The notes beneath the pieces were generated by a model. That model made no database searches and was not told the origin of the DNA. It saw only the letters and a list, made by a program, of their open reading frames with translations. The translations under genes and the position numbers were made by a program. A DNA stretch of 64,000 bases from an uncultured Verrucomicrobiae bacterium (GTDB taxonomy: Bacteria > Verrucomicrobiota > Verrucomicrobiia > Chthoniobacterales > JAFAMB01): assembly GCA_963813025.1 (NCBI GenBank), contig CAWEXO010000013.1:192001-256000 (forward strand). The letters are read 5' to 3'. Shown piece after piece: positions 1 to 64,000 of the stretch (positions within the stretch are counted from its first letter, which is position 1; each line of letters begins with the position of its first letter).

Positions 1-2
1 GC

Positions 3-965
3 TTACTTCGTAGTCGCGTTTATTTCAAAAAGTGAGCTGACTGATTCGTTCGTGTAAATCCGCTGGATACCCTCACCGAGAAGCTCCGCCACGGAAAGCA
101 CCGTGATTCGACAGGACGGGTCCAACAGGACCGGAGTAGTATTTGTCGTGATCAGTTCCAGAATCTCAGAATTCTTTAATCGTTCGTGCGCAATGCTCGT
201 GAATACCGCATGAGTCACCCCGGCGTAAATATCGCGGGCACCCTGCTTTTTCAGAAGGGCGGCGGCGCTCGTCAGAGTGCCAGCCGTTTCGGTGAGATCG
301 TCGACCATTAACACATTTTTTCCATCCACATCGCCGATCACCTGGAGAGCTTCTGTTTCGGTGGGACTGCGGCGGCGTTTGGCGACGGTGGCAAAGGTCG
401 CGCCGAGCGCGTCGGCATAGACCGAGGCAAGCTTCAGGCCGCCAACGTCCGGTGACACCACGACCAAGTTATCAATATTCTTTTGCCGAATGTACCGGAG
501 GAGAACGGGAGCGGCGTAAAGGTGGTCGACCGGAATATCAAAAAAGCCTTGAATTTGTTGCGCGTGCAGGTCGATCGTCAGAATCCGGTTCGCGCCGGCG
601 GCGTCCAACAGATTGGCGACGAGCTTCGCGGTGATCGGCACTCTCGGCTGATCTTTTCTGTCTTGCCGGGCATAACCGAAGTAAGGTATCACCGCGGTAA
701 TGCGATAAGCGCTGGCTCGTCGGGCTGCATCGATCATGATCAGCAACTCCATCAGGTTCTGATTAGTCGGTGGGCAGGTCGGTTGGACGATGAAAACATC
801 GCGACCGCGAATATTTTCGTCGATTTTGATCCGCGTTTCGCCGTCCGGAAAGGAGTTCACGCTGGCTTCGCCGAGAGGCGCGCCGACGGACTGGCAAATT
901 TTTAGCGCGAGCTCGCGGTGAGCGCGCCCGGAAAAAATTCGCATCTCGCGATTAAACGGAGTCAT
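3..965 (-). CDS. prs: ribose-phosphate pyrophosphokinase
   Basis: FPDGE, PYFGYARQDRK, DLHAQQIQGFF, VSPDVGG and VDDLTETAGT PRPP-binding motifs. Confidence 0.97.
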   Translation of the reverse strand: MTPFNREMRIFSGRAHRELALKICQSVGAPLGEASVNSFPDGETRIKIDENIRGRDVFIVQPTCPPTNQNLMELLIMIDAARRASAYRITAVIPYFGYARQDRKDQPRVPITAKLVANLLDAAGANRILTIDLHAQQIQGFFDIPVDHLYAAPVLLRYIRQKNIDNLVVVSPDVGGLKLASVYADALGATFATVAKRRRSPTETEALQVIGDVDGKNVLMVDDLTETAGTLTSAAALLKKQGARDIYAGVTHAVFTSIAHERLKNSEILELITTNTTPVLLDPSCRITVLSVAELLGEGIQRIYTNESVSSLFEINATTK

Positions 966-1260
966 AGCAAGGCAAGAAGAACCGGGAAAATAGTGCGGAA
1001 CGGCAAATTTACAAATGCGATACGTGGGAAATTTTCTGAGGAGGCGGGCCAGCGCATAGCGTAGGCCTCAAATCGTGGCTCCCGCACGGCGGGAACTTGT
1101 CGCGCCATAGCCCCGCGAAGCGGGTTGAAGGCGGACGGGCCTCGTCCGTATTGCGCTCAGGCGCAAGAAAATGGCCAAACTCCACTGCGGACCGGGCTGT
1201 CCGCCCTCCTCTCCGCTGCGGAGGACTAAGGCGCGCAAAGTTCCGCGCCACATCCGCGTC

Positions 1261-1794
1261 TTAACTCCCGGCTGCCTTCTTGCCGTCAAGCACAGCGAGA
1301 ACATCCCGTGCCTGCTTATCAGTCGCGGCGTGAGTATCAAACCAGACAAGCTTGCCCTGTTTAAAAAGATACGCTTGCCGGGAATCCAGGCTGTTTTTAA
1401 TCAAAGGAACGCCGAAAGCATTGCTCACCCGATGATCGACGTCCGATATCAGAGTGAAAGGCAGATGGTCTTTTTCCTTAAACTCGCTTTGGCTGGCAAC
1501 TGGATCGACGCTGACGCCCAATATTTTGACGCCGCGATTTTGGAGCTCCGTATAGGAGTCCCGCAGGCTGCATGCCTGCGCCGTGCAACCGGGGCTCATG
1601 GCCTTCGGATAAAAGTAAACCAGCAAATATCCACTTTGCGCCTGTTCCGGGAAACTCACCTGGGAACCGTCTTGCGCGGTGGCCGAAATATTGGGAATCG
1701 GACTGCCCAGCTGCAGCTTGGTATCCGTGGCACACCAAGCCGTTCCCAAGCCGAGCAGCAGCGCGATGGCGGAAAGAAAAGACGTTCGGTTCAT
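1261..1794 (-). CDS. exported peroxiredoxin (Bcp/PrxQ-like)
   Basis: YFYPKAMSPGCTAQAC motif, GVSVD; N-terminal signal-like segment. Confidence 0.9.
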   Translation of the reverse strand: MNRTSFLSAIALLLGLGTAWCATDTKLQLGSPIPNISATAQDGSQVSFPEQAQSGYLLVYFYPKAMSPGCTAQACSLRDSYTELQNRGVKILGVSVDPVASQSEFKEKDHLPFTLISDVDHRVSNAFGVPLIKNSLDSRQAYLFKQGKLVWFDTHAATDKQARDVLAVLDGKKAAGS

Positions 1795-1824
1795 AGCCAA
1801 TCTTCACTTAATCCCTGTTCTGGC

Positions 1825-1869
1825 GCAACCCTTCGGCCGGCGACGTCATCGTTATATATGGCGCACTAG
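1825..1869 (+). repeat. deleted remnant of one end of the MITE at 24442-24771
   Basis: CGGCGACGTCATCGTTATATATGGCGCACTAG resembles CGGCGACATCATCGTTATATATGAGACGGCGCACTAG (24735-24771). Confidence 0.75.
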
Positions 1870-1871
1870 CT

Positions 1872-2489
1872 TTATTTGTTCGCCACTTGCGACTCCTCAC
1901 CGGCTCCGCTGATCGCCTCCAGAAATCCTCGCAGATAGGCCGGAGGGAGATAAACGTAGAGGATACCGGTTCCTGGGATCGATCCGGAAACATAGAGCCT
2001 GAGACCGGTGGAAAGATGTTGTTCCAGATAGCCAGACGAGAGATCGATTCTTGCCGATGTTTTCGCGCCGCTCACTTCCCTCTCGCGAGGAGAGTTGGCG
2101 TCGCAGTCCAGTTCCTCGCCCGCGATGTCCCTGGCTCGCTCGAGGGGGTACCAACGGCACGACTGGACGACAACATCCAGGGCTGCTCCCTCGGGATATC
2201 CGTTCAACAGCGAAGCTGAAAGCGAGGCGAAAACGCCATCAGCGTGAATCGGGTTGTAGATGGGCTCGTTCAGGGTTGAAGTCGGAAAGGCCGAACCTTT
2301 GGCTGTCATACCGACCCAGGGACCGTAGGCGACAGTTCCCGATGGCGTGTGGTTGTAGCGCACCTTTCCGCCGACCTCGCGCGGGTCGGTCTCGAGACCA
2401 ACCTGATTCCAGGGCGCGCAACTCACGAAAAACGAACTCAGGACCAGGCTCGCCAGCGCGGCTCTGGGGAATCGGGCTTGTGCGAACAT
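1872..2489 (-). CDS. hypothetical lipoprotein
   Basis: 205-aa ORF filling the gap, lipobox-like FFVSC. Confidence 0.6.
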   Translation of the reverse strand: MFAQARFPRAALASLVLSSFFVSCAPWNQVGLETDPREVGGKVRYNHTPSGTVAYGPWVGMTAKGSAFPTSTLNEPIYNPIHADGVFASLSASLLNGYPEGAALDVVVQSCRWYPLERARDIAGEELDCDANSPREREVSGAKTSARIDLSSGYLEQHLSTGLRLYVSGSIPGTGILYVYLPPAYLRGFLEAISGAGEESQVANK

Positions 2490-2566
2490 ACGCCGATGTT
2501 AGGCGCTTCACGTCTAACCTTCAACGTTCAACGCCGCGAAGATCGGGACGTGCCCAATTGTTTGTC

Positions 2567-3292
2567 TCACGCCCTCCGGATTTCGATGTCTGAGAAGATG
2601 TTATGCTGTGAGACCAGAAGCTGTTTGAGCCTGATTAACTCCAGAAGGGCGAGGAAGGTGACCACGATTTCGGTGCGCGAAGCAGCGGCGGTGAAAAGGT
2701 CCGAAAAAGAAATTGGACAGTCCCGATCGGTAATTTGCAGAAGCTGTTCGATTTTTGCCGAGACAGTAAAATTCTCTTCAAAAATCTCCCGCAGATCTTC
2801 CCGCTTGTTTTCCAGGCGCCGCAGCGCTTTCTGCAACGCGTTGATCAGATCAAAAATGCTGATTTCGGAGGCAAGCAGCGGACCGGCGTCGGCTAAATCG
2901 GGTTTGCCTGGGAACCGCGCATGAAGACGTTCCTGGGCGAGTTCCCGTTGCTGCAGCTCTCCCGCGGCGTCCTTGAATTTTTTGTATTCGATGAGTTGCC
3001 GAATTAGTTCCCAGCGCGGATCCTCTTCTTCGGCGTCTTCCTCGGGCGCCTGCTGGTGGACCGGGAGAAGGCTCCGGCTTTTGATGTACATCAAATTGGC
3101 CGCCATGAGGACGAATTCGCCGGCAATCTCCAGATCAAGCATGTGGAAATTATCGAGATACTCCAGATATTGGCCGGTGATCTTTTCCAAGGTGACATCG
3201 TAGATGGCCACCTCTTCTTTTTTTATCAGATAGAGGAGCAGGTCGAGTGGGCCTTCAAAAACGTCCAGCTTAACCTTGTAATCGTTATCCAT
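2567..3292 (-). CDS. scpA: segregation/condensation protein A
   Basis: FEGPLDLLLYLIKK N-terminus, IVVTFLALLELIR C-terminus. Confidence 0.95.
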   Translation of the reverse strand: MDNDYKVKLDVFEGPLDLLLYLIKKEEVAIYDVTLEKITGQYLEYLDNFHMLDLEIAGEFVLMAANLMYIKSRSLLPVHQQAPEEDAEEEDPRWELIRQLIEYKKFKDAAGELQQRELAQERLHARFPGKPDLADAGPLLASEISIFDLINALQKALRRLENKREDLREIFEENFTVSAKIEQLLQITDRDCPISFSDLFTAAASRTEIVVTFLALLELIRLKQLLVSQHNIFSDIEIRRA

Positions 3293-3344
3293 TCAGGGGA
3301 CCCCGGGAGGGCTTCGGTGTGGCTTAATACCAGGAATCGAATTC

Positions 3345-3725
3345 TCATCCTTTCCATAAAATAGCCTGAGCGACCGCATAATCTTGAGTATGACTCAAGC
3401 TCACGAAAACCTCCGTTATCCCTGATCGGCCGGCCAACTCCGCTGCGCCCGCGTGCAGCACGACAAAGGGTTCGCCGTTCGCCTTCCGTCGCACTTCAAT
3501 GTCTTTCCAATTGATCGACCCGGAAAACCCGGTGCCGAGCGCTTTGGCCACCGCTTCTTTGGCGGCGAAACGGGCGGCAAAGTGGGTCGCTGGTTCTTTC
3601 ATCGAACGGCAGTAATCGACTTCGGATTGAAAGAAAATCTTTTCGAGAAAGCGTTGGCCATGCCGGCGAATGGCATCCGCTATCCGCCCAATTTCAACAA
3701 CATCAATACCAATTCCGAAAATCAT
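3345..3725 (-). CDS. acpS: holo-[ACP] synthase
   Basis: GIGIDVV, AARFAAKEAVAKALGTG, VSLSH. Confidence 0.96.
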   Translation of the reverse strand: MIFGIGIDVVEIGRIADAIRRHGQRFLEKIFFQSEVDYCRSMKEPATHFAARFAAKEAVAKALGTGFSGSINWKDIEVRRKANGEPFVVLHAGAAELAGRSGITEVFVSLSHTQDYAVAQAILWKG

Positions 3726-4462
3726 CGACCGGCTTGCAGACGAGCCAGCATTTCGCGCACGGCGTTTTCCAACCCGGCGAAAATGGCTCGAGAAACGATC
3801 GAGTGTCCAATGTTAAACTCGCTCCAAAAAGGAATCCGCAATAGCAGATGGACATTGTGGTAATTGATTCCGTGCCCGGCATTCACCAGCAGCCCTTTCT
3901 CGTGAGCCAATCGAGCGGCCGCTTCCAGCCGGGCGAGTTCATCATTTTTGAAATCGTCCAGAGCATTGGCAAAAGCGCCGGTATGCAGCTCGACCGCGTC
4001 GGCGCCGAGATCGGCCGAAGCCTGGATCTCCTGGGCATTGGGCTTAATAAACATGCTGACGCGAATACCCGCGGCGCTGAGGCGTTCGACGGATTTTCGA
4101 AGCGCTTTGGCATTGCGGACCACCTCGAGACCGCCTTCTGTAGTCACTTCCTGGCGATTTTCCGGTACCAGGCAAACGTCATCGGGAAGGACGCGCAGAG
4201 CTGTTTCGAGTATCTCGGGTGTATTGGCCATTTCCAGATTTAACTTGGTCACCAGGCTTTTCCGGAGGCGGAAGACGTCCCGATCCTGAATATGGCGGCG
4301 ATCCGCTCGCAAATGCACGGTGATCCCGTGAGCGCCGGCTCGCTCGCAAGCGGACGCCGCCTGCAGCACGTCGGGTTCGCTGTTGATCGAGTCGCTCATT
4401 TCGGCATAGCGGGCCTGCCGAAGGGTGGCTACATGGTCGATGTTAACTCCTAAGCGTATCAC
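3722..4462 (-). CDS. pdxJ: pyridoxine 5'-phosphate synthase
   Basis: LGVNIDHVATLRQAR, TTEGGL, ELHTG, NAGHG, NIGHSIV; GTG start at 4462 inferred. Confidence 0.96.
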   Translation of the reverse strand: MIRLGVNIDHVATLRQARYAEMSDSINSEPDVLQAASACERAGAHGITVHLRADRRHIQDRDVFRLRKSLVTKLNLEMANTPEILETALRVLPDDVCLVPENRQEVTTEGGLEVVRNAKALRKSVERLSAAGIRVSMFIKPNAQEIQASADLGADAVELHTGAFANALDDFKNDELARLEAAARLAHEKGLLVNAGHGINYHNVHLLLRIPFWSEFNIGHSIVSRAIFAGLENAVREMLARLQAGR

Positions 4463-4475
4463 AAGGAAACTTAAG

Positions 4476-4577
4476 CACGTTTCGCGTTTCACGTTTCACG
4501 TTAACCAGGAAAGATCCCCATACGCGAAACGCGGGACCCGAAGCTCGAGACGTCAAGCGCGAAACGTGAAACGTGAG
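4476..4577. repeat. inverted array of 7-mer repeats (CACGTTT / AAACGTG)
   Basis: CACGTTTCGCGTTTCACGTTTCACG ... CGCGAAACGTGAAACGTG between purH and pdxJ. Confidence 0.7.
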
Positions 4578-4579
4578 CC

Positions 4580-6109
4580 TCAATGCCTGAAGTGTCGGAC
4601 TTCCGTCAACACCATTGTCATCTTGTGTTGGTTGGCCGCTGCGATGATCTCCGCGTCTTTCACCGATCCACCCGGCTGAATCGCGGCCGTTGCTCCGGCG
4701 GCGGCGGCCGCCAGCAGCGCGTCCGGAAACGGAAAAAGGGCATCGCTGGCAACGGCTGAGCCTTTGAGCGACAGGCCAGCTTCGCTCGCTTTCCAGACCG
4801 CAATCCGGGACGCGTCCACCCGGGACATCTGTCCCGCGCCAATCCCCAGGGTGCGGTCTTTGCCGGCCAGCACGATGGCATTTGACTTCACGTGCTTCAC
4901 CACGCGCCAGCCAAACATCATCGCTTTCATCTCATCAGCCGTGGGCGGACGCGTCGTGACGACGTGACGCTCGGGCTGTTTGAAATCGGCGCGATCTTTT
5001 TCCTGCACCAGCAGACCCCCAATGACCGAACGTAGCTCAGGGTCCTGCCGCGTTGGCTCAGCCCAATCGAGCATTTTCATGAGACGTAGGTTCTTCTTCT
5101 TTTGCAGCACGGCCCGCGCTTCCGGCTCGAAGTCCGGCGCAATGATGACTTCGCTGAAAATTTCAGATATCGCCTTCGCCAAGGGCAGCGTCAACGTCCG
5201 GTTGCAAATGATGATCCCGCCGAAGGGAGCTTGTTTATCTGTCGCGAAAGCTTTCAGCCAGGCTTCGCGCAAATCGCTATCCGAGCCGACCCCGCAAGGA
5301 TTGCCGTGTTTCAGTATGGCCACCGTCGGCTCATAGAAATCGGCAATGAGGTTAGCCGCGGCATGAATGTCCAGGATGTTATTGTAAGAGAGCTCCTTGC
5401 CATGGAGCTTCTGGAAGAAATCCTGAAAGTGCCCGTAGAGCGCGGCATGTTGGTGAGGATTCTCCCCGTACCGAAGGCGAGTCTCCAATGGTAACGAAAG
5501 GGCGAAGGAAGCTTCGGTCGATTGTTTGCGGTTGAGATATTCGGCAATGACATGGTCATAACGCGCGGTGGTATTAAAGACTTTGATCGCGAGCCGTTCC
5601 CGAAGCGCCAGAGTGGTCTCGCCGTTATGCATGTCCAGGTCATCCAGTACCATTTTATAGTCATGCGGATCGGTAATCACGGTCACGGAACGGTAGTTTT
5701 TGGCGGCACTCCGCAGCATCGAGGGGCCGCCGATGTCAATCTGTTCAATCGCTTCGGCCAGGGTTACCTCGGGCTTGGCAATGGTCTCTTCGAATGGATA
5801 AAGGTTAACGACCACCAGATCGATCGGCTGAATCCCGCTGTCTTCGGCTTCGCGTTGGTGGTCCGGATTATCGCGAACAAAGAGCAGTCCGCCGTGCACC
5901 TTCGGGTGAAGGGTCTTGACCCGGCCGCCGAGGATCTCCGGAAAACCGGTATAGTCACCGATCCCCAAATGCGGGATCTTTTCGGCTTTGAGGAGGTTGG
6001 CCGTGCCACCCGTTGAGACGATCTCAATCCCGAGCTCAACCAATCGTTGAACGAACGGAACCAGTCCGGTCTTGTCGGAAACCGAGACCAGCGCGCGTCT
6101 AATCTTCAT
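4580..6109 (-). CDS. purH: bifunctional AICAR formyltransferase/IMP cyclohydrolase
   Basis: SVSDKTG, GRVKTLHP, IDIGGPSM, RYGENPHQ, GQMSRVD, RHFRH. Confidence 0.98.
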   Translation of the reverse strand: MKIRRALVSVSDKTGLVPFVQRLVELGIEIVSTGGTANLLKAEKIPHLGIGDYTGFPEILGGRVKTLHPKVHGGLLFVRDNPDHQREAEDSGIQPIDLVVVNLYPFEETIAKPEVTLAEAIEQIDIGGPSMLRSAAKNYRSVTVITDPHDYKMVLDDLDMHNGETTLALRERLAIKVFNTTARYDHVIAEYLNRKQSTEASFALSLPLETRLRYGENPHQHAALYGHFQDFFQKLHGKELSYNNILDIHAAANLIADFYEPTVAILKHGNPCGVGSDSDLREAWLKAFATDKQAPFGGIIICNRTLTLPLAKAISEIFSEVIIAPDFEPEARAVLQKKKNLRLMKMLDWAEPTRQDPELRSVIGGLLVQEKDRADFKQPERHVVTTRPPTADEMKAMMFGWRVVKHVKSNAIVLAGKDRTLGIGAGQMSRVDASRIAVWKASEAGLSLKGSAVASDALFPFPDALLAAAAAGATAAIQPGGSVKDAEIIAAANQHKMTMVLTEVRHFRH

Positions 6110-6295
6110 GGAAAACAAAACCTAACAGGCGGAAAGCCAATGTCGACCCGCGATCCCGGGGAAAAAGGATGCGCCCCGAGACTCGAGTCCCGCGTTCCGC
6201 GTTCCGCGTCCCGAGTGCCGAATGAATATCCCCCTACCTGAATCTTAGCTTGGTTTTTTCTGCGCTCTGCTACATTTCGTCGACTGACGAAAACC

Positions 6296-7486
6296 ATGAA
6301 AAAGCGAGTTTTGATCATGTCGACCAGCGCGGGCACGGGTCATGTGCGAGCCGCACAAGCTTTAGCCAAGGTCTTCGGTGAGCATCCGCAGGTTTCGGAA
6401 GTTGTGCATAGCGATGCGCTGCACTTTACCAATAAGCTTTTTCGAGACTTCTACTCCAAGCTCTATACCAATCTGGTAAAAACGGCGCCGGATTTTCTTG
6501 GGTGGTGGTACAAACAGAGCGATGAACCGTGGAAGACCGACGGCATGAGGCTGATGATGGATCGCCTGAACACCGGCCCATTGGTTAAATTCATTCGCAA
6601 ATTCGATCCACACATCACAGTCTGCACCCATTTCATGCCAGCCGGCATCATTTCGGACCTCATTGCAAAGAAGCAGCTCGATGCGCATCTCTCGATCGTG
6701 GTGACTGACCTGGATTTTCACGCGATGTGGCTTTCCCGGATGTTTCACCGCTATTTTGTCGCGATTGCCGAAACCAAGGTTCACCTGGAAATGTTGGGAC
6801 TTCCGAGCGAGCGAATCACCGTTTCGGGAATACCGATTGACCCGTCCTTTTTGGAGCCGGTGGACCGAACAGTTGTCCGATCTTCCCTGGGCCTGGATCC
6901 AGACCTGCCCGTCCTGCTGCTTTCGGCTGGTGCGCTCGGCGTGGGCCCCGCGGAATTCGTCGTCGAGCGCCTGAAAAGCTTGCGCTCGCAAACCCAGACC
7001 GTCGTTGTCTGTGGGCGCAGTGTCGCGACCAAGGAACGAGTTGAGCGAGCTGTCCAGGATCGACCCGAGAGTTTCCGGGTACTTGGTTACACCGACAAAA
7101 TGGCTGACCTGATGAGGGTTTCCGATCTTTTCATTGGCAAACCCGGCGGGCTGACCACCGCCGAAGCGCTGACCTGTGGTTTGCCAATGGTAATTCTGAA
7201 CCCGATACCCGGGCAGGAAGAACGAAACAGCGATCATCTGCTCGAGGACGGTGTAGCGGTCAAGTGCAACGAACTGACGACCCTCGCTTATAAAATCGAC
7301 GTCTTACTGGACGACCCGAAACGGATGGAAGTGATGCGAAAACGCGCCTATGCGTTGAGCCGGCCAGAGGCCGCTCGAACGATCGTCGAAACGCTGGTAG
7401 CAGACGATCTCCCGCCACTCGAAGTGACCGATGACGACGCCGAGGCGATCACCTTGGCGGCGATCAGAGAGCGAGATCTGCGATAG
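6296..7486 (+). CDS. MGDG synthase / UgtP-like GT28 glycosyltransferase
   Basis: GTGHVRAA, VVTD..H..W, GIPI, GKPGGLTTAEA, PGQEERN. Confidence 0.9.
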   Translation: MKKRVLIMSTSAGTGHVRAAQALAKVFGEHPQVSEVVHSDALHFTNKLFRDFYSKLYTNLVKTAPDFLGWWYKQSDEPWKTDGMRLMMDRLNTGPLVKFIRKFDPHITVCTHFMPAGIISDLIAKKQLDAHLSIVVTDLDFHAMWLSRMFHRYFVAIAETKVHLEMLGLPSERITVSGIPIDPSFLEPVDRTVVRSSLGLDPDLPVLLLSAGALGVGPAEFVVERLKSLRSQTQTVVVCGRSVATKERVERAVQDRPESFRVLGYTDKMADLMRVSDLFIGKPGGLTTAEALTCGLPMVILNPIPGQEERNSDHLLEDGVAVKCNELTTLAYKIDVLLDDPKRMEVMRKRAYALSRPEAARTIVETLVADDLPPLEVTDDDAEAITLAAIRERDLR

Positions 7487-7489
7487 AGT

Positions 7490-9058
7490 ATGTCCGAATT
7501 TCTCTGGGGCGTCGCAACGTCGGCTTACCAGTCAGAAGGCAGTTACAACGGTCCCGGCCAGCCGCTCACCAACTGGGCGGAGAGCGAACGTCGAGGAGCG
7601 GTAGCGAGCGTCGGATCAGCCGCCGACTTCTGGAACCGGTATGCGGAGGACTTTGCTCGGTGTCGTGAGCTTGGTCTGAACGCGTTCCGGTTGGGCATCG
7701 AGTGGAGTCGGGTACAGCCGGCCCGCTCTGCCCGGCCGGGGCCGCCACCCCCCTTCGATGAAGCCGCGCTCGCCCACTATGCCGCAATGCTCGCGGGATG
7801 CCGGCTGAACGGCCTCGAGCCGGTCGTGACGCTTCATCACTTTGTGCACCCGGCCTGGTTGGGCAGCGACCCCTGGATGGAGCCGGATATCGCCAACCTT
7901 TTCTGTAACTACGTCAAGCATGCGCTGCTCGCCATCAACCGCCGGTTGACGGACGATTACGGCGTCGCGCCTCCCCGCATTTTTATTACGATCAATGAGC
8001 CGAACATGCTAGTGCTCAACACCTATTTCGGTACCCAATTTCCCGGTCGAGAAAAAAAGACCTCCGGAATTCGGACGCTGCTGGAGGTGTATCGCCAGAT
8101 CTTGATCACCCATGTGCGAGCGTACAACCTGCTGCATCGTTTGGCGGCGGAACAGGGTTGGCCCGAACCAATGGTAACGTTCAATAATTATTCCAGCGAT
8201 CTCTATTGGTCGGACAAAGTGCTGCTCGATTTAATTTCGATCCGCGAACGCGAGGTAACCATTGGCGGATTGCGCGACTACATCTATGAGAAAGGCCTGG
8301 AGTTCGAGCGCGCTTTCATGGCTGCCCGGATTCCTCTAGCCAAGGACATCCCGTTTTTCTTTGGTGCGGCCGCCAAGCGATTGAGCAACTGGCTCGGTTA
8401 CAAAACGTTCGCCGCGGCCGGCTTCAACCCGTTAGTGGACGAGATCTATGCGGCGGACCGCCCGATCGCCATCGATTATGTCGCGATGGATTACTACGAC
8501 CCCTTCGCCGCGCACATTTTCCGGCACCCGGTCTGGTGGGATCACGATTTCAAAAACAAGAGTTTGCGAACCTGGCTCATGAATAGCATCACCAGTAAAT
8601 GGTGGGACTGGCGAGTGCTGCCGGCTGGGATGCGCTTCTTCTGTGACTATTACAGTCGCGATCTGGGCGGGCGACCGGTCTTAATCGCGGAAAACGGTAT
8701 GGCTCTGCGCCGGCGAGTGGATAACCGCAACACGATGCGCCGGGATAAAATGACTCGCAGTCAGTTTCTGCGTCTGCATGTTGAGGAGGTCATCAGGATC
8801 GTGGAGGCCGGTACACCCCTTTTTGGCTATCTGCATTGGTCGCTTTTTGACAATTACGAATGGGGTTCGTTTACCCCACGGTTCGGCTTGTTCTCCATTG
8901 ATTACCAACGCGATAACAACCGGATCGTCGAGGATCACCTGGGCGACCGGCCTTCGCTGACCTACCGGCAATTGGTTGCCGCGGCCAGGAAACGCCTGAC
9001 TGATGAGGTTGTATTGGATAGCAAGGGCGACTGGCAATCCTTGGCTGATCCTTCCTAG
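7490..9058 (+). CDS. glycoside hydrolase family 1
   Basis: FLWGVATSAYQSEG, TLHHF, TINEP (acid/base), IAENG (nucleophile), WSLFDNYEWG. Confidence 0.93.
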   Translation: MSEFLWGVATSAYQSEGSYNGPGQPLTNWAESERRGAVASVGSAADFWNRYAEDFARCRELGLNAFRLGIEWSRVQPARSARPGPPPPFDEAALAHYAAMLAGCRLNGLEPVVTLHHFVHPAWLGSDPWMEPDIANLFCNYVKHALLAINRRLTDDYGVAPPRIFITINEPNMLVLNTYFGTQFPGREKKTSGIRTLLEVYRQILITHVRAYNLLHRLAAEQGWPEPMVTFNNYSSDLYWSDKVLLDLISIREREVTIGGLRDYIYEKGLEFERAFMAARIPLAKDIPFFFGAAAKRLSNWLGYKTFAAAGFNPLVDEIYAADRPIAIDYVAMDYYDPFAAHIFRHPVWWDHDFKNKSLRTWLMNSITSKWWDWRVLPAGMRFFCDYYSRDLGGRPVLIAENGMALRRRVDNRNTMRRDKMTRSQFLRLHVEEVIRIVEAGTPLFGYLHWSLFDNYEWGSFTPRFGLFSIDYQRDNNRIVEDHLGDRPSLTYRQLVAAARKRLTDEVVLDSKGDWQSLADPS

Positions 9059-9210
9059 TGCGCCGTCTCATATATAACGATGACGTCGCCGCAGGTCAGT
9101 TGGCTGTTTTTCAAGGCGCGGTCCGAGCCGGTCTGGCAGTAGAAGCGTCCATATCTGGATTCATACGGATCGAGCGAGCAACGCCGAAAAACAGCCAACT
9201 GGCGCGGCCC
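9055..9210 (-). mobile_element. partial MITE copy (one terminal repeat plus inner arms)
   Basis: Near-identical reverse complement of ~24600-24771; begins at CTAG containing the GH1 stop codon. Confidence 0.85.
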
Positions 9211-9292
9211 ACTCCCAGGCGAAAAAGCGCGCGCGTGCTGGGGCTAACCCGATTGAGGCGGTTGCCGGGACAGCGGGGTGAAGTACGCTCCG

Positions 9293-9901
9293 ATGATGCT
9301 AAAATCTTTGCTCGGTATCACTAGTTTATTTTTGGCCCTCAATTTCGATATTGTCCTACACGCCCAAGATAACGGCACGATTCCGAGTAGCGGCGGACGA
9401 TATTTCAACGGCCGCGTGGAAATTCCGCTACGAGCTTTTGCGCAGGATGATCCGCGGTGGAGCGACGTTCGGCTTGGGTCATCTACTGACACACTCGGCG
9501 AGGAGGGGTGCGCGGTGACTTCTGCCGCGATGGTCGTCGCTTTTTACGGGATCAAAACCAACCCCCAGCAGCTGAATGCTTTCCTAACCAGAACCGGCGG
9601 TTTCACCGATGATGGACTGATTCATTGGAGCCGGGTGCCATCGATCGCTCCCGACCACTTGGAACTGGCCTACAATGGCGGTCCCTCCTACAAATTGATC
9701 GACTCGAATTTGCTGGCGGGAAATCCCGTCATTGCGGTGATCAAGCTGCCGGACGGCGCTTATCATTTCGTGGTAATCGTGGGGAAAGAAGGCCAGGATT
9801 ACTTGATCCGCGATCCGGCCGCCTCCCCGTTCCGCCCGGCCTATCACCTGAGCGACTTGACGGATCGGATTGTCGGTCTGTGCTTTTTTCGCACGATTTA
9901 A
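9293..9901 (+). CDS. secreted C39-like cysteine peptidase family protein
   Basis: Q.DPRW, GCAVTSAAM (Cys), HFVVIVG (His), IRDP (Asp); signal peptide. Confidence 0.8.
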   Translation: MMLKSLLGITSLFLALNFDIVLHAQDNGTIPSSGGRYFNGRVEIPLRAFAQDDPRWSDVRLGSSTDTLGEEGCAVTSAAMVVAFYGIKTNPQQLNAFLTRTGGFTDDGLIHWSRVPSIAPDHLELAYNGGPSYKLIDSNLLAGNPVIAVIKLPDGAYHFVVIVGKEGQDYLIRDPAASPFRPAYHLSDLTDRIVGLCFFRTI

Positions 9902-10743
9902 CTCGACACACGGACTTTCTCGACCGGAAACCGGTGTGATGCGGAGCCAAGTACGAACGCGTTTTTCTGAAGTTTGATGGATCGAACGTCCAGGCGCGAG
10001 TTATCCAAAATAACCGCGCGCACCCCTAAATGCGGCAAAAAGCTGCCGCAGTTGATCACGATACGAGAGGCCTTTCGCCAGACGCCCGGCCAATGGGTAT
10101 GACCAATGATAATGAACCGGGCTTCCGGTCGAAAAACCCGGGCAAGGTCAGCGGTAAGACCGGGCGTCTTCCACCAGGCACGAAGAATCAGGAAAGGCCG
10201 GGTCGGCGGCCAGAGATGGCGCGCCATCAGCTTAATAAAAGGCAATGCTCCGCTCGGGGTCGGCTTTTCGATCATTTGCAGACGAAGCGCGGTGCGCTTG
10301 CTGGCCAAGAGCCGTTTTTCAAAATCCGTGAACGCATCCGGTCCGAGGCCTTCCAGAATTTCCTGGTGCGTTTTCAGGTATTCTTTTGCCCGGCGACTCC
10401 ACGGCGCTACTCCTAGAAAGAGTATGTCCCCGTGCGTTACCAGAACTGCGCCGTTCTCGAGATCGAGATGATTGAGTTCCGATATGGTAGGATCATGATT
10501 GCCGTTCAAGAAGATCGCTTTTACCCCAAGTGAGTGGCAGAGGCGGCCCAATTCAGCGGCTAGACGGCGGCCCAAAGGTCGATCAGCGCTGTGCCTCATC
10601 TCCGAAGTATCGCCATTGAAAATGACGGTACGAAAACCGGCGGCCAGCAGTGGAGCGAGTTGTTCCGGGCTCTTAATCCGCGATGCCCGGTGGCCGAGGT
10701 GAAGGTCGGAGAGGAGCAGGGTCGGATCGGTTGGCGTTAGCAT
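9898..10743 (-). CDS. metallophosphoesterase (LpxH-like calcineurin fold)
   Basis: SDLHLG, NGD, GNHD, THGD, GHTH motifs. Confidence 0.85.
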   Translation of the reverse strand: MLTPTDPTLLLSDLHLGHRASRIKSPEQLAPLLAAGFRTVIFNGDTSEMRHSADRPLGRRLAAELGRLCHSLGVKAIFLNGNHDPTISELNHLDLENGAVLVTHGDILFLGVAPWSRRAKEYLKTHQEILEGLGPDAFTDFEKRLLASKRTALRLQMIEKPTPSGALPFIKLMARHLWPPTRPFLILRAWWKTPGLTADLARVFRPEARFIIIGHTHWPGVWRKASRIVINCGSFLPHLGVRAVILDNSRLDVRSIKLQKNAFVLGSASHRFPVEKVRVSS

Positions 10744-10776
10744 TGAAATTCAGCGATTATCCTCCCTACTAAAATC

Positions 10777-11211
10777 TCAACGGATATTGACCTCGCCAAA
10801 AAGACTGATTGCCACCTTTCGATCGTGCGGTTGCCGGCGATGCTCAAAAACAAAAATACCCTGCCAAGTCCCGAGCAGCAGTTTACCTCCCGAGACCGGG
10901 ATTGATTCCGAACTGCGAGTGAGGACCATTCGGAGATGGCTTGGCATGTCATCCGCTCCCTCGGCGCGGTGCACAAAGGCAATTTCCTCCTCGGGAACGA
11001 GGTGATCGAAATAGGTCTCCAGATCGATTCGCGCGGTTCGATCGGCGTTCTCAAAAAGAATCAGGCTCGCACTGGTGTGCCGGAGAAAGACAGTCGCTAG
11101 GCCCTCCGTAATCCCGCTCTGCCGCACTCTCTGCGATACCTGGTCGGTGATTTCGTAAGTGCCTTTGCCCTTTGTTCGAATCACAAACTCGGAGTTATTC
11201 ACCGTCAGCAT
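10777..11211 (-). CDS. yjbQ: YjbQ/UPF0047 family protein
   Basis: HTSASL..ENAD, DDMPSHLR, LGTWQGIFVFEHR. Confidence 0.92.
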   Translation of the reverse strand: MLTVNNSEFVIRTKGKGTYEITDQVSQRVRQSGITEGLATVFLRHTSASLILFENADRTARIDLETYFDHLVPEEEIAFVHRAEGADDMPSHLRMVLTRSSESIPVSGGKLLLGTWQGIFVFEHRRQPHDRKVAISLFGEVNIR

Positions 11212-12325
11212 AAAGAAATTCGACCAGCCGGAGGGACTTCCGGTTTGGCAGAACCCCAGGCTCCATCTGGTTCATGACATACGCAAACGTGATCCTGTTT
11301 TCGGGGTCAGCAAAAGCGTGGCTTCCGCCGGCGCCAGGTTGACCGAACGCCTGCAGCGAAGGACCGAAAAGCTTTCTCTCTTTGCGGGTTGCTGCGACCG
11401 GATCTTTCATGAATCCCGCGCTGAAACCCGTGGAGATCCGCAAAACGCGGTCTATACCGGTGACGACTAAACCGCGGCAAAGCGCCGGTTCTTCCAGGAT
11501 ATCGGGTTCGCAAAGAGCATGGTAAAATCGACAGAGAGACTCGGCCGTCCCGATTCCGCCAAAGGATGGCAGGGCCATTTGTCGAATGGCCGGATCATTC
11601 ATCAGGGAAGGAACCTCCAAGCCGGCCGGGGTCGAGAAGGCTTGCCGCGTGAGCGAGTGCGGTTGAGCGTACTGGGCGTAGAAAGGGGCTTCTTCGGGGG
11701 AGGTTCGATTGTGACGAGGCGCGTAGATTGGGGCTACCTCGCCGGCTAAGGCTGAGGGAATCCCGATCCAGAGATCAAGGTTCAGCGGATCGCCAAATAT
11801 CTGGCGGAAATAGGCGCTCACTCCTGTCCCGCCGGTAATCCGCCGAAGCAATTCGTCCACCAGAAAACCGAAGGTGCGCGCGTGATAACCGTGCGCTTTT
11901 CCCGGCGCCCAAAATGGTTCTTGAGCAGCGAGGGCGCCCACCACAGCGGAACGGTCCAGGACCGGGATCGTGGAGTCGCGGAGAGCGGGCATGCCGGCCT
12001 GGTGAGAGAGGATTTGTTGCAGGGTGGTGCCGTCCTTGCCCGCCCTCGCGTACTCCGGCCAGAAACGCTTGACCGTCTCCGTGATTGAGATTCGGTGCTG
12101 CCTGCAGGCATGGAGGAGGCACCCCGAGGTCAATCCTTTGGTAGCCGACCAGATCAGGACGCGCGACTGGGAGGTCCACGGAATCGTTTTCTCCCGGTTT
12201 TGAAACCCTCGCCCCAGACTCAGTACTTCCTGGCCATTGTTCCAGATGGCGACTGAAGCCCCGAGCTCCTCCTCTCCCGAAAAATTCTCCGCAAAGGCGG
12301 CACTCAGGCCGGCGAGATCCATCAA
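11195..12325 (-). CDS. serine hydrolase (beta-lactamase family esterase)
   Basis: SATK (SxxK), LSHQAG, GYHART, FGQPGAGGS. Confidence 0.9.
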   Translation of the reverse strand: MMDLAGLSAAFAENFSGEEELGASVAIWNNGQEVLSLGRGFQNREKTIPWTSQSRVLIWSATKGLTSGCLLHACRQHRISITETVKRFWPEYARAGKDGTTLQQILSHQAGMPALRDSTIPVLDRSAVVGALAAQEPFWAPGKAHGYHARTFGFLVDELLRRITGGTGVSAYFRQIFGDPLNLDLWIGIPSALAGEVAPIYAPRHNRTSPEEAPFYAQYAQPHSLTRQAFSTPAGLEVPSLMNDPAIRQMALPSFGGIGTAESLCRFYHALCEPDILEEPALCRGLVVTGIDRVLRISTGFSAGFMKDPVAATRKERKLFGPSLQAFGQPGAGGSHAFADPENRITFAYVMNQMEPGVLPNRKSLRLVEFLYADGE

Positions 12326-12789
12326 AGCGAGTCCTGGATGGATGCGAGATCGGGATCGTTTCGCGCCGCATCGCGGAAAGCTTTATTCAGGCGAAAACTG
12401 GCGCGAAGATAGGCTCGCGCCTGATCCAGATTTCCGAGAATGGCATCGTAGCAGCCGAGATTGTAGTAGTACAACGGCTCGTCCAGAAGACAGGGCGGTC
12501 CTGCTAACAACACTTCTTTGGCATCAGCGGTTTGTCCTAACTCATGTAAACAGAACGCCGCGTGAATGAACCCGAAACTTTCCTGCGGACAGAGTTCGCC
12601 AAGACGTTCACTCAGCTCGAGAGCGGTCCGCCATCGACGCAGTTGCAACAAAATTTTGACGCGGGTTTGCAGAGTCAGGCTATTCTGCTGATCCTCTGGC
12701 GAGAGTCGATCGAGTTGGGCGAGAGCGTCTTCCTGCATGCCCAACTCAGCGTAGCCTTCCGCCGCGCGGATTTGCTTTTCGAGTGTCAT
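12322..12789 (-). CDS. tetratricopeptide repeat protein
   Basis: AEGYAELGM, YYNLGCY, ARNDPDL TPR-type end motif. Confidence 0.8.
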   Translation of the reverse strand: MTLEKQIRAAEGYAELGMQEDALAQLDRLSPEDQQNSLTLQTRVKILLQLRRWRTALELSERLGELCPQESFGFIHAAFCLHELGQTADAKEVLLAGPPCLLDEPLYYYNLGCYDAILGNLDQARAYLRASFRLNKAFRDAARNDPDLASIQDSL

Positions 12790-12791
12790 TT

Positions 12792-13238
12792 CTAATGGGC
12801 GGAGGTTGTCTCCTGGTCGATCATCGCGATCCGGTGGACGTGACGCCCACCTTCAAACGGAGTGCTTAACCAAGTTCGCACGATGCTCAAAGCGAGCTCC
12901 TCCGGAATTGTCCGCTGCCCGATGGATAAGACATTGCCGTCGTTGTGCGCCCGGTTCCAAACGGCGACCTGTTCCGTCCAGCACAGTCCGCAGCGGACGC
13001 CTCGCACCCGATTTGCGACGATTGCTTCGCCGTTGCCGGAACCGCCGAGAACAATCCCCCGCTCAACTTCCCCCCGCGCCACCGCCAGGGCCACCGGTCG
13101 GATAAAGAGTGGATAATCGACCGGTTCTTCCGAGTCTGTGCCAAAATCGGTCACCTCGTGTCCCTCACTTTTCAGAAATTCTTTGATCTTCTCTTTATAC
13201 CGGAATCCTGCGTGGTCGGAGCCGATCGCGATTTTCAT
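12792..13238 (-). CDS. rpiB: ribose 5-phosphate isomerase B
   Basis: IAIGSDHAG, VDYP, GSGNGE, HNDGNVL, FEGGRH. Confidence 0.95.
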   Translation of the reverse strand: MKIAIGSDHAGFRYKEKIKEFLKSEGHEVTDFGTDSEEPVDYPLFIRPVALAVARGEVERGIVLGGSGNGEAIVANRVRGVRCGLCWTEQVAVWNRAHNDGNVLSIGQRTIPEELALSIVRTWLSTPFEGGRHVHRIAMIDQETTSAH

Positions 13239-13299
13239 GGTATGATTCTAGGAGCTTCAGAGTTTAGAAGTCTAGGACTTTAGGAGTTGCAGGAGTCTC

Positions 13300-13464
13300 G
13301 GAAAGCGGCGGGAGCGATAGAAGCGGGTCAGCGGAGGGAAGTAGTCGATCACTTGGCAGATTGGAGCGGCAGCTGCCGCCGATCGATTTGATCACTTGTT
13401 CCTTCGTGCTCTTTTGCACTACATCCCGCCGCTGAGCCCTCTCCCACCGCTTCCTCCGCTTTCC
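13300..13464. repeat. long imperfect intergenic inverted repeat
   Basis: GGAAAGCGG/CCGCTTTCC outer arms, TCAGCGG/CCGCTGA and GGGAAGTAGT/ACTACATCCC inner arms. Confidence 0.6.
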
Positions 13465-13473
13465 CCGAAGTCC

Positions 13474-14496
13474 TCACCGCCTCAGCTCGCCCGGAACAAT
13501 GGGCATTTTCAGGATCTCAGTTCCGCGGATCACTGTCAGGATGGATGAAACGCCGATCTGCTCGCCGACCAGCACACGATGCAGTTCGTCGATGGAGTCG
13601 ATCGCCTGGCCGTTGAACGCGACGATGATATCGCCCGCTCTAACCCCAGCTTCGCGGGCCGGTCCTGCTTTTTCCACTTCGGCCACCAGAACGCCTCGAT
13701 CCGGGGAGAGTTGATGGAATCGGGCGATTCTCGGATGGATCGAGGCGGTCTGTCCCGCCAAGCCGAGATAGCTCCGTCGAATCGTGCCGTCTTTGATGAG
13801 CCAACCGGCTACCAGCTGGGCGGTATTTGAAGCGATGGCAAAGCAGAGCCCCTGGGCCGGAAGGATAACCGCCGTATTGACCCCAATGACTTCGCCTCGG
13901 CTGTTGACGAGCGGGCCGCCGGAATTGCCTGGATTAAGAGCGGCATCGGTTTGGAGGATGTCATCCATCAACCGGCCGGACTCGGCTCGCATTGAGCGTC
14001 CGAGCGCACTGACGACACCGGCCGTGACGGTTTGTTGGAAACCGTAGGGACTACCGATCGCCACCGCGATCTGGCCGACGCGGAGTTGCTTGGAATCGGC
14101 GAAGCGCAACGCCGGAAGGGTTGAGCCATCGACACGGAGGACCGCCAGGTCGGTATCGGGATCTTCACCTACGAGCTTGGCGCTCATCTCGCGGGTATCC
14201 GGCAGCGTCACCTCAATCGTCTTGGCCCGATGCACGACATGGCTGTTGGTCATGATGAATCCGTCCGGGGCGATGACGAAGCCGCTGCCTCCGCCCTCGC
14301 CCTGGCCGTGTCCGCCGCTCTGCCTCACGCGGATATTCACTACCGCGGGAGCAACAGCGGCGGCCACGGCGCTGACGGTCTGCGAATAGGCATCGAGCAG
14401 CGCCGGATCGTTCGCGACCGAGACCTGGCTTGATTCTGACCGCTGAGGGCCGGGCGCCAAAATTGGTGTCCAGGAAGCTATAAAATCGGAAAGCAT
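13474..14496 (-). CDS. HtrA/DegP-like trypsin protease with one PDZ domain
   Basis: TNSHVV, DLAVL, TDAALNPGNSGGPL, C-terminal PDZ. Confidence 0.93.
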   Translation of the reverse strand: MLSDFIASWTPILAPGPQRSESSQVSVANDPALLDAYSQTVSAVAAAVAPAVVNIRVRQSGGHGQGEGGGSGFVIAPDGFIMTNSHVVHRAKTIEVTLPDTREMSAKLVGEDPDTDLAVLRVDGSTLPALRFADSKQLRVGQIAVAIGSPYGFQQTVTAGVVSALGRSMRAESGRLMDDILQTDAALNPGNSGGPLVNSRGEVIGVNTAVILPAQGLCFAIASNTAQLVAGWLIKDGTIRRSYLGLAGQTASIHPRIARFHQLSPDRGVLVAEVEKAGPAREAGVRAGDIIVAFNGQAIDSIDELHRVLVGEQIGVSSILTVIRGTEILKMPIVPGELRR

Positions 14497-14524
14497 ACGC
14501 GTAAGATTACGCGAAAACCTAGTA

Positions 14525-14543
14525 CGTAACTGTAAATGTTACA
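14525..14543. promoter_or_regulatory. candidate Rrf2 operator upstream of the HtrA-like gene
   Basis: CGTAAC-N7-GTTACA palindrome; same geometry as 15130-15154. Confidence 0.55.
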
Positions 14544-14706
14544 AATCGATCGTTGCGGCCATTGGTTTCGAGCAGCTGCCGGCGCAATATACGTTTGTCC
14601 CTGTGCCGGCACGGAGGCCAGAGACACATTGCGAGACAGCTTCTAACGGTGACCTCTACCAAAACCGCTCTCTAGAAATACTGGTATTGCGAAGGCGGTC
14701 CAGCTC

Positions 14707-15123
14707 TTAACTTTCCTTCAGAGATCGCAGGACTTCTGCTAAAGTGATGTCCTCCAGCTCTTTCCTGATCGAACAACGCAGCCGCCCTTGAATCCCTTCC
14801 ATCACTTGCCCGATGCGTTTCCCGACAGGACACCGGTGAGAGGGACGTCTCGGGTGAACCCTAAAGAATTCCGGTTCCGCTACTGCCGCATGAATCTGAA
14901 AAAGAGAAACCTTCTCGGGCCGCACCAGCAGAACGGCGCCGCCGTGGGGGCCTCGCCGGGTCCGGATTAAGCCCGCTTGTTGAAGTTCGATCAGAAGCCG
15001 GCGGATCACGACCGGGTTAGTGTTCACCGTCGCAGCTAAACGCGCCGACGAACAACATTCCTTTTTTTCCAACGCGAGCACCGCCATCACGTGGACGGCA
15101 AACGCAAACTGGCAGCTCTGCAC
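14707..15123 (-). CDS. Rrf2 family transcriptional regulator (YwnA/HypR-like)
   Basis: FAFAVH, VNTNPVVIRR, RGPHGG, CPVG; GTG start at 15123 inferred. Confidence 0.9.
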   Translation of the reverse strand: MQSCQFAFAVHVMAVLALEKKECCSSARLAATVNTNPVVIRRLLIELQQAGLIRTRRGPHGGAVLLVRPEKVSLFQIHAAVAEPEFFRVHPRRPSHRCPVGKRIGQVMEGIQGRLRCSIRKELEDITLAEVLRSLKES

Positions 15124-15129
15124 TGCCCG

Positions 15130-15154
15130 AAATGTAACCCGCCGGATTACATTT
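15130..15154. promoter_or_regulatory. candidate autoregulatory Rrf2 operator
   Basis: AAATGTAAC-N7-ATTACATTT palindrome immediately upstream of the inferred start. Confidence 0.6.
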
Positions 15155-15238
15155 GACAATCTTGGAGTCCGCCAGACTCCTTATCGAGATAAGTAGCGTA
15201 GACGGAAGCCGGGCGGAGCACGCGGGACCAGCTTCTTT

Positions 15239-16621
15239 CTACCGCTGATCTTTCTTTGGACCAGGGATAGGCGAATCGGAGCCGCGTGGTGAAGGTGAAC
15301 CGGCCGGCGCAAGAGATGACAAAGGGGTCAGTGAAGCTACCGTTTCCGGGCTGCCACTAGGGCGCGGTGAGGGCGGGACGGTGATGTCGGCCCAATCCCA
15401 CAGCCGGCCGGTCGTTCCTCCGATCTCCTGCAGGAGCTGCGCACAACGTTCATGCATCCGTTTGAGGTCAGGCGGCCCGGGCGGTGAATCGGCGCTTCCC
15501 GGGAAAATGAGGTAAGTTATATTCAGGTTCGTTTCCGGACGATTATAGGCGCTGGCTTTCGGGTCCAGCTCGCTGGCGATCCGCAAGGATGCCTCGCCCA
15601 TTTTGTAAGAGGGCCCTACATCGCCAAGCAATGCGGGGTAAAGAATGCCCCGGTAAAGGACGACTGCATAGTCGCCAAGTTTCGGCGTGAAAGCAATCGG
15701 TGGCTGGCGCAGCATGAAACCGGGTAACACGATAAAAGGGTCGGTTTTGGAAATCAGGAAGCTGTACTTTTTCAAGTCGGCGATCTCACGGTTCAACGCG
15801 CTGATTTGCTCCTGAAGAACACGGTGCCGCTCCGGTGTGATTGTACGGTCAGCGAGTTCAGTTTGGAATTGTTTGAGTTTGTTTTCTCGCTCCGGAATAA
15901 ACTGGCTGGAAATGGATGTTCGCTTCGGCCAACGATAACTCGTGAAGGGCTGAAAGTTCAGAGAGCTTCCGTCGACCACCATGTTGCGGTCGGAGTCGGA
16001 ACCGTCGGCATTCACGTCCATGTCACTCTGGATGACGAGCACTTTTCGAGCGGCTGGCTGGCTCGTGACTTCGAGGATCGTGTTGCAATCGAAGAAATTG
16101 TGCCGCGAGAGCAATTGCTCCAGCCGGGACAGATTATGGTCGAGCTGGTTTACCTTAAGTTCGTAAAGGGCGTGAAAGAAGCTGGAGACTTTTGCTTGCG
16201 GGAGCGCGGCCGGAAGGCCGGGAAGGAGCTCTGACAGCCGGGGGTCAGACGTTTGCAATTGCTCGAGAGAGTGTGCCGCTGCCGGTACGCGCACGCTGAC
16301 CTCGAGATTGAGAGCATAAGCTTCCGGAACAGGTCGTTCGAGGACGGCGAGATCGCCCTGACTGCTGGAGACTTTGGCGTGAACATCAAAGCCATTGAAC
16401 AGCTTGGCGGTTTCCATCCTCGAATAAGGAATAAAAGTCTCGGGCAAGGGCCTTGGCGCAGGGGTGATGCTCGGCGTGGGCGAGGGAGGCGGTCTCGGCG
16501 GTTGCGGTCCGGGGCAGCTCGCGGTGACCAGGGCTGCCAGCACAGCGAGTGGTCCAATCGCGCAGCGTTTGTGCGGTAGGAGCTTGTTCTTAAATAAATG
16601 AAGCCCAACGAACTGTTTCAA
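15239..16621 (-). CDS. GH75 (chitosanase-like) domain exported protein
   Basis: DMDVNADG, PFIVLP, LGDYAVV, GDVGP, GEAS; Pro-rich linkers; true start probably downstream of ORF start. Confidence 0.75.
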   Translation of the reverse strand: MKQFVGLHLFKNKLLPHKRCAIGPLAVLAALVTASCPGPQPPRPPPSPTPSITPAPRPLPETFIPYSRMETAKLFNGFDVHAKVSSSQGDLAVLERPVPEAYALNLEVSVRVPAAAHSLEQLQTSDPRLSELLPGLPAALPQAKVSSFFHALYELKVNQLDHNLSRLEQLLSRHNFFDCNTILEVTSQPAARKVLVIQSDMDVNADGSDSDRNMVVDGSSLNFQPFTSYRWPKRTSISSQFIPERENKLKQFQTELADRTITPERHRVLQEQISALNREIADLKKYSFLISKTDPFIVLPGFMLRQPPIAFTPKLGDYAVVLYRGILYPALLGDVGPSYKMGEASLRIASELDPKASAYNRPETNLNITYLIFPGSADSPPGPPDLKRMHERCAQLLQEIGGTTGRLWDWADITVPPSPRPSGSPETVASLTPLSSLAPAGSPSPRGSDSPIPGPKKDQR

Positions 16622-16729
16622 ATTCTTCTCTCAAAGAAAGCAGGAGAACTCTGCGGCGTAGCCGAGAATTCTGCTGCCACAGCTTGCATCGCTCGGAAAT
16701 CTCCTCAGGGCTTTGGGAGCGCTGCAGGC

Positions 16730-17038
16730 TTAGTGAAACCACGCAGAGAATGTCCACACCAGGGAAACTACACTCAGGACAATCATCGGAACTGCCGGCA
16801 TCGGTTTTCGCTTGGTCAAGTAAGATCGTCCAAAGTGGATCAACAGGACGAGCGAGATCAGCAAGGCCAGGACATAGGCGATCCAGGATGGGACCAGGAA
16901 CGCGGCGATCACCAAGAGCAACGCGGAAACGAGGCCGGCGATGAGAGAGGCGCGGCTACCGGCGCGCACAAACCCAAAAAATCCTCCGACTAGCGAGATC
17001 GCCGCGAAGCACAAGTAGAAGATAGCGACCGCCACCAT
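16730..17038 (-). CDS. TMEM14 family membrane protein
   Basis: GGFFGFVRAGSRASLIAG and KPMPA motifs, four hydrophobic segments. Confidence 0.85.
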   Translation of the reverse strand: MVAVAIFYLCFAAISLVGGFFGFVRAGSRASLIAGLVSALLLVIAAFLVPSWIAYVLALLISLVLLIHFGRSYLTKRKPMPAVPMIVLSVVSLVWTFSAWFH

Positions 17039-17062
17039 GGAGAAGTGCTTGTCGGGCAGCAG

Positions 17063-17923
17063 CTAGCTTGCCTTGGTTTTGGCGTATTCGGCATATTCGG
17101 TCGCCGGCAGGACGGGGAGCCGTTTCACCTGAGCTAGGTAAATAAGACGTTTGACGAACATCGGCAAAAAGGCGACCGACGTCATCGCGAAATTGACGAA
17201 CATTCCGGGAACGATACGTGCGCGGTCTTTGCGCACGGCATCAAGCGCTTGACGCACAACCTCCTGAACCGGTACGATCATGAAATCGGGAGCCATATTC
17301 GTCGACGGGCTGTCGTCCCGGGTGGATTCCCGGAAAAACTCGGTTGGCACCGGCCCCGGACAGAGCACGGTGACAGAGATATTCGCATTACGCAACTCGG
17401 CGCGAATCGCTTCGCTGAAACTCGTAACATACGCCTTTGTCGCCGCATAAACCGCCATATTCGGCAATGGCAGCAAGCTGGCGACGGAACTGACGTTCAG
17501 GATGGCGCCTCCGCCCGCCTTGTGCATTGCGGGTAGGATTCGAAAAGCCAGGTAGGTCAGGGCCGTGATGTTCACCTGTAACATCGCACTGATTCGGTCC
17601 CATGATCCCTGCGCAAACGGGCCGTGGTCGCCTATGCCGGCGTTATTTATCAGGAAATCGACAGAGAGCCCGCTCTCGTCCAGCCAATCGCAAAACCTCT
17701 CGAGCTGAGCCTGGTCGCGCAGGTCTAGTTGCCGGCGAAAAATCTCGATCTGCGGATTGATCACCTTCAGCTCAAGTTCGAGCGCTTCGAGGCGCTCCGA
17801 TCGTCTGGCCACCAGGATCATCGTGCCGACGACTGGGGCAAGTTGCCGGGCAAACTCACGGCCGATCCCGGCCGAGGCGCCGGTGATCAGAACGGTGCAC
17901 TCGGCAAAGTAGCTGATACTCAT
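17063..17923 (-). CDS. short-chain dehydrogenase/reductase
   Basis: TGASAGIG, NNAG, YAATK, PGPV.TEF. Confidence 0.93.
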   Translation of the reverse strand: MSISYFAECTVLITGASAGIGREFARQLAPVVGTMILVARRSERLEALELELKVINPQIEIFRRQLDLRDQAQLERFCDWLDESGLSVDFLINNAGIGDHGPFAQGSWDRISAMLQVNITALTYLAFRILPAMHKAGGGAILNVSSVASLLPLPNMAVYAATKAYVTSFSEAIRAELRNANISVTVLCPGPVPTEFFRESTRDDSPSTNMAPDFMIVPVQEVVRQALDAVRKDRARIVPGMFVNFAMTSVAFLPMFVKRLIYLAQVKRLPVLPATEYAEYAKTKAS

Positions 17924-18139
17924 GAGCTTTCTTCTTAAGTTGGATCTTGGCTGCCGTCAATGAGAGGGCCTCGAATGTGTCCGATGGCAGCTGGCATCGT
18001 CCGTAGTCTGGTGGTCGCTCATTTCCAGGCGAAGCCCGCAGGTCAATACTTTCGAACGTGTCTTTCGTCCTTGTTCCGGGAGGGCGAAGATTCACCAGAT
18101 TTGATTGCGGTTACGCCGCATTTTGAAAGATCTTACAAG

Positions 18140-18598
18140 GTGCACGTCCTTTTTGTGATCCTCATTTTGTCTACCGCGGCGCTTTTGGGTAACGAGTTCA
18201 GTATTGCGGTTTTTATTCACCCTGCATTGTCGCGCACCCAGCATGAGAGTTTCCTTCCGGCGATCCAGGCTTTTGCTGCTTTGTTCGGAAAGGTCATGCC
18301 TTTCTGGATGGCCGCAACTCTCCTGCTGCACCTGATTCTCCTGGGCCTCACCTGGCACTGGCCCGCACTTCCAACGGTTCTATTGCTTGCTGCGACGTTG
18401 CTATGGTTTGCTATTATTCTTTTCAGCGTCTGTGGGCCAGTGCCAATCAACGACCGGGTGAAGGCTTGGGACATCGGGAAGCTTCCACCAGATTGGCAAG
18501 AGCAAAGACAGCTCTGGGATCGCCTCAACGCAATTCGGGTCGTGATGATAGCATCAGCGTTTCTCGCGCTGATTGTCGGTTACAAAGTGTTTGTGTGA
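18140..18598 (+). CDS. DUF1772/anthrone oxygenase family membrane protein
   Basis: VPIN, PPDW..R..WDRLNAIR; GTG start inferred. Confidence 0.75.
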   Translation: MHVLFVILILSTAALLGNEFSIAVFIHPALSRTQHESFLPAIQAFAALFGKVMPFWMAATLLLHLILLGLTWHWPALPTVLLLAATLLWFAIILFSVCGPVPINDRVKAWDIGKLPPDWQEQRQLWDRLNAIRVVMIASAFLALIVGYKVFV

Positions 18599-18611
18599 GC
18601 TATGCTTCGGT

Positions 18612-18929
18612 ATGAATCCTTCTGCACCGAAGAGGATTGAAGTGGTTGGAGGAGAACTAGCCGTCGTCTGGTCCGATGGCACCGAATCGTACCTGCCCTT
18701 GACGTTTCTGCGGCGCCGCTGCCCGTGCGCGGTTTGCCTGGGAGAGCAAGACCTTGTCGGCCAGGTTCACGGCGGCGGAGCAGCTCAACCAAGTGACAAA
18801 AGCTTTGCGCTGGCTGGCTACGAGTTTGTTGGCGGGTACGCGATTCGCCCGCGTTGGCAAGACGGCCATGACACCGGCATTTTTTCGTTTGATTACCTTC
18901 GTGAACTGGCGGCGAACCGGTCGGACTGA
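18612..18929 (+). CDS. DUF971 (GBBH N-terminal-like) protein
   Basis: WSDG, LRRRCPCAVC, VGGYAI..W.DGH.TGIF. Confidence 0.88.
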   Translation: MNPSAPKRIEVVGGELAVVWSDGTESYLPLTFLRRRCPCAVCLGEQDLVGQVHGGGAAQPSDKSFALAGYEFVGGYAIRPRWQDGHDTGIFSFDYLRELAANRSD

Positions 18930-19017
18930 GAACACAAGGATCGCATAGGTCCTATGAGTCCCACAGGACCCATGGATCATGCGTAGCGGCCTGCAACTGG
19001 CACTGACACTGCTATCT

Positions 19018-19586
19018 CTAAAGCCGTGCGGAAACCAACTCCTTAAGCTTGAGCATGCCCCGACGAATTCTGGCTTTTACGGTGCCGAGAGGCTGCTGAA
19101 GCTCCTGCGCAATCTCAATTTGGGTCAGACCGGAAAAGAACGCGAGTTCGATAGCTCCCCGTTGTTCTTTGGAAAGCTGCAGTACCGCGGAGTGGATAAT
19201 GTGACTCTTTTCGATCGCGTCGACCTCATCCGCTGAATCACGCACGGCAATCTGACCGTTCGCCTGCGATTCTTGTTCGATCTGGTCTTTCAACCGGAAT
19301 CGGCGCTGAACCGAGCGGAGCCGGTCGATTGCCTTGTTCCTAGTCAGCGTCATGGCCCAGGTCAGCGGTCTGCCGCGAGCCGAATCATAAAGCTTCAGAT
19401 TTGAATGAAGACGTCTTGTAAGACGTCCTCTGCTTCCCGTTGATCACCCAGAACCTGCAGAGCCGCACAAAACAGCGCTCCCGCAAGGCGGTCGTAGAGC
19501 TGCTCAAAACCGCTTCGGTCCCCTTGACCGACACGCGCCAGCAACTCATTCTCGACTTCCTGATCGTTCAGTGAATCCTTGCGCAT
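19018..19586 (-). pseudogene. frameshifted ECF sigma-70 factor (SigK-like)
   Basis: AEDVLQDVFIQI* then KLYDSARGRPLTWAMTLTRNKAIDRLR ... PLGTVKARIRRG in another frame; break near 19395. Confidence 0.88.
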
Positions 19587-19674
19587 GCCGAGAACCCTTT
19601 CGCAGGCAAATTCAAGCTAACGGACCGGTCAATAAACGCAAGGCGTGAGCCGCTTCGCGCAAAGTTCTATCCCT

Positions 19675-20946
19675 TTAGGCGGCCAGCGAGGTGCGGACCG
19701 CCTCGAGCGTCCGGTCGAAATCCGTTTCGGTATGTTCCAGGCACAAAAAACCCGCTTCGAACTGTGACGGCGCAAAGTAAACACCGCGCTTTCGGCACCC
19801 ATGAAAAAATCGGCGAAACGCGTCCAGATTGGAACGCTGGGCATCAGCCAGGTTCCAGACGGGATGTTCGCAGAAGAACAGGCAAAACATTGAGCCGATC
19901 CGCTGAAATTGGTAGTCTCTGCCGGACGACCGCAGCAACGCTCGGATGCCGTTCTCAAATTTCTGTCCCAGCTGATCCAGCTTATCATACCCATTCCGGC
20001 GCTCCAGTTCGCTCAACTGGGTCAGTCCCGCAATCATCGCGAGGGGATTACCAGAGAGAGTGCCAGCTTGGTATACCGGACCTTCAGGTGAAAGATAATC
20101 CATGATTTCCGCGCGGCCGCCGAACGCGCCGATCGGGAGACCGCCCCCAATGACTTTACCTAGCGCCGTGAGATCTGGCTCAATGCCGACGATCGACTGA
20201 AATCCGCCTCTGGCCAGGCGAAACCCAGTCATGACCTCATCGAAGATCAAAACGCTGCCTGAAGCCGAACAACCTTTGCGGATTGCTTCGAGAAAGCCTG
20301 GTTTAGGCAAAAACAGACCGGCATTAGCCGGGACCGGTTCGAGAATCACCGCCGCAATGCGACCACCCCATTTCTGAAAGGTGTTATCGAGCGCATCGAA
20401 GTCGTTAAAAGGGATATTGATCGTTAGCGCGGCCAGTTCTTCCGGAACTCCGGCGCTATCGGGATACCCATGAGTCAGAGCGCCGCTTCCCGTCTTCACC
20501 AGCAGCGAATCGACATGTCCATGATAGCAGCCTTCGAACTTCAAAATCATTTTGCGGTTCGTATAGCCACGAGCCAGGCGAATACATGACATCGTGGCCT
20601 CCGTTCCGCTATTTACCATCCGCACCTTTTCGATCGACTTGACCGAGGAGCAGATGATCCGCGCCAGATCAACTTCGAACGGATTAGGGATACCGAAGCT
20701 CAATCCTCGTCCAACAGCGTCGCGGACCGCTTGCACTACCGCGTTCGGTGCGTGACCAAGAATCGCCGGACCCCAGGTGCCGACATAATCGATGTACTCC
20801 CGGCCATCTACATCCCAGATGTGTGCGCCCGCCGCCCGACTGACAAAAAACGGTTCTCCTCCGACGTTGCGAAAGGCTCGCACCGGAGAGTTGACTCCTC
20901 CTGGGATGTAGCGCTTCGCTTCCGTCCATAAGGAGGAGCTGGTCAT
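19675..20946 (-). CDS. hemL: glutamate-1-semialdehyde 2,1-aminomutase
   Basis: PGGVNSPVRAF, NSGTEATM, FDEVMTGFR, GKVIGGGLP, YQAGTLSGNP, PSQFEA. Confidence 0.98.
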   Translation of the reverse strand: MTSSSLWTEAKRYIPGGVNSPVRAFRNVGGEPFFVSRAAGAHIWDVDGREYIDYVGTWGPAILGHAPNAVVQAVRDAVGRGLSFGIPNPFEVDLARIICSSVKSIEKVRMVNSGTEATMSCIRLARGYTNRKMILKFEGCYHGHVDSLLVKTGSGALTHGYPDSAGVPEELAALTINIPFNDFDALDNTFQKWGGRIAAVILEPVPANAGLFLPKPGFLEAIRKGCSASGSVLIFDEVMTGFRLARGGFQSIVGIEPDLTALGKVIGGGLPIGAFGGRAEIMDYLSPEGPVYQAGTLSGNPLAMIAGLTQLSELERRNGYDKLDQLGQKFENGIRALLRSSGRDYQFQRIGSMFCLFFCEHPVWNLADAQRSNLDAFRRFFHGCRKRGVYFAPSQFEAGFLCLEHTETDFDRTLEAVRTSLAA

Positions 20947-21132
20947 CGCTCAAATTATCCGTGGCGGCAGAATCGGCAAGCCAGCCATCCCGCTGCTCCA
21001 CTCACCCGAAAAATCGTTGCAGCTGTCCATCTTCCCGAGCGTCGTTCGTTCGAGATCGAAGCTGAGGCGAGGTTTGCTGAGCAGCCAATTGTCCAGCGAC
21101 CGGGCCTTCCAACACAGAAAGAGGAAATTCCA

Positions 21133-21576
21133 ATGCGATTTATGATGATTGTCAAAGCCAGCAAAGACTCCGAGGCGGGAAAGTTGCCGAAACCTGCCCT
21201 GCTCGAGGCTATGGGTAAATTCAATGAAGAGATGGCCAAAGCCGGTGTCCTGCTTGCCGGAGAGGGATTGCAGGCGAGTTTGCAAGGCGCGCGCGTCCGG
21301 TTTTCTGGAGGAAAACGAACGGTTACCGATGGTCCGTTTATCGAGACAAAGGAACTGATCGCCGGTTTTTGGCTGATTCAGGTGAATTCAAAAGAGGAGG
21401 CGATTCAGTGGGCCATGCGCGCGCCCGCTCCTCACGGTGAGGATCAGGAAGGAGAAATCGAACTTCGCCGCGTATTCGAGGCATCGGATTTTCCTCCAGA
21501 AATTTTTCCGCCCGAAGCCGTCGGCCGCGAGCAAGCCTTGCGGGACGAGCTGGCGCGGAAAGGTGGGAAGACGTAG
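21133..21576 (+). CDS. YciI-like (DGPFxETKE) family protein
   Basis: VTDGPFIETKELIAGFW. Confidence 0.9.
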   Translation: MRFMMIVKASKDSEAGKLPKPALLEAMGKFNEEMAKAGVLLAGEGLQASLQGARVRFSGGKRTVTDGPFIETKELIAGFWLIQVNSKEEAIQWAMRAPAPHGEDQEGEIELRRVFEASDFPPEIFPPEAVGREQALRDELARKGGKT

Positions 21577-21594
21577 AGCAATTGTGCCGGAAAG

Positions 21595-22050
21595 CGGCTC
21601 AAAGAGGACGGCTTCCCGCTTTCCTGTCGGCGTCAGCTCGAAATGGCGTGTCTGCGCGATCGAGGACTGGAGATATAAATTGTGCGGCATGACCGTGGCG
21701 CCAAGAATCCCGATTGCTACATAAAACATCGCGGGATTTCGTAGAATTTCCGGGAAGGAATCGCACCCCAAGCCAATGCCGCTAGGTCGGGCTTCGACAG
21801 AAAGATTTGGATACCGAGGCTTACCGCGATGAGGCCGATCAGCGCGAGTACCAGGGCTTCAATCAGGCGGAACCCTTTACTTTGCAGATACAGAACGGCG
21901 ACCACATCGCAGGCGGTCAAACAAACACCCCAGACCAGAGGCAGTCCGAAGAGCAGATTCAAGGCGATGGCGGAACCGATTACTTCGGCGAGGTCGCAGG
22001 CAGCAATGGCTATTTCGCAACCGATCCAGAGGAGGAAAGTTGACCCATGG
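21595..22050 (-). pseudogene. mntH: internal fragment of an Nramp/MntH metal transporter
   Basis: EIAIAACDLAEVIGSAIALNLLFG and GILGATVMPHNLYL in two frames; both termini missing. Confidence 0.88.
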
Positions 22051-22060
22051 ATGTCAACGC

Positions 22061-22714
22061 CTAATACCGTTCCAACTGCTCCGCCAACAGCGGTAGCAAA
22101 ACTTCCAACCGTTCCGCCAGCCTGGCCGTCAATCCAAGCATGCGACAGCCAAACCTGGCCGCTCGGAGAGCCTCGCCAATGCTCAGTCTTCGGGTCCCGG
22201 TGAATAAGCTCGGTATTTCTTCGTCGACAGTATCTGAGATCATTCGGACGGTGAGAAACGGGATTCGCAGCTGTCGGCCGACTTCCGCCAGGGCAGCCGA
22301 TTCCATATCAATGGCGAGACACCTTGTTTTTCCGCCCAGATCCTTTTTGTCAGCCGACCCGGCGATTTTCGAAATCGCGGCAAATTCTCCAATAGCTTCG
22401 GCCAACCCTGAATGTTTGACGGTCTCCACCAACTCGGCCGACGAGAAATTCGCGGCGGCTACCAGATCGCCCGGACGTAGCAGAGTTCGTGTCGCGCCGG
22501 CAAAACCTGTGTTCAGGAGAAGCGCGGGCGCGAGTTGGCGCACTGTTTCACTGAACCAGTCCAGACGTGTACCGCCAATCCCCACGGCCAATACCGATAC
22601 CTCCGACCCGCCAAACCGGCCCGATACGAGGTGGCGCTGTGACCTGCGCTTCCGGGTCCGCCGGATAACTACCCTGGCCTCCTCGAGAAGCGCAACGGAA
22701 ATGGCCACCATCAA
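22061..22714 (-). CDS. nucleoside phosphorylase-like protein (MTA/SAH nucleosidase/HpnG-like fold)
   Basis: GIGG, TGFAGA, AIDMESAA, RMISD. Confidence 0.7.
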   Translation of the reverse strand: MMVAISVALLEEARVVIRRTRKRRSQRHLVSGRFGGSEVSVLAVGIGGTRLDWFSETVRQLAPALLLNTGFAGATRTLLRPGDLVAAANFSSAELVETVKHSGLAEAIGEFAAISKIAGSADKKDLGGKTRCLAIDMESAALAEVGRQLRIPFLTVRMISDTVDEEIPSLFTGTRRLSIGEALRAARFGCRMLGLTARLAERLEVLLPLLAEQLERY

Positions 22715-22721
22715 TGAGCTT

Positions 22722-22871
22722 AACCACAGATTACACAGATTTTCACAGATTCAGAAGATGTAGGGAAGCACCGTGAAGCCACTATATGGGAATGGTTTCT
22801 CAGCGCGCAGTCGGCTTTTCCGAGATTTTAGCGCCTTCTGAATCGGTGAAAATCTGTGTTAATCTGTGGTT
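22722..22871. repeat. inverted repeat built from CACAGATT units
   Basis: AACCACAGATTACACAGATTTTCACAGATTCAGAAG ... CTTCTGAATCGGTGAAAATCTGTGTTAATCTGTGGTT. Confidence 0.85.
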
Positions 22872-22886
22872 CAATGCTCTTTTTCG

Positions 22887-23333
22887 CTAGCTGGCTGAGG
22901 TCAACCTGACTTCCACAAATACCTCACCGGCCGAGTCTGTCTCTGGTCTTTCTGGAATCGATTTCGAAGGATTTCTCACGGCTTCCATAAAACTCTCTAC
23001 GGCATCTCGAGGAATTTTTGCCAGAACATCCGCGCAGTCGGTCGCTGTCGTGTCGCCTACTGCGGTGCCTCCGAGCCCTATGGCCAGGTTCTTGACTCGG
23101 TCCACCTCCGAACCGAGCGACGCGCCGTCGACCCGGATCTCGATCACTTTGTCGCTCAGCGTGGGCGATCCGAGGCGGTGTTCCGCCGCGCCCTGGAGGT
23201 AATGTTCGATTGGCGCCAGATCCGGCTCGGCAGTAGGCGTCAGGTTGATATTGTGAATAAGGTAGCCGCCGACCGCGCCCATACCTGTTGAGAGCAGCAG
23301 GAAAACTATCCACCGTCGTCCATTCTTAAGCAT
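22887..23333 (-). CDS. hypothetical membrane-anchored protein
   Basis: 148-aa ORF with N-terminal TM segment. Confidence 0.6.
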   Translation of the reverse strand: MLKNGRRWIVFLLLSTGMGAVGGYLIHNINLTPTAEPDLAPIEHYLQGAAEHRLGSPTLSDKVIEIRVDGASLGSEVDRVKNLAIGLGGTAVGDTTATDCADVLAKIPRDAVESFMEAVRNPSKSIPERPETDSAGEVFVEVRLTSAS

Positions 23334-23437
23334 CGGAAATGAGCTTGCCGCCGCCTCTGCAAACTTCTCGTTTACTAAGCGAAGCAGGTCAGCAAGGTTT
23401 ACAGGTCCTAACCTGCATCGGTGAATGGCTAATTCAA

Positions 23438-24445
23438 ATGGAGGCCGAACTCGACGAAGGCAAGATCCTGGTTACCGGGGGGGCCGGGTTTATCGGGAGC
23501 GCGCTGATCTGGGCTCTCAATGTTCAAGGCGTCACTGACATCCTTGTCTGTGATCATCTCGGGACGGATGACAAATGGCGTAACTTAGCGCCGCTGACAT
23601 TTGACGACTTTATTTCAATCGATCACCTGCTTGCGGCAATCGACTCCCGGAGTGGTCGGCTGTCCGAAGTGCGGTGGCTCTTCCATCTGGGAGCTTGCTC
23701 GGCGACGACTGAACGTGATCTCGGATTCCTCCTCCGCAACAACTACGAATACTCGAAGCGATTATGCGAGTGGGCACTACCGCAGAACATTCGATTTGTT
23801 TACGCGTCTTCCGCCGCCACCTATGGCGACGGTTCCGCTGGCATGGCTGATCGCGAGGAAAGTCTGGCGCGCTTGCGTCCGCTTAATGGCTATGGTTACT
23901 CGAAGCATCTATTCGACCTGTACGCGCATCGGCGAGGATACCTGTCATCGATTGTCGGGCTCAAATATTTCAATGTGTTCGGACCGAACGAGTCCCACAA
24001 AGGCGAGCAGCGGAGCTTGGTCAATAAGGCGCTGGACCAGGTGCGGGAGTGCGGCACGATTCAACTCTTCAAGAGTTATCGGCCTGAGTTTCGCGATGGT
24101 GAACAAAAACGGGACTTCCTCTACGTGAAGGACGCGGTCGATATGACCTTGCACCTGGCAACCGCGCGAAATGCCAAAGGCCTGTTCAACCTAGGTTCCG
24201 GGAAAGCGCGCACCTGGCTCGATGCAGCCTCCGCGGTATTTGCGGCTCTCGATCGCAAACCGCGGATCGACTTTATCGAAATGCCGGATGCGCTCCGCGG
24301 GAAATACCAATACTTCACCCAGGCCGATATCGGCAAACTCCGCGACACCGGATATACTGGCCCGCGTTTCAGCCTCGAGTCGGCCGTCGCCGATTACGTC
24401 CAGAACTACTTGCTACCGGGGAAATACCTGGATCCGGCAACCTAG
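23438..24445 (+). CDS. rfaD: ADP-L-glycero-D-manno-heptose 6-epimerase
   Basis: VTGGAGFIGS, HLGACSATTE, YASSAATYG, YGYSK, GKYQYFTQAD. Confidence 0.95.
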   Translation: MEAELDEGKILVTGGAGFIGSALIWALNVQGVTDILVCDHLGTDDKWRNLAPLTFDDFISIDHLLAAIDSRSGRLSEVRWLFHLGACSATTERDLGFLLRNNYEYSKRLCEWALPQNIRFVYASSAATYGDGSAGMADREESLARLRPLNGYGYSKHLFDLYAHRRGYLSSIVGLKYFNVFGPNESHKGEQRSLVNKALDQVRECGTIQLFKSYRPEFRDGEQKRDFLYVKDAVDMTLHLATARNAKGLFNLGSGKARTWLDAASAVFAALDRKPRIDFIEMPDALRGKYQYFTQADIGKLRDTGYTGPRFSLESAVADYVQNYLLPGKYLDPAT

Positions 24446-24771
24446 TGCACCGTCTCATATATACCGATGATGTCGTTGCGTTCAAAATGGGCCGCCGGCA
24501 AGCGGTCCGAGCCGGACTGGCAGTAGGAGGAAGCATATCTGAAGCGATACGTGACCGAGGAGAACGACGCCGCCGGCCCGTTTTCAACGCAACCCTTTGG
24601 GCCGCGGCCAGTTGGCTGTTTTTCGGCGTTGCTTCCGCCAGTCCGGCTCGGACCTCGATCCGTATGAATCCAGATATGGACGCTTCTACTGCCAGTCCGG
24701 CTCGGACCGCCTTGAAAAACAGCCAACTGACCTGCGGCGACATCATCGTTATATATGAGACGGCGCACTAG
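24442..24771 (+). mobile_element. 330-bp non-autonomous MITE-like element, IS630-style ends
   Basis: 34-bp terminal inverted repeats with 2 mismatches, each ending in CTAG; no transposase; partial copies at 9055 and 1825. Confidence 0.85.
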
Positions 24772-24772
24772 G

Positions 24773-24994
24773 CTAGAGCAAGTCGTCCGACAACACACTG
24801 GTCTTTTCCCGCGCACCCAGGATTTTGGCCTGCGCGATTACCAGCTTTGGGTCGTCGTCAAATCTATAGCCGTGGCAGCTCGGACAGGTAGACACTCTCG
24901 CCGTCACGATCGAATCGCACGATTCGCAAACTTTATAAAGATGCGGTTCCGCCGCGATCTTGGCAGCTTTTGCCGCGCGTTCCGCTAAGGACAT
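24773..24994 (-). CDS. small zinc-ribbon-like protein
   Basis: YKVCESCDSIV...CPSCHGYRFD (two CxxC). Confidence 0.75.
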   Translation of the reverse strand: MSLAERAAKAAKIAAEPHLYKVCESCDSIVTARVSTCPSCHGYRFDDDPKLVIAQAKILGAREKTSVLSDDLL

Positions 24995-25078
24995 GCTACA
25001 GTGTCGCCGAGAGCGAGTTTCGTTGCAAGCCGGCTGAGCGACAAAGCATGCCGGTAAGGCGACGCCGGACGGCCAACC

Positions 25079-26062
25079 TCAAGGCGATCCAATTGCCCCT
25101 GAAGCTCCGCCTGCTCGACGGTTTTGCGGCGCGAATTCAGATTCCAGGGAAAGAACGGCCGCGCCGATCACGCCGGCGTCGTTGCCCAAGGTCGCGGGAA
25201 CAACCTCGAGATTTTCGCAAAACGGTCTGGCACACCGGGTTTTGATAGTTCGCCAGACCGGCTCGAACAGCACATCACCGGCGCCGGCCACCCCGCCGCC
25301 CAGCACGATCCGGTGTGGATTGATCAGCCAGATTGCGTTGATCAAACCCACGCCCAGCTTCAGCCCAATGTCGTTCCAGAGCTCGATGGCTAAAGGGTCG
25401 CCGGCGCGCGCCGCCTTTTCCAGTTCTAACGGGCTGGACTCTTCTTCGGACAAGTTTTTTCCCGCCGCCGCATAGATTTCCCTGGCCCTTTCCGAGATGC
25501 GCCAATGACCAATGTAGGCTTCGAGCGCTCCCTTGTTGCCGTAGACAAAATCTTTGCCTTGATAGTCGATCGATGTTTGTCCGATCTCGCCAGCTATCAG
25601 ATCCGCGCCGCGATGAAGCCGGCCGTTGAGGATAAGAGCCCCTCCAATACCGGTGCCGAGCGTAACACAAACAACGGTTGGCAGATTCTGGCCGGCCCCG
25701 AATTTCCATTCCGCGTAAGCCATGGCTTTAGCGTCGTTCTCGATATTGGCCGGCAGCCCGGTCGCGCTCATTATCTGTTCGCGAAGGGAAATGTTCTGCC
25801 AGCCTTTCACGTTGGTCAGATTCAGCACAATGCCCTTCTCTGGGTTCAAAATTCCGGGGAGGCCAAACCCCACGGCCGCGACCTCAGGATGGTCTGATCG
25901 CAGTCGAGTGATTTCCGTTACCATTTCGGCGACCATTGCCGCGACATCGCTGTCCTGGCGGGTCGGCAGCGTGTCGCCTCGCCGAATGATAATCCCATCA
26001 CGAACGACTCCCGTCTTGATGCTGGTACCGCCGAAATCCATTCCGATTGCCGTGGTGTTCAT
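25079..26062 (-). CDS. ROK family sugar kinase (glucokinase-like)
   Basis: DFGGT, ENDA, TLGTGIGG, AGEIG, LGNDAGVIGAA. Confidence 0.92.
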   Translation of the reverse strand: MNTTAIGMDFGGTSIKTGVVRDGIIIRRGDTLPTRQDSDVAAMVAEMVTEITRLRSDHPEVAAVGFGLPGILNPEKGIVLNLTNVKGWQNISLREQIMSATGLPANIENDAKAMAYAEWKFGAGQNLPTVVCVTLGTGIGGALILNGRLHRGADLIAGEIGQTSIDYQGKDFVYGNKGALEAYIGHWRISERAREIYAAAGKNLSEEESSPLELEKAARAGDPLAIELWNDIGLKLGVGLINAIWLINPHRIVLGGGVAGAGDVLFEPVWRTIKTRCARPFCENLEVVPATLGNDAGVIGAAVLSLESEFAPQNRRAGGASGAIGSP

Positions 26063-26793
26063 GCCGGGAAGTTCTGTTGCGCGATTAGTCTCAGTCCATG
26101 GAGAGTGAGGTCCGGATCAACAATTTGCAACTCCGGAAGTTTGGCCGCGATCAATGGGGCGTAGCTGCCCGTCGCGACGATCCGCGCTTTACCATCCAGC
26201 TTGGCCACGATCTCGGTAACGATCTGGCGGACGAGCCCTCGGTATCCGAAGATCGCGCCGGCCAGCATCGCGTGTTTAGTCGATTTACCAATCACGTCAA
26301 GGGGTTCTTCCAGATCGATCCTGGGTAGCAACGCGGTCCGCTGATAGAGGTATTCAGTCATAACACCCAGGCCGGGAGCGATTACCCCTCCGAGATAGTT
26401 TGCCTGCTGCGAAACGATGTCGAAAGTGACCGCGGTTCCGAAATCAACCACGATTGCGGGAGTGCCGTACAGTTTTGTCACCGCGACTGCATTGGCGAGG
26501 CGGTCGGCGCCGATGGTTGCCGGCTCAGGAAAGTCGATACCGATGCCGAGACGAATTTTTGGGGTGAGCTCCATCAGCGGTTGAGGGCAAAACTTCATCA
26601 CGATCGGAGTCTTTTTCGGGACAACCGACCCGAGCAGGACAGAGTCGAATGGCCAGCCTCGAATAGCGCGCTGCAATAAGCTGATAGAAAGCCGGCTGGT
26701 CGGGACGACCTTTTTTTTGAGTAAACTATCAGCATTCGCCAGCGCCAGCTTCGTCGACGTGTTATTCAGGTTGACCAGGAGAAACTGTTTCAT
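26059..26793 (-). CDS. coaX: type III pantothenate kinase
   Basis: SVVP, IGADRLAN, VDFGTAVTFD, GGVIAPG, LTLHGL. Confidence 0.93.
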   Translation of the reverse strand: MKQFLLVNLNNTSTKLALANADSLLKKKVVPTSRLSISLLQRAIRGWPFDSVLLGSVVPKKTPIVMKFCPQPLMELTPKIRLGIGIDFPEPATIGADRLANAVAVTKLYGTPAIVVDFGTAVTFDIVSQQANYLGGVIAPGLGVMTEYLYQRTALLPRIDLEEPLDVIGKSTKHAMLAGAIFGYRGLVRQIVTEIVAKLDGKARIVATGSYAPLIAAKLPELQIVDPDLTLHGLRLIAQQNFPA

Positions 26794-26869
26794 TTGGGAC
26801 AGGAGGACCCATGGGACCGATTCGAATTTTCGCGCTACCGCTTTGCCATCGATAACATTATCTTGACCG

Positions 26870-27859
26870 ATGCTCGAATTGTTCCAGCGGCCTCGCCGGT
26901 TAAGAGGTAACCCATCTCTGCGCGCTCTTGTTCGAGAAACCCGAATCCAGGTCGATCAACTTATCTATCCGCTGTTTATTTCCGAGACGGTTCGGGACCG
27001 GATGGAGATTCCGAGCATGCCGGGAGTGTTTCAATTATCACTGGAGGAGCTGCGGAAAGAAAGCCGGCAAATTCAGCGACTTGGTATCCCGGCGGTCCTG
27101 CTTTTTGGGATACCGGCGGTGAAAGACGAACTTGGGTCGCAAGCCTATGCGCCGAACGGTATCGTGCAACAGGCGGTTCGCGCGCTTCGACGAGAAGCGC
27201 CCAATCTCACGATTATTACCGACGTTTGTCTCTGCGAGTATATGTCGCATGGACACTGCGGTGTGGTGGAGAAAATCGGAGGCCAGTCTCGCATCGCGAA
27301 TGATGCGTCGGTGGAGCTGCTGGCGCGAACGGCGGTCAGTCACGCGGAAGCTGGCGCGACGGTCGTAGCCCCCAGCGACATGATGGATGGAAGGGTGCGC
27401 GCTATCCGGGCCGCGCTTGATGCGCGTGAGCTGCTCAATGTGCCCATCATGAGTTACGCTGCCAAATACAGCTCCGGCTTTTACGGACCGTTCCGCGAAG
27501 CGGCGCAAAGCGCGCCGCAGTTCGGTGACAGGAAGACCTACCAGATGGATCCGGCAAATGCGGCGGAAGCGCTGCGTGAAGTTGCGCTCGATTTAGACGA
27601 AGGGGCCGATCTCCTCATTGTAAAACCTGGTCTTTCCTATCTGGATATACTTTGGCGGATCAAAGAGAAGTTTCAGCGGCCGACCGCCATCTATAATGTT
27701 AGCGGTGAGTATGCCATGGTAAAAGCGGCCGCTGCTCAGCGCTGGTTGGACGAGAGAAATGTTGTGCTGGAGATGATGACTTCCTTTCGCCGAGCCGGAG
27801 CCGATCTGATTATTACCTATTGGGCCAAGGATCTCGCCGGTTGGCTGGCCAATACCTAA
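26870..27859 (+). CDS. hemB: porphobilinogen synthase
   Basis: RPRRLR, DVCLCEYMSHGHCG, APSDMMDG, FYGPFREA, YNVSGEY. Confidence 0.98.
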   Translation: MLELFQRPRRLRGNPSLRALVRETRIQVDQLIYPLFISETVRDRMEIPSMPGVFQLSLEELRKESRQIQRLGIPAVLLFGIPAVKDELGSQAYAPNGIVQQAVRALRREAPNLTIITDVCLCEYMSHGHCGVVEKIGGQSRIANDASVELLARTAVSHAEAGATVVAPSDMMDGRVRAIRAALDARELLNVPIMSYAAKYSSGFYGPFREAAQSAPQFGDRKTYQMDPANAAEALREVALDLDEGADLLIVKPGLSYLDILWRIKEKFQRPTAIYNVSGEYAMVKAAAAQRWLDERNVVLEMMTSFRRAGADLIITYWAKDLAGWLANT

Positions 27860-27901
27860 TTAGCGAGCAACTTCCTCAGCATGAGCGGGTTTTAACGCTG
27901 T

Positions 27902-28423
27902 ATGAAGGTGCACACTCTTCTCAAAACAATTCCAGCCCTCTTGCTGTCGCTCTCGATTTCCGGGACGGCGTTAGCCAAGAAAAAGGCATCCCCCTCCCCC
28001 TCACCAGCTGAGGCTATGGCTTCTCCCTCGCCGAGTCCGGCGGCGGCCGCCGCCGCGACCAGCCCTGCGAGGCGCGGAAGATCACCGGAAGCAACCGCTA
28101 AGAGTATGCTTACTCGACTGAAAAACCAGGTCGGCCTGACGGCTGATCAGGAAAACAAAGCCAGACCGATCGTTGAAAAATACGCCAGCGATCGGGCAGC
28201 TATTCGCGGTGACACTACCCTGGATTCGGCCGCAAAAAAGGCGAAGTTCGAAGCATTAAAGACCCAGTACGACAAGGACATCAACGCTATCCTGACGCCG
28301 GATCAGCAGAAAAAACTGGCGGGCGCGCAAGCCGCGAATCGAGAGCGGCTCCAGGCTGCTCGCGAGAAGCGGAAAGCCGCTGCGGCTGGCGTTGCGTCGC
28401 CGTCCCCAACACCAAAACATTAG
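27902..28423 (+). CDS. secreted helical protein with LTxxQ motifs (Spy/CpxP-like)
   Basis: Signal peptide, SP-rich linker, LTADQ and ILTPDQ motifs. Confidence 0.65.
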   Translation: MKVHTLLKTIPALLLSLSISGTALAKKKASPSPSPAEAMASPSPSPAAAAAATSPARRGRSPEATAKSMLTRLKNQVGLTADQENKARPIVEKYASDRAAIRGDTTLDSAAKKAKFEALKTQYDKDINAILTPDQQKKLAGAQAANRERLQAAREKRKAAAAGVASPSPTPKH

Positions 28424-28444
28424 CGATCTCACGTACTCGTGACG

Positions 28445-28478
28445 AAGCGCCGAGCTTAATCGCCCGGCGCTTTTTTTC
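28445..28478 (+). terminator. rho-independent terminator
   Basis: GCGCCGAGC-TTAATC-GCCCGGCGC stem followed by T7. Confidence 0.8.
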
Positions 28479-28517
28479 TTCTCTTTACAGATTTCGGGCT
28501 GAGCTGATTACGGTCAA

Positions 28518-29492
28518 ATGCTCATGGCGCTAGCGATCCGTAAAGGCTTTGTTCTCGGGGCAGGGCTCGGCTGGCGGCTTCGTCCGCTGACATATCGTTT
28601 GCCAAAACCGTTATTGCCGATTTTCGGTAAGCCGATAATAACCTTTGCTTTGGATCACCTTCGAAGTATCGGAATCAGAGATCTGGCCATCAACACACAC
28701 CATCTCTCCAATTGTTTCGCCGAGTTTTTCTCTAGTGGCGCTTATGGCGATGCCTCGCTTCGGCTGGTGGAGGAAAAGCAATTGCTTGAAACGGGTGGCG
28801 CCATCGAGAACGTCGAAGGCTGGATTGGCAGCGAGCCCGTAATGGTCTACAGCGGCGACCTAGTGAGCGATCTGGCAATCGAGGACTTGGTGAGCAGCCA
28901 TTTCGCGGCGCAGAACGACGTCACGCTGGCTCTGCGGAATACCGGGCTGGCCTCGCCCATCGCTTTCGATCCAAGCCGGCAATTGGTGACGGACATCTTG
29001 GGAACTTTAGCTCGACCGGCCGCGGAAAATCTCGACTTTGCCAATGTGTCGATCTGGAGTCCGGCGATACTGGAGAGAATACCGGCTGGTCAGAAGGTCT
29101 CGCTGGCTCGAGTGCTTGTTTCGTGGATATCGCGCGGAGGCAAAGTGGGTGGAGTCGTACTCGACGAGCATCAGTGGTTCAACATCAGTTCGCGGTCCGA
29201 CTACTTTGCCGTCCATCGCCGGATCGAAGACCTTAAGTGGATCCCGAAGTATCTGGGGGCTGCGTGGCGCACCAGAATTGCCGGTGATGCGGTCATGGAG
29301 GAGGGGGCCGTGCTGGAAGGGGTGAGCTGGGTAGGACCAAATTCCCTGATCGGCCAGGAAGCTTGCCTGCGGGACTGCTTTGTCTGGTCCGATGCGGTTG
29401 TTGCTCCAAAGACGCGCTTGCTGCGTACTATCCTGGCCGGTTCCAGGGTCTGTGGTGAACCTCCCCCGGACCAGGATTTTGGTTTTGCCTAG
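28518..29492 (+). CDS. sugar-phosphate nucleotidyltransferase (MurU-like)
   Basis: GAGLG.RLRPLT..LPKPL, NTHHL, LETGG; adjacent to AmgK-like kinase. Confidence 0.85.
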   Translation: MLMALAIRKGFVLGAGLGWRLRPLTYRLPKPLLPIFGKPIITFALDHLRSIGIRDLAINTHHLSNCFAEFFSSGAYGDASLRLVEEKQLLETGGAIENVEGWIGSEPVMVYSGDLVSDLAIEDLVSSHFAAQNDVTLALRNTGLASPIAFDPSRQLVTDILGTLARPAAENLDFANVSIWSPAILERIPAGQKVSLARVLVSWISRGGKVGGVVLDEHQWFNISSRSDYFAVHRRIEDLKWIPKYLGAAWRTRIAGDAVMEEGAVLEGVSWVGPNSLIGQEACLRDCFVWSDAVVAPKTRLLRTILAGSRVCGEPPPDQDFGFA

Positions 29493-29609
29493 TGAAAGAT
29501 AGCGAGGCCGCGCCCCAGACCGACTAGTCTTTACCGGAAAAAGGTGGCGTGCAGATCTGGCGAACCCTTGTTTGGCGGCCTCGCTGTACACTGCCTTTCT
29601 TTGCACTTT

Positions 29610-30602
29610 ATGAGTATTGAGTCGCTTGTTCTCCGCACCAGGCAGCGTTTTCCACACTATCACCATGCCGAGCTCGACATCGTTCCGTTGGAGAGGGGGG
29701 GATCAGATCGCCGTTATTACCGCGTCCGTTTCAGTACAGAGTATTCTTTGATCCTGGTGAAGTACGATCCCGGCAAGCTCGAGAATGAGCGTTTTGTGGC
29801 GATTGCGAATTTCCTGGAAGGGATCGGGGTGAACGCTCCGTTCATCTATTATCAAGATTCCGTTGAAGGGCTCATCTGGATGCAGGATCTCGGCGAGGAG
29901 GATCTCTGGCACCATCGGACTGAGCCGTGGAATGTCCGTCGAGCGTTGTACCGATCCGCCATTGATCAAGTCGTGACCTTGCACAGAACCGAGCCGGCCT
30001 TTGCGAAAAATATAGGATTGTTGCCGGGCTTCGATGAAGCCCTGTACCGATGGGAGCAGCATTACGGAATCGAGAATTGCTTTGGACTCTATTTCGGGGT
30101 CTCCGCTGTCCAACGAGAAGAGCTCGCGGGACGGCCGGCTTTCCTGGGTCTGGCAAAATTTCTGGCGAAACAACCTGGCTGTCTGATCCATCGCGACTTT
30201 CAGTCGCAGAACATCATCATCTGGGACGAGCAGGCATACCTGATTGATTTTCAAGGTATTCGCCCCGGCTTAGCGGCCTACGATCTGGCTTCACTGCTCT
30301 ACGATCCATACGTGTCGCTCAGGGAAGAGGAGCGGATCGAACTTTTGGAGTACTACTGCGCAGTAAGCGAAACTAGAGTAAGCGGATCAGAGGTCCTGGA
30401 ACTGAGCAGACGGTGCGCGATCCAACGTCTGCTGCAAGCTCTGGGCGCCTATGGAGTCATAGGGTTGCAACGCGGCAAGGTCGAATTCCTGCGACATATC
30501 CAGCCCGCCTTGCGGATTCTGCATGAGGTTGCGTCTGCTCAAGATGACTTTAATTTCCTGGCAGAGTTTGTTGCTGGGTTACCTGCAAAATCGCTAGTTT
30601 AA
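29610..30602 (+). CDS. APH-family phosphotransferase (AmgK-like anomeric sugar kinase)
   Basis: GGSDRRYYR, QDLG, IHRDFQSQN, IDFQ, YDLASLL.DPY. Confidence 0.85.
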   Translation: MSIESLVLRTRQRFPHYHHAELDIVPLERGGSDRRYYRVRFSTEYSLILVKYDPGKLENERFVAIANFLEGIGVNAPFIYYQDSVEGLIWMQDLGEEDLWHHRTEPWNVRRALYRSAIDQVVTLHRTEPAFAKNIGLLPGFDEALYRWEQHYGIENCFGLYFGVSAVQREELAGRPAFLGLAKFLAKQPGCLIHRDFQSQNIIIWDEQAYLIDFQGIRPGLAAYDLASLLYDPYVSLREEERIELLEYYCAVSETRVSGSEVLELSRRCAIQRLLQALGAYGVIGLQRGKVEFLRHIQPALRILHEVASAQDDFNFLAEFVAGLPAKSLV

Positions 30603-30611
30603 GAAAACGCT

Positions 30612-32591
30612 ATGGATCGGATGCCGACCGCTCTCATCGAGAATATTGAACCCAGTGTGGATGGAGGCAGGTATCCCGTGAAGCGGGTTGTCGGACAGGA
30701 CATGGTGGTGTCGGCGGATGTTTTCAAGGAGGGCCATGACGAAATCTCCGCCGTCTTAAAGTGGCGCAAGGAAGGCCAGAAAATCTGGTTCGAAACCCGG
30801 ATGACCAAGGGCCAGAACGACCGTTGGCAAGGCGTCTGTCAGTTTCAGGAAAACGCGCGACACGAGTACACCATCGAAACGTGGACCGATCATTTTGCCA
30901 CTTGGCAAGCAGAGTTTACCAAGAAACATGATGCGGGAATTACCGATCTGAAGACTGAGATCGAAGAAGGAGCGCTGCTCGTCGAGCATGCCGCCCACCG
31001 CGCCACCCGGAAGGATGACCAGGAACACCTCGCTGAGTTTGCTCGCCGGCTTCGGAGCTCGGGCCTCGCCGAGATCGCCATTCTTTCGAAAGATCCGGAA
31101 TTAGCCGGCTTGATGGCCGCGTGGCCCGATCGGAGCCTCTCCTGCGAATATCTGCCGCCACTGAAGGTGATTTGTGACCGGCCGGCGGCATTGTTTGCTG
31201 CATGGTATGAATTTTTCACACGCTCGGCTGAAGGCAAAGCAGATTCCGGTTCGAAGTTTCGGGATACCCTCGGACGAATCGAGGACGCTCGGCGGATGGG
31301 CTTCGACGTTATCTATTTTCCGCCTATTCACCCGATCGGATTCACCAAGCGCAAGGGTAAAAACAATTCCGTAACAGCCGAACCCGGTGAGCCCGGCGTG
31401 CCATATGCCATTGGCAGCCAGTTTGGAGGTCATAAAGCGGTCGAGCCGGAGCTTGGTTCCCTTGAGGATTTCGACTGGCTGGTTCAGGAGATTCGCCGCC
31501 GTGGATTAGAGGTAGCCCTCGATTTCGCGATTAACTGTTCGCCGGATCATCCCTATGTCAAAGAGCATCCGGATTGGTTTTTTCATCGGCCTGATGGTTC
31601 GATCAAATACGCGGAGAACCCGCCGAAGAAATATGAAGATGTTTATCCGCTGAACTTTCATAATCCCGATTGGCGGAGTTTGTGGGAGGAAATGCGAGAC
31701 GTCATCTTGTTCTGGGCAGGGCACGGCGTCCGGATCTTTCGGGTGGATAACCCTCATACCAAGCCGGTCGCGTTCTGGGAATGGATGATCGAGGAAGTGC
31801 AACGGGTTTATCCTGATACCATCTTTCTCTCGGAGGCCTTCACTCGTCCGAAGATGATGAAAGTCCTGGCCAAAGCCGGGTTCACCCAGTCCTACACCTA
31901 TTTCACTTGGCGCAACACGAAATGGGAGCTCACGGAATATCTCACGGAGCTCACCCAGACTCCGATGAAGGAATACTTCCGGGCAAACTTTTTCACGAAT
32001 ACGCCCGACATCTTGCCTTACTACCTGCAAACCGGCGGCCGTGCCGCGTTTTTGATCCGGCTTGTGCTCGCCGCCACCCTTTCCAGCGTGTACGGCATCT
32101 ACAGCGGCTTTGAGCTCTGCGAGAACGTTCCGATTCCGGGCAAAGAGGAATACCTAAACTCAGAGAAATACCAGTATAAAGAGCGCGATTGGGATGCGCC
32201 CGGCAATATCAAGGAATTTATTGCGAGCGTGAACCGTATTCGACGGACGAACCGTGCCCTCGAGTCCTATGACAATTTGCGGTTCCATACCATCGAGAAC
32301 GATCAAATCCTTTTTTACTCGAAGGCGACTCCTGGCCTCGACAACGTGATCTTGGTTTTCGTGACGGTGGATCCGTTTAACCGTCAGACCGGATTCGCCT
32401 CGGTTCCGCTGGAACTGTTCGACCTTGCAGAAACAGAACCATACGAGGTAGCAGATCTTCTGACCGAAGAGAAGTACGTCTGGAACGGTCGGAGAAATTT
32501 TGTGATGCTCGATCCCGGCACCCGGCCGGCGCATATCTTCCGCGTGCGCCGCCCGGTTAATCGCACTGGTTCGGAAAACGTTTTTGCGTGA
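30612..32591 (+). CDS. glgE: alpha-1,4-glucan:maltose-1-phosphate maltosyltransferase
   Basis: RKGKNNS, YAENPPKKYEDVYP, FRVDNPHTKP, LSEAFTRP, NTPDILP. Confidence 0.97.
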   Translation: MDRMPTALIENIEPSVDGGRYPVKRVVGQDMVVSADVFKEGHDEISAVLKWRKEGQKIWFETRMTKGQNDRWQGVCQFQENARHEYTIETWTDHFATWQAEFTKKHDAGITDLKTEIEEGALLVEHAAHRATRKDDQEHLAEFARRLRSSGLAEIAILSKDPELAGLMAAWPDRSLSCEYLPPLKVICDRPAALFAAWYEFFTRSAEGKADSGSKFRDTLGRIEDARRMGFDVIYFPPIHPIGFTKRKGKNNSVTAEPGEPGVPYAIGSQFGGHKAVEPELGSLEDFDWLVQEIRRRGLEVALDFAINCSPDHPYVKEHPDWFFHRPDGSIKYAENPPKKYEDVYPLNFHNPDWRSLWEEMRDVILFWAGHGVRIFRVDNPHTKPVAFWEWMIEEVQRVYPDTIFLSEAFTRPKMMKVLAKAGFTQSYTYFTWRNTKWELTEYLTELTQTPMKEYFRANFFTNTPDILPYYLQTGGRAAFLIRLVLAATLSSVYGIYSGFELCENVPIPGKEEYLNSEKYQYKERDWDAPGNIKEFIASVNRIRRTNRALESYDNLRFHTIENDQILFYSKATPGLDNVILVFVTVDPFNRQTGFASVPLELFDLAETEPYEVADLLTEEKYVWNGRRNFVMLDPGTRPAHIFRVRRPVNRTGSENVFA

Positions 32592-32599
32592 TGCGTTCT

Positions 32600-32651
32600 A
32601 GCGTCTGGAGCGAATGGTTTGTCCAGCGTCCGGCTCAAACAAGTTCTCGCC
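32600..32651. repeat. partial REP-like repeat, family A
   Basis: GTCTGG...TCCGGCTCAAACAAGTTCTCGCC shared with 37997, 41353 and 45670 copies. Confidence 0.7.
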
Positions 32652-32728
32652 GCGCGCAGGATTTATTTCGTTTGGCGAATTCCTGACTCGCCGAAATCGC
32701 TCTCGATCGTTTAAGATGCAGTCAGCGC

Positions 32729-34117
32729 ATGAAAAAGGCTATTTTCTTTAGCGTTCTGGTAGTCTGCTCTCTTTCATTTTTCGGATGCGGCAAATCAAAG
32801 GACCAGGCGATTCATGATCTGGCCGGCCTGAATCTCAGATTTTCGGCCGATGATTTTGTTACTTCAGCGGCTCGCGGCGATATGAAAGCGCTGAGCCTGT
32901 ATTTCATTGCCGGAATCGATCTGGATGCGCCTAATTCTTTCGGGCAAACTGCTTTGATGGCGGCAGCCGAGAAAGGGCAGACGGTCGCGGCCCGGGCTCT
33001 GATCGATCACCACGCCGATCTCAACGCGAAAGACCGGAACGGCATCACCGCCTTGATGCTCGCCGCCGCCAATAATCATCCGGATATTACCAAATTGCTC
33101 ATCGACCATCAGGCCGATCTTTCCCTTCAGGATAATAGCGGTTGGACGGCTACGATGAAAGCCGTTTACCAGGGAAATATTGAGTGTGTCAAAATTCTTG
33201 TCGACCGCTCGAAAGAAGAACTGGATCGCGCTCTACTGATTGCCGCTTTGGCCGGCCATCAGGATGTCGTGCGAGTTTTGCTGAATCATGGAGCCGAGGT
33301 GGATACGCGGGCCGCGGACGGGCGAACGGCACTGATGCTGGCTTCGGCCAAGAATCACAAAGACGTTGTCGACGCCCTGCTCAAAGCCGGAGCGGATCCC
33401 TCGCTAACCGATCAAAACGGTTTGACTGCGGAGAAACTGGCCAGCGCTAACAATTTTCAAGAAGTGGCTGCGACCCTTCAGCAAGCCCCGCCGCCTGCGG
33501 CGCACCCTTCCGGGTCTGCTAACGGGGAGAGCGGACCGAAGAATGGCGCGATGTCCGATCGGGATTTTCTGGCAGCCTCGTCGCCTGGAGCCAGTGCGTC
33601 CGGTACGTCCAGTGTCAACGTTCCTGGACCGGCCGGCCCAAACCAAGGATCGCCCCTTTCCGCCAAGTTATCGGTCAAAGAGATCGATGAAGCCTTTCTT
33701 CCAATCACACTGCTCTCGATTGAGGGCAAAAGCGCCGAACTGCGCGACGCCGATGGCGAGACTTATAAAGTAAGCCCTGGTGATCAACTGAAAGGGCTGG
33801 ACTATCGTGTCCTCGAGGTTGCGCCGCGGAGCGTCAACGACAAAGACGGCAACGAAGTCGATGCGTCGCTCGTCAAGCTCCGAAATTTGAAGAACGGCGA
33901 GACTGTCTCGTTGATTAAGGGGATACCGGCCCGCGAGCGGAGCGCTTCGGTCGTGCTTGGTTTCAAAAATTCGGACGAGACAGCAAAGGTCAGTCTCGAC
34001 CAGACGTTCTCGATTCCCGGCGAGACCGATCATACCTACAAAGTGCTCGATATCCGGCCGCACCAAGTTGTCATTCGAAGGGACGACGACAAGGTCTGGA
34101 CGCTGCAAAAAGAGTGA
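32729..34117 (+). CDS. ankyrin-repeat lipoprotein with C-terminal beta-rich domain
   Basis: Lipobox FFGC; repeated GxTALMxA ankyrin units; Pro/Ser linker. Confidence 0.88.
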   Translation: MKKAIFFSVLVVCSLSFFGCGKSKDQAIHDLAGLNLRFSADDFVTSAARGDMKALSLYFIAGIDLDAPNSFGQTALMAAAEKGQTVAARALIDHHADLNAKDRNGITALMLAAANNHPDITKLLIDHQADLSLQDNSGWTATMKAVYQGNIECVKILVDRSKEELDRALLIAALAGHQDVVRVLLNHGAEVDTRAADGRTALMLASAKNHKDVVDALLKAGADPSLTDQNGLTAEKLASANNFQEVAATLQQAPPPAAHPSGSANGESGPKNGAMSDRDFLAASSPGASASGTSSVNVPGPAGPNQGSPLSAKLSVKEIDEAFLPITLLSIEGKSAELRDADGETYKVSPGDQLKGLDYRVLEVAPRSVNDKDGNEVDASLVKLRNLKNGETVSLIKGIPARERSASVVLGFKNSDETAKVSLDQTFSIPGETDHTYKVLDIRPHQVVIRRDDDKVWTLQKE

Positions 34118-34215
34118 TCGGAGCGAGCGCAGAGTCGCGAGCTTGCCCGCTCACTACACTCGCGGGAACTCCTTGTGCACCTTGAAGTTCCCGTCGAAAA
34201 TGAACGTCAGCTAAG

Positions 34216-35034
34216 ATGAAAATACCCTTGGAAGATCTTTTCGAAGACATCGTGGGCAAGGCGCAGCGCGGTCTGGGTATGGACGATCGTGAATTGGCCA
34301 CCAAGCTGGGCATAAGTGTGGAAAGCCTGCGCGAACTCAAACGCGGCGCGGCAGATCGCCAACTCGTGCCGAAAGTTGCTCAAGCACTGAATCTCGGCGC
34401 CAGCGCGCTGGCCGATTCCTATGGAGAACGCTGGTTTCCGGCGAATGTAACCACAGTGGAAGGGGTGGCCCAATTCAACACCGACCTCCTTGGAATGACG
34501 GTCAACGCCTACGTGGTCTGGGATCCGAAGGCAAAAAAGGGCGCGATCTTCGACACGGGGGCGGATGCAACCAAGATGTTAAAATTCGTCAGGGACCAGC
34601 AAATCCAGGTGGAAAACATTTTTATCACGCACACCCACGATGATCATATCGCCTGCGTTGATGATCTTCTCCGGGCGACAGGCGCCAAGCTCTTTGCTCC
34701 AGCCCTCGAATCCCTGAGCGGCGCGGAACCAGTCAAAGACGGTAATCGTTTTCAGGTTGCTGGTCTGAGTATTGAAGCGCGGTTAACCAATGGGCATTCG
34801 CCGGGCGGGACTTCTTACTTCGTTCGGGGCCTGGGCGTCCCCGTTGTTGTCGTTGGTGATTCGCTATTTGCCGGCTCGATGGGTGGAGCGCAAAACGATT
34901 ACGCACTCGCGCTGCGGAACAACGCGGAAAAGATCCTCAGTTTGCCGGAAGAGACTTTGATTTGTCCCGGCCATGGTCCGATGACGACGGTCGCCAACGA
35001 GCGCAAACAGAACCCGTTTTTTGCCACGGGTTAA
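34216..35034 (+). CDS. MBL-fold hydrolase (glyoxalase II-like) with N-terminal HTH-like extension
   Basis: THTHDDH, GHSPGG, GDSLF, PGHGP. Confidence 0.9.
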   Translation: MKIPLEDLFEDIVGKAQRGLGMDDRELATKLGISVESLRELKRGAADRQLVPKVAQALNLGASALADSYGERWFPANVTTVEGVAQFNTDLLGMTVNAYVVWDPKAKKGAIFDTGADATKMLKFVRDQQIQVENIFITHTHDDHIACVDDLLRATGAKLFAPALESLSGAEPVKDGNRFQVAGLSIEARLTNGHSPGGTSYFVRGLGVPVVVVGDSLFAGSMGGAQNDYALALRNNAEKILSLPEETLICPGHGPMTTVANERKQNPFFATG

Positions 35035-35087
35035 ACGAGCGACGATGTTCTATGGTCGATTGGCCGGCCGATAATTCCTTAAGTCAA

Positions 35088-35681
35088 ATGTCGGTGGCCG
35101 ACCCCGAGCTCTCACCTGCTGATCTCAATTGCCCTCTGGTTTTCAGCGAGGTTTTTACGGAGAGTTTGCCGATAGAGCTGGATCTCGGTTCCGGGAGCGG
35201 CAAGTTTCTCCTCTGCGCGGCTCGACAATTCCCAGATCGTAATTTTCTGGGTGTGGAACGTCTCCTTGGTCGGGTCCGCAAAATCCGCCGGCGCGCCGCG
35301 GAGGCGGGCTTAAACAATCTGCGCATTATGCGGTTGGAAATCGGATATGCTGTCCGGTATCTCTTTCCACCCAATTCGGTCCGCCGGGTTCATTTGTACT
35401 TTCCGGATCCGTGGCCGAAACGAAAACATCATCGGCGGCGCATGATCGAACCCGGCTTTCTGCGCGACCTGGGCAGAACAATCGAGCCGGGAGGCGATAT
35501 TCTCATCAAGACCGATCACGCCGAGTATTTTCGGCAGATCACTCAGGCTGTCCACTCGGTGGCTCCTTGCTTGATCTCGGTCGATTGGATCGAGCAGGAG
35601 TATCCTCAGACCGATTTTGAGGAGGCGTTCGAGCGGGCGGGTACCCCGATCTATCGGCTGCGCCTTTGCAAAATGACGTGA
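35088..35681 (+). CDS. trmB: tRNA (guanine46-N7)-methyltransferase
   Basis: DLGSGSG, FLGVE, FPDPWPKRKHHRRR, KTDH, TDFE. Confidence 0.95.
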   Translation: MSVADPELSPADLNCPLVFSEVFTESLPIELDLGSGSGKFLLCAARQFPDRNFLGVERLLGRVRKIRRRAAEAGLNNLRIMRLEIGYAVRYLFPPNSVRRVHLYFPDPWPKRKHHRRRMIEPGFLRDLGRTIEPGGDILIKTDHAEYFRQITQAVHSVAPCLISVDWIEQEYPQTDFEEAFERAGTPIYRLRLCKMT

Positions 35682-37858
35682 CCGCGATGGAATCCGCGCA
35701 GTTCGAGCCTGCTGCGAGTGGCCCTGATGGTAATGGCGCCGGTGGATGTCAGGTTGAACACTGGAACGGAATTGTCTGGCAAATTTCCGCTGGGCTGCTG
35801 CAGACAGATAATGGAGCGTGTCTGGTCTGACAGGCCGGGATTCTTCCTGGAAAAACTTGCGACCCGCTTCAAGATTACCACGTCGAGCGGTATGCCAGGC
35901 AGATCCGTTGTTGAGGAGAGGATCAGCTCCGGGGCGATCAACAGACGAAACCCAAACCATTCGCAAAGCAGCGCGGTAGGCGCCCGGCTGCGTCTGGCCC
36001 GAGTTTGCGTTTTCCAAGGCAGAGAACAGAAACTTAGCTTTACCTTGTCGGTCAACGCCAGGGCTGCCGGCCACCGCCGCACTCCGCTCAGGAGGAGATT
36101 TCGCGGTTCTATCGCAAAAACGACCGTGTCCGGGTATTGCTCCAGACCGCGCGGCAGACCGCCAGCGTGAGCCTTGTCCTCCCTTTGAAGCAAGATCCCT
36201 CGGATCTGGTTGACCCCGGCAAACTCGAGGTAGGGTGCCACGATCCGGCGCCATTGTGCCTCGGTGCCAGAGTTGATCAGCCAGGTATCGGTTCCCGCCT
36301 GCAAAGAGAGCACCGGCGCACGCCCCGTCGCAAGCACGGTCAGTCGGCCTGTATCAGCGATGGGAAAGGCAACATTCAGCGAATTGCCCGGTAACTGTGC
36401 AGCGAGGTCAACGATCAAGAGAAATCCTTTGGCAAAAAGCCAATTCGCATTGTTCAAAGAGATCCCCGCCCAAGCCGAGAACGGCATGAGCATCAAGGAG
36501 AGAGCTCCCGTGAAAAGGATCCAACTGCCTACGGGAACCGCGAAAAGATTGGCGAGCAGTCCAGAAAACGCAATCCGGTGATAGACCAGGATCAGGATTG
36601 GCAGAGAGCTGATCCAGCAGACGATCGATACGGAGAGAAGATCTCCGCAGATATGAATCGCGCGCTGGATCAGGCGCCGCCTCCGGCCAACCAATTGGCG
36701 AGGAATATAAGGATCAATCTCGAAACAACCCACCATGATTCTGGACAGTGGACGGACAAATAAGACGATGGCAAAAACGGTGAGGAACGAGAGTTGAAAT
36801 CCGATCTGAAACGCTTCTTCAGTATCGATCGCCAGAAGCAGGAAAGCCACGGCGGCAAGAATATTCAAGAGAATGGATGGGCGCTCGATCGCGATGCCAA
36901 GGAAGAGGAGGCTTGTCATCAGAGTCGCACGCAGACTCGAAGGCGAAAATCCCGCGGTCAGGCAATAAGCCATGACCAAGGGGAGGACCGTCAAAGCTGC
37001 CAATTTCCGCGGAAACCGGAAGACGCGGACTAGGAGCCAGCTCAGCCCGGCAAAAAGAGTGATTTTCAGCCCGTCGATGACGAACAGGTGCAAGGTGCCC
37101 GTCCGTTGGAGACGATCGAGGAGATCCGGGCCGAGGGCGGTATGTTTCCCGAGCACGATTCCTTCGACGACCTGCCCGGCCGCCGGCTCATCTTCGATTC
37201 CTCGAACGAGATTCCCGGCGGCTATCCGTCGCAGCCAGAGTGCCGCGCGGATCAGCGGGTTTCCGCGGTTACGAGCGAACACCACGTGCGACGATTTTCC
37301 GCGGATGTAGGATACCAGGTAGATACGCTGGCGGCGCAGGTAAGCACGGTAATCAAATTCGCCGGGATTATTCGCAGTATTGGGCAGATTCAAATGAAAA
37401 TAGCCCTGAAGAACGTCACCGTATTCAATCGGCGCATCGGGGAGCTCGAGAAGCACACGAAAGTGAGCCGGGCGGTCTTCCAGGGAAATTACCTTCGCCG
37501 CGAATCGGATCGATGGCGGCTGGCGACCGGAGCTTTTTTCCGGTTCAGAAACGACCAGTGCTTGAAGGAAGCTGAATTTTTCCGGCAAATGACGAGCGAG
37601 TCTGAAACCTTGGTCAGTCCAAGAGCGGAAACTGTGCAGGAACGAAAAAAAGAAAAATACGGTGAGCAGAGTCAGAGCCGTCTTTCGATAACAAAGAGCG
37701 AGCAAAGCCGCGCCGGTAGTGAGCCAGGCGAAGAGCCGCCAGCGGGAAAGGAACTGGTCGGAAGCAACGACGCCGCTGACCGCCGCTGCTGCCAGAGCGA
37801 CAAAAGGCAGCCGGGCGCGCCACCAAGAGAATTTCGGGATTTCCGACGTTGCCAGCAC
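35651..37858 (-). CDS. comEC: ComEC/Rec2 competence protein with degenerate MBL domain
   Basis: NPGEFDY, GTLHLFVIDGLK, GFQLSF, ANLFAVP. Confidence 0.88.
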   Translation of the reverse strand: MLATSEIPKFSWWRARLPFVALAAAAVSGVVASDQFLSRWRLFAWLTTGAALLALCYRKTALTLLTVFFFFSFLHSFRSWTDQGFRLARHLPEKFSFLQALVVSEPEKSSGRQPPSIRFAAKVISLEDRPAHFRVLLELPDAPIEYGDVLQGYFHLNLPNTANNPGEFDYRAYLRRQRIYLVSYIRGKSSHVVFARNRGNPLIRAALWLRRIAAGNLVRGIEDEPAAGQVVEGIVLGKHTALGPDLLDRLQRTGTLHLFVIDGLKITLFAGLSWLLVRVFRFPRKLAALTVLPLVMAYCLTAGFSPSSLRATLMTSLLFLGIAIERPSILLNILAAVAFLLLAIDTEEAFQIGFQLSFLTVFAIVLFVRPLSRIMVGCFEIDPYIPRQLVGRRRRLIQRAIHICGDLLSVSIVCWISSLPILILVYHRIAFSGLLANLFAVPVGSWILFTGALSLMLMPFSAWAGISLNNANWLFAKGFLLIVDLAAQLPGNSLNVAFPIADTGRLTVLATGRAPVLSLQAGTDTWLINSGTEAQWRRIVAPYLEFAGVNQIRGILLQREDKAHAGGLPRGLEQYPDTVVFAIEPRNLLLSGVRRWPAALALTDKVKLSFCSLPWKTQTRARRSRAPTALLCEWFGFRLLIAPELILSSTTDLPGIPLDVVILKRVASFSRKNPGLSDQTRSIICLQQPSGNLPDNSVPVFNLTSTGAITIRATRSRLELRGFHRGHVILQRRSR

Positions 37859-37984
37859 AGACTCAAGCTATATAACAACATAAGATATTAAAGTTGTTTC
37901 ATTTCGGGTCTCGATCCGGACGAGCAGAAGCTCATCCCTACCGCTCCTTGTTCTTGACGCCACTCTCGAAAGTGGCTCGGACCT

Positions 37985-38062
37985 ATTCGAACCTTAGCGA
38001 GACTTGTTTGAGCCGTCTGGCGCGCGTGGTCTGCCTCAGTGTCCGGCTCAAACAAATTCTCG
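37985..38062. repeat. REP-like repeat, family A
   Basis: GCGAGACTTGTTTGAGCCG...CGGCTCAAACAAATTCTCG hairpin. Confidence 0.75.
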
Positions 38063-38149
38063 ACGCAATCTTCTAGCGGGCCGGCCTCGCGGTAGATCCA
38101 TCCCATTCGTAGGCACTTTGAATACTTCGCGAAGGCTCCGCTCGTATTC

Positions 38150-38941
38150 TCAAAGCCGTTCATTTTGTCCACCATTCAGCTCTATCCGCATACCGTCTTG
38201 CGCGAGCAAAACGTTTGTCCCGGGGAGAGATCGCCGCGCCTCGGCCAGTACTTCGGGCAACCGCGAATTCAGTTCCGGTGCGAGATGAGTCAGCAGAAGT
38301 AATGGCAACGCTTTATTCGAAAGGTATTGAAACAATTCTTTCGGCGGAAAATGGGCGAGTTCGCAAACGAACAGGTCGGGCGCGGTTAGCAGTTGAGAGT
38401 CAAGATCGGCGGGTTCGCCAAGGTCGCCGGAAAACAATATCCGAAAGGCCGGATGTTCGAGGAGAAGACTATAGGCGCAAAATCGATCCGGCGAAGGATT
38501 CGGACGAAGCGATTTGAGATGGGTAGTGGGTTGGGCAAGCACGCGAAGATCGAATCTGTCGAGCGTGGGGTCATCCTCCCAAGCGTGCATCTCCAGAGCA
38601 TAGGAGGCGAACTCTGGTCCGATGTAGGTCGCATTGAGCCACGCGGTCAACGGCTGAATCAATTCACCAGGCAAAAAAATTGGGAGAGCTTCTTTTCGAT
38701 GATCGATCCAGGCGCTTTGCAGGATCATCGGCAGGCCGCCGATATGATCCGAGTGGCCATGGGTGAGGAGAATCGCGTCGAGCCGGCCGGGATGTTCCCC
38801 CTGTTCCCAGAGAGATCGCGCGCAGGGTTCCCCGGCATCGATCAGCAAGCGGTGTTGCCCGATCTGCAACAACGCGCTGGAAAAAGCTCGACCGCCGACC
38901 GGAAAACCCGGGCCGGAACCGAGAACGAGTAATTCTGCCAT
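38150..38941 (-). CDS. ribonuclease Z/BN-like MBL-fold hydrolase
   Basis: LGSG, IDAGE, THGHSDHIGG, SGD, LTHL, AQDGM. Confidence 0.82.
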   Translation of the reverse strand: MAELLVLGSGPGFPVGGRAFSSALLQIGQHRLLIDAGEPCARSLWEQGEHPGRLDAILLTHGHSDHIGGLPMILQSAWIDHRKEALPIFLPGELIQPLTAWLNATYIGPEFASYALEMHAWEDDPTLDRFDLRVLAQPTTHLKSLRPNPSPDRFCAYSLLLEHPAFRILFSGDLGEPADLDSQLLTAPDLFVCELAHFPPKELFQYLSNKALPLLLLTHLAPELNSRLPEVLAEARRSLPGTNVLLAQDGMRIELNGGQNERL

Positions 38942-38968
38942 CGGGCGAGGATAGGCCGCAGTAAAGCT

Positions 38969-40543
38969 TCAGCTTTGCGGACGGGTTTTCTGCAGCTTGT
39001 ACTCGTAACTCTCAACCAGCGCGAGCCAGCTCGCCTCGATGATGTTGTCCGATACGCCAACGGTGCACCAGCTTTCCCGATGATCGGTCGAGTCAATCAA
39101 GACACGGGTCCGTGCACCGGTTCCCTGGCTTGCGCCAATCATCCGCACTTTGTAATCGTCCAAGACCACATTCTCAATCTCCGGATATACCGGAGTAAGC
39201 GCCTTGCGCAGAGCAGCATCGAGCGCGTTGATCGGTCCGTCGCCTTCGGCGGCCGTGTAGATGTCATTCTTGCCAGCTCGCAATTTCACCGTCGCTTCGC
39301 AAGTCTCGTAGCGGTTTCGCACCGAGCGGATGTAAGTGCAGTGATACTCGAGAAGCTCCCAATACGGCGAGGTGTTCTGGAGAGCGCGCCGGATCAAGAG
39401 TTCAAGCGAAGCCTCGGCCGCTTCGAACTCATAGCCCAGGTGTTCCAGGCGTTTCACCTCGCGCAGGATGGTAGTCACTTCCGGCGACCCTTTCGCTAAA
39501 TCGAAGCCGAGTTCTCTGGCTTTCGCGATCACATTGCTCTGTCCCGCGAGCTCAGAAACCACGATACGCTGATGGTTGCCGACCGACTCCGGCTCGATGT
39601 GCTCGTAGCTGCGAGCCACTTTCTGGACGGCATGACCATGCAGGCCTCCTTTGTGGGTAAAAGCCGTGGAGCCGACAAAAGGAGCGCGGATGTTGTGCTG
39701 GCAATTTGCCATTTCGTCGACCAGCAGAGAAATCTCTCGCAACCGGGAAAGGTCCGCGACAACTTTGATCCCGAGCTTCAACTGAAGGTTTGGAATAACA
39801 CTGGTGAGATTACAATTTCCGGTCCGCTCCCCGTAACCGTTGATTGTCCCTTGCACCTGCACTGCGCCGGCTCGGATCGCCGCCAGAGCGCCCGCCACCG
39901 CCAACTCGCAATCATTGTGGGTATGAATGCCAATGGGACAATCGAGGGTTTGGATCACGCTCGCCGTGATTTTCTCGATCTCATGCACTTGGGAGCCGCC
40001 GTTCGTGTCACAAAGGACCACCGTATCAGCGCCCGCTTCGGCCGCGGCTCGAATGGCGCTCATGGCCGACTCCGGGCAATCCGTGTAACCGTCAAAAAAA
40101 TGTTCAGCGTCGAAAATTACCTCTTTCCCATGATTCTTCAGGTAGGCGACAGTCTCGCGAATCATCCGCCGGTTTTCCTCATCAGACACTCCCAAAATCT
40201 GTTCGAAATGAAGGCGCCAGCTCTTGCCGACGATGGTGACCACCGGGGTCTGGGCCGCCAGCAATAACGCGACCTGAGAGTCCGCCTCTGGCTTGGTCCG
40301 GCCGCGACAGGTACTGCCGAAGGCGCAAATGCGAGTTTGGCGCCAAGAGCGTTTCTTCGCTTCGTCAAAAAAGGCAATATCCTTGGGATTCGAGCCTGGC
40401 CAGCCGCCCTCAATGTAGGGAATACCAAAGGCGTCGAGCTTCTCAGCGATCCGTATCTTATCGTGGAGGCTGAAAGAGATCCCTTGACCCTGCGTGCCAT
40501 CACGCAGGGTGGTATCGTAGAGTGTTACCTGATTCCGGCTCAT
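38969..40543 (-). CDS. cimA: citramalate synthase
   Basis: DTTLRDGTQG, GGWPGSNPKD, DAEHFFDG, HTHND, GYGERTGN, GVSDNIIEASW. Confidence 0.93.
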   Translation of the reverse strand: MSRNQVTLYDTTLRDGTQGQGISFSLHDKIRIAEKLDAFGIPYIEGGWPGSNPKDIAFFDEAKKRSWRQTRICAFGSTCRGRTKPEADSQVALLLAAQTPVVTIVGKSWRLHFEQILGVSDEENRRMIRETVAYLKNHGKEVIFDAEHFFDGYTDCPESAMSAIRAAAEAGADTVVLCDTNGGSQVHEIEKITASVIQTLDCPIGIHTHNDCELAVAGALAAIRAGAVQVQGTINGYGERTGNCNLTSVIPNLQLKLGIKVVADLSRLREISLLVDEMANCQHNIRAPFVGSTAFTHKGGLHGHAVQKVARSYEHIEPESVGNHQRIVVSELAGQSNVIAKARELGFDLAKGSPEVTTILREVKRLEHLGYEFEAAEASLELLIRRALQNTSPYWELLEYHCTYIRSVRNRYETCEATVKLRAGKNDIYTAAEGDGPINALDAALRKALTPVYPEIENVVLDDYKVRMIGASQGTGARTRVLIDSTDHRESWCTVGVSDNIIEASWLALVESYEYKLQKTRPQS

Positions 40544-40644
40544 GGCTGGGGTAAATTGCCTATCGCAGGCTGCCGGACTTTGCAAGAGACTTCCCGTTTC
40601 GGAAAAGATGCGCCGGCCAACTTTTCGGTATATTCATGCTTGGT

Positions 40645-41202
40645 ATGAATGCGAAATTCTCCGTTTGGGTAGCCGGAGCGCTACTTCTGTTTTTTACGGT
40701 TCCTTCCGCCATGGCGGGGCAGGCCGCGAAATCCGGTGTAGGCGTAAAATATGTGCCAACCGGTGTTCGCATCGAATACGTACACCCGGAGCGATTCACC
40801 GATTTTCGATTGCAAGGGCGATCCGCAACATGGACCGCTCCAATCTTCAGTCGGGAAATCGGAGCGGCGCTTGAGCAGGTTCTGGCGCGACGTCTTCCGG
40901 GTGGCAGCTTGACTTTGCGATTCAACGATATCGACCTCGCCGGCCGATATGAACCTCGGAGAGGCCCGCAGTTTGATAATATCCGGTTTGTGCGTACTGG
41001 CGCCACGCCGATCCGTCTGAATTTTGATTATACCTTGACGGACAGTCAGGGGCGTATCGTTTCCAGCGGTACCAGGGGTTTGTCGGACACCTTTTATCTG
41101 GATCGGTATCCCAACGCTCTGATCCGCTCGACTTTCGACCAACTTTTCTACGAGAAGCAGCTCCTGCAATCCTGGTTGACTAACGTTGTCCGGAGCTCAT
41201 AA
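40645..41202 (+). CDS. DUF3016-like exported protein
   Basis: PERFTD, DIDLAG, YEKQLL..W; signal peptide. Confidence 0.78.
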   Translation: MNAKFSVWVAGALLLFFTVPSAMAGQAAKSGVGVKYVPTGVRIEYVHPERFTDFRLQGRSATWTAPIFSREIGAALEQVLARRLPGGSLTLRFNDIDLAGRYEPRRGPQFDNIRFVRTGATPIRLNFDYTLTDSQGRIVSSGTRGLSDTFYLDRYPNALIRSTFDQLFYEKQLLQSWLTNVVRSS

Positions 41203-41352
41203 GGCGCGTAGCGCGCAGCATAAGCTTCCAGCTTGTCAGCTTTTGAACCGGCAGGAACGGTCTGTCGGACTCTGGAAATCGTAGGATGCCATCAAGCGTT
41301 TGGTCGCGCGAGCGCTAGAGATCGTCTCAGAATGCCGCACTGTCCGGTGGCG

Positions 41353-41455
41353 GTAGGGCGAAAATTTATTTGAGCCGGACGCTTGGTGAGCCACCCGTCC
41401 CAGATGGCTCCGCCTTCGCCAAGGCTGTGGCGGACACGTCAAACAAGTTCTCGCC
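41353..41455. repeat. REP-like repeat, family A, with nested CCGCCTTCGCCAAGGCTGTGGCGG module
   Basis: GTAGGGCGAAAATTTATTTGA...TCAAACAAGTTCTCGCC arms. Confidence 0.8.
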
Positions 41456-41620
41456 TGGCGCTCGTCCGGCAAGGCGGATCGCCCTATCGGGCTCAGGACA
41501 AAAGAGGCCTTGGGATATCCCTCCAACCTCTCTTCCGAACCATAGCTCGATTGCGCGCTCTACAGATTGCCCAAAGTCCGATAGACCCAGGAACCGGCGC
41601 TACCTGGAAGTCCGAAGCGT

Positions 41621-42145
41621 CTATCGGACCACAACCACCGGTGTTCCGACCTTGGCCGCTTCGTAAAATCGGCGAGCTTTCCCTTCTGGCATCCGAATAC
41701 AGCCATGTGAGGCCGGGTAGCCGGGCAAATAGCCGGCGTGCATGCCTACTCCGCCATAAATCCGCAGAAAGTAAGGCATCGGCGCCCCGACAAAATGCGT
41801 GCCGGGAGGCCGGGCGTCTTTGCGCACGTCCACGTCAGGTTTGACGATGATGTTTCCATCGCCGCAGTAAGCGCCATAGACGCTGGACCGATGGTCCAAA
41901 TCCTTCTGAATAATCTTATACTTGCCGGGCGCGGTGCCATGGCCCTCGCGCCCGGTCGAAATCGGAGCGACCAGCGCAACATTCGGACCGGCGTACAGGT
42001 AGGCGTGCTGGTCGCGGAGATCGATAAGGATGGCGACTTTGCCCGATGGTCGACCGCGAACATCGTAAAGTGTGTCCTGGACTTCGGCACAACCGCCGAA
42101 CAAAAGCATCAGACCAAGCCAGGCCAGACCAGACAGTCTTTTCAT
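41621..42145 (-). CDS. L,D-transpeptidase (YkuD family) lipoprotein
   Basis: ISTGR, MPYFLR, HAGYLPGYPASHGCIRMP. Confidence 0.92.
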   Translation of the reverse strand: MKRLSGLAWLGLMLLFGGCAEVQDTLYDVRGRPSGKVAILIDLRDQHAYLYAGPNVALVAPISTGREGHGTAPGKYKIIQKDLDHRSSVYGAYCGDGNIIVKPDVDVRKDARPPGTHFVGAPMPYFLRIYGGVGMHAGYLPGYPASHGCIRMPEGKARRFYEAAKVGTPVVVVR

Positions 42146-42282
42146 CGCGTCCTTATGAGGGGCGAAAATCCGTTCCTGTCAATAAAGTAATCGGGTGTTT
42201 GGTGAGGCGTGGCTAACTGCGCAGCCAATCAGGCCTGCGCCACTTTTCCGTCGTGATTTTTGAGCCGTTTTTTAGGGAGTGC

Positions 42283-43212
42283 CTACTCCACTATCCGGCT
42301 CGAAAGGGACAAGAGCAAAGTTCGACTGGTCCCTCTACCGGTACAAGCACTCCCGAGAGGGGAGACGCCACCAAGCCGTACTCTTTCGCACTCAATCGGT
42401 TTCCCGAGAATACGCTCCCCGAGATCGCGGAAGTAGAGTGCGTCATCGGTTGTCAGGAAATGGCGCCGCCCTTTTCTGCTGAGTTTTTCGTCAAACTCCG
42501 GGTGCCGGTTTAACCAATCGGCCAGGCGTTCGGCAATAACGGGCGCCTGGGTCAAGACAGAAGTTTTTTCAGGCAGGTTTTTACGGATAATCGGGAGCAG
42601 GGCTGGGTAATGCGTGCAGGCCAGGAGAATTCTTTGGGTCCGTGGAGCACTGATGAGCAGGCGCGCAAGATCGCGCGCGACGAACCATTCCGGACCGGCT
42701 CCTGAGAGCTCACCGGCTTCGACTAGTGGCACCCACATTGAGCATTCCTGCTGGTAAAGCGTGAGATTCGGAGCCAGCTTTTGCAGTTCGAGGCCGAACG
42801 AATTCGAGCGGATTGTTTCGCTGGTGCCGAGCACTGCCACCGACCCTGCTATTTGCGGTCGCGGTTCACTGGACACGTCTCCAATCGGGATTTGGGCGAG
42901 CTCCTCGGCCGAAGGTCGAATGACTCCGAGGATGCGCCGGTTCGGGTAGCGTTGCGGGAGATACTGCTGCTGGATAGTCCGGAGAGCACGTGCTGAGGCA
43001 GTGTTGCAGGCGAGCACCACCACGACGCAACCTGCCTGAAACAAATGTTCGACCGCTTCCAACGTAAACTGGCAGATGACCTCATAGCTGCGGGCGCCGT
43101 AGGGAGCCCGGGCGTTGTCGCCGAGATAAACAAAATCATAGGCCGGAAGTCTGGCGAGGATTTCTCGAAGGACGGTCAAGCCGCCATATCCGGAGTCGAA
43201 AACGCCAATCAC
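42283..43212 (-). CDS. murI: glutamate racemase
   Basis: IGVFDSGYGGLTV, PYG, ACNTAS, LACTHYP. Confidence 0.96.
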   Translation of the reverse strand: MIGVFDSGYGGLTVLREILARLPAYDFVYLGDNARAPYGARSYEVICQFTLEAVEHLFQAGCVVVVLACNTASARALRTIQQQYLPQRYPNRRILGVIRPSAEELAQIPIGDVSSEPRPQIAGSVAVLGTSETIRSNSFGLELQKLAPNLTLYQQECSMWVPLVEAGELSGAGPEWFVARDLARLLISAPRTQRILLACTHYPALLPIIRKNLPEKTSVLTQAPVIAERLADWLNRHPEFDEKLSRKGRRHFLTTDDALYFRDLGERILGKPIECERVRLGGVSPLGSACTGRGTSRTLLLSLSSRIVE

Positions 43213-43308
43213 GTGTTTTCCTTTATCGGTAGGCGAAAATTCATTCGAGCGCCAGTCGCTCGCGTTGGCGCCTCAGTCAACGCTGACTTCCGGAATTCAA
43301 TGAACCTA

Positions 43309-43337
43309 TTGACAGGAACGCGCTGTATATGTAACAT
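43309..43337 (+). promoter_or_regulatory. sigma70-type promoter candidate
   Basis: TTGACA-17 bp-TAACAT followed by an AT-rich tract. Confidence 0.6.
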
Positions 43338-43534
43338 TGAAATAAATAGTTATATTATTGAATAATATCATGCCTGGCATCGTCTACTCGGCAGGTTCCG
43401 GCAGCGGTGTCAAACGATCCGGCCCAGAGCCGGGGCGTGGCAACGGCCGAGTGCGTGAAGATTCCCATGAACACTATTCTTGACACCGGTCCTCCGGAAA
43501 GCTTGGTCTGGTTGCGCAAACAGAGCTTCTAAGT

Positions 43535-44926
43535 ATGCCGCCCAAATTCGGTAATTACCTTTTTCGCAATCTCAAAGGGCAACGCGCGCCTGCCGAGACT
43601 CCGAGAGACCCGGCGGAAAATCTCGTGGCGATCGAGGACAGGCCAATAATCCTCCGCGAAACGGATTTTCTTGAAGGCGAACCTGGCCTGACTGCGCTGG
43701 ACTGGAGCAAAGTGCCCGACGGCCGCATCGTCGTTCGGCTGGGTGATACCACCGGTCTGATGGATGGCCGCGTACGGATCAAGGCCGCAACTTTACGCAA
43801 TTTATATCCGGGAGTCTTACCCGAGACGCTCATTCCCGAAACTGAGTACCCCATTTCTCTCAAAACGGTCGTGCTCCAGATGCAAAGCTTTCTTCGGGAG
43901 AAATCGGATGAGATCATCAAACCGGCCGGTCCGGATTTTGACACGCCGATCGCGCAGGTGGCTCGCGAAGACGAAGGTTTTTTCGAGCTTGATGCCGCCA
44001 GCGCCAACGGTGCACCGGCCGCGGGTCCACCAGATGCGGGCCTGCCGGACTTGTCTCCCGCGAGTGGTTCGGGTATTCCGGCCAGCGACCCGCCAGCCGC
44101 GTCCCGGGAGAGTCTCGCCTTTCCGTTGATTCGCGAAAAGCAGGGGCGCAATGTCGCTCCGAAAGAGGCGCCAAACCTTTTGGTCCAAATCCCGAGGCCG
44201 GCGTCTCCGTCGTCCGTTCCGGCGCGACCAACGCAATCGCCGATTGTTCCGCGAGGCGGCTCCGCGGCGGATGACGCTGACGGGCCGCTTGAGCCGGTGG
44301 AATCTGGAGGATCAGGCTCGGCCGACTCAAACGCCTCGACGCCAAAGAAAGACAACCCGTTTATAGACTTACCGGAGGTTGGGCCGCGGTCATCACAACG
44401 AACAGTCGGCAAACCGCGGTTGGCCCCTCGAGAGGGGTCGTCCAACGTATCTTTACCACCAGCACCTGAAATGCCGGCGCGGAAACCAGCCCGCCGAATC
44501 GGGCTGGAACGTCTCCAGGAGATCTTCATGACCGATGATTACCTGGACGGAGTGCAGGTAGCAAAGCTGCTGGTTCGGTTTCCGAAGGTGAAAGATGCAA
44601 AAATCCTGTTGGAATCAGGAGAGATCCTCGGAGGAATTCGGGTCGAGCGCGAAGATGCAGTGGCTCTCTCTTCTGCGACAGACCTGATTGGCGCGGCACG
44701 CGAATTTGGCGAGCGCCTTCACCACGCGCGAATTTCCGCTATCACGCTTCTCGGTGATTTCGCGACGAGCATTTTTCAGGAGGGTCGGGTCTGTCTTCTC
44801 ATTACGCACGAAGGCCGCGGTCTGCTTCCCGGGATGCGTGATCGCATGGTCGAGATTGCCCGCGCTCTCGATGCTCTTTATGCAGAAACACCAAGGAACG
44901 AAGCAGCGCCGGAAGCGGCGCGCTAG
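43535..44926 (+). CDS. hypothetical protein with long Pro-rich linker and C-terminal roadblock/LC7-like domain
   Basis: 463-aa ORF; C-terminal alternating alpha/beta pattern resembling roadblock fold (inference). Confidence 0.6.
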   Translation: MPPKFGNYLFRNLKGQRAPAETPRDPAENLVAIEDRPIILRETDFLEGEPGLTALDWSKVPDGRIVVRLGDTTGLMDGRVRIKAATLRNLYPGVLPETLIPETEYPISLKTVVLQMQSFLREKSDEIIKPAGPDFDTPIAQVAREDEGFFELDAASANGAPAAGPPDAGLPDLSPASGSGIPASDPPAASRESLAFPLIREKQGRNVAPKEAPNLLVQIPRPASPSSVPARPTQSPIVPRGGSAADDADGPLEPVESGGSGSADSNASTPKKDNPFIDLPEVGPRSSQRTVGKPRLAPREGSSNVSLPPAPEMPARKPARRIGLERLQEIFMTDDYLDGVQVAKLLVRFPKVKDAKILLESGEILGGIRVEREDAVALSSATDLIGAAREFGERLHHARISAITLLGDFATSIFQEGRVCLLITHEGRGLLPGMRDRMVEIARALDALYAETPRNEAAPEAAR

Positions 44927-44928
44927 GC

Positions 44929-45543
44929 ATGTTTTTTCCGGCGTATCTGTTCGTCCTTGTTGCCATCGCGCATATCACCGGCCGCTTTCCTGCGGTTGAA
45001 ATGAGCGCACATCCGATTCTGTCGAAAGGAGAAGCAGTGATCGACGCTTCACCCACGCCGTGGCCGGGGCAGCGCTCGATGTTGTCGATTTACGTTGACC
45101 CGGACAATGACCAGGGTCAGCGAACGCTCGAAGTCCGCGGTAAACTTGATCGCGGTCTAAACAATCTGGAGGATCGAATTGTCGTCGTCGGAGTAGTCGA
45201 TCAGGACGTGGTCAGCGGGTCGGGAAGCATCATTATCTCGGCCGGATCCAAAGTCGTCGGTTTGGGGTTCTGCGATGCCGGCCGCGCCAGGATCGAGGCT
45301 CGAGGAAAATGGACTTTTTATGTCAGCGACCATCAGATTAGTTTGGAAGGTTCTCTCTGGGGCGCCGACCGCAAGGAAGGATTGTCCGGTATCGAGGTCG
45401 AGAACGGCATCGATCCAACCAGGGTCAAACAGGCCATTTGCCGGGATGGGATTTATGTGTACGTGCCCGAAGCAACCGAATTCGTCCTTCGCCTGAGCGG
45501 CAATATCTCCGTCCGGGATCTCGGGTCGGCCTTTGGCAAATAG
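44929..45543 (+). CDS. hypothetical protein, possibly TrbI/VirB10-like beta domain
   Basis: IISAGSKVVG, RARI, EGLSG, YVYVPEATEFVL reminiscent of VirB10 C-terminal domain. Confidence 0.45.
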   Translation: MFFPAYLFVLVAIAHITGRFPAVEMSAHPILSKGEAVIDASPTPWPGQRSMLSIYVDPDNDQGQRTLEVRGKLDRGLNNLEDRIVVVGVVDQDVVSGSGSIIISAGSKVVGLGFCDAGRARIEARGKWTFYVSDHQISLEGSLWGADRKEGLSGIEVENGIDPTRVKQAICRDGIYVYVPEATEFVLRLSGNISVRDLGSAFGK

Positions 45544-45669
45544 CAGGGTGGGGGAACCGAATGCAACTGAGACTGGTCGGTGCGTCGGACTTTGGAAGTC
45601 GCTGCAAGATGAAGGTGGATGACAATCTCGAAAATGTCTCTGGCTAGAAGTGTCTTTGGGCCTGTGCCG

Positions 45670-45819
45670 TTAGGGCGAAAATTCATTCGAGCATTAGCGA
45701 GAACTTGTTTGGGTCGTCTGGAGCGCGTGGCTGCCGCAGATTCCGGCTCGAACGAGTCTTCGCCGAAGGCTCCTCCTTCGCTAAAGCTTCGGCGGACACG
45801 TCAAATGAATTCTCGCCCT
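45670..45819. repeat. composite REP-like repeat, family A; IS110 target
   Basis: AGGGCGAAAATTCATTCGA...TCAAATGAATTCTCGCCCT arms; terminal AC of the usual CCTAC end lies after the IS at 47142. Confidence 0.85.
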
Positions 45820-45849
45820 TGTACCTTGCCCCACCAATTTTTTTTCCCT

Positions 45850-46065
45850 TTTAAAGCCGCCCGCAAGGGCGGAACTCTGGAGGTGAAGAACTTGGCCGAG
45901 GAGGGTGGAAAACTGCCTCGCCCAAAGGTCGGTAGAACCTGTCCGGTAGATTAGTCCACCCTTCCTCGTGCCGCACCTGCATAAGACCGTACCGTATCTT
46001 AGGCCGTTCCAAACAGGGTTGGAACATAAGCCGTGTTCACAAGGCTCTGTCAGCAGGCGCGCGCC
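45850..46065 (+). ncRNA. predicted IS110 bridge RNA (ends approximate)
   Basis: GNRA hairpin, then two stem-enclosed internal loops carrying CTCGCCC/CCGGTAG (target) and ACCGTATCTT/ACAAG (donor). Confidence 0.85.
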
Positions 46066-46113
46066 CAAGCGCTTCATCAAACAAAGAACCAATTCAACGC
46101 GAATTCCTGTCTG

Positions 46114-47124
46114 ATGAAAAAACGCTACTGCATGGGTATTGATATGGCAAAAGCAAGCTTTGACTTTTGCCTGCTCTCCAAGAATGGCACTCGCCTGTGG
46201 CGGGGAAAGTTCAGCAATGATGCGACCGGCATTGGAGCATTTTTAGCCCAACTCCAGGCCCGCTCTTGGCCGCTCTCCCAGATCCACTTCGCCCTGGAAG
46301 CCACCGGGGTCTACGGGAAGAGATTGATCGCCGCTCTGCACCAAGCAGGCTTGGCGGTCAGCGTGCTCAATCCCGCCCAAGTCAAATACTTTGCTTTCTC
46401 GGTCCTGCGCCGCACCAAAAATGATCGGGTTGATGCGGCCATCATTGCCCAGTTTTGTCTGGAGCGAAAACCACTGGCCACTCGGCCGCTGCGCCCCCTT
46501 GAGGAAGAATTCAAACTGCTGGTGCGGGAGCGCGAAAGCCGGGTTGGCGAGCTCATCCGGGAACAGAACCGGGTGAAAAAAGACCCTTACCCAATTGCGC
46601 TGCCCGAGCTTGTCAGCCAACAGCGTGGCCAACGACTCGCCCAGCTCAAGAAAGAAATCGCTCAGCTGGAGTCGGCCATCTTCGGCTTAGTCGCGGCTGA
46701 TCAGGCTTTAAGCCGCCAAAGCCAACTGCTGTGCTCTATTCCCGGCATTGCCCAGCTCACGGCCGCCAAGCTGCTGGCCGAGCTGGCCGGTAAAGAGTTC
46801 CAATCGGCTCGGCAGTTGGCGGCCTATGCTGGGCTGACTCCTTCTGAATTCCGTTCCGGTGTCTCGCTCTACGGCAAAACCACCCTGTGCAAAATCGGCA
46901 ACCCTTTCCTGCGCAAAGCACTCTATTTGCCGGCCGCCGTTGCTCGCCGCTGGTGTAAACCCATCCAGCAATGGGCCGCAGGTCTCGAGTCACGCAAGCT
47001 CCACTCCCTGGCTATCCGCGGTGCCGTCATGCGAAAACTCCTGCACATCGCCTTCGGTGTTCTCTCTCACCAACAACCCTACAATCCTAACCTGGCCCGC
47101 CATTCCTTAAAGCAATGCCCTTGA
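46114..47124 (+). CDS. IS110 family transposase/recombinase
   Basis: DEDD RuvC-like GID, LEATG, KNDRVDA; C-terminal SIPGI, AYAGLTP, SG, GNPFLRKALY. Confidence 0.96.
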   Translation: MKKRYCMGIDMAKASFDFCLLSKNGTRLWRGKFSNDATGIGAFLAQLQARSWPLSQIHFALEATGVYGKRLIAALHQAGLAVSVLNPAQVKYFAFSVLRRTKNDRVDAAIIAQFCLERKPLATRPLRPLEEEFKLLVRERESRVGELIREQNRVKKDPYPIALPELVSQQRGQRLAQLKKEIAQLESAIFGLVAADQALSRQSQLLCSIPGIAQLTAAKLLAELAGKEFQSARQLAAYAGLTPSEFRSGVSLYGKTTLCKIGNPFLRKALYLPAAVARRWCKPIQQWAAGLESRKLHSLAIRGAVMRKLLHIAFGVLSHQQPYNPNLARHSLKQCP

Positions 47125-47999
47125 CATCCAAGACCGTATCTACCGGCGCGGAGTCGTTTAAGCTTACCGCTTTATGCGCTGGCATCGGCTTTTGGTTATT
47201 TACTGCCGGACTGACGTCCGCGCAGTGGCAGCCACCGGCCGATCTGAAAAGTGTGCCGGTGCGACAGGACTGCGCGCGAACGCATAACGGAATCGGACTG
47301 TCAATTCAGCCCTCAGTGCTCTACCCCAACGGAGTCATTTTCTTGTGCCCGGAGAGAGCACAAGCAATTGATCGGGAACGCCCGGGTGCATCCTACTTTT
47401 TCCGGGTGCACGAATACGGTCATCTGGCGCTCCATACGCGGAGCGAGCCGGCGGCCGATACCTGGGCGGCTGAACAGCTGAGCCGCACTAAGGCGGGTCG
47501 CGCAATCATCAAGGAAGCGGCGCTCCACTTTGTCGATGAGGTTGACAGGTTCGATCCCAGGTATGGAACCGGCCTGGACCGAGCTCTCCGGATCTCGGTT
47601 GCCGGGCGAATTCCGCGGCAAGAATGGCCTAAACGCGTCAGCGATTATAGCAGGGTAGTAGCCGACGCGATCAAGCAAGGCAGAATCGTTCGTCTTCAGC
47701 TCAAGTCCGGATATGCTGACTCAGCAGAGATGATCGTGACGCTTGACCATCAGCCGCTTGGGTTCCTGTCAAACCGATCAGGGCTGGTGCCACTCACCAT
47801 TCCGCCGCTTGTGCCGGGCCACCACAACATGGAGTTCTCGGATGTCTGGCTTTACCACGCGGAACAGGGTGGGGGTCGAACAGAAGTTGCCCGCAACCTC
47901 AGCGCAATTGCTCACTTCGATGGCGGTACAGCCACAACGCTGCTCGTGCAGTTGGATTTCGACGGCCAGAAGCTAGCCGTAACCGCATCCGCACTATAG
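47115..47999 (+). CDS. exported protein with HExxH motif; start codon lies inside the IS end
   Basis: Signal-like segment, FFRVHEYGH, E..AD.WA zincin-like pattern. Confidence 0.65.
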   Translation: MPLTSKTVSTGAESFKLTALCAGIGFWLFTAGLTSAQWQPPADLKSVPVRQDCARTHNGIGLSIQPSVLYPNGVIFLCPERAQAIDRERPGASYFFRVHEYGHLALHTRSEPAADTWAAEQLSRTKAGRAIIKEAALHFVDEVDRFDPRYGTGLDRALRISVAGRIPRQEWPKRVSDYSRVVADAIKQGRIVRLQLKSGYADSAEMIVTLDHQPLGFLSNRSGLVPLTIPPLVPGHHNMEFSDVWLYHAEQGGGRTEVARNLSAIAHFDGGTATTLLVQLDFDGQKLAVTASAL

Positions 48000-48043
48000 A
48001 GTCGCTTCGGTTTGCTCAATCGTTGTATCGACAGAATTCCCTT

Positions 48044-48277
48044 ATGAAGAATCGTGCCACTCTTTGGATATTCGTACTCGAGCTCGGCCTCTACGGGATT
48101 GTTGTAACGATTTACCTGTGGTTCGTGATTCATTTTCTGACTGGATGGCTCCGCGCGCTCTTTGCCGAGGATCGCGTAATCTACGCGTTTGCCTCGCTCA
48201 CCCTGATGATCGCTCAAGCGGTTGTGCTAGAGAGAGTCACCACTTGGGTTATCTATCTAACTCGCCGGAACCGTTAA
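48044..48277 (+). CDS. small two-TM membrane protein
   Basis: Hydrophobic 77-aa ORF tightly preceding TauE. Confidence 0.65.
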   Translation: MKNRATLWIFVLELGLYGIVVTIYLWFVIHFLTGWLRALFAEDRVIYAFASLTLMIAQAVVLERVTTWVIYLTRRNR

Positions 48278-48281
48278 CGGC

Positions 48282-49196
48282 ATGTTTTTCCCGATCTCCG
48301 GTACGCATCTGGATCCGTTTTACCTGATTCTGGTCGGGTTTATCATCGGGATATTAGGCGGCTTTTTCGGAGTCGGCGGCAGCTTTCTCGCGTCGCCGGC
48401 ATTGTTTGCTGTCGGGATCCCAATGAACTTCGTCGTTGGCACCGATCTCGCTCATATCGTCGGCAAATCCATCGTGGCGGCCAGACTTCATCGTGCGCTC
48501 GGCAATATCGATCTTCGGCTGGCTGGCATCATGGTCATCGGCACAATTGCCGGCTCGGAGATGGGGGTGCAAATCATTGAGTTCTTGAAGCGGACATCCA
48601 ATGTTACGCTGGTGGTTGGCTGGGTTTCCATCGTCGTGTTCTCGGGCATTTCCTTTTTTACCGCGTGGGAAAGCCTGACGGCGCTTCGGGCGGTCAAAGC
48701 GCGGAAGTCTTCAACCGATAATATCAAGCGAGACGTGCTGGTCTTTGATCGGTTGGCCAGACTCATTCAGCGAGTGCGGATCGGACCAATGATCGGCTTG
48801 CCGCATTCCGGAGTAGAATCAATTTCGATCTGGGCAATCCTGCTCGTTGCCCTGATCGGTGGAATCTTTAGCGGGTTTCTCGGCGGCGGCGCCGGCTACA
48901 TCCGAATGCCTTCCATGGTCTACCTGCTCGGCATCCCAACACATATCGCCGTCGGCACGGATCTTTTCGAGATTATCATTTCGGCCAGCTACGGGACCAT
49001 CCGTCACGCTTTAAAGGGCAACGTCGACATTCTCATCGCGCTCGTGATGCAAACCGGAGCAGCGGTGGGCGCCCAGATCGGAGCAAACCTGACGCAATAT
49101 TTTCGAGGACCATATATTCGCCTGGCTTTTTCGCCGCTTCCGCTTCTCGGCGCGATCGTCATTGCCTACGGGTTAATCACCGGCCATCATGGCTAG
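48282..49196 (+). CDS. sulfite exporter TauE/SafE family permease
   Basis: GFFGVGGSF..P, VGTDL repeated in both halves. Confidence 0.9.
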   Translation: MFFPISGTHLDPFYLILVGFIIGILGGFFGVGGSFLASPALFAVGIPMNFVVGTDLAHIVGKSIVAARLHRALGNIDLRLAGIMVIGTIAGSEMGVQIIEFLKRTSNVTLVVGWVSIVVFSGISFFTAWESLTALRAVKARKSSTDNIKRDVLVFDRLARLIQRVRIGPMIGLPHSGVESISIWAILLVALIGGIFSGFLGGGAGYIRMPSMVYLLGIPTHIAVGTDLFEIIISASYGTIRHALKGNVDILIALVMQTGAAVGAQIGANLTQYFRGPYIRLAFSPLPLLGAIVIAYGLITGHHG

Positions 49197-49230
49197 TGCA
49201 CTAAAGTCCTTTGAACGCTTAAATTCGAGT

Positions 49231-50112
49231 ATGAGGATTCTGGTTTGCACGGATGGCAGTGAACGTGGCCAAAAAGTGCTGGCCCTGGCGGCGACGATCG
49301 CTGCTGCGACTGGTGCCGCCACCACGATCCTGGGGATTACTGAACTGGAGGCAGAGGAAGAACGCCTGCAGAAAACTCTCGAACGGGCGGCTAAGGAATT
49401 CCGCACTCGCCGGATCGAGATTGAACTCGTTACCCGCCACGGCGATCCGGTCGATGAGATCCTTGAGCAGGTGAAGAATTTCGCGGCCGATCTGGTGATC
49501 ATCGGCGCAGAGCAAAAAAGAGCTGAAGGACATTTTCGACTTTCGGCGAAAGCGTATTCCATTGTTTCGATGCTGCCCGTTCCGGTGCTGCTCGTTCGGC
49601 GGGTCCGCTTACAGCTAAAGCGCTTTCTGATTTGCAGCGGCGGCGGCAGCTATATCGAAAACGCTGTGCGGTTTACCGCCGAACTCGCCCGCAGCTTGGG
49701 ATCGACGGTTACCTTGCTCAACGTCGTCGCGGAACCACCGGCGATGCATGCCGGCCTCGTTCGGAGAGAGGAAGACACCGACCGCCTGCTGCGATCGGGA
49801 TCGGCTCTGGGGCGAAATCTGCTGAAAGAAAAGAAGATGCTGGAGGAGGCGGGAGTGTCCGTGGAGGTGCGCGTTCGACATGGGATCGTTATTGACCAGA
49901 TCCTCAAGGAAATGGAGCAGGGCGATCACGATCTCGTGATCGTTGGCTCTTTTCCCGAGCAGCACAGAATGCGGCAGTATGTCATCGGGAACCTCACCCG
50001 CGAAATTGTGAACCGATGCGAGCGCCCGATTCTCGTCATCCGAAGCGACAAAAAGGCAACGCCATTTTTTGGGTTCTTGACGCGCCGGAGTAAAAAGAGA
50101 CCAGCAAATTAG
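49231..50112 (+). CDS. tandem universal stress protein
   Basis: ILVCTDGS, HGDPVDEI, DLVIIG, second USP domain ending RPILVIR. Confidence 0.9.
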   Translation: MRILVCTDGSERGQKVLALAATIAAATGAATTILGITELEAEEERLQKTLERAAKEFRTRRIEIELVTRHGDPVDEILEQVKNFAADLVIIGAEQKRAEGHFRLSAKAYSIVSMLPVPVLLVRRVRLQLKRFLICSGGGSYIENAVRFTAELARSLGSTVTLLNVVAEPPAMHAGLVRREEDTDRLLRSGSALGRNLLKEKKMLEEAGVSVEVRVRHGIVIDQILKEMEQGDHDLVIVGSFPEQHRMRQYVIGNLTREIVNRCERPILVIRSDKKATPFFGFLTRRSKKRPAN

Positions 50113-50230
50113 GCCTTACTCGCCGCGGAAGTCGAATGCCACGTACCGCCGGAGGACAGGCGCACTCCAGGGCCCAATGTCCTGTTTGAGTCTAATTCGA
50201 GCAGATTCCCGCTGGAGAAGCCGGATTCCG

Positions 50231-50809
50231 TTACTCTGAAAGATGAATTGGGCCGACGATGTCCACCAAGCCATAATGCCTGGCTTGCTCGGGCGACATT
50301 ATCCAGTCGCGATCCAGCTCGGGCCGGATCTCGAGTTCCGGTTTGCCCGTATGTTGTGCAAAGAGCCGGGCAACCCGATCTTTTGTCCGGCGAATCCGAG
50401 CCAGTAGGCGCTCAGGGTCGCCAGTTTCAACCCGATCCGGCGGCTGATAAATACTGATGGCCGAGTTCGGCGCGGCGTGTCTCTGCCCCTTTGTGCCCGC
50501 TGCGAGAATAAGCGAGCCGATGCCTCGCGAACTCCCTATGCAGACTGTACTGATCGGAGAGCGGACCGTTTCCATGGTGTCATAGATCGCCAGAGCGTCG
50601 GAAGTCACACCACCCGGCGTATTGATGTACAAAGTGACGCCCGCCCCGGGATCTTGGCGGGCGAGGTGCAGCAATTGGGCGACGATTCGTCCCGCGCACT
50701 CCCCCGTGATTTCACCCGCCAGAAAAACGACCCGCCTTTCCCGCAAAAGGATGTCCGCCGGTCTCTGTTCCGCGTCTCCCGATTCGTCTTGGCCGGATGC
50801 TTTTTGCAT
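50231..50809 (-). CDS. ClpP paralog lacking catalytic Ser and His (ClpR-like)
   Basis: LYINTPGG, IYDTM, AAGTKGQR, HTGK, YGLVD; GSSRGIG and IYQP replace AASMG and IHQP. Confidence 0.85.
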   Translation of the reverse strand: MQKASGQDESGDAEQRPADILLRERRVVFLAGEITGECAGRIVAQLLHLARQDPGAGVTLYINTPGGVTSDALAIYDTMETVRSPISTVCIGSSRGIGSLILAAGTKGQRHAAPNSAISIYQPPDRVETGDPERLLARIRRTKDRVARLFAQHTGKPELEIRPELDRDWIMSPEQARHYGLVDIVGPIHLSE

Positions 50810-51098
50810 CGTTTGAAAAGGCTGAACCGCTAACCTACTGCGGCTGCGGAACGTGGCAACCAAACGAGTTTGATGGCTGATCCCGAAGCTCCGAGGTCGA
50901 CTGATTTATCAGAACTCGATTCCAAGGTAGGCCATCCGGCGGCAGACCTTCTCGGTTTGTTGATCGGCATCGCCATTGCCTGCCTGGCCGTTAATACCGT
51001 CGGTTTGGACATCTATTTCTGCTATCTTCTGAGTTTCTGGCAAGCCCTCTGCACTTCGGCCAATTGCGGTTGGCCAGATTCGATGCGATAGCGTCCGA

Positions 51099-51452
51099 AT
51101 GAATGGAGCAGTGATCCTCCAGTCTCTCGCTTTCATCCAGTTCAATGCCTGGAAGATCGTGGGATTAACTGGAAGCTTGATTTTCGGGATTCGGTTTGTC
51201 CTTCAGTGGATCGCTTCCGAGCGCGCTCGACGTCAGATTATCCCGATCGGGTTTTGGGAATGCAGCCTGCTAGGTACGTTACTAAGCCTCAGCTATTTCG
51301 TATTTTATCGCCACGACTCGGTTGGGATCCTCTTGACCTGTTTGCCAGCGCCGATCTATGCGCGCAATTTATATATGAAATGGCGGGAGATTCTGCATCC
51401 GCCGACAGCCGACGATCGGCCGAAGCCTGCGGAAATGCCTGCGGATTCATGA
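51099..51452 (+). CDS. lipid-A-disaccharide synthase N-terminal domain-like membrane protein
   Basis: FGIRFVLQWIASER, IP.GFW..SL.G, D.VGI, IYARNL. Confidence 0.85.
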   Translation: MNGAVILQSLAFIQFNAWKIVGLTGSLIFGIRFVLQWIASERARRQIIPIGFWECSLLGTLLSLSYFVFYRHDSVGILLTCLPAPIYARNLYMKWREILHPPTADDRPKPAEMPADS

Positions 51453-52603
51453 ACTACTTCGATAACAACGCAACAACACCGATCTCTCCAGAAGTCCTGG
51501 ACGGGATGTTACCCTACCTCACGGAGCACTTCGGGAACCCGTCGAGTGCTTACTCGTTTGGCAGGAAGGTGGCCAAGGCGGTGGAACATGCGCGGGAACA
51601 GGTGTCTGAATTGCTTGGATGCGAGCCGTCCGAGATTATCTTCACCAGCTGCGGCACGGAGTCCGACAATACCGCGATTCAATCCGCTCTGCTGCTCGAT
51701 CGTGATCGCCGCCACCTGGTCACGTCCAAGGTCGAGCACAGCGCGATCGTCAAACAGGCGGAAGCCCTATCCCGTCGCGGGTATGAGGTGACTTGGCTGC
51801 CAGTTGATTCGAGCGGCTTGATCAATCTGTCCGAACTGGAGCGCGCGATTCGGCCTGATACTGCCATCGTTTCCTTGATGTGGGCTAACAACGAAACGGG
51901 AGTCCTTTTTCCCATCGAGGCCGTGGCCGAGATCTGCCGGTCTAAAGGCACTCTTTTTCACACCGACGCGGTACAGGCGATTGGGAAGGTGCCGGTCGAC
52001 TTGAGCAGGCTGGCGGTCCAGTTCCTCTCAGTATCGGGCCATAAACTGCACGCCCCGAAAGGTGTGGGCGCGCTCTATGTCAGCCGACACACGCGTTTCA
52101 ATCCTTATCTGATCGGCGGTGGACAGGAAAATAAGCGGCGAGGGGGCACAGAAAACACCGCCTCGATCGTTGCTTTCGGAATCGCGGCAAAGATCGCCGC
52201 GGAGCACCTCGAAGCCGAGAACACGACGGTTCGCCGGCTCCGCGATAGATTTGAAGGCGAGTTGTTAGAGCGCGTGCCCGGGATCCACGTGAACGGCCAC
52301 CTGGAACAGCGCCTGCCTAATACGAGCAATCTGGCTATCGATGGCGTTGACTCAGAAGCGATGCTGCTCCTTTTGGACCAAAAAGGGATTTGCTGTTCTG
52401 CTGGATCGGCCTGCACGGCAGGCTCACTGGAACCTTCTCATGTATTGCGCGCCATGGGATTTTCCAACGAACGGGCTCGCGGCAGTTTACGTTTTTCGTT
52501 CAGTTACCTGAATACCGATGCTGAGATCGATCGCGCGCTGGCGATTATTCCTGGCGTGATCGAGAAGGTCAGGTCACTGAACCGGGGAGTGCTCGCAGCT
52601 TAG
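51449..52603 (+). CDS. nifS: cysteine desulfurase (NifS/IscS type)
   Basis: YFDNNATT, TSCGTESDN, ANNETG, HTDAVQA, SGHK, SAGSAC. Confidence 0.93.
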   Translation: MNYFDNNATTPISPEVLDGMLPYLTEHFGNPSSAYSFGRKVAKAVEHAREQVSELLGCEPSEIIFTSCGTESDNTAIQSALLLDRDRRHLVTSKVEHSAIVKQAEALSRRGYEVTWLPVDSSGLINLSELERAIRPDTAIVSLMWANNETGVLFPIEAVAEICRSKGTLFHTDAVQAIGKVPVDLSRLAVQFLSVSGHKLHAPKGVGALYVSRHTRFNPYLIGGGQENKRRGGTENTASIVAFGIAAKIAAEHLEAENTTVRRLRDRFEGELLERVPGIHVNGHLEQRLPNTSNLAIDGVDSEAMLLLLDQKGICCSAGSACTAGSLEPSHVLRAMGFSNERARGSLRFSFSYLNTDAEIDRALAIIPGVIEKVRSLNRGVLAA

Positions 52604-52643
52604 GTTAGACGACCACGTCGTGCGGTGAGTGTCCGGCGTGTCC

Positions 52644-52690
52644 TGGAGTGCGTGCGACTTGTCGCCGCTTTGAGAGCGTGCGGAGCGCGG
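52644..52690. repeat. left arm of REP-like palindrome (family B) split by IS3
   Basis: 28-mer at 52644-52671 is reverse complement (1 mismatch) of 54235-54262. Confidence 0.85.
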
Positions 52691-52762
52691 CTTAGTTCGA
52701 CTGAGAATGGCATCGCGAAGTGAACCTCCCCCGAATTGGCGGACACGGGAACTCAAAGTAAA

Positions 52763-53095
52763 ATGAACGAGACCGTGAAGAAGAGTAAAATGGTCCGTCG
52801 ATACGGGGAAGAATTCAAACGCCAAGCGGTGGAACTGATCATCCACAGCGGCAAAACACAGCGGCAAGTGGCCCGGGAGCTGGACGTCAGCGCGTACAGT
52901 TTAAACCTCTGGAAAAAGGCGTATCTGGGCCAGCAAGTGCCCGCCGAGATCAACGGGGAGATGAAAAGTCCTGAAGAAATGGCGGAGCTGATTCGGCAGC
53001 AGCACAAAGAGATTGAGTATCTCAAACGCCAACGGGAAATCTTAAAAAAAGCGATGAGCATCCTGGGGGAAGAACCGAATCCCGGTATGCGATGA
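52763..53095 (+). CDS. IS3 OrfA (HTH)
   Basis: RRYGEEFKRQAV, VARELDV, REILKKA. Confidence 0.92.
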   Translation: MNETVKKSKMVRRYGEEFKRQAVELIIHSGKTQRQVARELDVSAYSLNLWKKAYLGQQVPAEINGEMKSPEEMAELIRQQHKEIEYLKRQREILKKAMSILGEEPNPGMR

Positions 53096-54087
53096 TTGAA
53101 GGGCTCTCGGTTCAGTATGGCGTCAAGGAAAGTTGCGCCGCTCTTGGGGTATCGCGCAGCGGGTATTACCAGTGGAAAAAAGGGGAAGTCACCCAGCGCG
53201 CCCGAGCAGAAGCTCAATTGCTCAGCGAGATTCAGGAAATCTTCGCGCAAAATGAGCAACGTTACGGCAGTCCACGAGTCACCTTGGCTTTGCGCGCTGC
53301 CGGCCGGCGAGTGGGGAAGAATCGGGTCGCTCGGCTCATGCGGGAGCAGAAGCTGATGGCTCGGAAAAAACGTGCTTTTCGTCCCCGGACAACCGTGGCT
53401 GGCCAAGAGGCCGAACCCAATCGGATTGCGGAGCTTGTCTCCGAGGGGCCAGATCAGATTTGGCTGAGTGATATCACCTATGTCGCGACGGCCGAAGGCT
53501 GGCTTTATCTGGCGATTATTCTGGACCTCTTTAGTCGCCGGGTGGTGGGCTGGAAGCTGGCCGAGAGCCTGGAGGCCAGTCTGGTGGTCAGAGCGCTCCA
53601 CAACGCCCTGGTGCTGCGCCAACCACCACCGGGGCTATATTTTCACACCGATCGGGGCTGTCAGTATACCAGCCAAGCAGTGCGCAAACCGCTGGAGGCC
53701 ATCCAAGCCTGCCAGAGCATGAGTGGCGCCGGCAATTGCTATGACAACGCCAAGATGGAAGCCTTTTTCAGTACGTTAAAAACCGAATGTTTTCCGGTGA
53801 CCAACTGCTTCGCTTCCAAGGCTCAAGCCCGGAGTACCATCTTCGAATACATCGAGGTCTACTACAACAACAAACGTTTCCACAGCGCGTTAGGATATCA
53901 AACGCCCCGCCAATACGAAGCGGCTTACCAACAGAAACAGAGAACAACTTTTTCGAAGGAAAAAGTGATGGCTACCCCTTCCGCAGAAGGTGAAACGAAG
54001 GGCAAACGAGCAAACGGAATAAATGGCAGGGGCCCGCGCGAAAGCGCGGGAAGGCTGCCGTTTATGCCGGATTGCGACCTTGCCTGA
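53092..54087 (+). CDS. IS3 OrfB DDE transposase
   Basis: YGSPR, WLSDITY, HTDRGCQY, CYDNA.MEAFF, RFHSALGY. Confidence 0.95.
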   Translation: MIEGLSVQYGVKESCAALGVSRSGYYQWKKGEVTQRARAEAQLLSEIQEIFAQNEQRYGSPRVTLALRAAGRRVGKNRVARLMREQKLMARKKRAFRPRTTVAGQEAEPNRIAELVSEGPDQIWLSDITYVATAEGWLYLAIILDLFSRRVVGWKLAESLEASLVVRALHNALVLRQPPPGLYFHTDRGCQYTSQAVRKPLEAIQACQSMSGAGNCYDNAKMEAFFSTLKTECFPVTNCFASKAQARSTIFEYIEVYYNNKRFHSALGYQTPRQYEAAYQQKQRTTFSKEKVMATPSAEGETKGKRANGINGRGPRESAGRLPFMPDCDLA

Positions 54088-54215
54088 AGTGCAGCCTTCT
54101 GCCTTGCAACCCACGAGAAACTAAGCTAACCAACCGATCATATTTCGAGTCCGTTTTTTCGGGGCAAGTACAAAGTGCGGGGGTTCCCTGGTGAAAGCCA
54201 CTCGTGTTTGACAGC

Positions 54216-54262
54216 CCGCGCTCCGCGCGAAGCAAAAGCGGCGACAGGTCGCACGCACTCCA
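54216..54262. repeat. right arm of REP-like palindrome (family B)
   Basis: CCGCGCTCCGC and AAAGCGGCGACAGGTCGCACGCACTCCA complementary to 52644-52690. Confidence 0.85.
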
Positions 54263-54321
54263 AAACGCCTCTGCCCCGCCTCGGCTTCTTAATCCTAGCT
54301 CCTGGATTCTAGCTCCTGCTC

Positions 54322-54828
54322 CTAACGATGCACCGGCTCGGGAGCCGGCCTTCTCGGCGTGGGATCCACCTTTCCGACCGGCTGATCGCCGTCGTCCTCA
54401 TCCCGCTGATGCGGGTCGCAGAACAGGTCGAACGCGATAAACAACGCTTTCGAGTGACGAGCAAACCACAGATTAAAGAACGGGATCGGCAGGATGGTAA
54501 AAATCAGGGTTTCCCAGATTGGTAGTTGAACCCAGAAATCGAGAATCAGGTAGATGACCAAGCCAATGATTGAGGCGATACCGTAGTTGATGGCAAAGAT
54601 CGACAGGAGAAAGTAGCCGGGTTCGCGATCAAACGGGTACCCGCAGAGCGGGCACCCGTCTAAAGGCATAAACCAGTCCCGCACGCTTCTGACTTGCTGC
54701 CACGAGACAAAAAGCGAGTAACGTCCGCAGGTCGGACATTTCAGACGCAAAGCGTTCCCGAGCATCCAGAACAATCGCCTCCAGGAGTACTCGGGAGGCG
54801 GCTCGTTTTCTTCAACCGATGAGCCCAT
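54322..54828 (-). CDS. DUF983 family membrane protein
   Basis: CPTCG..LF, CPLCG...REPGYF, two TM helices, SKALF. Confidence 0.8.
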   Translation of the reverse strand: MGSSVEENEPPPEYSWRRLFWMLGNALRLKCPTCGRYSLFVSWQQVRSVRDWFMPLDGCPLCGYPFDREPGYFLLSIFAINYGIASIIGLVIYLILDFWVQLPIWETLIFTILPIPFFNLWFARHSKALFIAFDLFCDPHQRDEDDGDQPVGKVDPTPRRPAPEPVHR

Positions 54829-54873
54829 GGTTCAAGCGTACGGCGTAGACACAGGACTTCAAGAGGTCGAGCT

Positions 54874-55779
54874 TCATACTCCGACGAAATTCCCTGCGTT
54901 CAGGACCCGTTCGCCGTTCCAGCGGTAAGCGGCCAGTTTGCCGCCGCGCCCCACCCTGTAATCGAGACAGGCCACGTTTGGTGCGAGCGGCGAGAAAAGC
55001 TCATCGGGCGCCTGCCAGTAATGACCGCAAAAAACCGGCGGACCAGTCGGAGGATACCCGGGGATAGGTGCAAGAAGACTCAGACGCATATCGATTGGGG
55101 CGCTCGATTCCGGAAAAGCTGCCTGCCTGTAGGACAATTGATCGCTCAATTCGAGCCACCATTTGGTCCGGATCTCGTGGCGTTCAAAACCGTCCTTATC
55201 GATATAGGAGAAACCTTTTGGCAACGCGAGTTCGCGCCCTTTCAGCAGGACGGAGATGGCGCTGCCGATCGGGTGCTCTTTCGTGAACGCTTCGGCCAAG
55301 AGCGCCTCACTGAGATAACGAGTGCCGCCCAGTGCACGAATCGCGTTGTCGTCCCAGGCGGCATGGACCGCCCGCAATTCGCCAAGATCGACAAAGAGCG
55401 GCAGGGTGCCGAACCAGGCGAGGACCCCTGCTTTCTCCACGGGAAAAAGGTCGAAGTATCCCAGTGTTGCCTGGTGCTGGATCAGGTGGCGCTTGGAATG
55501 GCTCCGCAATGGTTTGCCATTGGATCCTTCTCGATGAAACCCGATCGCGTTGAATTCATGATTGCCCATCAGCGCGATCGCTGTTTGCGCCTCTACCATC
55601 GCTCGGACGATCTGCAACGCCTCGCGGATATGCGGCCCGCGATCGATATAGTCGCCCAGAAAAATGGCGCTTCGTTCCGGATGCCGGTAGGCGCCTTGTT
55701 CCAGCCGGTAGCCGAGGCGTGCCAGTAAAGCGCGCAGCTTGTCCGCGTGACCGTGAATATCGCCGATCAGATCGAACAT
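54874..55779 (-). CDS. metallophosphoesterase (ApaH/PrpE-like)
   Basis: IGDIHG, GDYIDRG, MGNHE, GHYW. Confidence 0.9.
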   Translation of the reverse strand: MFDLIGDIHGHADKLRALLARLGYRLEQGAYRHPERSAIFLGDYIDRGPHIREALQIVRAMVEAQTAIALMGNHEFNAIGFHREGSNGKPLRSHSKRHLIQHQATLGYFDLFPVEKAGVLAWFGTLPLFVDLGELRAVHAAWDDNAIRALGGTRYLSEALLAEAFTKEHPIGSAISVLLKGRELALPKGFSYIDKDGFERHEIRTKWWLELSDQLSYRQAAFPESSAPIDMRLSLLAPIPGYPPTGPPVFCGHYWQAPDELFSPLAPNVACLDYRVGRGGKLAAYRWNGERVLNAGNFVGV

Positions 55780-55800
55780 AATCAGAGCCGAACTGGTGTT

Positions 55801-56838
55801 TCAGAATTGCGCGAAAATCGACTCAGCATAGCCAAACTGGTCTCCCAAGACCAGGCAATCTGCCAAGCTGGCGACCGCGTCAGTGCAACTGGGATGCCTC
55901 AGCGAAGCGGCAGCCGCACAGACGCCGAAGATCAGGCAGCGTTCCATGGGCAGCCCGTCGTGCATGCCGAGGAGCACACCGGCCGCTAACGCGTCCCCGG
56001 CACCGGCCGCGCCGGCGATCCGGTCCCGATCCAGCTGGACACTTGGCTGGTAGATCTGCCGGCCGTCCGCAGCCTCAGCATAGACGCCTTCGGGAAAATG
56101 AATAATCACCCATTGCCGGACCCCGGCTTTCAGTAAACGCCCGGCGGCACTGGCCAGGTGACGCGGCTCTATTCGGTCATTCACCCGAATCTTCATCGAA
56201 CAGGCTCGTCCAGCCTCAAACTCATTGAGAAAGAGCAGGTCAACATTGGACAGGATAGGCAAAACCACTCGGGAAAAGCGGTCGCTTTCCTCGCTCACCA
56301 AATCGACCGAGGTGGTAAATCCCAGCGCGGAAGCTTGGGCGAGCAATCGCCCTGCCTGCGTTCCGAACTCCGGGCAGGGTTCGTCAAGCCGGTCGAGCAG
56401 AAGCAGGTAACCGAGATGGAACATTTTCGCCTCAACTGATTGCAGATCAATCATGCCGGAGTCCAGTAAGGCGTTAGCGCCCCGCTGATGGAAGAAAGTC
56501 CGGCGACCGGTTTCCGCGACAGTCATAACATCCGTATACGACGTTACGGCACCGGCCAATTCAGCTAATTGGCTCGTATCCACCCCCTGTTGCTCGCACA
56601 CCCCCCGGATCCATTGGCCGCCCTCATCTGGGCCGGTCACCCCGGCTCCGTAGAGCGGAAACCTGGTTCCCAATCTGGCAAGGTCGATCAGAACATTGAA
56701 TGGCGCACCGCCGGTCCCGCGGTATTCTCCGAGGATGTTGGCCAGAGCATCCTGGCTTGGCCAAATGTTGATGCGCTTTACGTGATCGACAATCCAGTTG
56801 CCGGCGGCGAGGACTCCCGAACGCTTGCTCACCGGCAA
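55801..56838 (-). CDS. PfkB family carbohydrate kinase
   Basis: GGAPFN, RTFF, NEFEA, AGAGDA. Confidence 0.9.
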   Translation of the reverse strand: MPVSKRSGVLAAGNWIVDHVKRINIWPSQDALANILGEYRGTGGAPFNVLIDLARLGTRFPLYGAGVTGPDEGGQWIRGVCEQQGVDTSQLAELAGAVTSYTDVMTVAETGRRTFFHQRGANALLDSGMIDLQSVEAKMFHLGYLLLLDRLDEPCPEFGTQAGRLLAQASALGFTTSVDLVSEESDRFSRVVLPILSNVDLLFLNEFEAGRACSMKIRVNDRIEPRHLASAAGRLLKAGVRQWVIIHFPEGVYAEAADGRQIYQPSVQLDRDRIAGAAGAGDALAAGVLLGMHDGLPMERCLIFGVCAAAASLRHPSCTDAVASLADCLVLGDQFGYAESIFAQF

Positions 56839-56886
56839 AGATTAGCATTAAACTCTGAAGCCTGGAATGACGAAGCTCAGGCGCAG

Positions 56887-57396
56887 ATGCGATGGCGTTG
56901 GTTTTTCATCTGTCAGTTGGCTGGATCTTTCCTCTGGCTGACTGGTTGTGCGCCGACGGTTTCCGAATCGGTAAGTCGATCCCCACTCCTGGATACACCC
57001 GAGCTGCGACAGCGGGCGGCAGCTGAGCTGCCCGGGAATGACTTCATTGGGCGCCGCACGTACGTAAACGGGTTTAGCTTCTGGGGTTACATCAAGCGGC
57101 CAGGTGAATCCTGGAAGAGCGCCAAGCTCGTCATGCTCAACGAGCAAAAGCGCCATGCTCCGGATCGGGAAGCCCGTACTCTCGGATCAGACAACGGCGC
57201 GGAATATCGGCTCGCCGGTTACTTCAGCGGCGACTGGGTTTACGAGGCGGCGAGCGGCCGTTTCCTTCCGGAATTCGTGTTGACCGGTTACGAGCTGCTT
57301 GATCGCCAGCCGCCGCCAATTTTCCCACCTGGATTCGTTCAACGCCGTGCCATGTTTACCGATTGGCCGCAGGGGACGAAAGAGCCAGGGATATAG
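56887..57396 (+). CDS. hypothetical lipoprotein
   Basis: Lipobox LTGC; FIGRR, FWGY, APDRE. Confidence 0.7.
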   Translation: MRWRWFFICQLAGSFLWLTGCAPTVSESVSRSPLLDTPELRQRAAAELPGNDFIGRRTYVNGFSFWGYIKRPGESWKSAKLVMLNEQKRHAPDREARTLGSDNGAEYRLAGYFSGDWVYEAASGRFLPEFVLTGYELLDRQPPPIFPPGFVQRRAMFTDWPQGTKEPGI

Positions 57397-57435
57397 CCAG
57401 GAGGCGTACGGTACAAATTCACCCATGGAGATCAG

Positions 57436-57891
57436 TTATCCTGACGGAGGCGCGCCATCGAAGTATTCGAGTAAATCGCGTGGCTCAGTCTTTACGAGGT
57501 TCCTTTTCAAATTGTGCGTGAGCTTGTGGAGGACGCCTTCCGAGACCTGGCCAAGAATCGCGCCGTTAATCTCCGCCGGCGCGGCGAATGACCACCGGGG
57601 CGGCTGATGTTCTTCCATGAGTTTGGTAATTCTCTGGCCAACCTGTCGCACTAGGCGGGCATTCAGCTCCGCCTCGACACCTTCGCGAACACTGCCCGAG
57701 ATGAAGTGCTTACCCTGCGCCGGGAAAGCGCCTGCTTTGTCCGTAACGAGATCCTGGATGCGCTCATGCGCTTCCGGGTAGAATTGTTGATCGACCAGCC
57801 GGGGCATTCGCCCGCGGTTGGCTGTCTCTTCGATGCGATAGGCTTTCAGGCTTCCGCGATCGGCGACGATGATAAACTTGGGTTTTATCAT
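57436..57891 (-). CDS. host attachment (baeRF-like) family protein
   Basis: IIVADRG, DLVTDKAG, AAP, KRNLVK. Confidence 0.75.
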   Translation of the reverse strand: MIKPKFIIVADRGSLKAYRIEETANRGRMPRLVDQQFYPEAHERIQDLVTDKAGAFPAQGKHFISGSVREGVEAELNARLVRQVGQRITKLMEEHQPPRWSFAAPAEINGAILGQVSEGVLHKLTHNLKRNLVKTEPRDLLEYFDGAPPSG

Positions 57892-57950
57892 AGACTACCA
57901 AAAGGGCGATTTGAGGAGAAATCCAGGGCGGAAAAAAGGGCAACCGTTCG

Positions 57951-58430
57951 CTAGATATTCAACCGGTCCGGCGTATTTGGGGCAGGCAATTTCCTGACCC
58001 GCTGATAGACCTTTCCATCGAGGGCCATCTTGTATTCTCCGCCGGCCGGATGCGGCGGAGTGTCGACAGTCCACTGCTTATGAAAGAAAAAAAGGCTGGC
58101 CGCAAGTTTCTTGCCGTCCGCCGATAGGCGGGCACGCGCGCCAGTCAGATCAAACGAATTTCCCGTTCCTTGCGCCTGCCAGTCGAGCCGCCCGTCTGGC
58201 CAGATCCGGATTTCGGAACCTTGACCGTCAACGGAGCGCCATTCGCCGAAATATTCGTTCGGAATTGTCCAGGCCTCGCGTGGAGGAGCAAAAGGCGGAA
58301 GTTGCAGAGCGGCCAGAAGCCACAGAACCACCGTCAAAAGCAACACGGCCCAGAGACCCAAACAGCCAAAAACGCAACCAGGTTTCGATAAAGCTTTCTT
58401 TTTTGGAGAACCCGGTAACGGTGGTGGCAC
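57951..58430 (-). CDS. hypothetical membrane-anchored protein
   Basis: GC..GC TM anchor then YFGEW beta-rich domain. Confidence 0.6.
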   Translation of the reverse strand: MPPPLPGSPKKKALSKPGCVFGCLGLWAVLLLTVVLWLLAALQLPPFAPPREAWTIPNEYFGEWRSVDGQGSEIRIWPDGRLDWQAQGTGNSFDLTGARARLSADGKKLAASLFFFHKQWTVDTPPHPAGGEYKMALDGKVYQRVRKLPAPNTPDRLNI

Positions 58431-58554
58431 GGCGCAGTTTTTGCCGTTTTGCGAAGGCTAAGTAAAGCGAGGAGTAGCGCTGTGGATCCCTCGCCACCGC
58501 TTCCGTGCCAGAGGAACATATATAAGCAACATAATTGTGTTGTGTTTTATTCAG

Positions 58555-59737
58555 CCGGCAATCGCTGCCGGGTGATCCTATCTGGTGATAGCCGGCAGCA
58601 CCACTCCATTGAGCGGGGCGATGCGCTTCGGATCCTCGAGAAGTCGACCGCCACTGCGAGCGTGGCGCTCACCAAAATTTGTCGCCAGCAGATTCCTGCT
58701 TTGCGGGCAGCGATTGAAGACTTGTCTCAAGGCAAGACCGAGGAGGGCTTCGATAAGCTGGACGAGTTTGGCGTGGTTCGAGAAATCGAAAAGACCGATG
58801 AACGGCTTAGGGCCATCTGCGATCTGCACAGCGGAGCGCTTAAGGAAAAGCAGAGCTCTCTAGTCGTCGCGCCTACGCATGGAGAGGCCAGGCGGATCGC
58901 GGCCGCTGTGCGTCGGGAGCTCCGGACCCAGGGGCTAATCGAAGAGGCCGAGCACATCTTTACGCGCCTCGAGAAACTCAACCTGACAAAAGCGCAGCGC
59001 GAGGATGCCATCAATTATCTGCCCGGCCATGTCGTCGAGTTTCATCGCGGGCAGCCGGCGGATTTAAGAGCGGTGAACAGTGGCAGGTGATCGGAAGCCA
59101 AGGCCGAAAGGAAATTGTGGTTGAGCGCAAAGGGGCGGCGGTTTCTTCCGCTGGCGCATGCCGGGAAATTCCCCCTTTTCCGGGGCGAATCGTTTGCGCT
59201 GTCAGTCGGTGACACGGTCCGAATCACCAAAAACTTCCGGACCGGCGGAACCCGGTTTCGCAATAACGAGCTGCACACGGTGACGGCGATTGAGGCCGGT
59301 AAAGTTACCGTTGACACAGGTGAGCTTGGGACACAGGTGAGCTTGGGAACCGCAGCGCACTGCACCTTGACCAGGGAATCGTTGTCACCAGCCACGCCAG
59401 CCAGGGTAAAACCGTCGCGCAGGTGATTGTGAGCCTACCCGTCGAATCGTTCAGCCAGGCAAACGAGGCGCAGTTTTACGTTTCGATGAGCCGCGCGTGC
59501 AAAGCGATGCATCTTTTCACCGATTCAAAGGTTGCGCTGCGGGAGGCGGTGACACGCAAAAGCGCGAGGCTTCCGCTTTGGGAATTGATCGCGGGCGGCG
59601 AGGGTAATCACACCCAGAAAGAGCTGATTGCAAAGCTGGTACGCGCAGGCAACGACCACAGGAAAATCAACGGTCACATAAAAGGACCAATCGAAAAAGA
59701 GGACTGGGCTAGCGAAATTGCGGAACCGGAAAGGTGA
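58555..59737 (+). pseudogene. frameshifted helicase half of a TrwC/TraI-like (MOBF-type) relaxase
   Basis: VILSGDSRQH.SIERGDA, RQQ, APTH.E, HLDQGIVVTSHASQGKTV, FYVSMSRA over several frames; nuclease domain absent. Confidence 0.85.
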
Positions 59738-59996
59738 GGCCGGGGTGCAAATACCGAACTATAAACGGGACAGATTGTTCGAGTGTCGGTCCACTTGCGA
59801 GCCGAAGCTGGCCCGAAAAACGTGATCGTTCAATGCGCCTACGGCCGAAGGATCATGTCGCCATTCATGCGATTAAGGAAGGTCAGAGGAGGAGAGGAAT
59901 TCAGGAGTAGGCAAACGATTGACAAAGAGACAGAGCAACTCATTAAGCGCATCGAGCGCGCGGCCAGGACCGCCAAGCTCCAACGCTTGAGCCAGG

Positions 59997-60389
59997 ATGA
60001 ATGCCGGCGGCGCTGTCTCCGGCTTGGGCAGTCGTGGCGGCAGCAGGACGGCGAGATTGAACGCTAGGTCGCCGCTATCACTTCGCGAGCAGTACGGGCC
60101 GAAGTTGACTGCGTGGATCGAGGGTCATTTCCCGCCAATTGTGCGGTTCTGGACCGATGACGACAGCTGCTGGGGCGTACCGTTCCACCAAGTGATCGCG
60201 ATGAATTACAACCCCCGATCCCAAACGCTTCTGATCCATTCCAGCCTGGGTTCGATCCTCGTCAGGGGGCCGAAAGTCGAGGCGTTCTTTGAGTCCTTTT
60301 GCGAGCACAAGGTTGCATTGGTCAAAGCGGACGGAAAAGACATCATGCGGGTTACTCTGGCGCTGCGTGAGGATGGGGGCGAGGATTGA
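59997..60389 (+). CDS. hypothetical protein of the conjugative relic (start probably near 60057)
   Basis: Globular-looking ORF following the relaxase fragment. Confidence 0.55.
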   Translation: MNAGGAVSGLGSRGGSRTARLNARSPLSLREQYGPKLTAWIEGHFPPIVRFWTDDDSCWGVPFHQVIAMNYNPRSQTLLIHSSLGSILVRGPKVEAFFESFCEHKVALVKADGKDIMRVTLALREDGGED

Positions 60390-60451
60390 TCGAGGTTCTG
60401 AATTCCTCGTGAGAACTTGAAATGGAATGCCCGAAGGACGGGGAACCTTTC

Positions 60452-60625
60452 TCACAAAAGGCCACCTTCCTTGAAGCTGAAATATCCTGGCCGGCCGCCG
60501 AAGCCTCGGCCGATAATCACGTGATCAAGCATGTTGATTTGCAAAATCCGGGATTCTTCGCGCAGCTTGCGAGTCAGCCGGACATCGGATTCGCTTGGAG
60601 TTGAGTCCCCAGAGGGATGATTGTG
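60452..60625 (-). pseudogene. radC: C-terminal fragment of RadC/JAB-domain protein
   Basis: Own translation: [21 protein letters not shown]...MLDHVIIG...[10 protein letters not shown]; in-frame TAA directly before HNH. Confidence 0.88.
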
Positions 60626-61268
60626 TTATGTGGACTGAATGGTTATGTGATCTTACCTGGCTGTCAGCCGTGCTAGGTCAGCGGCGGCCTGGTCTGAATG
60701 CGTCAATTAATACACATAGTTTCTGCCCGTTTCTTTTGCTGACGGCAGCAATGCTAGGAGATCCTTGTTTCGTGGCTCTCCAAATGGCGGCAGTCGAGCC
60801 GACCCGCGTTTGCTGCGTGATCCCGTGGAGGCTCGCCCTTTTTTCTTCGCACTTCGCCGTGCGAGCAAGCTGCCGATATGCAAACGCACAAAAACCCGTG
60901 ACTTGAACGCCCAAGCGAGTCCGCACTCGAAGGCGTCTCAGACATCTCCGCGGAGTACCTCTAGGCTGGCTCGGGCTCAACCCTCTCCGTCAGGACACTC
61001 CGGATCCGGCGAAGACCAAGGCAGAACACGCGTTGTTGCAGACGGAGTGGAAAGCTAAACAGAGCGCACTTGCGCCCGACAAACAAACGATCGACTACGA
61101 GATCGCGAATCAGCATCAATTGAGATAGTTCCAAAATGGTCGGTTCCAGGTTAAGGAGCATCCGCTTGGCGCAGCAGAACGGGCCTAGCGAATATACATA
61201 AGAATGCGTATTGACGCTCGAGTGAGGGGGCCCAATAGCTCTCCGATGCATATGAAAGTTTGCTAACC

Positions 61269-62237
61269 ATGGCGAGGAAAGACATGCTGGTCTGCGGCAC
61301 CCTAAACTTCGAGACGACGTTTCCGATCTCGGCGTTTCCACTGGAGTACGAGCCTGTTGTCTACCGATCGTTTGAGCTGACGAGCCATCCGTCCGGTATT
61401 GGCTTCAACGTTGCGCGAGCGCTGACCATGTTAGGCAATCGCGTGCGATTGGTGTCCATGGTCGGACCCGATTTTCTTGGAACCGCGTTAAAGCAATCTA
61501 TGCCCAGGTTCGGCCTGTCGGACGAGTTTATCGTCCCAATCCTTGATGAGACACCGCAGTCGGTCGTGGTCTTCGACAAAGCCGGGAGACGTATGATCAC
61601 GACCGACTTGAAAGAAATCGGCAGAAAGCTTTATCCGCACGATCTCTTTAAGGAAGCGCTTCGAGGATGCCGTGCCGCGGTGATGACTAACGCCAACTTT
61701 TCGCGTCCGCTGTTACCGGTAGCCAAGGCATCATCGTTAACGATCGCGACGGACCTGCAAACCGCTTCGGAAAACAGCCGCGAATACGATGCCGATTTCC
61801 TTGACGCAGCCGACGTGATATTCGCGAGCCATGAGAAGCTACAAGTCAAGCCCGAGGATTTCCTCTCGACTCTTTGGGAGCGTTCCCGTGCTCGCGTCGC
61901 GGTGGTCGGTATGGGTGAGGCGGGGGCGCTTTTCGCCATCCGCAGCGGCGAGGCGAGCCATGTTCCAGCCATGCTCATCCGACCGGTTGTAAACACATCG
62001 GGTGCCGGAGACGCGCTGTTCTCGTGTTTTCTTCACTTCTACCTGGACGGTAACGAACCCAATTTAGCCTTGCGAAAGGCGAGCGTGTTCGCAGCTCACA
62101 AGATAGGGGACAATATCGTGGCGAACTCCACATTGAATATGGGGAGGCGTCAGCACCAGCACAAGGCGTGGTTCGCCATCGCCGAAGTAATCTCTTTACG
62201 CGATTCTACTTTGAAACCGAGTGACGTATACAGTTGA
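61269..62237 (+). CDS. PfkB family carbohydrate kinase, native C-terminus probably replaced
   Basis: SGIGFNVA, VNTSGAGDA, AAHKIG then read-through antisense to GNAT relic. Confidence 0.85.
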   Translation: MARKDMLVCGTLNFETTFPISAFPLEYEPVVYRSFELTSHPSGIGFNVARALTMLGNRVRLVSMVGPDFLGTALKQSMPRFGLSDEFIVPILDETPQSVVVFDKAGRRMITTDLKEIGRKLYPHDLFKEALRGCRAAVMTNANFSRPLLPVAKASSLTIATDLQTASENSREYDADFLDAADVIFASHEKLQVKPEDFLSTLWERSRARVAVVGMGEAGALFAIRSGEASHVPAMLIRPVVNTSGAGDALFSCFLHFYLDGNEPNLALRKASVFAAHKIGDNIVANSTLNMGRRQHQHKAWFAIAEVISLRDSTLKPSDVYS

Positions 62238-62470
62238 AGGGCATGGTTATTCTCTGGATGCGTGACGAGATCCACGCGAGGGGCTTCTTTGCATTTCTCA
62301 AGAATGAATAACAAGATTGAACGGGCTACTCCTTGACCCCGATAGGCCGGGTCGACAGCTACATTGCTGATATAAACGCTCCTGTCTACTTTTAACCGGT
62401 AGGCTGCGGTGCCTACCACAATATCGCCCGTCTTTATAAAACAGAATGTGTTTTTCTTGATTTCCTCAAG
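62110..62470 (-). pseudogene. GNAT (RimI-like) acetyltransferase relic
   Basis: ISNVAVDPAYRGQGVA, N.HALQLY.SLGF, then frameshift before YFGDGEPRLVL; N-terminus lost. Confidence 0.8.
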
Positions 62471-62479
62471 CGCACCTGG

Positions 62480-62910
62480 GACGCCAAGCATGGGACATCG
62501 GTTCGAGTCCCCACAGGCTCTGCAATGCTACGGGGGGACTGCTCCGGTCAGCTATCAATCCGGTCCCGTCCATCACGTCAGACTTCGCACCCAGTGCAAC
62601 TTAGTCCTGCGATCTACCATTCACCTCTGGGCTGACCGAAGCCGACACGCCTGCCCTTGGGCCGACACCTATTACCAGAGCCTTCGAAAAAGGGGCAAAA
62701 CTCACCCCTGCGCCTTACGGTGCCTAGGCCAGCGCTGGCTCAAAATCCTCTGGAAGATGTGGCAAACCCGGACCCGCTATGACGCGGAGCTGCATCAGAA
62801 ACATCAGATCCAACACGGCTCCTGGGTGCTCAAACTGCACAACGCCTAACCTTCTATTTCCCATGTCAATAACTTCACGCACCAATCAACTTGTAAACCA
62901 GAGAACATCT
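62480..62910 (+). mobile_element. IS110-family right-end relic (C-terminal transposase fragment ending 62849)
   Basis: YGGTAPVSYQSG, RGKTH.CALR; end TTGTAAACCAGAGAACATCT. Confidence 0.8.
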
Positions 62911-63132
62911 TTCTTTTGGCGCCTCGAGTGAGTATGCCGCTCTTTTTTCTTCACTGAAAGGATGCGCCTTTTTTTATCCCGTCATCCACAACTTTCGGTC
63001 ATAGCTCGCTATTTTCACCCTCCGTTTTCTCGGTTAGCTCCTGTTAAAAGAACTCTTCGTGGCTTTGCGATCTTCTGTGAGGATTCAAAATTCCGCTTGG
63101 CGTCTTTGCGTCTTGGCGTGAGATTCTGGCTT

Positions 63133-64000
63133 ATGCAAGAAGCACTCGTCCTGGAGCGTAAAGGTGAGCTCGCTCTGAGAAAGATCGAGTTGCCCGAACA
63201 GCTTGGTCCGCATGATGTAAAAGTCGCTATTCAGACCGTCGGAATCTGCGCCAGCGACGTTCATTATTATGAGTACGGCAAAATCGGCCCGTTTGTGGTC
63301 AAAGCGCCAATGGTGCTGGGACACGAAGCTGCCGGCGTGGTCGTGAAAGTCGGAGAACAGGTAAAAAATCTCAAGAAAGGCGATCGCGTCTGCATGGAAC
63401 CGGGTATTCCAGATCCGAACAGTCGCGCCGCGCGCCTCGGTATTTACAATCTCGATCCGGCCGTACGTTTTTGGGCGACACCACCCGTTCACGGCTGTTT
63501 AACCGGCACCGTGATTCATCCCGCCGCGTATACGTTCAAGCTGCCCGATAATGTTTCATTTGCCGAGGGCGCAATGGTCGAACCGCTTGCGGTCGGCATG
63601 CACGCCGCAGTGAAAGCGAAAATCAAGCCGGGCGATCTCGCGGTGGTGATGGGAGCCGGTCCGATTGGTATGGTGACAGCGCTGGCAGCCTTAGCCGCTG
63701 GCTGCAGCCAGGTAATGATCACCGATGTGCAGGAACCTAAACTGGAATTGGCGAAATCGCTGGGAGCCATCGTTCCAATCAATGTCGCCAAACAGAATCT
63801 TCGCCAGGTGATTGACGAAATGACTGATGGATGGGGCGCAGATGTCGTGTTTGAGGCTTCCGGACATCCCTCAGCCGTTGGGAAGGTTCATGAGCCGTTA
63901 TGTCCGGGCGGACGCATCATTTTCATCGGTATGCCGGTCGAACCCGTGCCAATCGATCTGGTTGGATTACAAGCGAAGGAAGCCTCGATCGAGACCACCT
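63133..64000 (+). CDS. Zn-dependent sorbitol/xylitol dehydrogenase-like protein (runs off window)
   Basis: Own translation: [38 protein letters not shown]. Confidence 0.92.

Follow-up and report, generated by a model that had tools for sequence, protein, structure and literature searches.

The element at positions 45820-47141 of the window, by which we mean the whole stretch of 64,000 nucleotides that was analyzed, is with a probability of about 90% an IS110-group insertion sequence of the IS621 type whose left end encodes a two-loop bridge RNA. Its anatomy, its homology, an insertion site that is uniform in all copies, and covariation both between guides and flanks and within the stems are shown directly. 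The features on which the argument rests are the following.

45812..45817, plus strand: left target half (LT) CTCGCC, part of the host repeat; xTCGCC precedes CT in 11 of 12 insertions, the exception (L006) reading TCGCT
45818..45819, plus strand: left copy of the CT core, read from the sequence
45820..47141, plus strand: insertion sequence of 1,322 bp, including the right-hand CT as core copy; its ends are shared by seven copies that are 99-100% identical
45822..45827, plus strand: TACCTT, candidate -10 element that would be completed only in the circle; a weak match
45857..45872, plus strand: 5' hairpin CCGCCC-GCAA-GGGCGG, with 6 pairs that are invariant in 24 relatives
45892..45973, plus strand: target-binding loop, with closing stem 45892-45908/45956-45973 and inner hairpin 45927-30/45935-39
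45917..45923, plus strand: left target guide (LTG) CUCGCCC, equal in sequence and sense to the left flank 45812-18, which comprises LT and the first core base
45943..45949, plus strand: right target guide (RTG) CCGGUAG, reverse complement of core plus RT (CTACCGG, 47140-46)
45950..45951, plus strand: AU following the RTG, candidate handshake guide for donor AT (2/2 fit)
45976..46057, plus strand: donor-binding loop, with closing stem CCUGC/GCAGG (45976-80/46053-57) and inner hairpin GUUCCAA/UUGGAAC (46006-12/46019-25)
45991..46000, plus strand: left donor guide (LDG) ACCGUAUCUU, in the same sense as right end, core and first left-end base
46035..46043, plus strand: right donor guide (RDG) GU-uc-ACAAG, split, pairing with donor CTTGTAC in an IS621-like pattern
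46114..47124, plus strand: recombinase gene, 336 aa plus stop, with PF01548, PF02371 and homology to the IS621 transposase
47121..47126, plus strand: TTGACA, candidate -35 element within the right end of 15 nt, where it overlaps the stop codon; its function is suggested by IS621
47133..47141, plus strand: left donor half ACCGTAT and right copy of the CT core, read from the sequence
47142..47146, plus strand: right target half (RT) ACCGG, part of the host repeat, following CT in 11 of 11 readable right junctions

The predicted product of the gene at 46114-47124 is an IS110-family DEDD/serine recombinase, homologous to IS621 along its whole length. Both Pfam domains score above the cut-off (PF01548 at 1e-31, PF02371 at 5.9e-22), residues 5-325 align with the solved IS621 transposase (8wt6) with an E value of 3.2e-46, and comparison with the solved ISCro4 transposase (9t56) gives 4.5e-44. 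In the alignment, residues D10, E62, D104, D107 and S248 stand opposite D11, E60, D102, D105 and S241, the catalytic residues of IS621 (Hiraizumi et al. 2024, PMC11208158). The ATG start is common to the relatives.

In the window copy the left junction reads CTCGCC-CT-TGTACC, with the core at 45818-19, and the right junction ACCGTAT-CT-ACCGG, with the core at 47140-41. The dinucleotide CT is the sole sequence common to both junctions and the empty site (TCGCC-CT-ACCGG). The left end is long and non-coding (45820-46113, 294 nt), whereas the right end is short, comprising 15 nt plus the core. Insertion is scarless: comparing the empty site TCGCC-CT-ACCGG, of which there are 95 copies, with the occupied site TCGCC-CT-[IS]-CT-ACCGG, the target duplication amounts to the core only.

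The host genome (4.42 Mb in 16 contigs, 80% complete) carries seven full copies at 99-100% identity and one copy with an internal deletion of ~79 bp. It also carries a second subfamily, ~90% identical in the left end, which is represented only by internally deleted forms (1,010, 1,011 and 630 bp) and a truncated one. Among the 12 elements, the left junctions read xTCGCC-CT in 11 and TCGCT-CT in one, and the readable right junctions are CT-ACCGG in 11 of 11. Insertion of other copies at unrelated sites had been named as an outcome that would speak against the bridge RNA; instead, the copies share one site, with 12/12 left and 11/11 right junctions in xTCGC(C/T)-CT-ACCGG. The empty 12-mer TCGCCCTACCGG occurs 95 times in the genome, compared with 0.99 occurrences expected from base composition, and lies within a conserved stretch of ~50 nt, GGCTCGAATAAATTTTCGCCCTACCGGc.CaGG, often found as inverted pairs ~117 bp apart. 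Considering that the junctions fall in one repeat of which 95 empty 12-mers are present, the element targets a REP-like dispersed repeat, as do IS621 and other IS110 members (PMC11208160).

The window itself holds five one-mismatch copies of the 12-nt target motif, compared with 0.32 expected, at 45667-45678 (minus strand), 41350-41361 (minus), 41479-41490 (plus), 25051-25062 (minus) and 18076-18087 (minus). One of them lies inverted ~140 bp to the left of the insertion and another pair is ~130 bp apart, a spacing that agrees with the genome-wide layout of the target repeat as inverted pairs.

The initial annotation had described four guides in the left end of the window copy. All four strings are present by direct reading at the coordinates claimed for them, with positions recomputed by script, and their order and strand sense are as described for IS621. 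The LTG equals the left flank 45812-18 as had been claimed; the agreement stops at the first core base, and the guide has no match to the second. On the donor side, ACCGTATCTT at 45991-46000 equals the right end ACCGTAT plus CT (47133-41) followed by the first left-end base (45820), so that the LDG matches at 10/10 positions. The right donor guide had been given as ACAAG, and this string (46039-43) is indeed the reverse complement of CTTGT (45818-22), but the full guide is longer: it consists of GU (46035-36) and ACAAG with two bases skipped between them, and covers the seven donor bases CTTGTAC. The RDG of IS621 is likewise split, with nine RNA bases on seven donor bases (PMC11208160, PMC11208158).

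To estimate how often such matches arise by chance, we used 20,000 dinucleotide-preserving shuffles of 45850-46065. The two target 7-mers appeared in 518 and 607 shuffles, respectively, and both at once in 11; the donor 5-mer appeared in 4,735 and the donor 10-mer in none. All four guide strings together were found in 0 of 20,000. Among 2,490 other 216-nt stretches of the window, taken on both strands, none had both target 7-mers and none had the 10-mer.

The first base of the LTG, C, fits 12 of the 95 empty sites, 75 of which have T, and C stands at this position in just 3 of 8 insertions of the first subfamily. An enrichment for C sites (3/8 insertions against 12/95 empty sites) was considered and rejected, the insertions being too few and two of the three having an identical 25-nt left flank.

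Bases adjoining the RTG and the RDG can act as handshake guides, a concept described for IS621 (PMC11208158). In the target loop, bases 45943-51, which include the candidate handshake guide AU, are complementary to the right junction 47138-46 at 9/9 positions. In the donor loop, the handshake bases are GC against target CC, where just the G fits (1/2).

The ends of the element may also form a promoter when joined. Among 62 right ends from relatives, 61 have TTGAC at a constant offset, and joining the ends would put TTGACA 17 nt before TACCTT. IS621 has such a junction promoter across the circle ends, with the -35 element in the right end (PMC11208160). Because TACCTT is a weak match and a sigma-70-type consensus scan of the linear stretch 45700-47250 found no promoter or terminator, the junction promoter is a step that we infer.

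Four derivatives that lack part of the element (L010, C15:~123618-124628; L011, C9:~218160-219171; L012, C12:~154617-155247; L008, C8:36967-38210) measure 1,010, 1,011, 630 and 1,243 bp, respectively, and in each of them the bridge RNA region is complete and neither end is lost. With 99.4% identity to each other and a broken recombinase frame, the 1,010- and 1,011-bp copies occupy two different sites. Since they are so alike at different sites, they were probably mobilized in trans after the deletion, presumably by the recombinase of another copy. The LTG of the second subfamily begins with U, which forms a standard pair at 75 of the 95 empty sites and a wobble pair at 12 more, whereas the C of the autonomous element fits 12. 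The second subfamily might be a guide-RNA hitchhiker that borrows the recombinase of the autonomous subfamily and loads its own RNA, an idea we consider rather unlikely. If it were true, the hitchhikers would be parasites of a parasite, competing at the guide level, and would give a hint of RNA acting preferentially on the circle that made it.

These copies also bear on the alternative that survives best, which accepts the kind of element but holds that it is now immobile: the agreement between guides and sites would then date from earlier insertions, and either this copy or its entire subfamily would be inert, e.g. through a disabling substitution in the recombinase or a failure of integrated copies to produce the RNA. 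Such a state would fit the lack of a promoter in the consensus scan of the linear sequence and the mismatch of the first LTG base to most available sites, and no RNA run is among the sequencing runs listed for the element. The assembly has 0 matches to the circle junction, although such junctions are not expected in assemblies. The contigs of three DNA runs contain just short element fragments with no informative joint, and uncovered parts carry no information. Inert elements are also difficult to reconcile with seven copies at 99.2-100% identity whose frames are uninterrupted, with the retention of the catalytic residues and with four intact guides in the window copy. In addition, the transposase-deleted derivatives, 99.4% alike at two sites, indicate recent mobilization. 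We regard immobility as improbable, and the insertion sequence as apparently active.

The RNA reading of the left end was evaluated by its fold. When folded on its own, the sequence takes the two-loop shape (-85.6 kcal/mol; z -2.88; 1 of 200 shuffles as good), and RNAalifold independently recovers the two-loop architecture. The stems proposed initially are present: the 5' hairpin CCGCCC/GGGCGG at 45857-62/45867-72, the stem CCTGC/GCAGG, proposed initially by sequence only, at 45976-80/46053-57 and the inner hairpin GTTCCAA/TTGGAAC at 46006-12/46019-25. The stem of the first loop, claimed at 45897-909/45955-68, is present as well, but its extent had to be corrected to ~45892-45908 with 45956-45973. 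The bridge RNA would be about 200 nt long, running roughly from 45856 to 46060-46075.

Conservation of the fold was examined in 24 distinct sequences using a hand-set structure of 43 pairs in which the guides were kept unpaired. Standard pairs make up 95.7% of the cells, compared with 38-52% after displacement of the partners by 1-3 columns. Both-side, compensatory changes are seen in 14 of the 43 pairs, against 4.1 +/- 1.5 in shuffles, and 0 of 500 shuffles reach 14. They comprise 6 of the 16 pairs in the target-loop closing stem, 2 of 6 in the donor-loop closing stem and 6 of 7 in the donor-loop inner hairpin. Because the 5' hairpin is invariant in the 24 relatives, covariation says nothing either way about it. 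A scan of 45000-48000 with Rfam 15 at E up to 1 gave no match, hence no curated model backs the bridge RNA. In rows of a supplementary alignment (PMC11208160), compared by eye, the motifs CCTGT...TAGAT and ACAAGG recur, and the donor ends look nearly the same as those of IS621.

Relatives were collected by scanning one genome per species, which gave 22 loci, and metagenomes, which gave 52 more, mostly at 71-79% protein identity. The closest loci come from Verrucomicrobiae, Verrucomicrobiota and Chthoniobacterales. In a phylum-wide protein search, 2 of 400 sampled genomes, the own genome aside, match at E <= 1e-30; both matches (33-39% identity) were left out as distant.

The RTG could be compared with the right flank in 47 elements from the own genome, other genomes and soil metagenomes, which together have 13 distinct 7-mers. 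The guide matches its own flank at 7/7 positions in 39 elements, 6/7 in 3, 5/7 in 4 and 4/7 in 1. Taking one representative per RTG, 61 of 65 non-core positions are matched, compared with a permuted mean of 35.1, and 0 of 100,000 permutations reach this value; as the relatives are kin, permutation figures here and for the LTG overstate independence, but the individual guide switches are still plain. Examples of guide and flank are CCGGUAG/CTACCGG in the window element, ACGGUAG/CTACCGT, CCCGGAG/CTCCGGG, CACAAAG/CTTTGTG, CUUGUAG/CTACAAG and CCCGAAG/CTTCGGG. The exceptions are the L021 group, at sites with 2 mismatches, and L069, with just 4/7.

For the LTG, a fixed register gives 55 of 105 matched positions against a permuted mean of 46.1, with 2,052 of 100,000 permutations as high, a weak result that is attributable to the loop 3' of the guide, which varies in length by a base and mis-registers several lineages. 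The fixed register was replaced by a register-free measure, the longest exact match ending at the core, applied to 49 elements with 15 distinct guide regions. Here, the cognate mean is 6.3 nt, compared with 3.8 nt for non-cognate combinations. The guide switches comprise TCGCC-C, TCGCCG-C, GCGC-CT, AGTCC-C and TCGCAACC-C.

In the RDG, the seventh donor base is paired by G when it is C and by A when it is T. It is C in 43 elements, 40 of which have GU, and T in 9, where AU is found in 9/9; the exceptions L054, L055 and L083 have non-conforming strings and are possibly mis-anchored. The LDG is almost invariant in the clade, so its covariation is hardly tested. In the Rhodanobacter relatives (35% identity), compared by eye, the right donor half is TAGGT with guide ACCUAAGG, and the left target GCGCTC-CT is matched by GCGCUCCU. 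Across the relatives, RTG, LTG and RDG thus covary with the flanks or the donor. The interpretation as an IS110 bridge RNA given in the initial annotation is supported by the adjoining IS621-homologous gene, the compensatory stem changes, the copies at a single site and the guide-matched relatives.

The remaining alternative is that the left end functions as an mRNA leader or at the DNA level, its repeats being protein-binding sites or serving translational control of the recombinase gene. In its favor, the left end lies directly upstream of the gene with no terminator between, and the listed runs include no RNA run. We nevertheless consider it very improbable: the both-side stem changes that retain pairing argue that an RNA fold is under selection, and the RNA-DNA pairing of IS621 is mirrored by the split RDG and by the strand asymmetry of the guides. 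Moreover, the guides vary together with the sequences flanking unrelated host sites, a behavior not expected of a fixed protein-binding site, and the recombinase is homologous to that of IS621, shown to need RNA.

Several further observations were made among the relatives. The RTG substitution GGUAG to GCUAG, a mismatch at the second base past the core, is found in three separate lineages (L011; L021-L023 with L027; and L057), one of which has at least four copies at different sites. In one lineage (L024, L028, L054 and L083), the match between left flank and first loop runs over 12 nt (ACTGTTTCGCCC), into bases that are conserved scaffold elsewhere; this is either a longer guide or a coincidence with the host repeat. 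L029 (52% identical) has a canonical right junction with a 7/7 match to its guide, but its left junction (L029:2180-2245) has neither CT nor the expected left-end start and is irreconcilable with the guides; L084, a close relative of L029, has a canonical left junction.

For the bridge RNA element, we propose the following course of events, in which excision, reading of the junction and strand exchange most likely proceed as in IS621, given the homology. The element would excise as a circle, joining ACCGTAT-CT to TGTACC. Expression would probably be highest from this circle, where TTGACA and TACCTT would form the promoter. The first loop of the bridge RNA would read TCGCC-CT-ACCGG in the repeat, with the RTG CCGGUAG pairing with the top strand from the core rightwards, and the second loop, using the LDG ACCGUAUCU and the split RDG GU..ACAAG, would do likewise at the junction where right and left end meet in the circle. 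Both loops would be held by a recombinase tetramer of the DEDD/serine type, which would cut next to the CT cores and exchange strands there, so that the element would land without a scar at TCGCC-CT-ACCGG, within the REP-like repeat of which the genome has about a hundred copies. Production of the bridge RNA, its binding by the protein and its guidance of the reaction are thus expected by analogy with IS621, and it is by the same analogy that we infer the recombinase to be intact and RNA-guided, the two terms used in the initial annotation.

The mechanism is the published mechanism of IS621 (Durrant et al. 2024, Hiraizumi et al. 2024) and is not new. IS621 from E. coli (Durrant et al. 2024, PMC11208160; Hiraizumi et al. 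2024, PMC11208158) is a like element, with the same two recombinase domains and end-to-end homology. Both have the RNA, which is predicted in the window element, in a long left end and a very short right end, a 5' hairpin followed by two internal loops, a CT core, a split RDG and a repeated extragenic target; the candidate -35 element of the window element lies in the right end, as does that of IS621. The window element differs from IS621 in its host, a Verrucomicrobiae bacterium, and in its target, a different repeat with TCGCC-CT-ACCGG. Its RTG has 7 nt compared with 4 in IS621, its LTG is a 7-nt match ending at the first core base compared with A50-U58, and its RNA, as estimated from sequence alone, is about 200 nt long compared with 177; unlike in IS621, one of two bases fits in the donor-loop handshake.

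Bridge RNAs have been predicted for 85.7% of IS110-group elements (Durrant et al. 2024, PMC11208160). ISPpu9 and ISPpu10 of Pseudomonas putida (PMC12288879; bioRxiv 10.64898/2026.03.19.712850) are likewise multi-copy IS110-family elements, all in one repeated intergenic sequence, and, as far as their published description allows a comparison, differ from the window element in host, repeat and guides. The IS1111 group (seekRNA or right-end bridge RNA; PMC11208160) has the same recombinase family and guide logic, but its RNA lies in the right end and it has long sub-terminal inverted repeats, in contrast to the left-end RNA and 15-nt right end of the window element. The donor and target strings of the present lineage were not found in the examined supplementary text of Durrant et al. 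(PMC11208160), which is partial and hence gives no proof of absence. Among the papers searched, none mentions bridge RNA together with verrucomicrobial bacteria.

The element adds a natural orthologue, documented in detail and equipped with an RTG of 7 nt, from a phylum that has been sampled poorly. Its tight clade, at 71-79% protein identity, displays at least 13 target programmes on an almost unchanged scaffold; it can be considered a natural reprogramming series and could aid the choice or engineering of bridge recombinases.

The own genome, moreover, usefully illustrates how one repeat can serve several IS110 families as landing site. It is unusually IS110-rich, with 40 matches to the IS110 DEDD domain, among which frame length distinguishes at least four copy groups. 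On contig 9, one copy of the element (L102, C9:66900-69350) is split by ~1.45 kb of foreign DNA with two overlapping same-strand frames of 119 and 345 aa, an arrangement that resembles an IS3-type element inserted into this copy. The dispersed repeat targeted by the bridge RNA element also harbors a second IS110 family, unrelated to the first and inserted a few bases leftward of the element core; two IS110 families therefore use one repeat as landing site. In the 10 copies compared (C13:93100-93576, C4:3203-3679, C5:142449-142925 and 7 more), the junctions of the second family read ...AAATTTTCG/TATAGCA...ATACTG/CCCTACCGG, where slashes mark the boundaries, with TTTTCG on the left side, and they appear to have the single base G in common.
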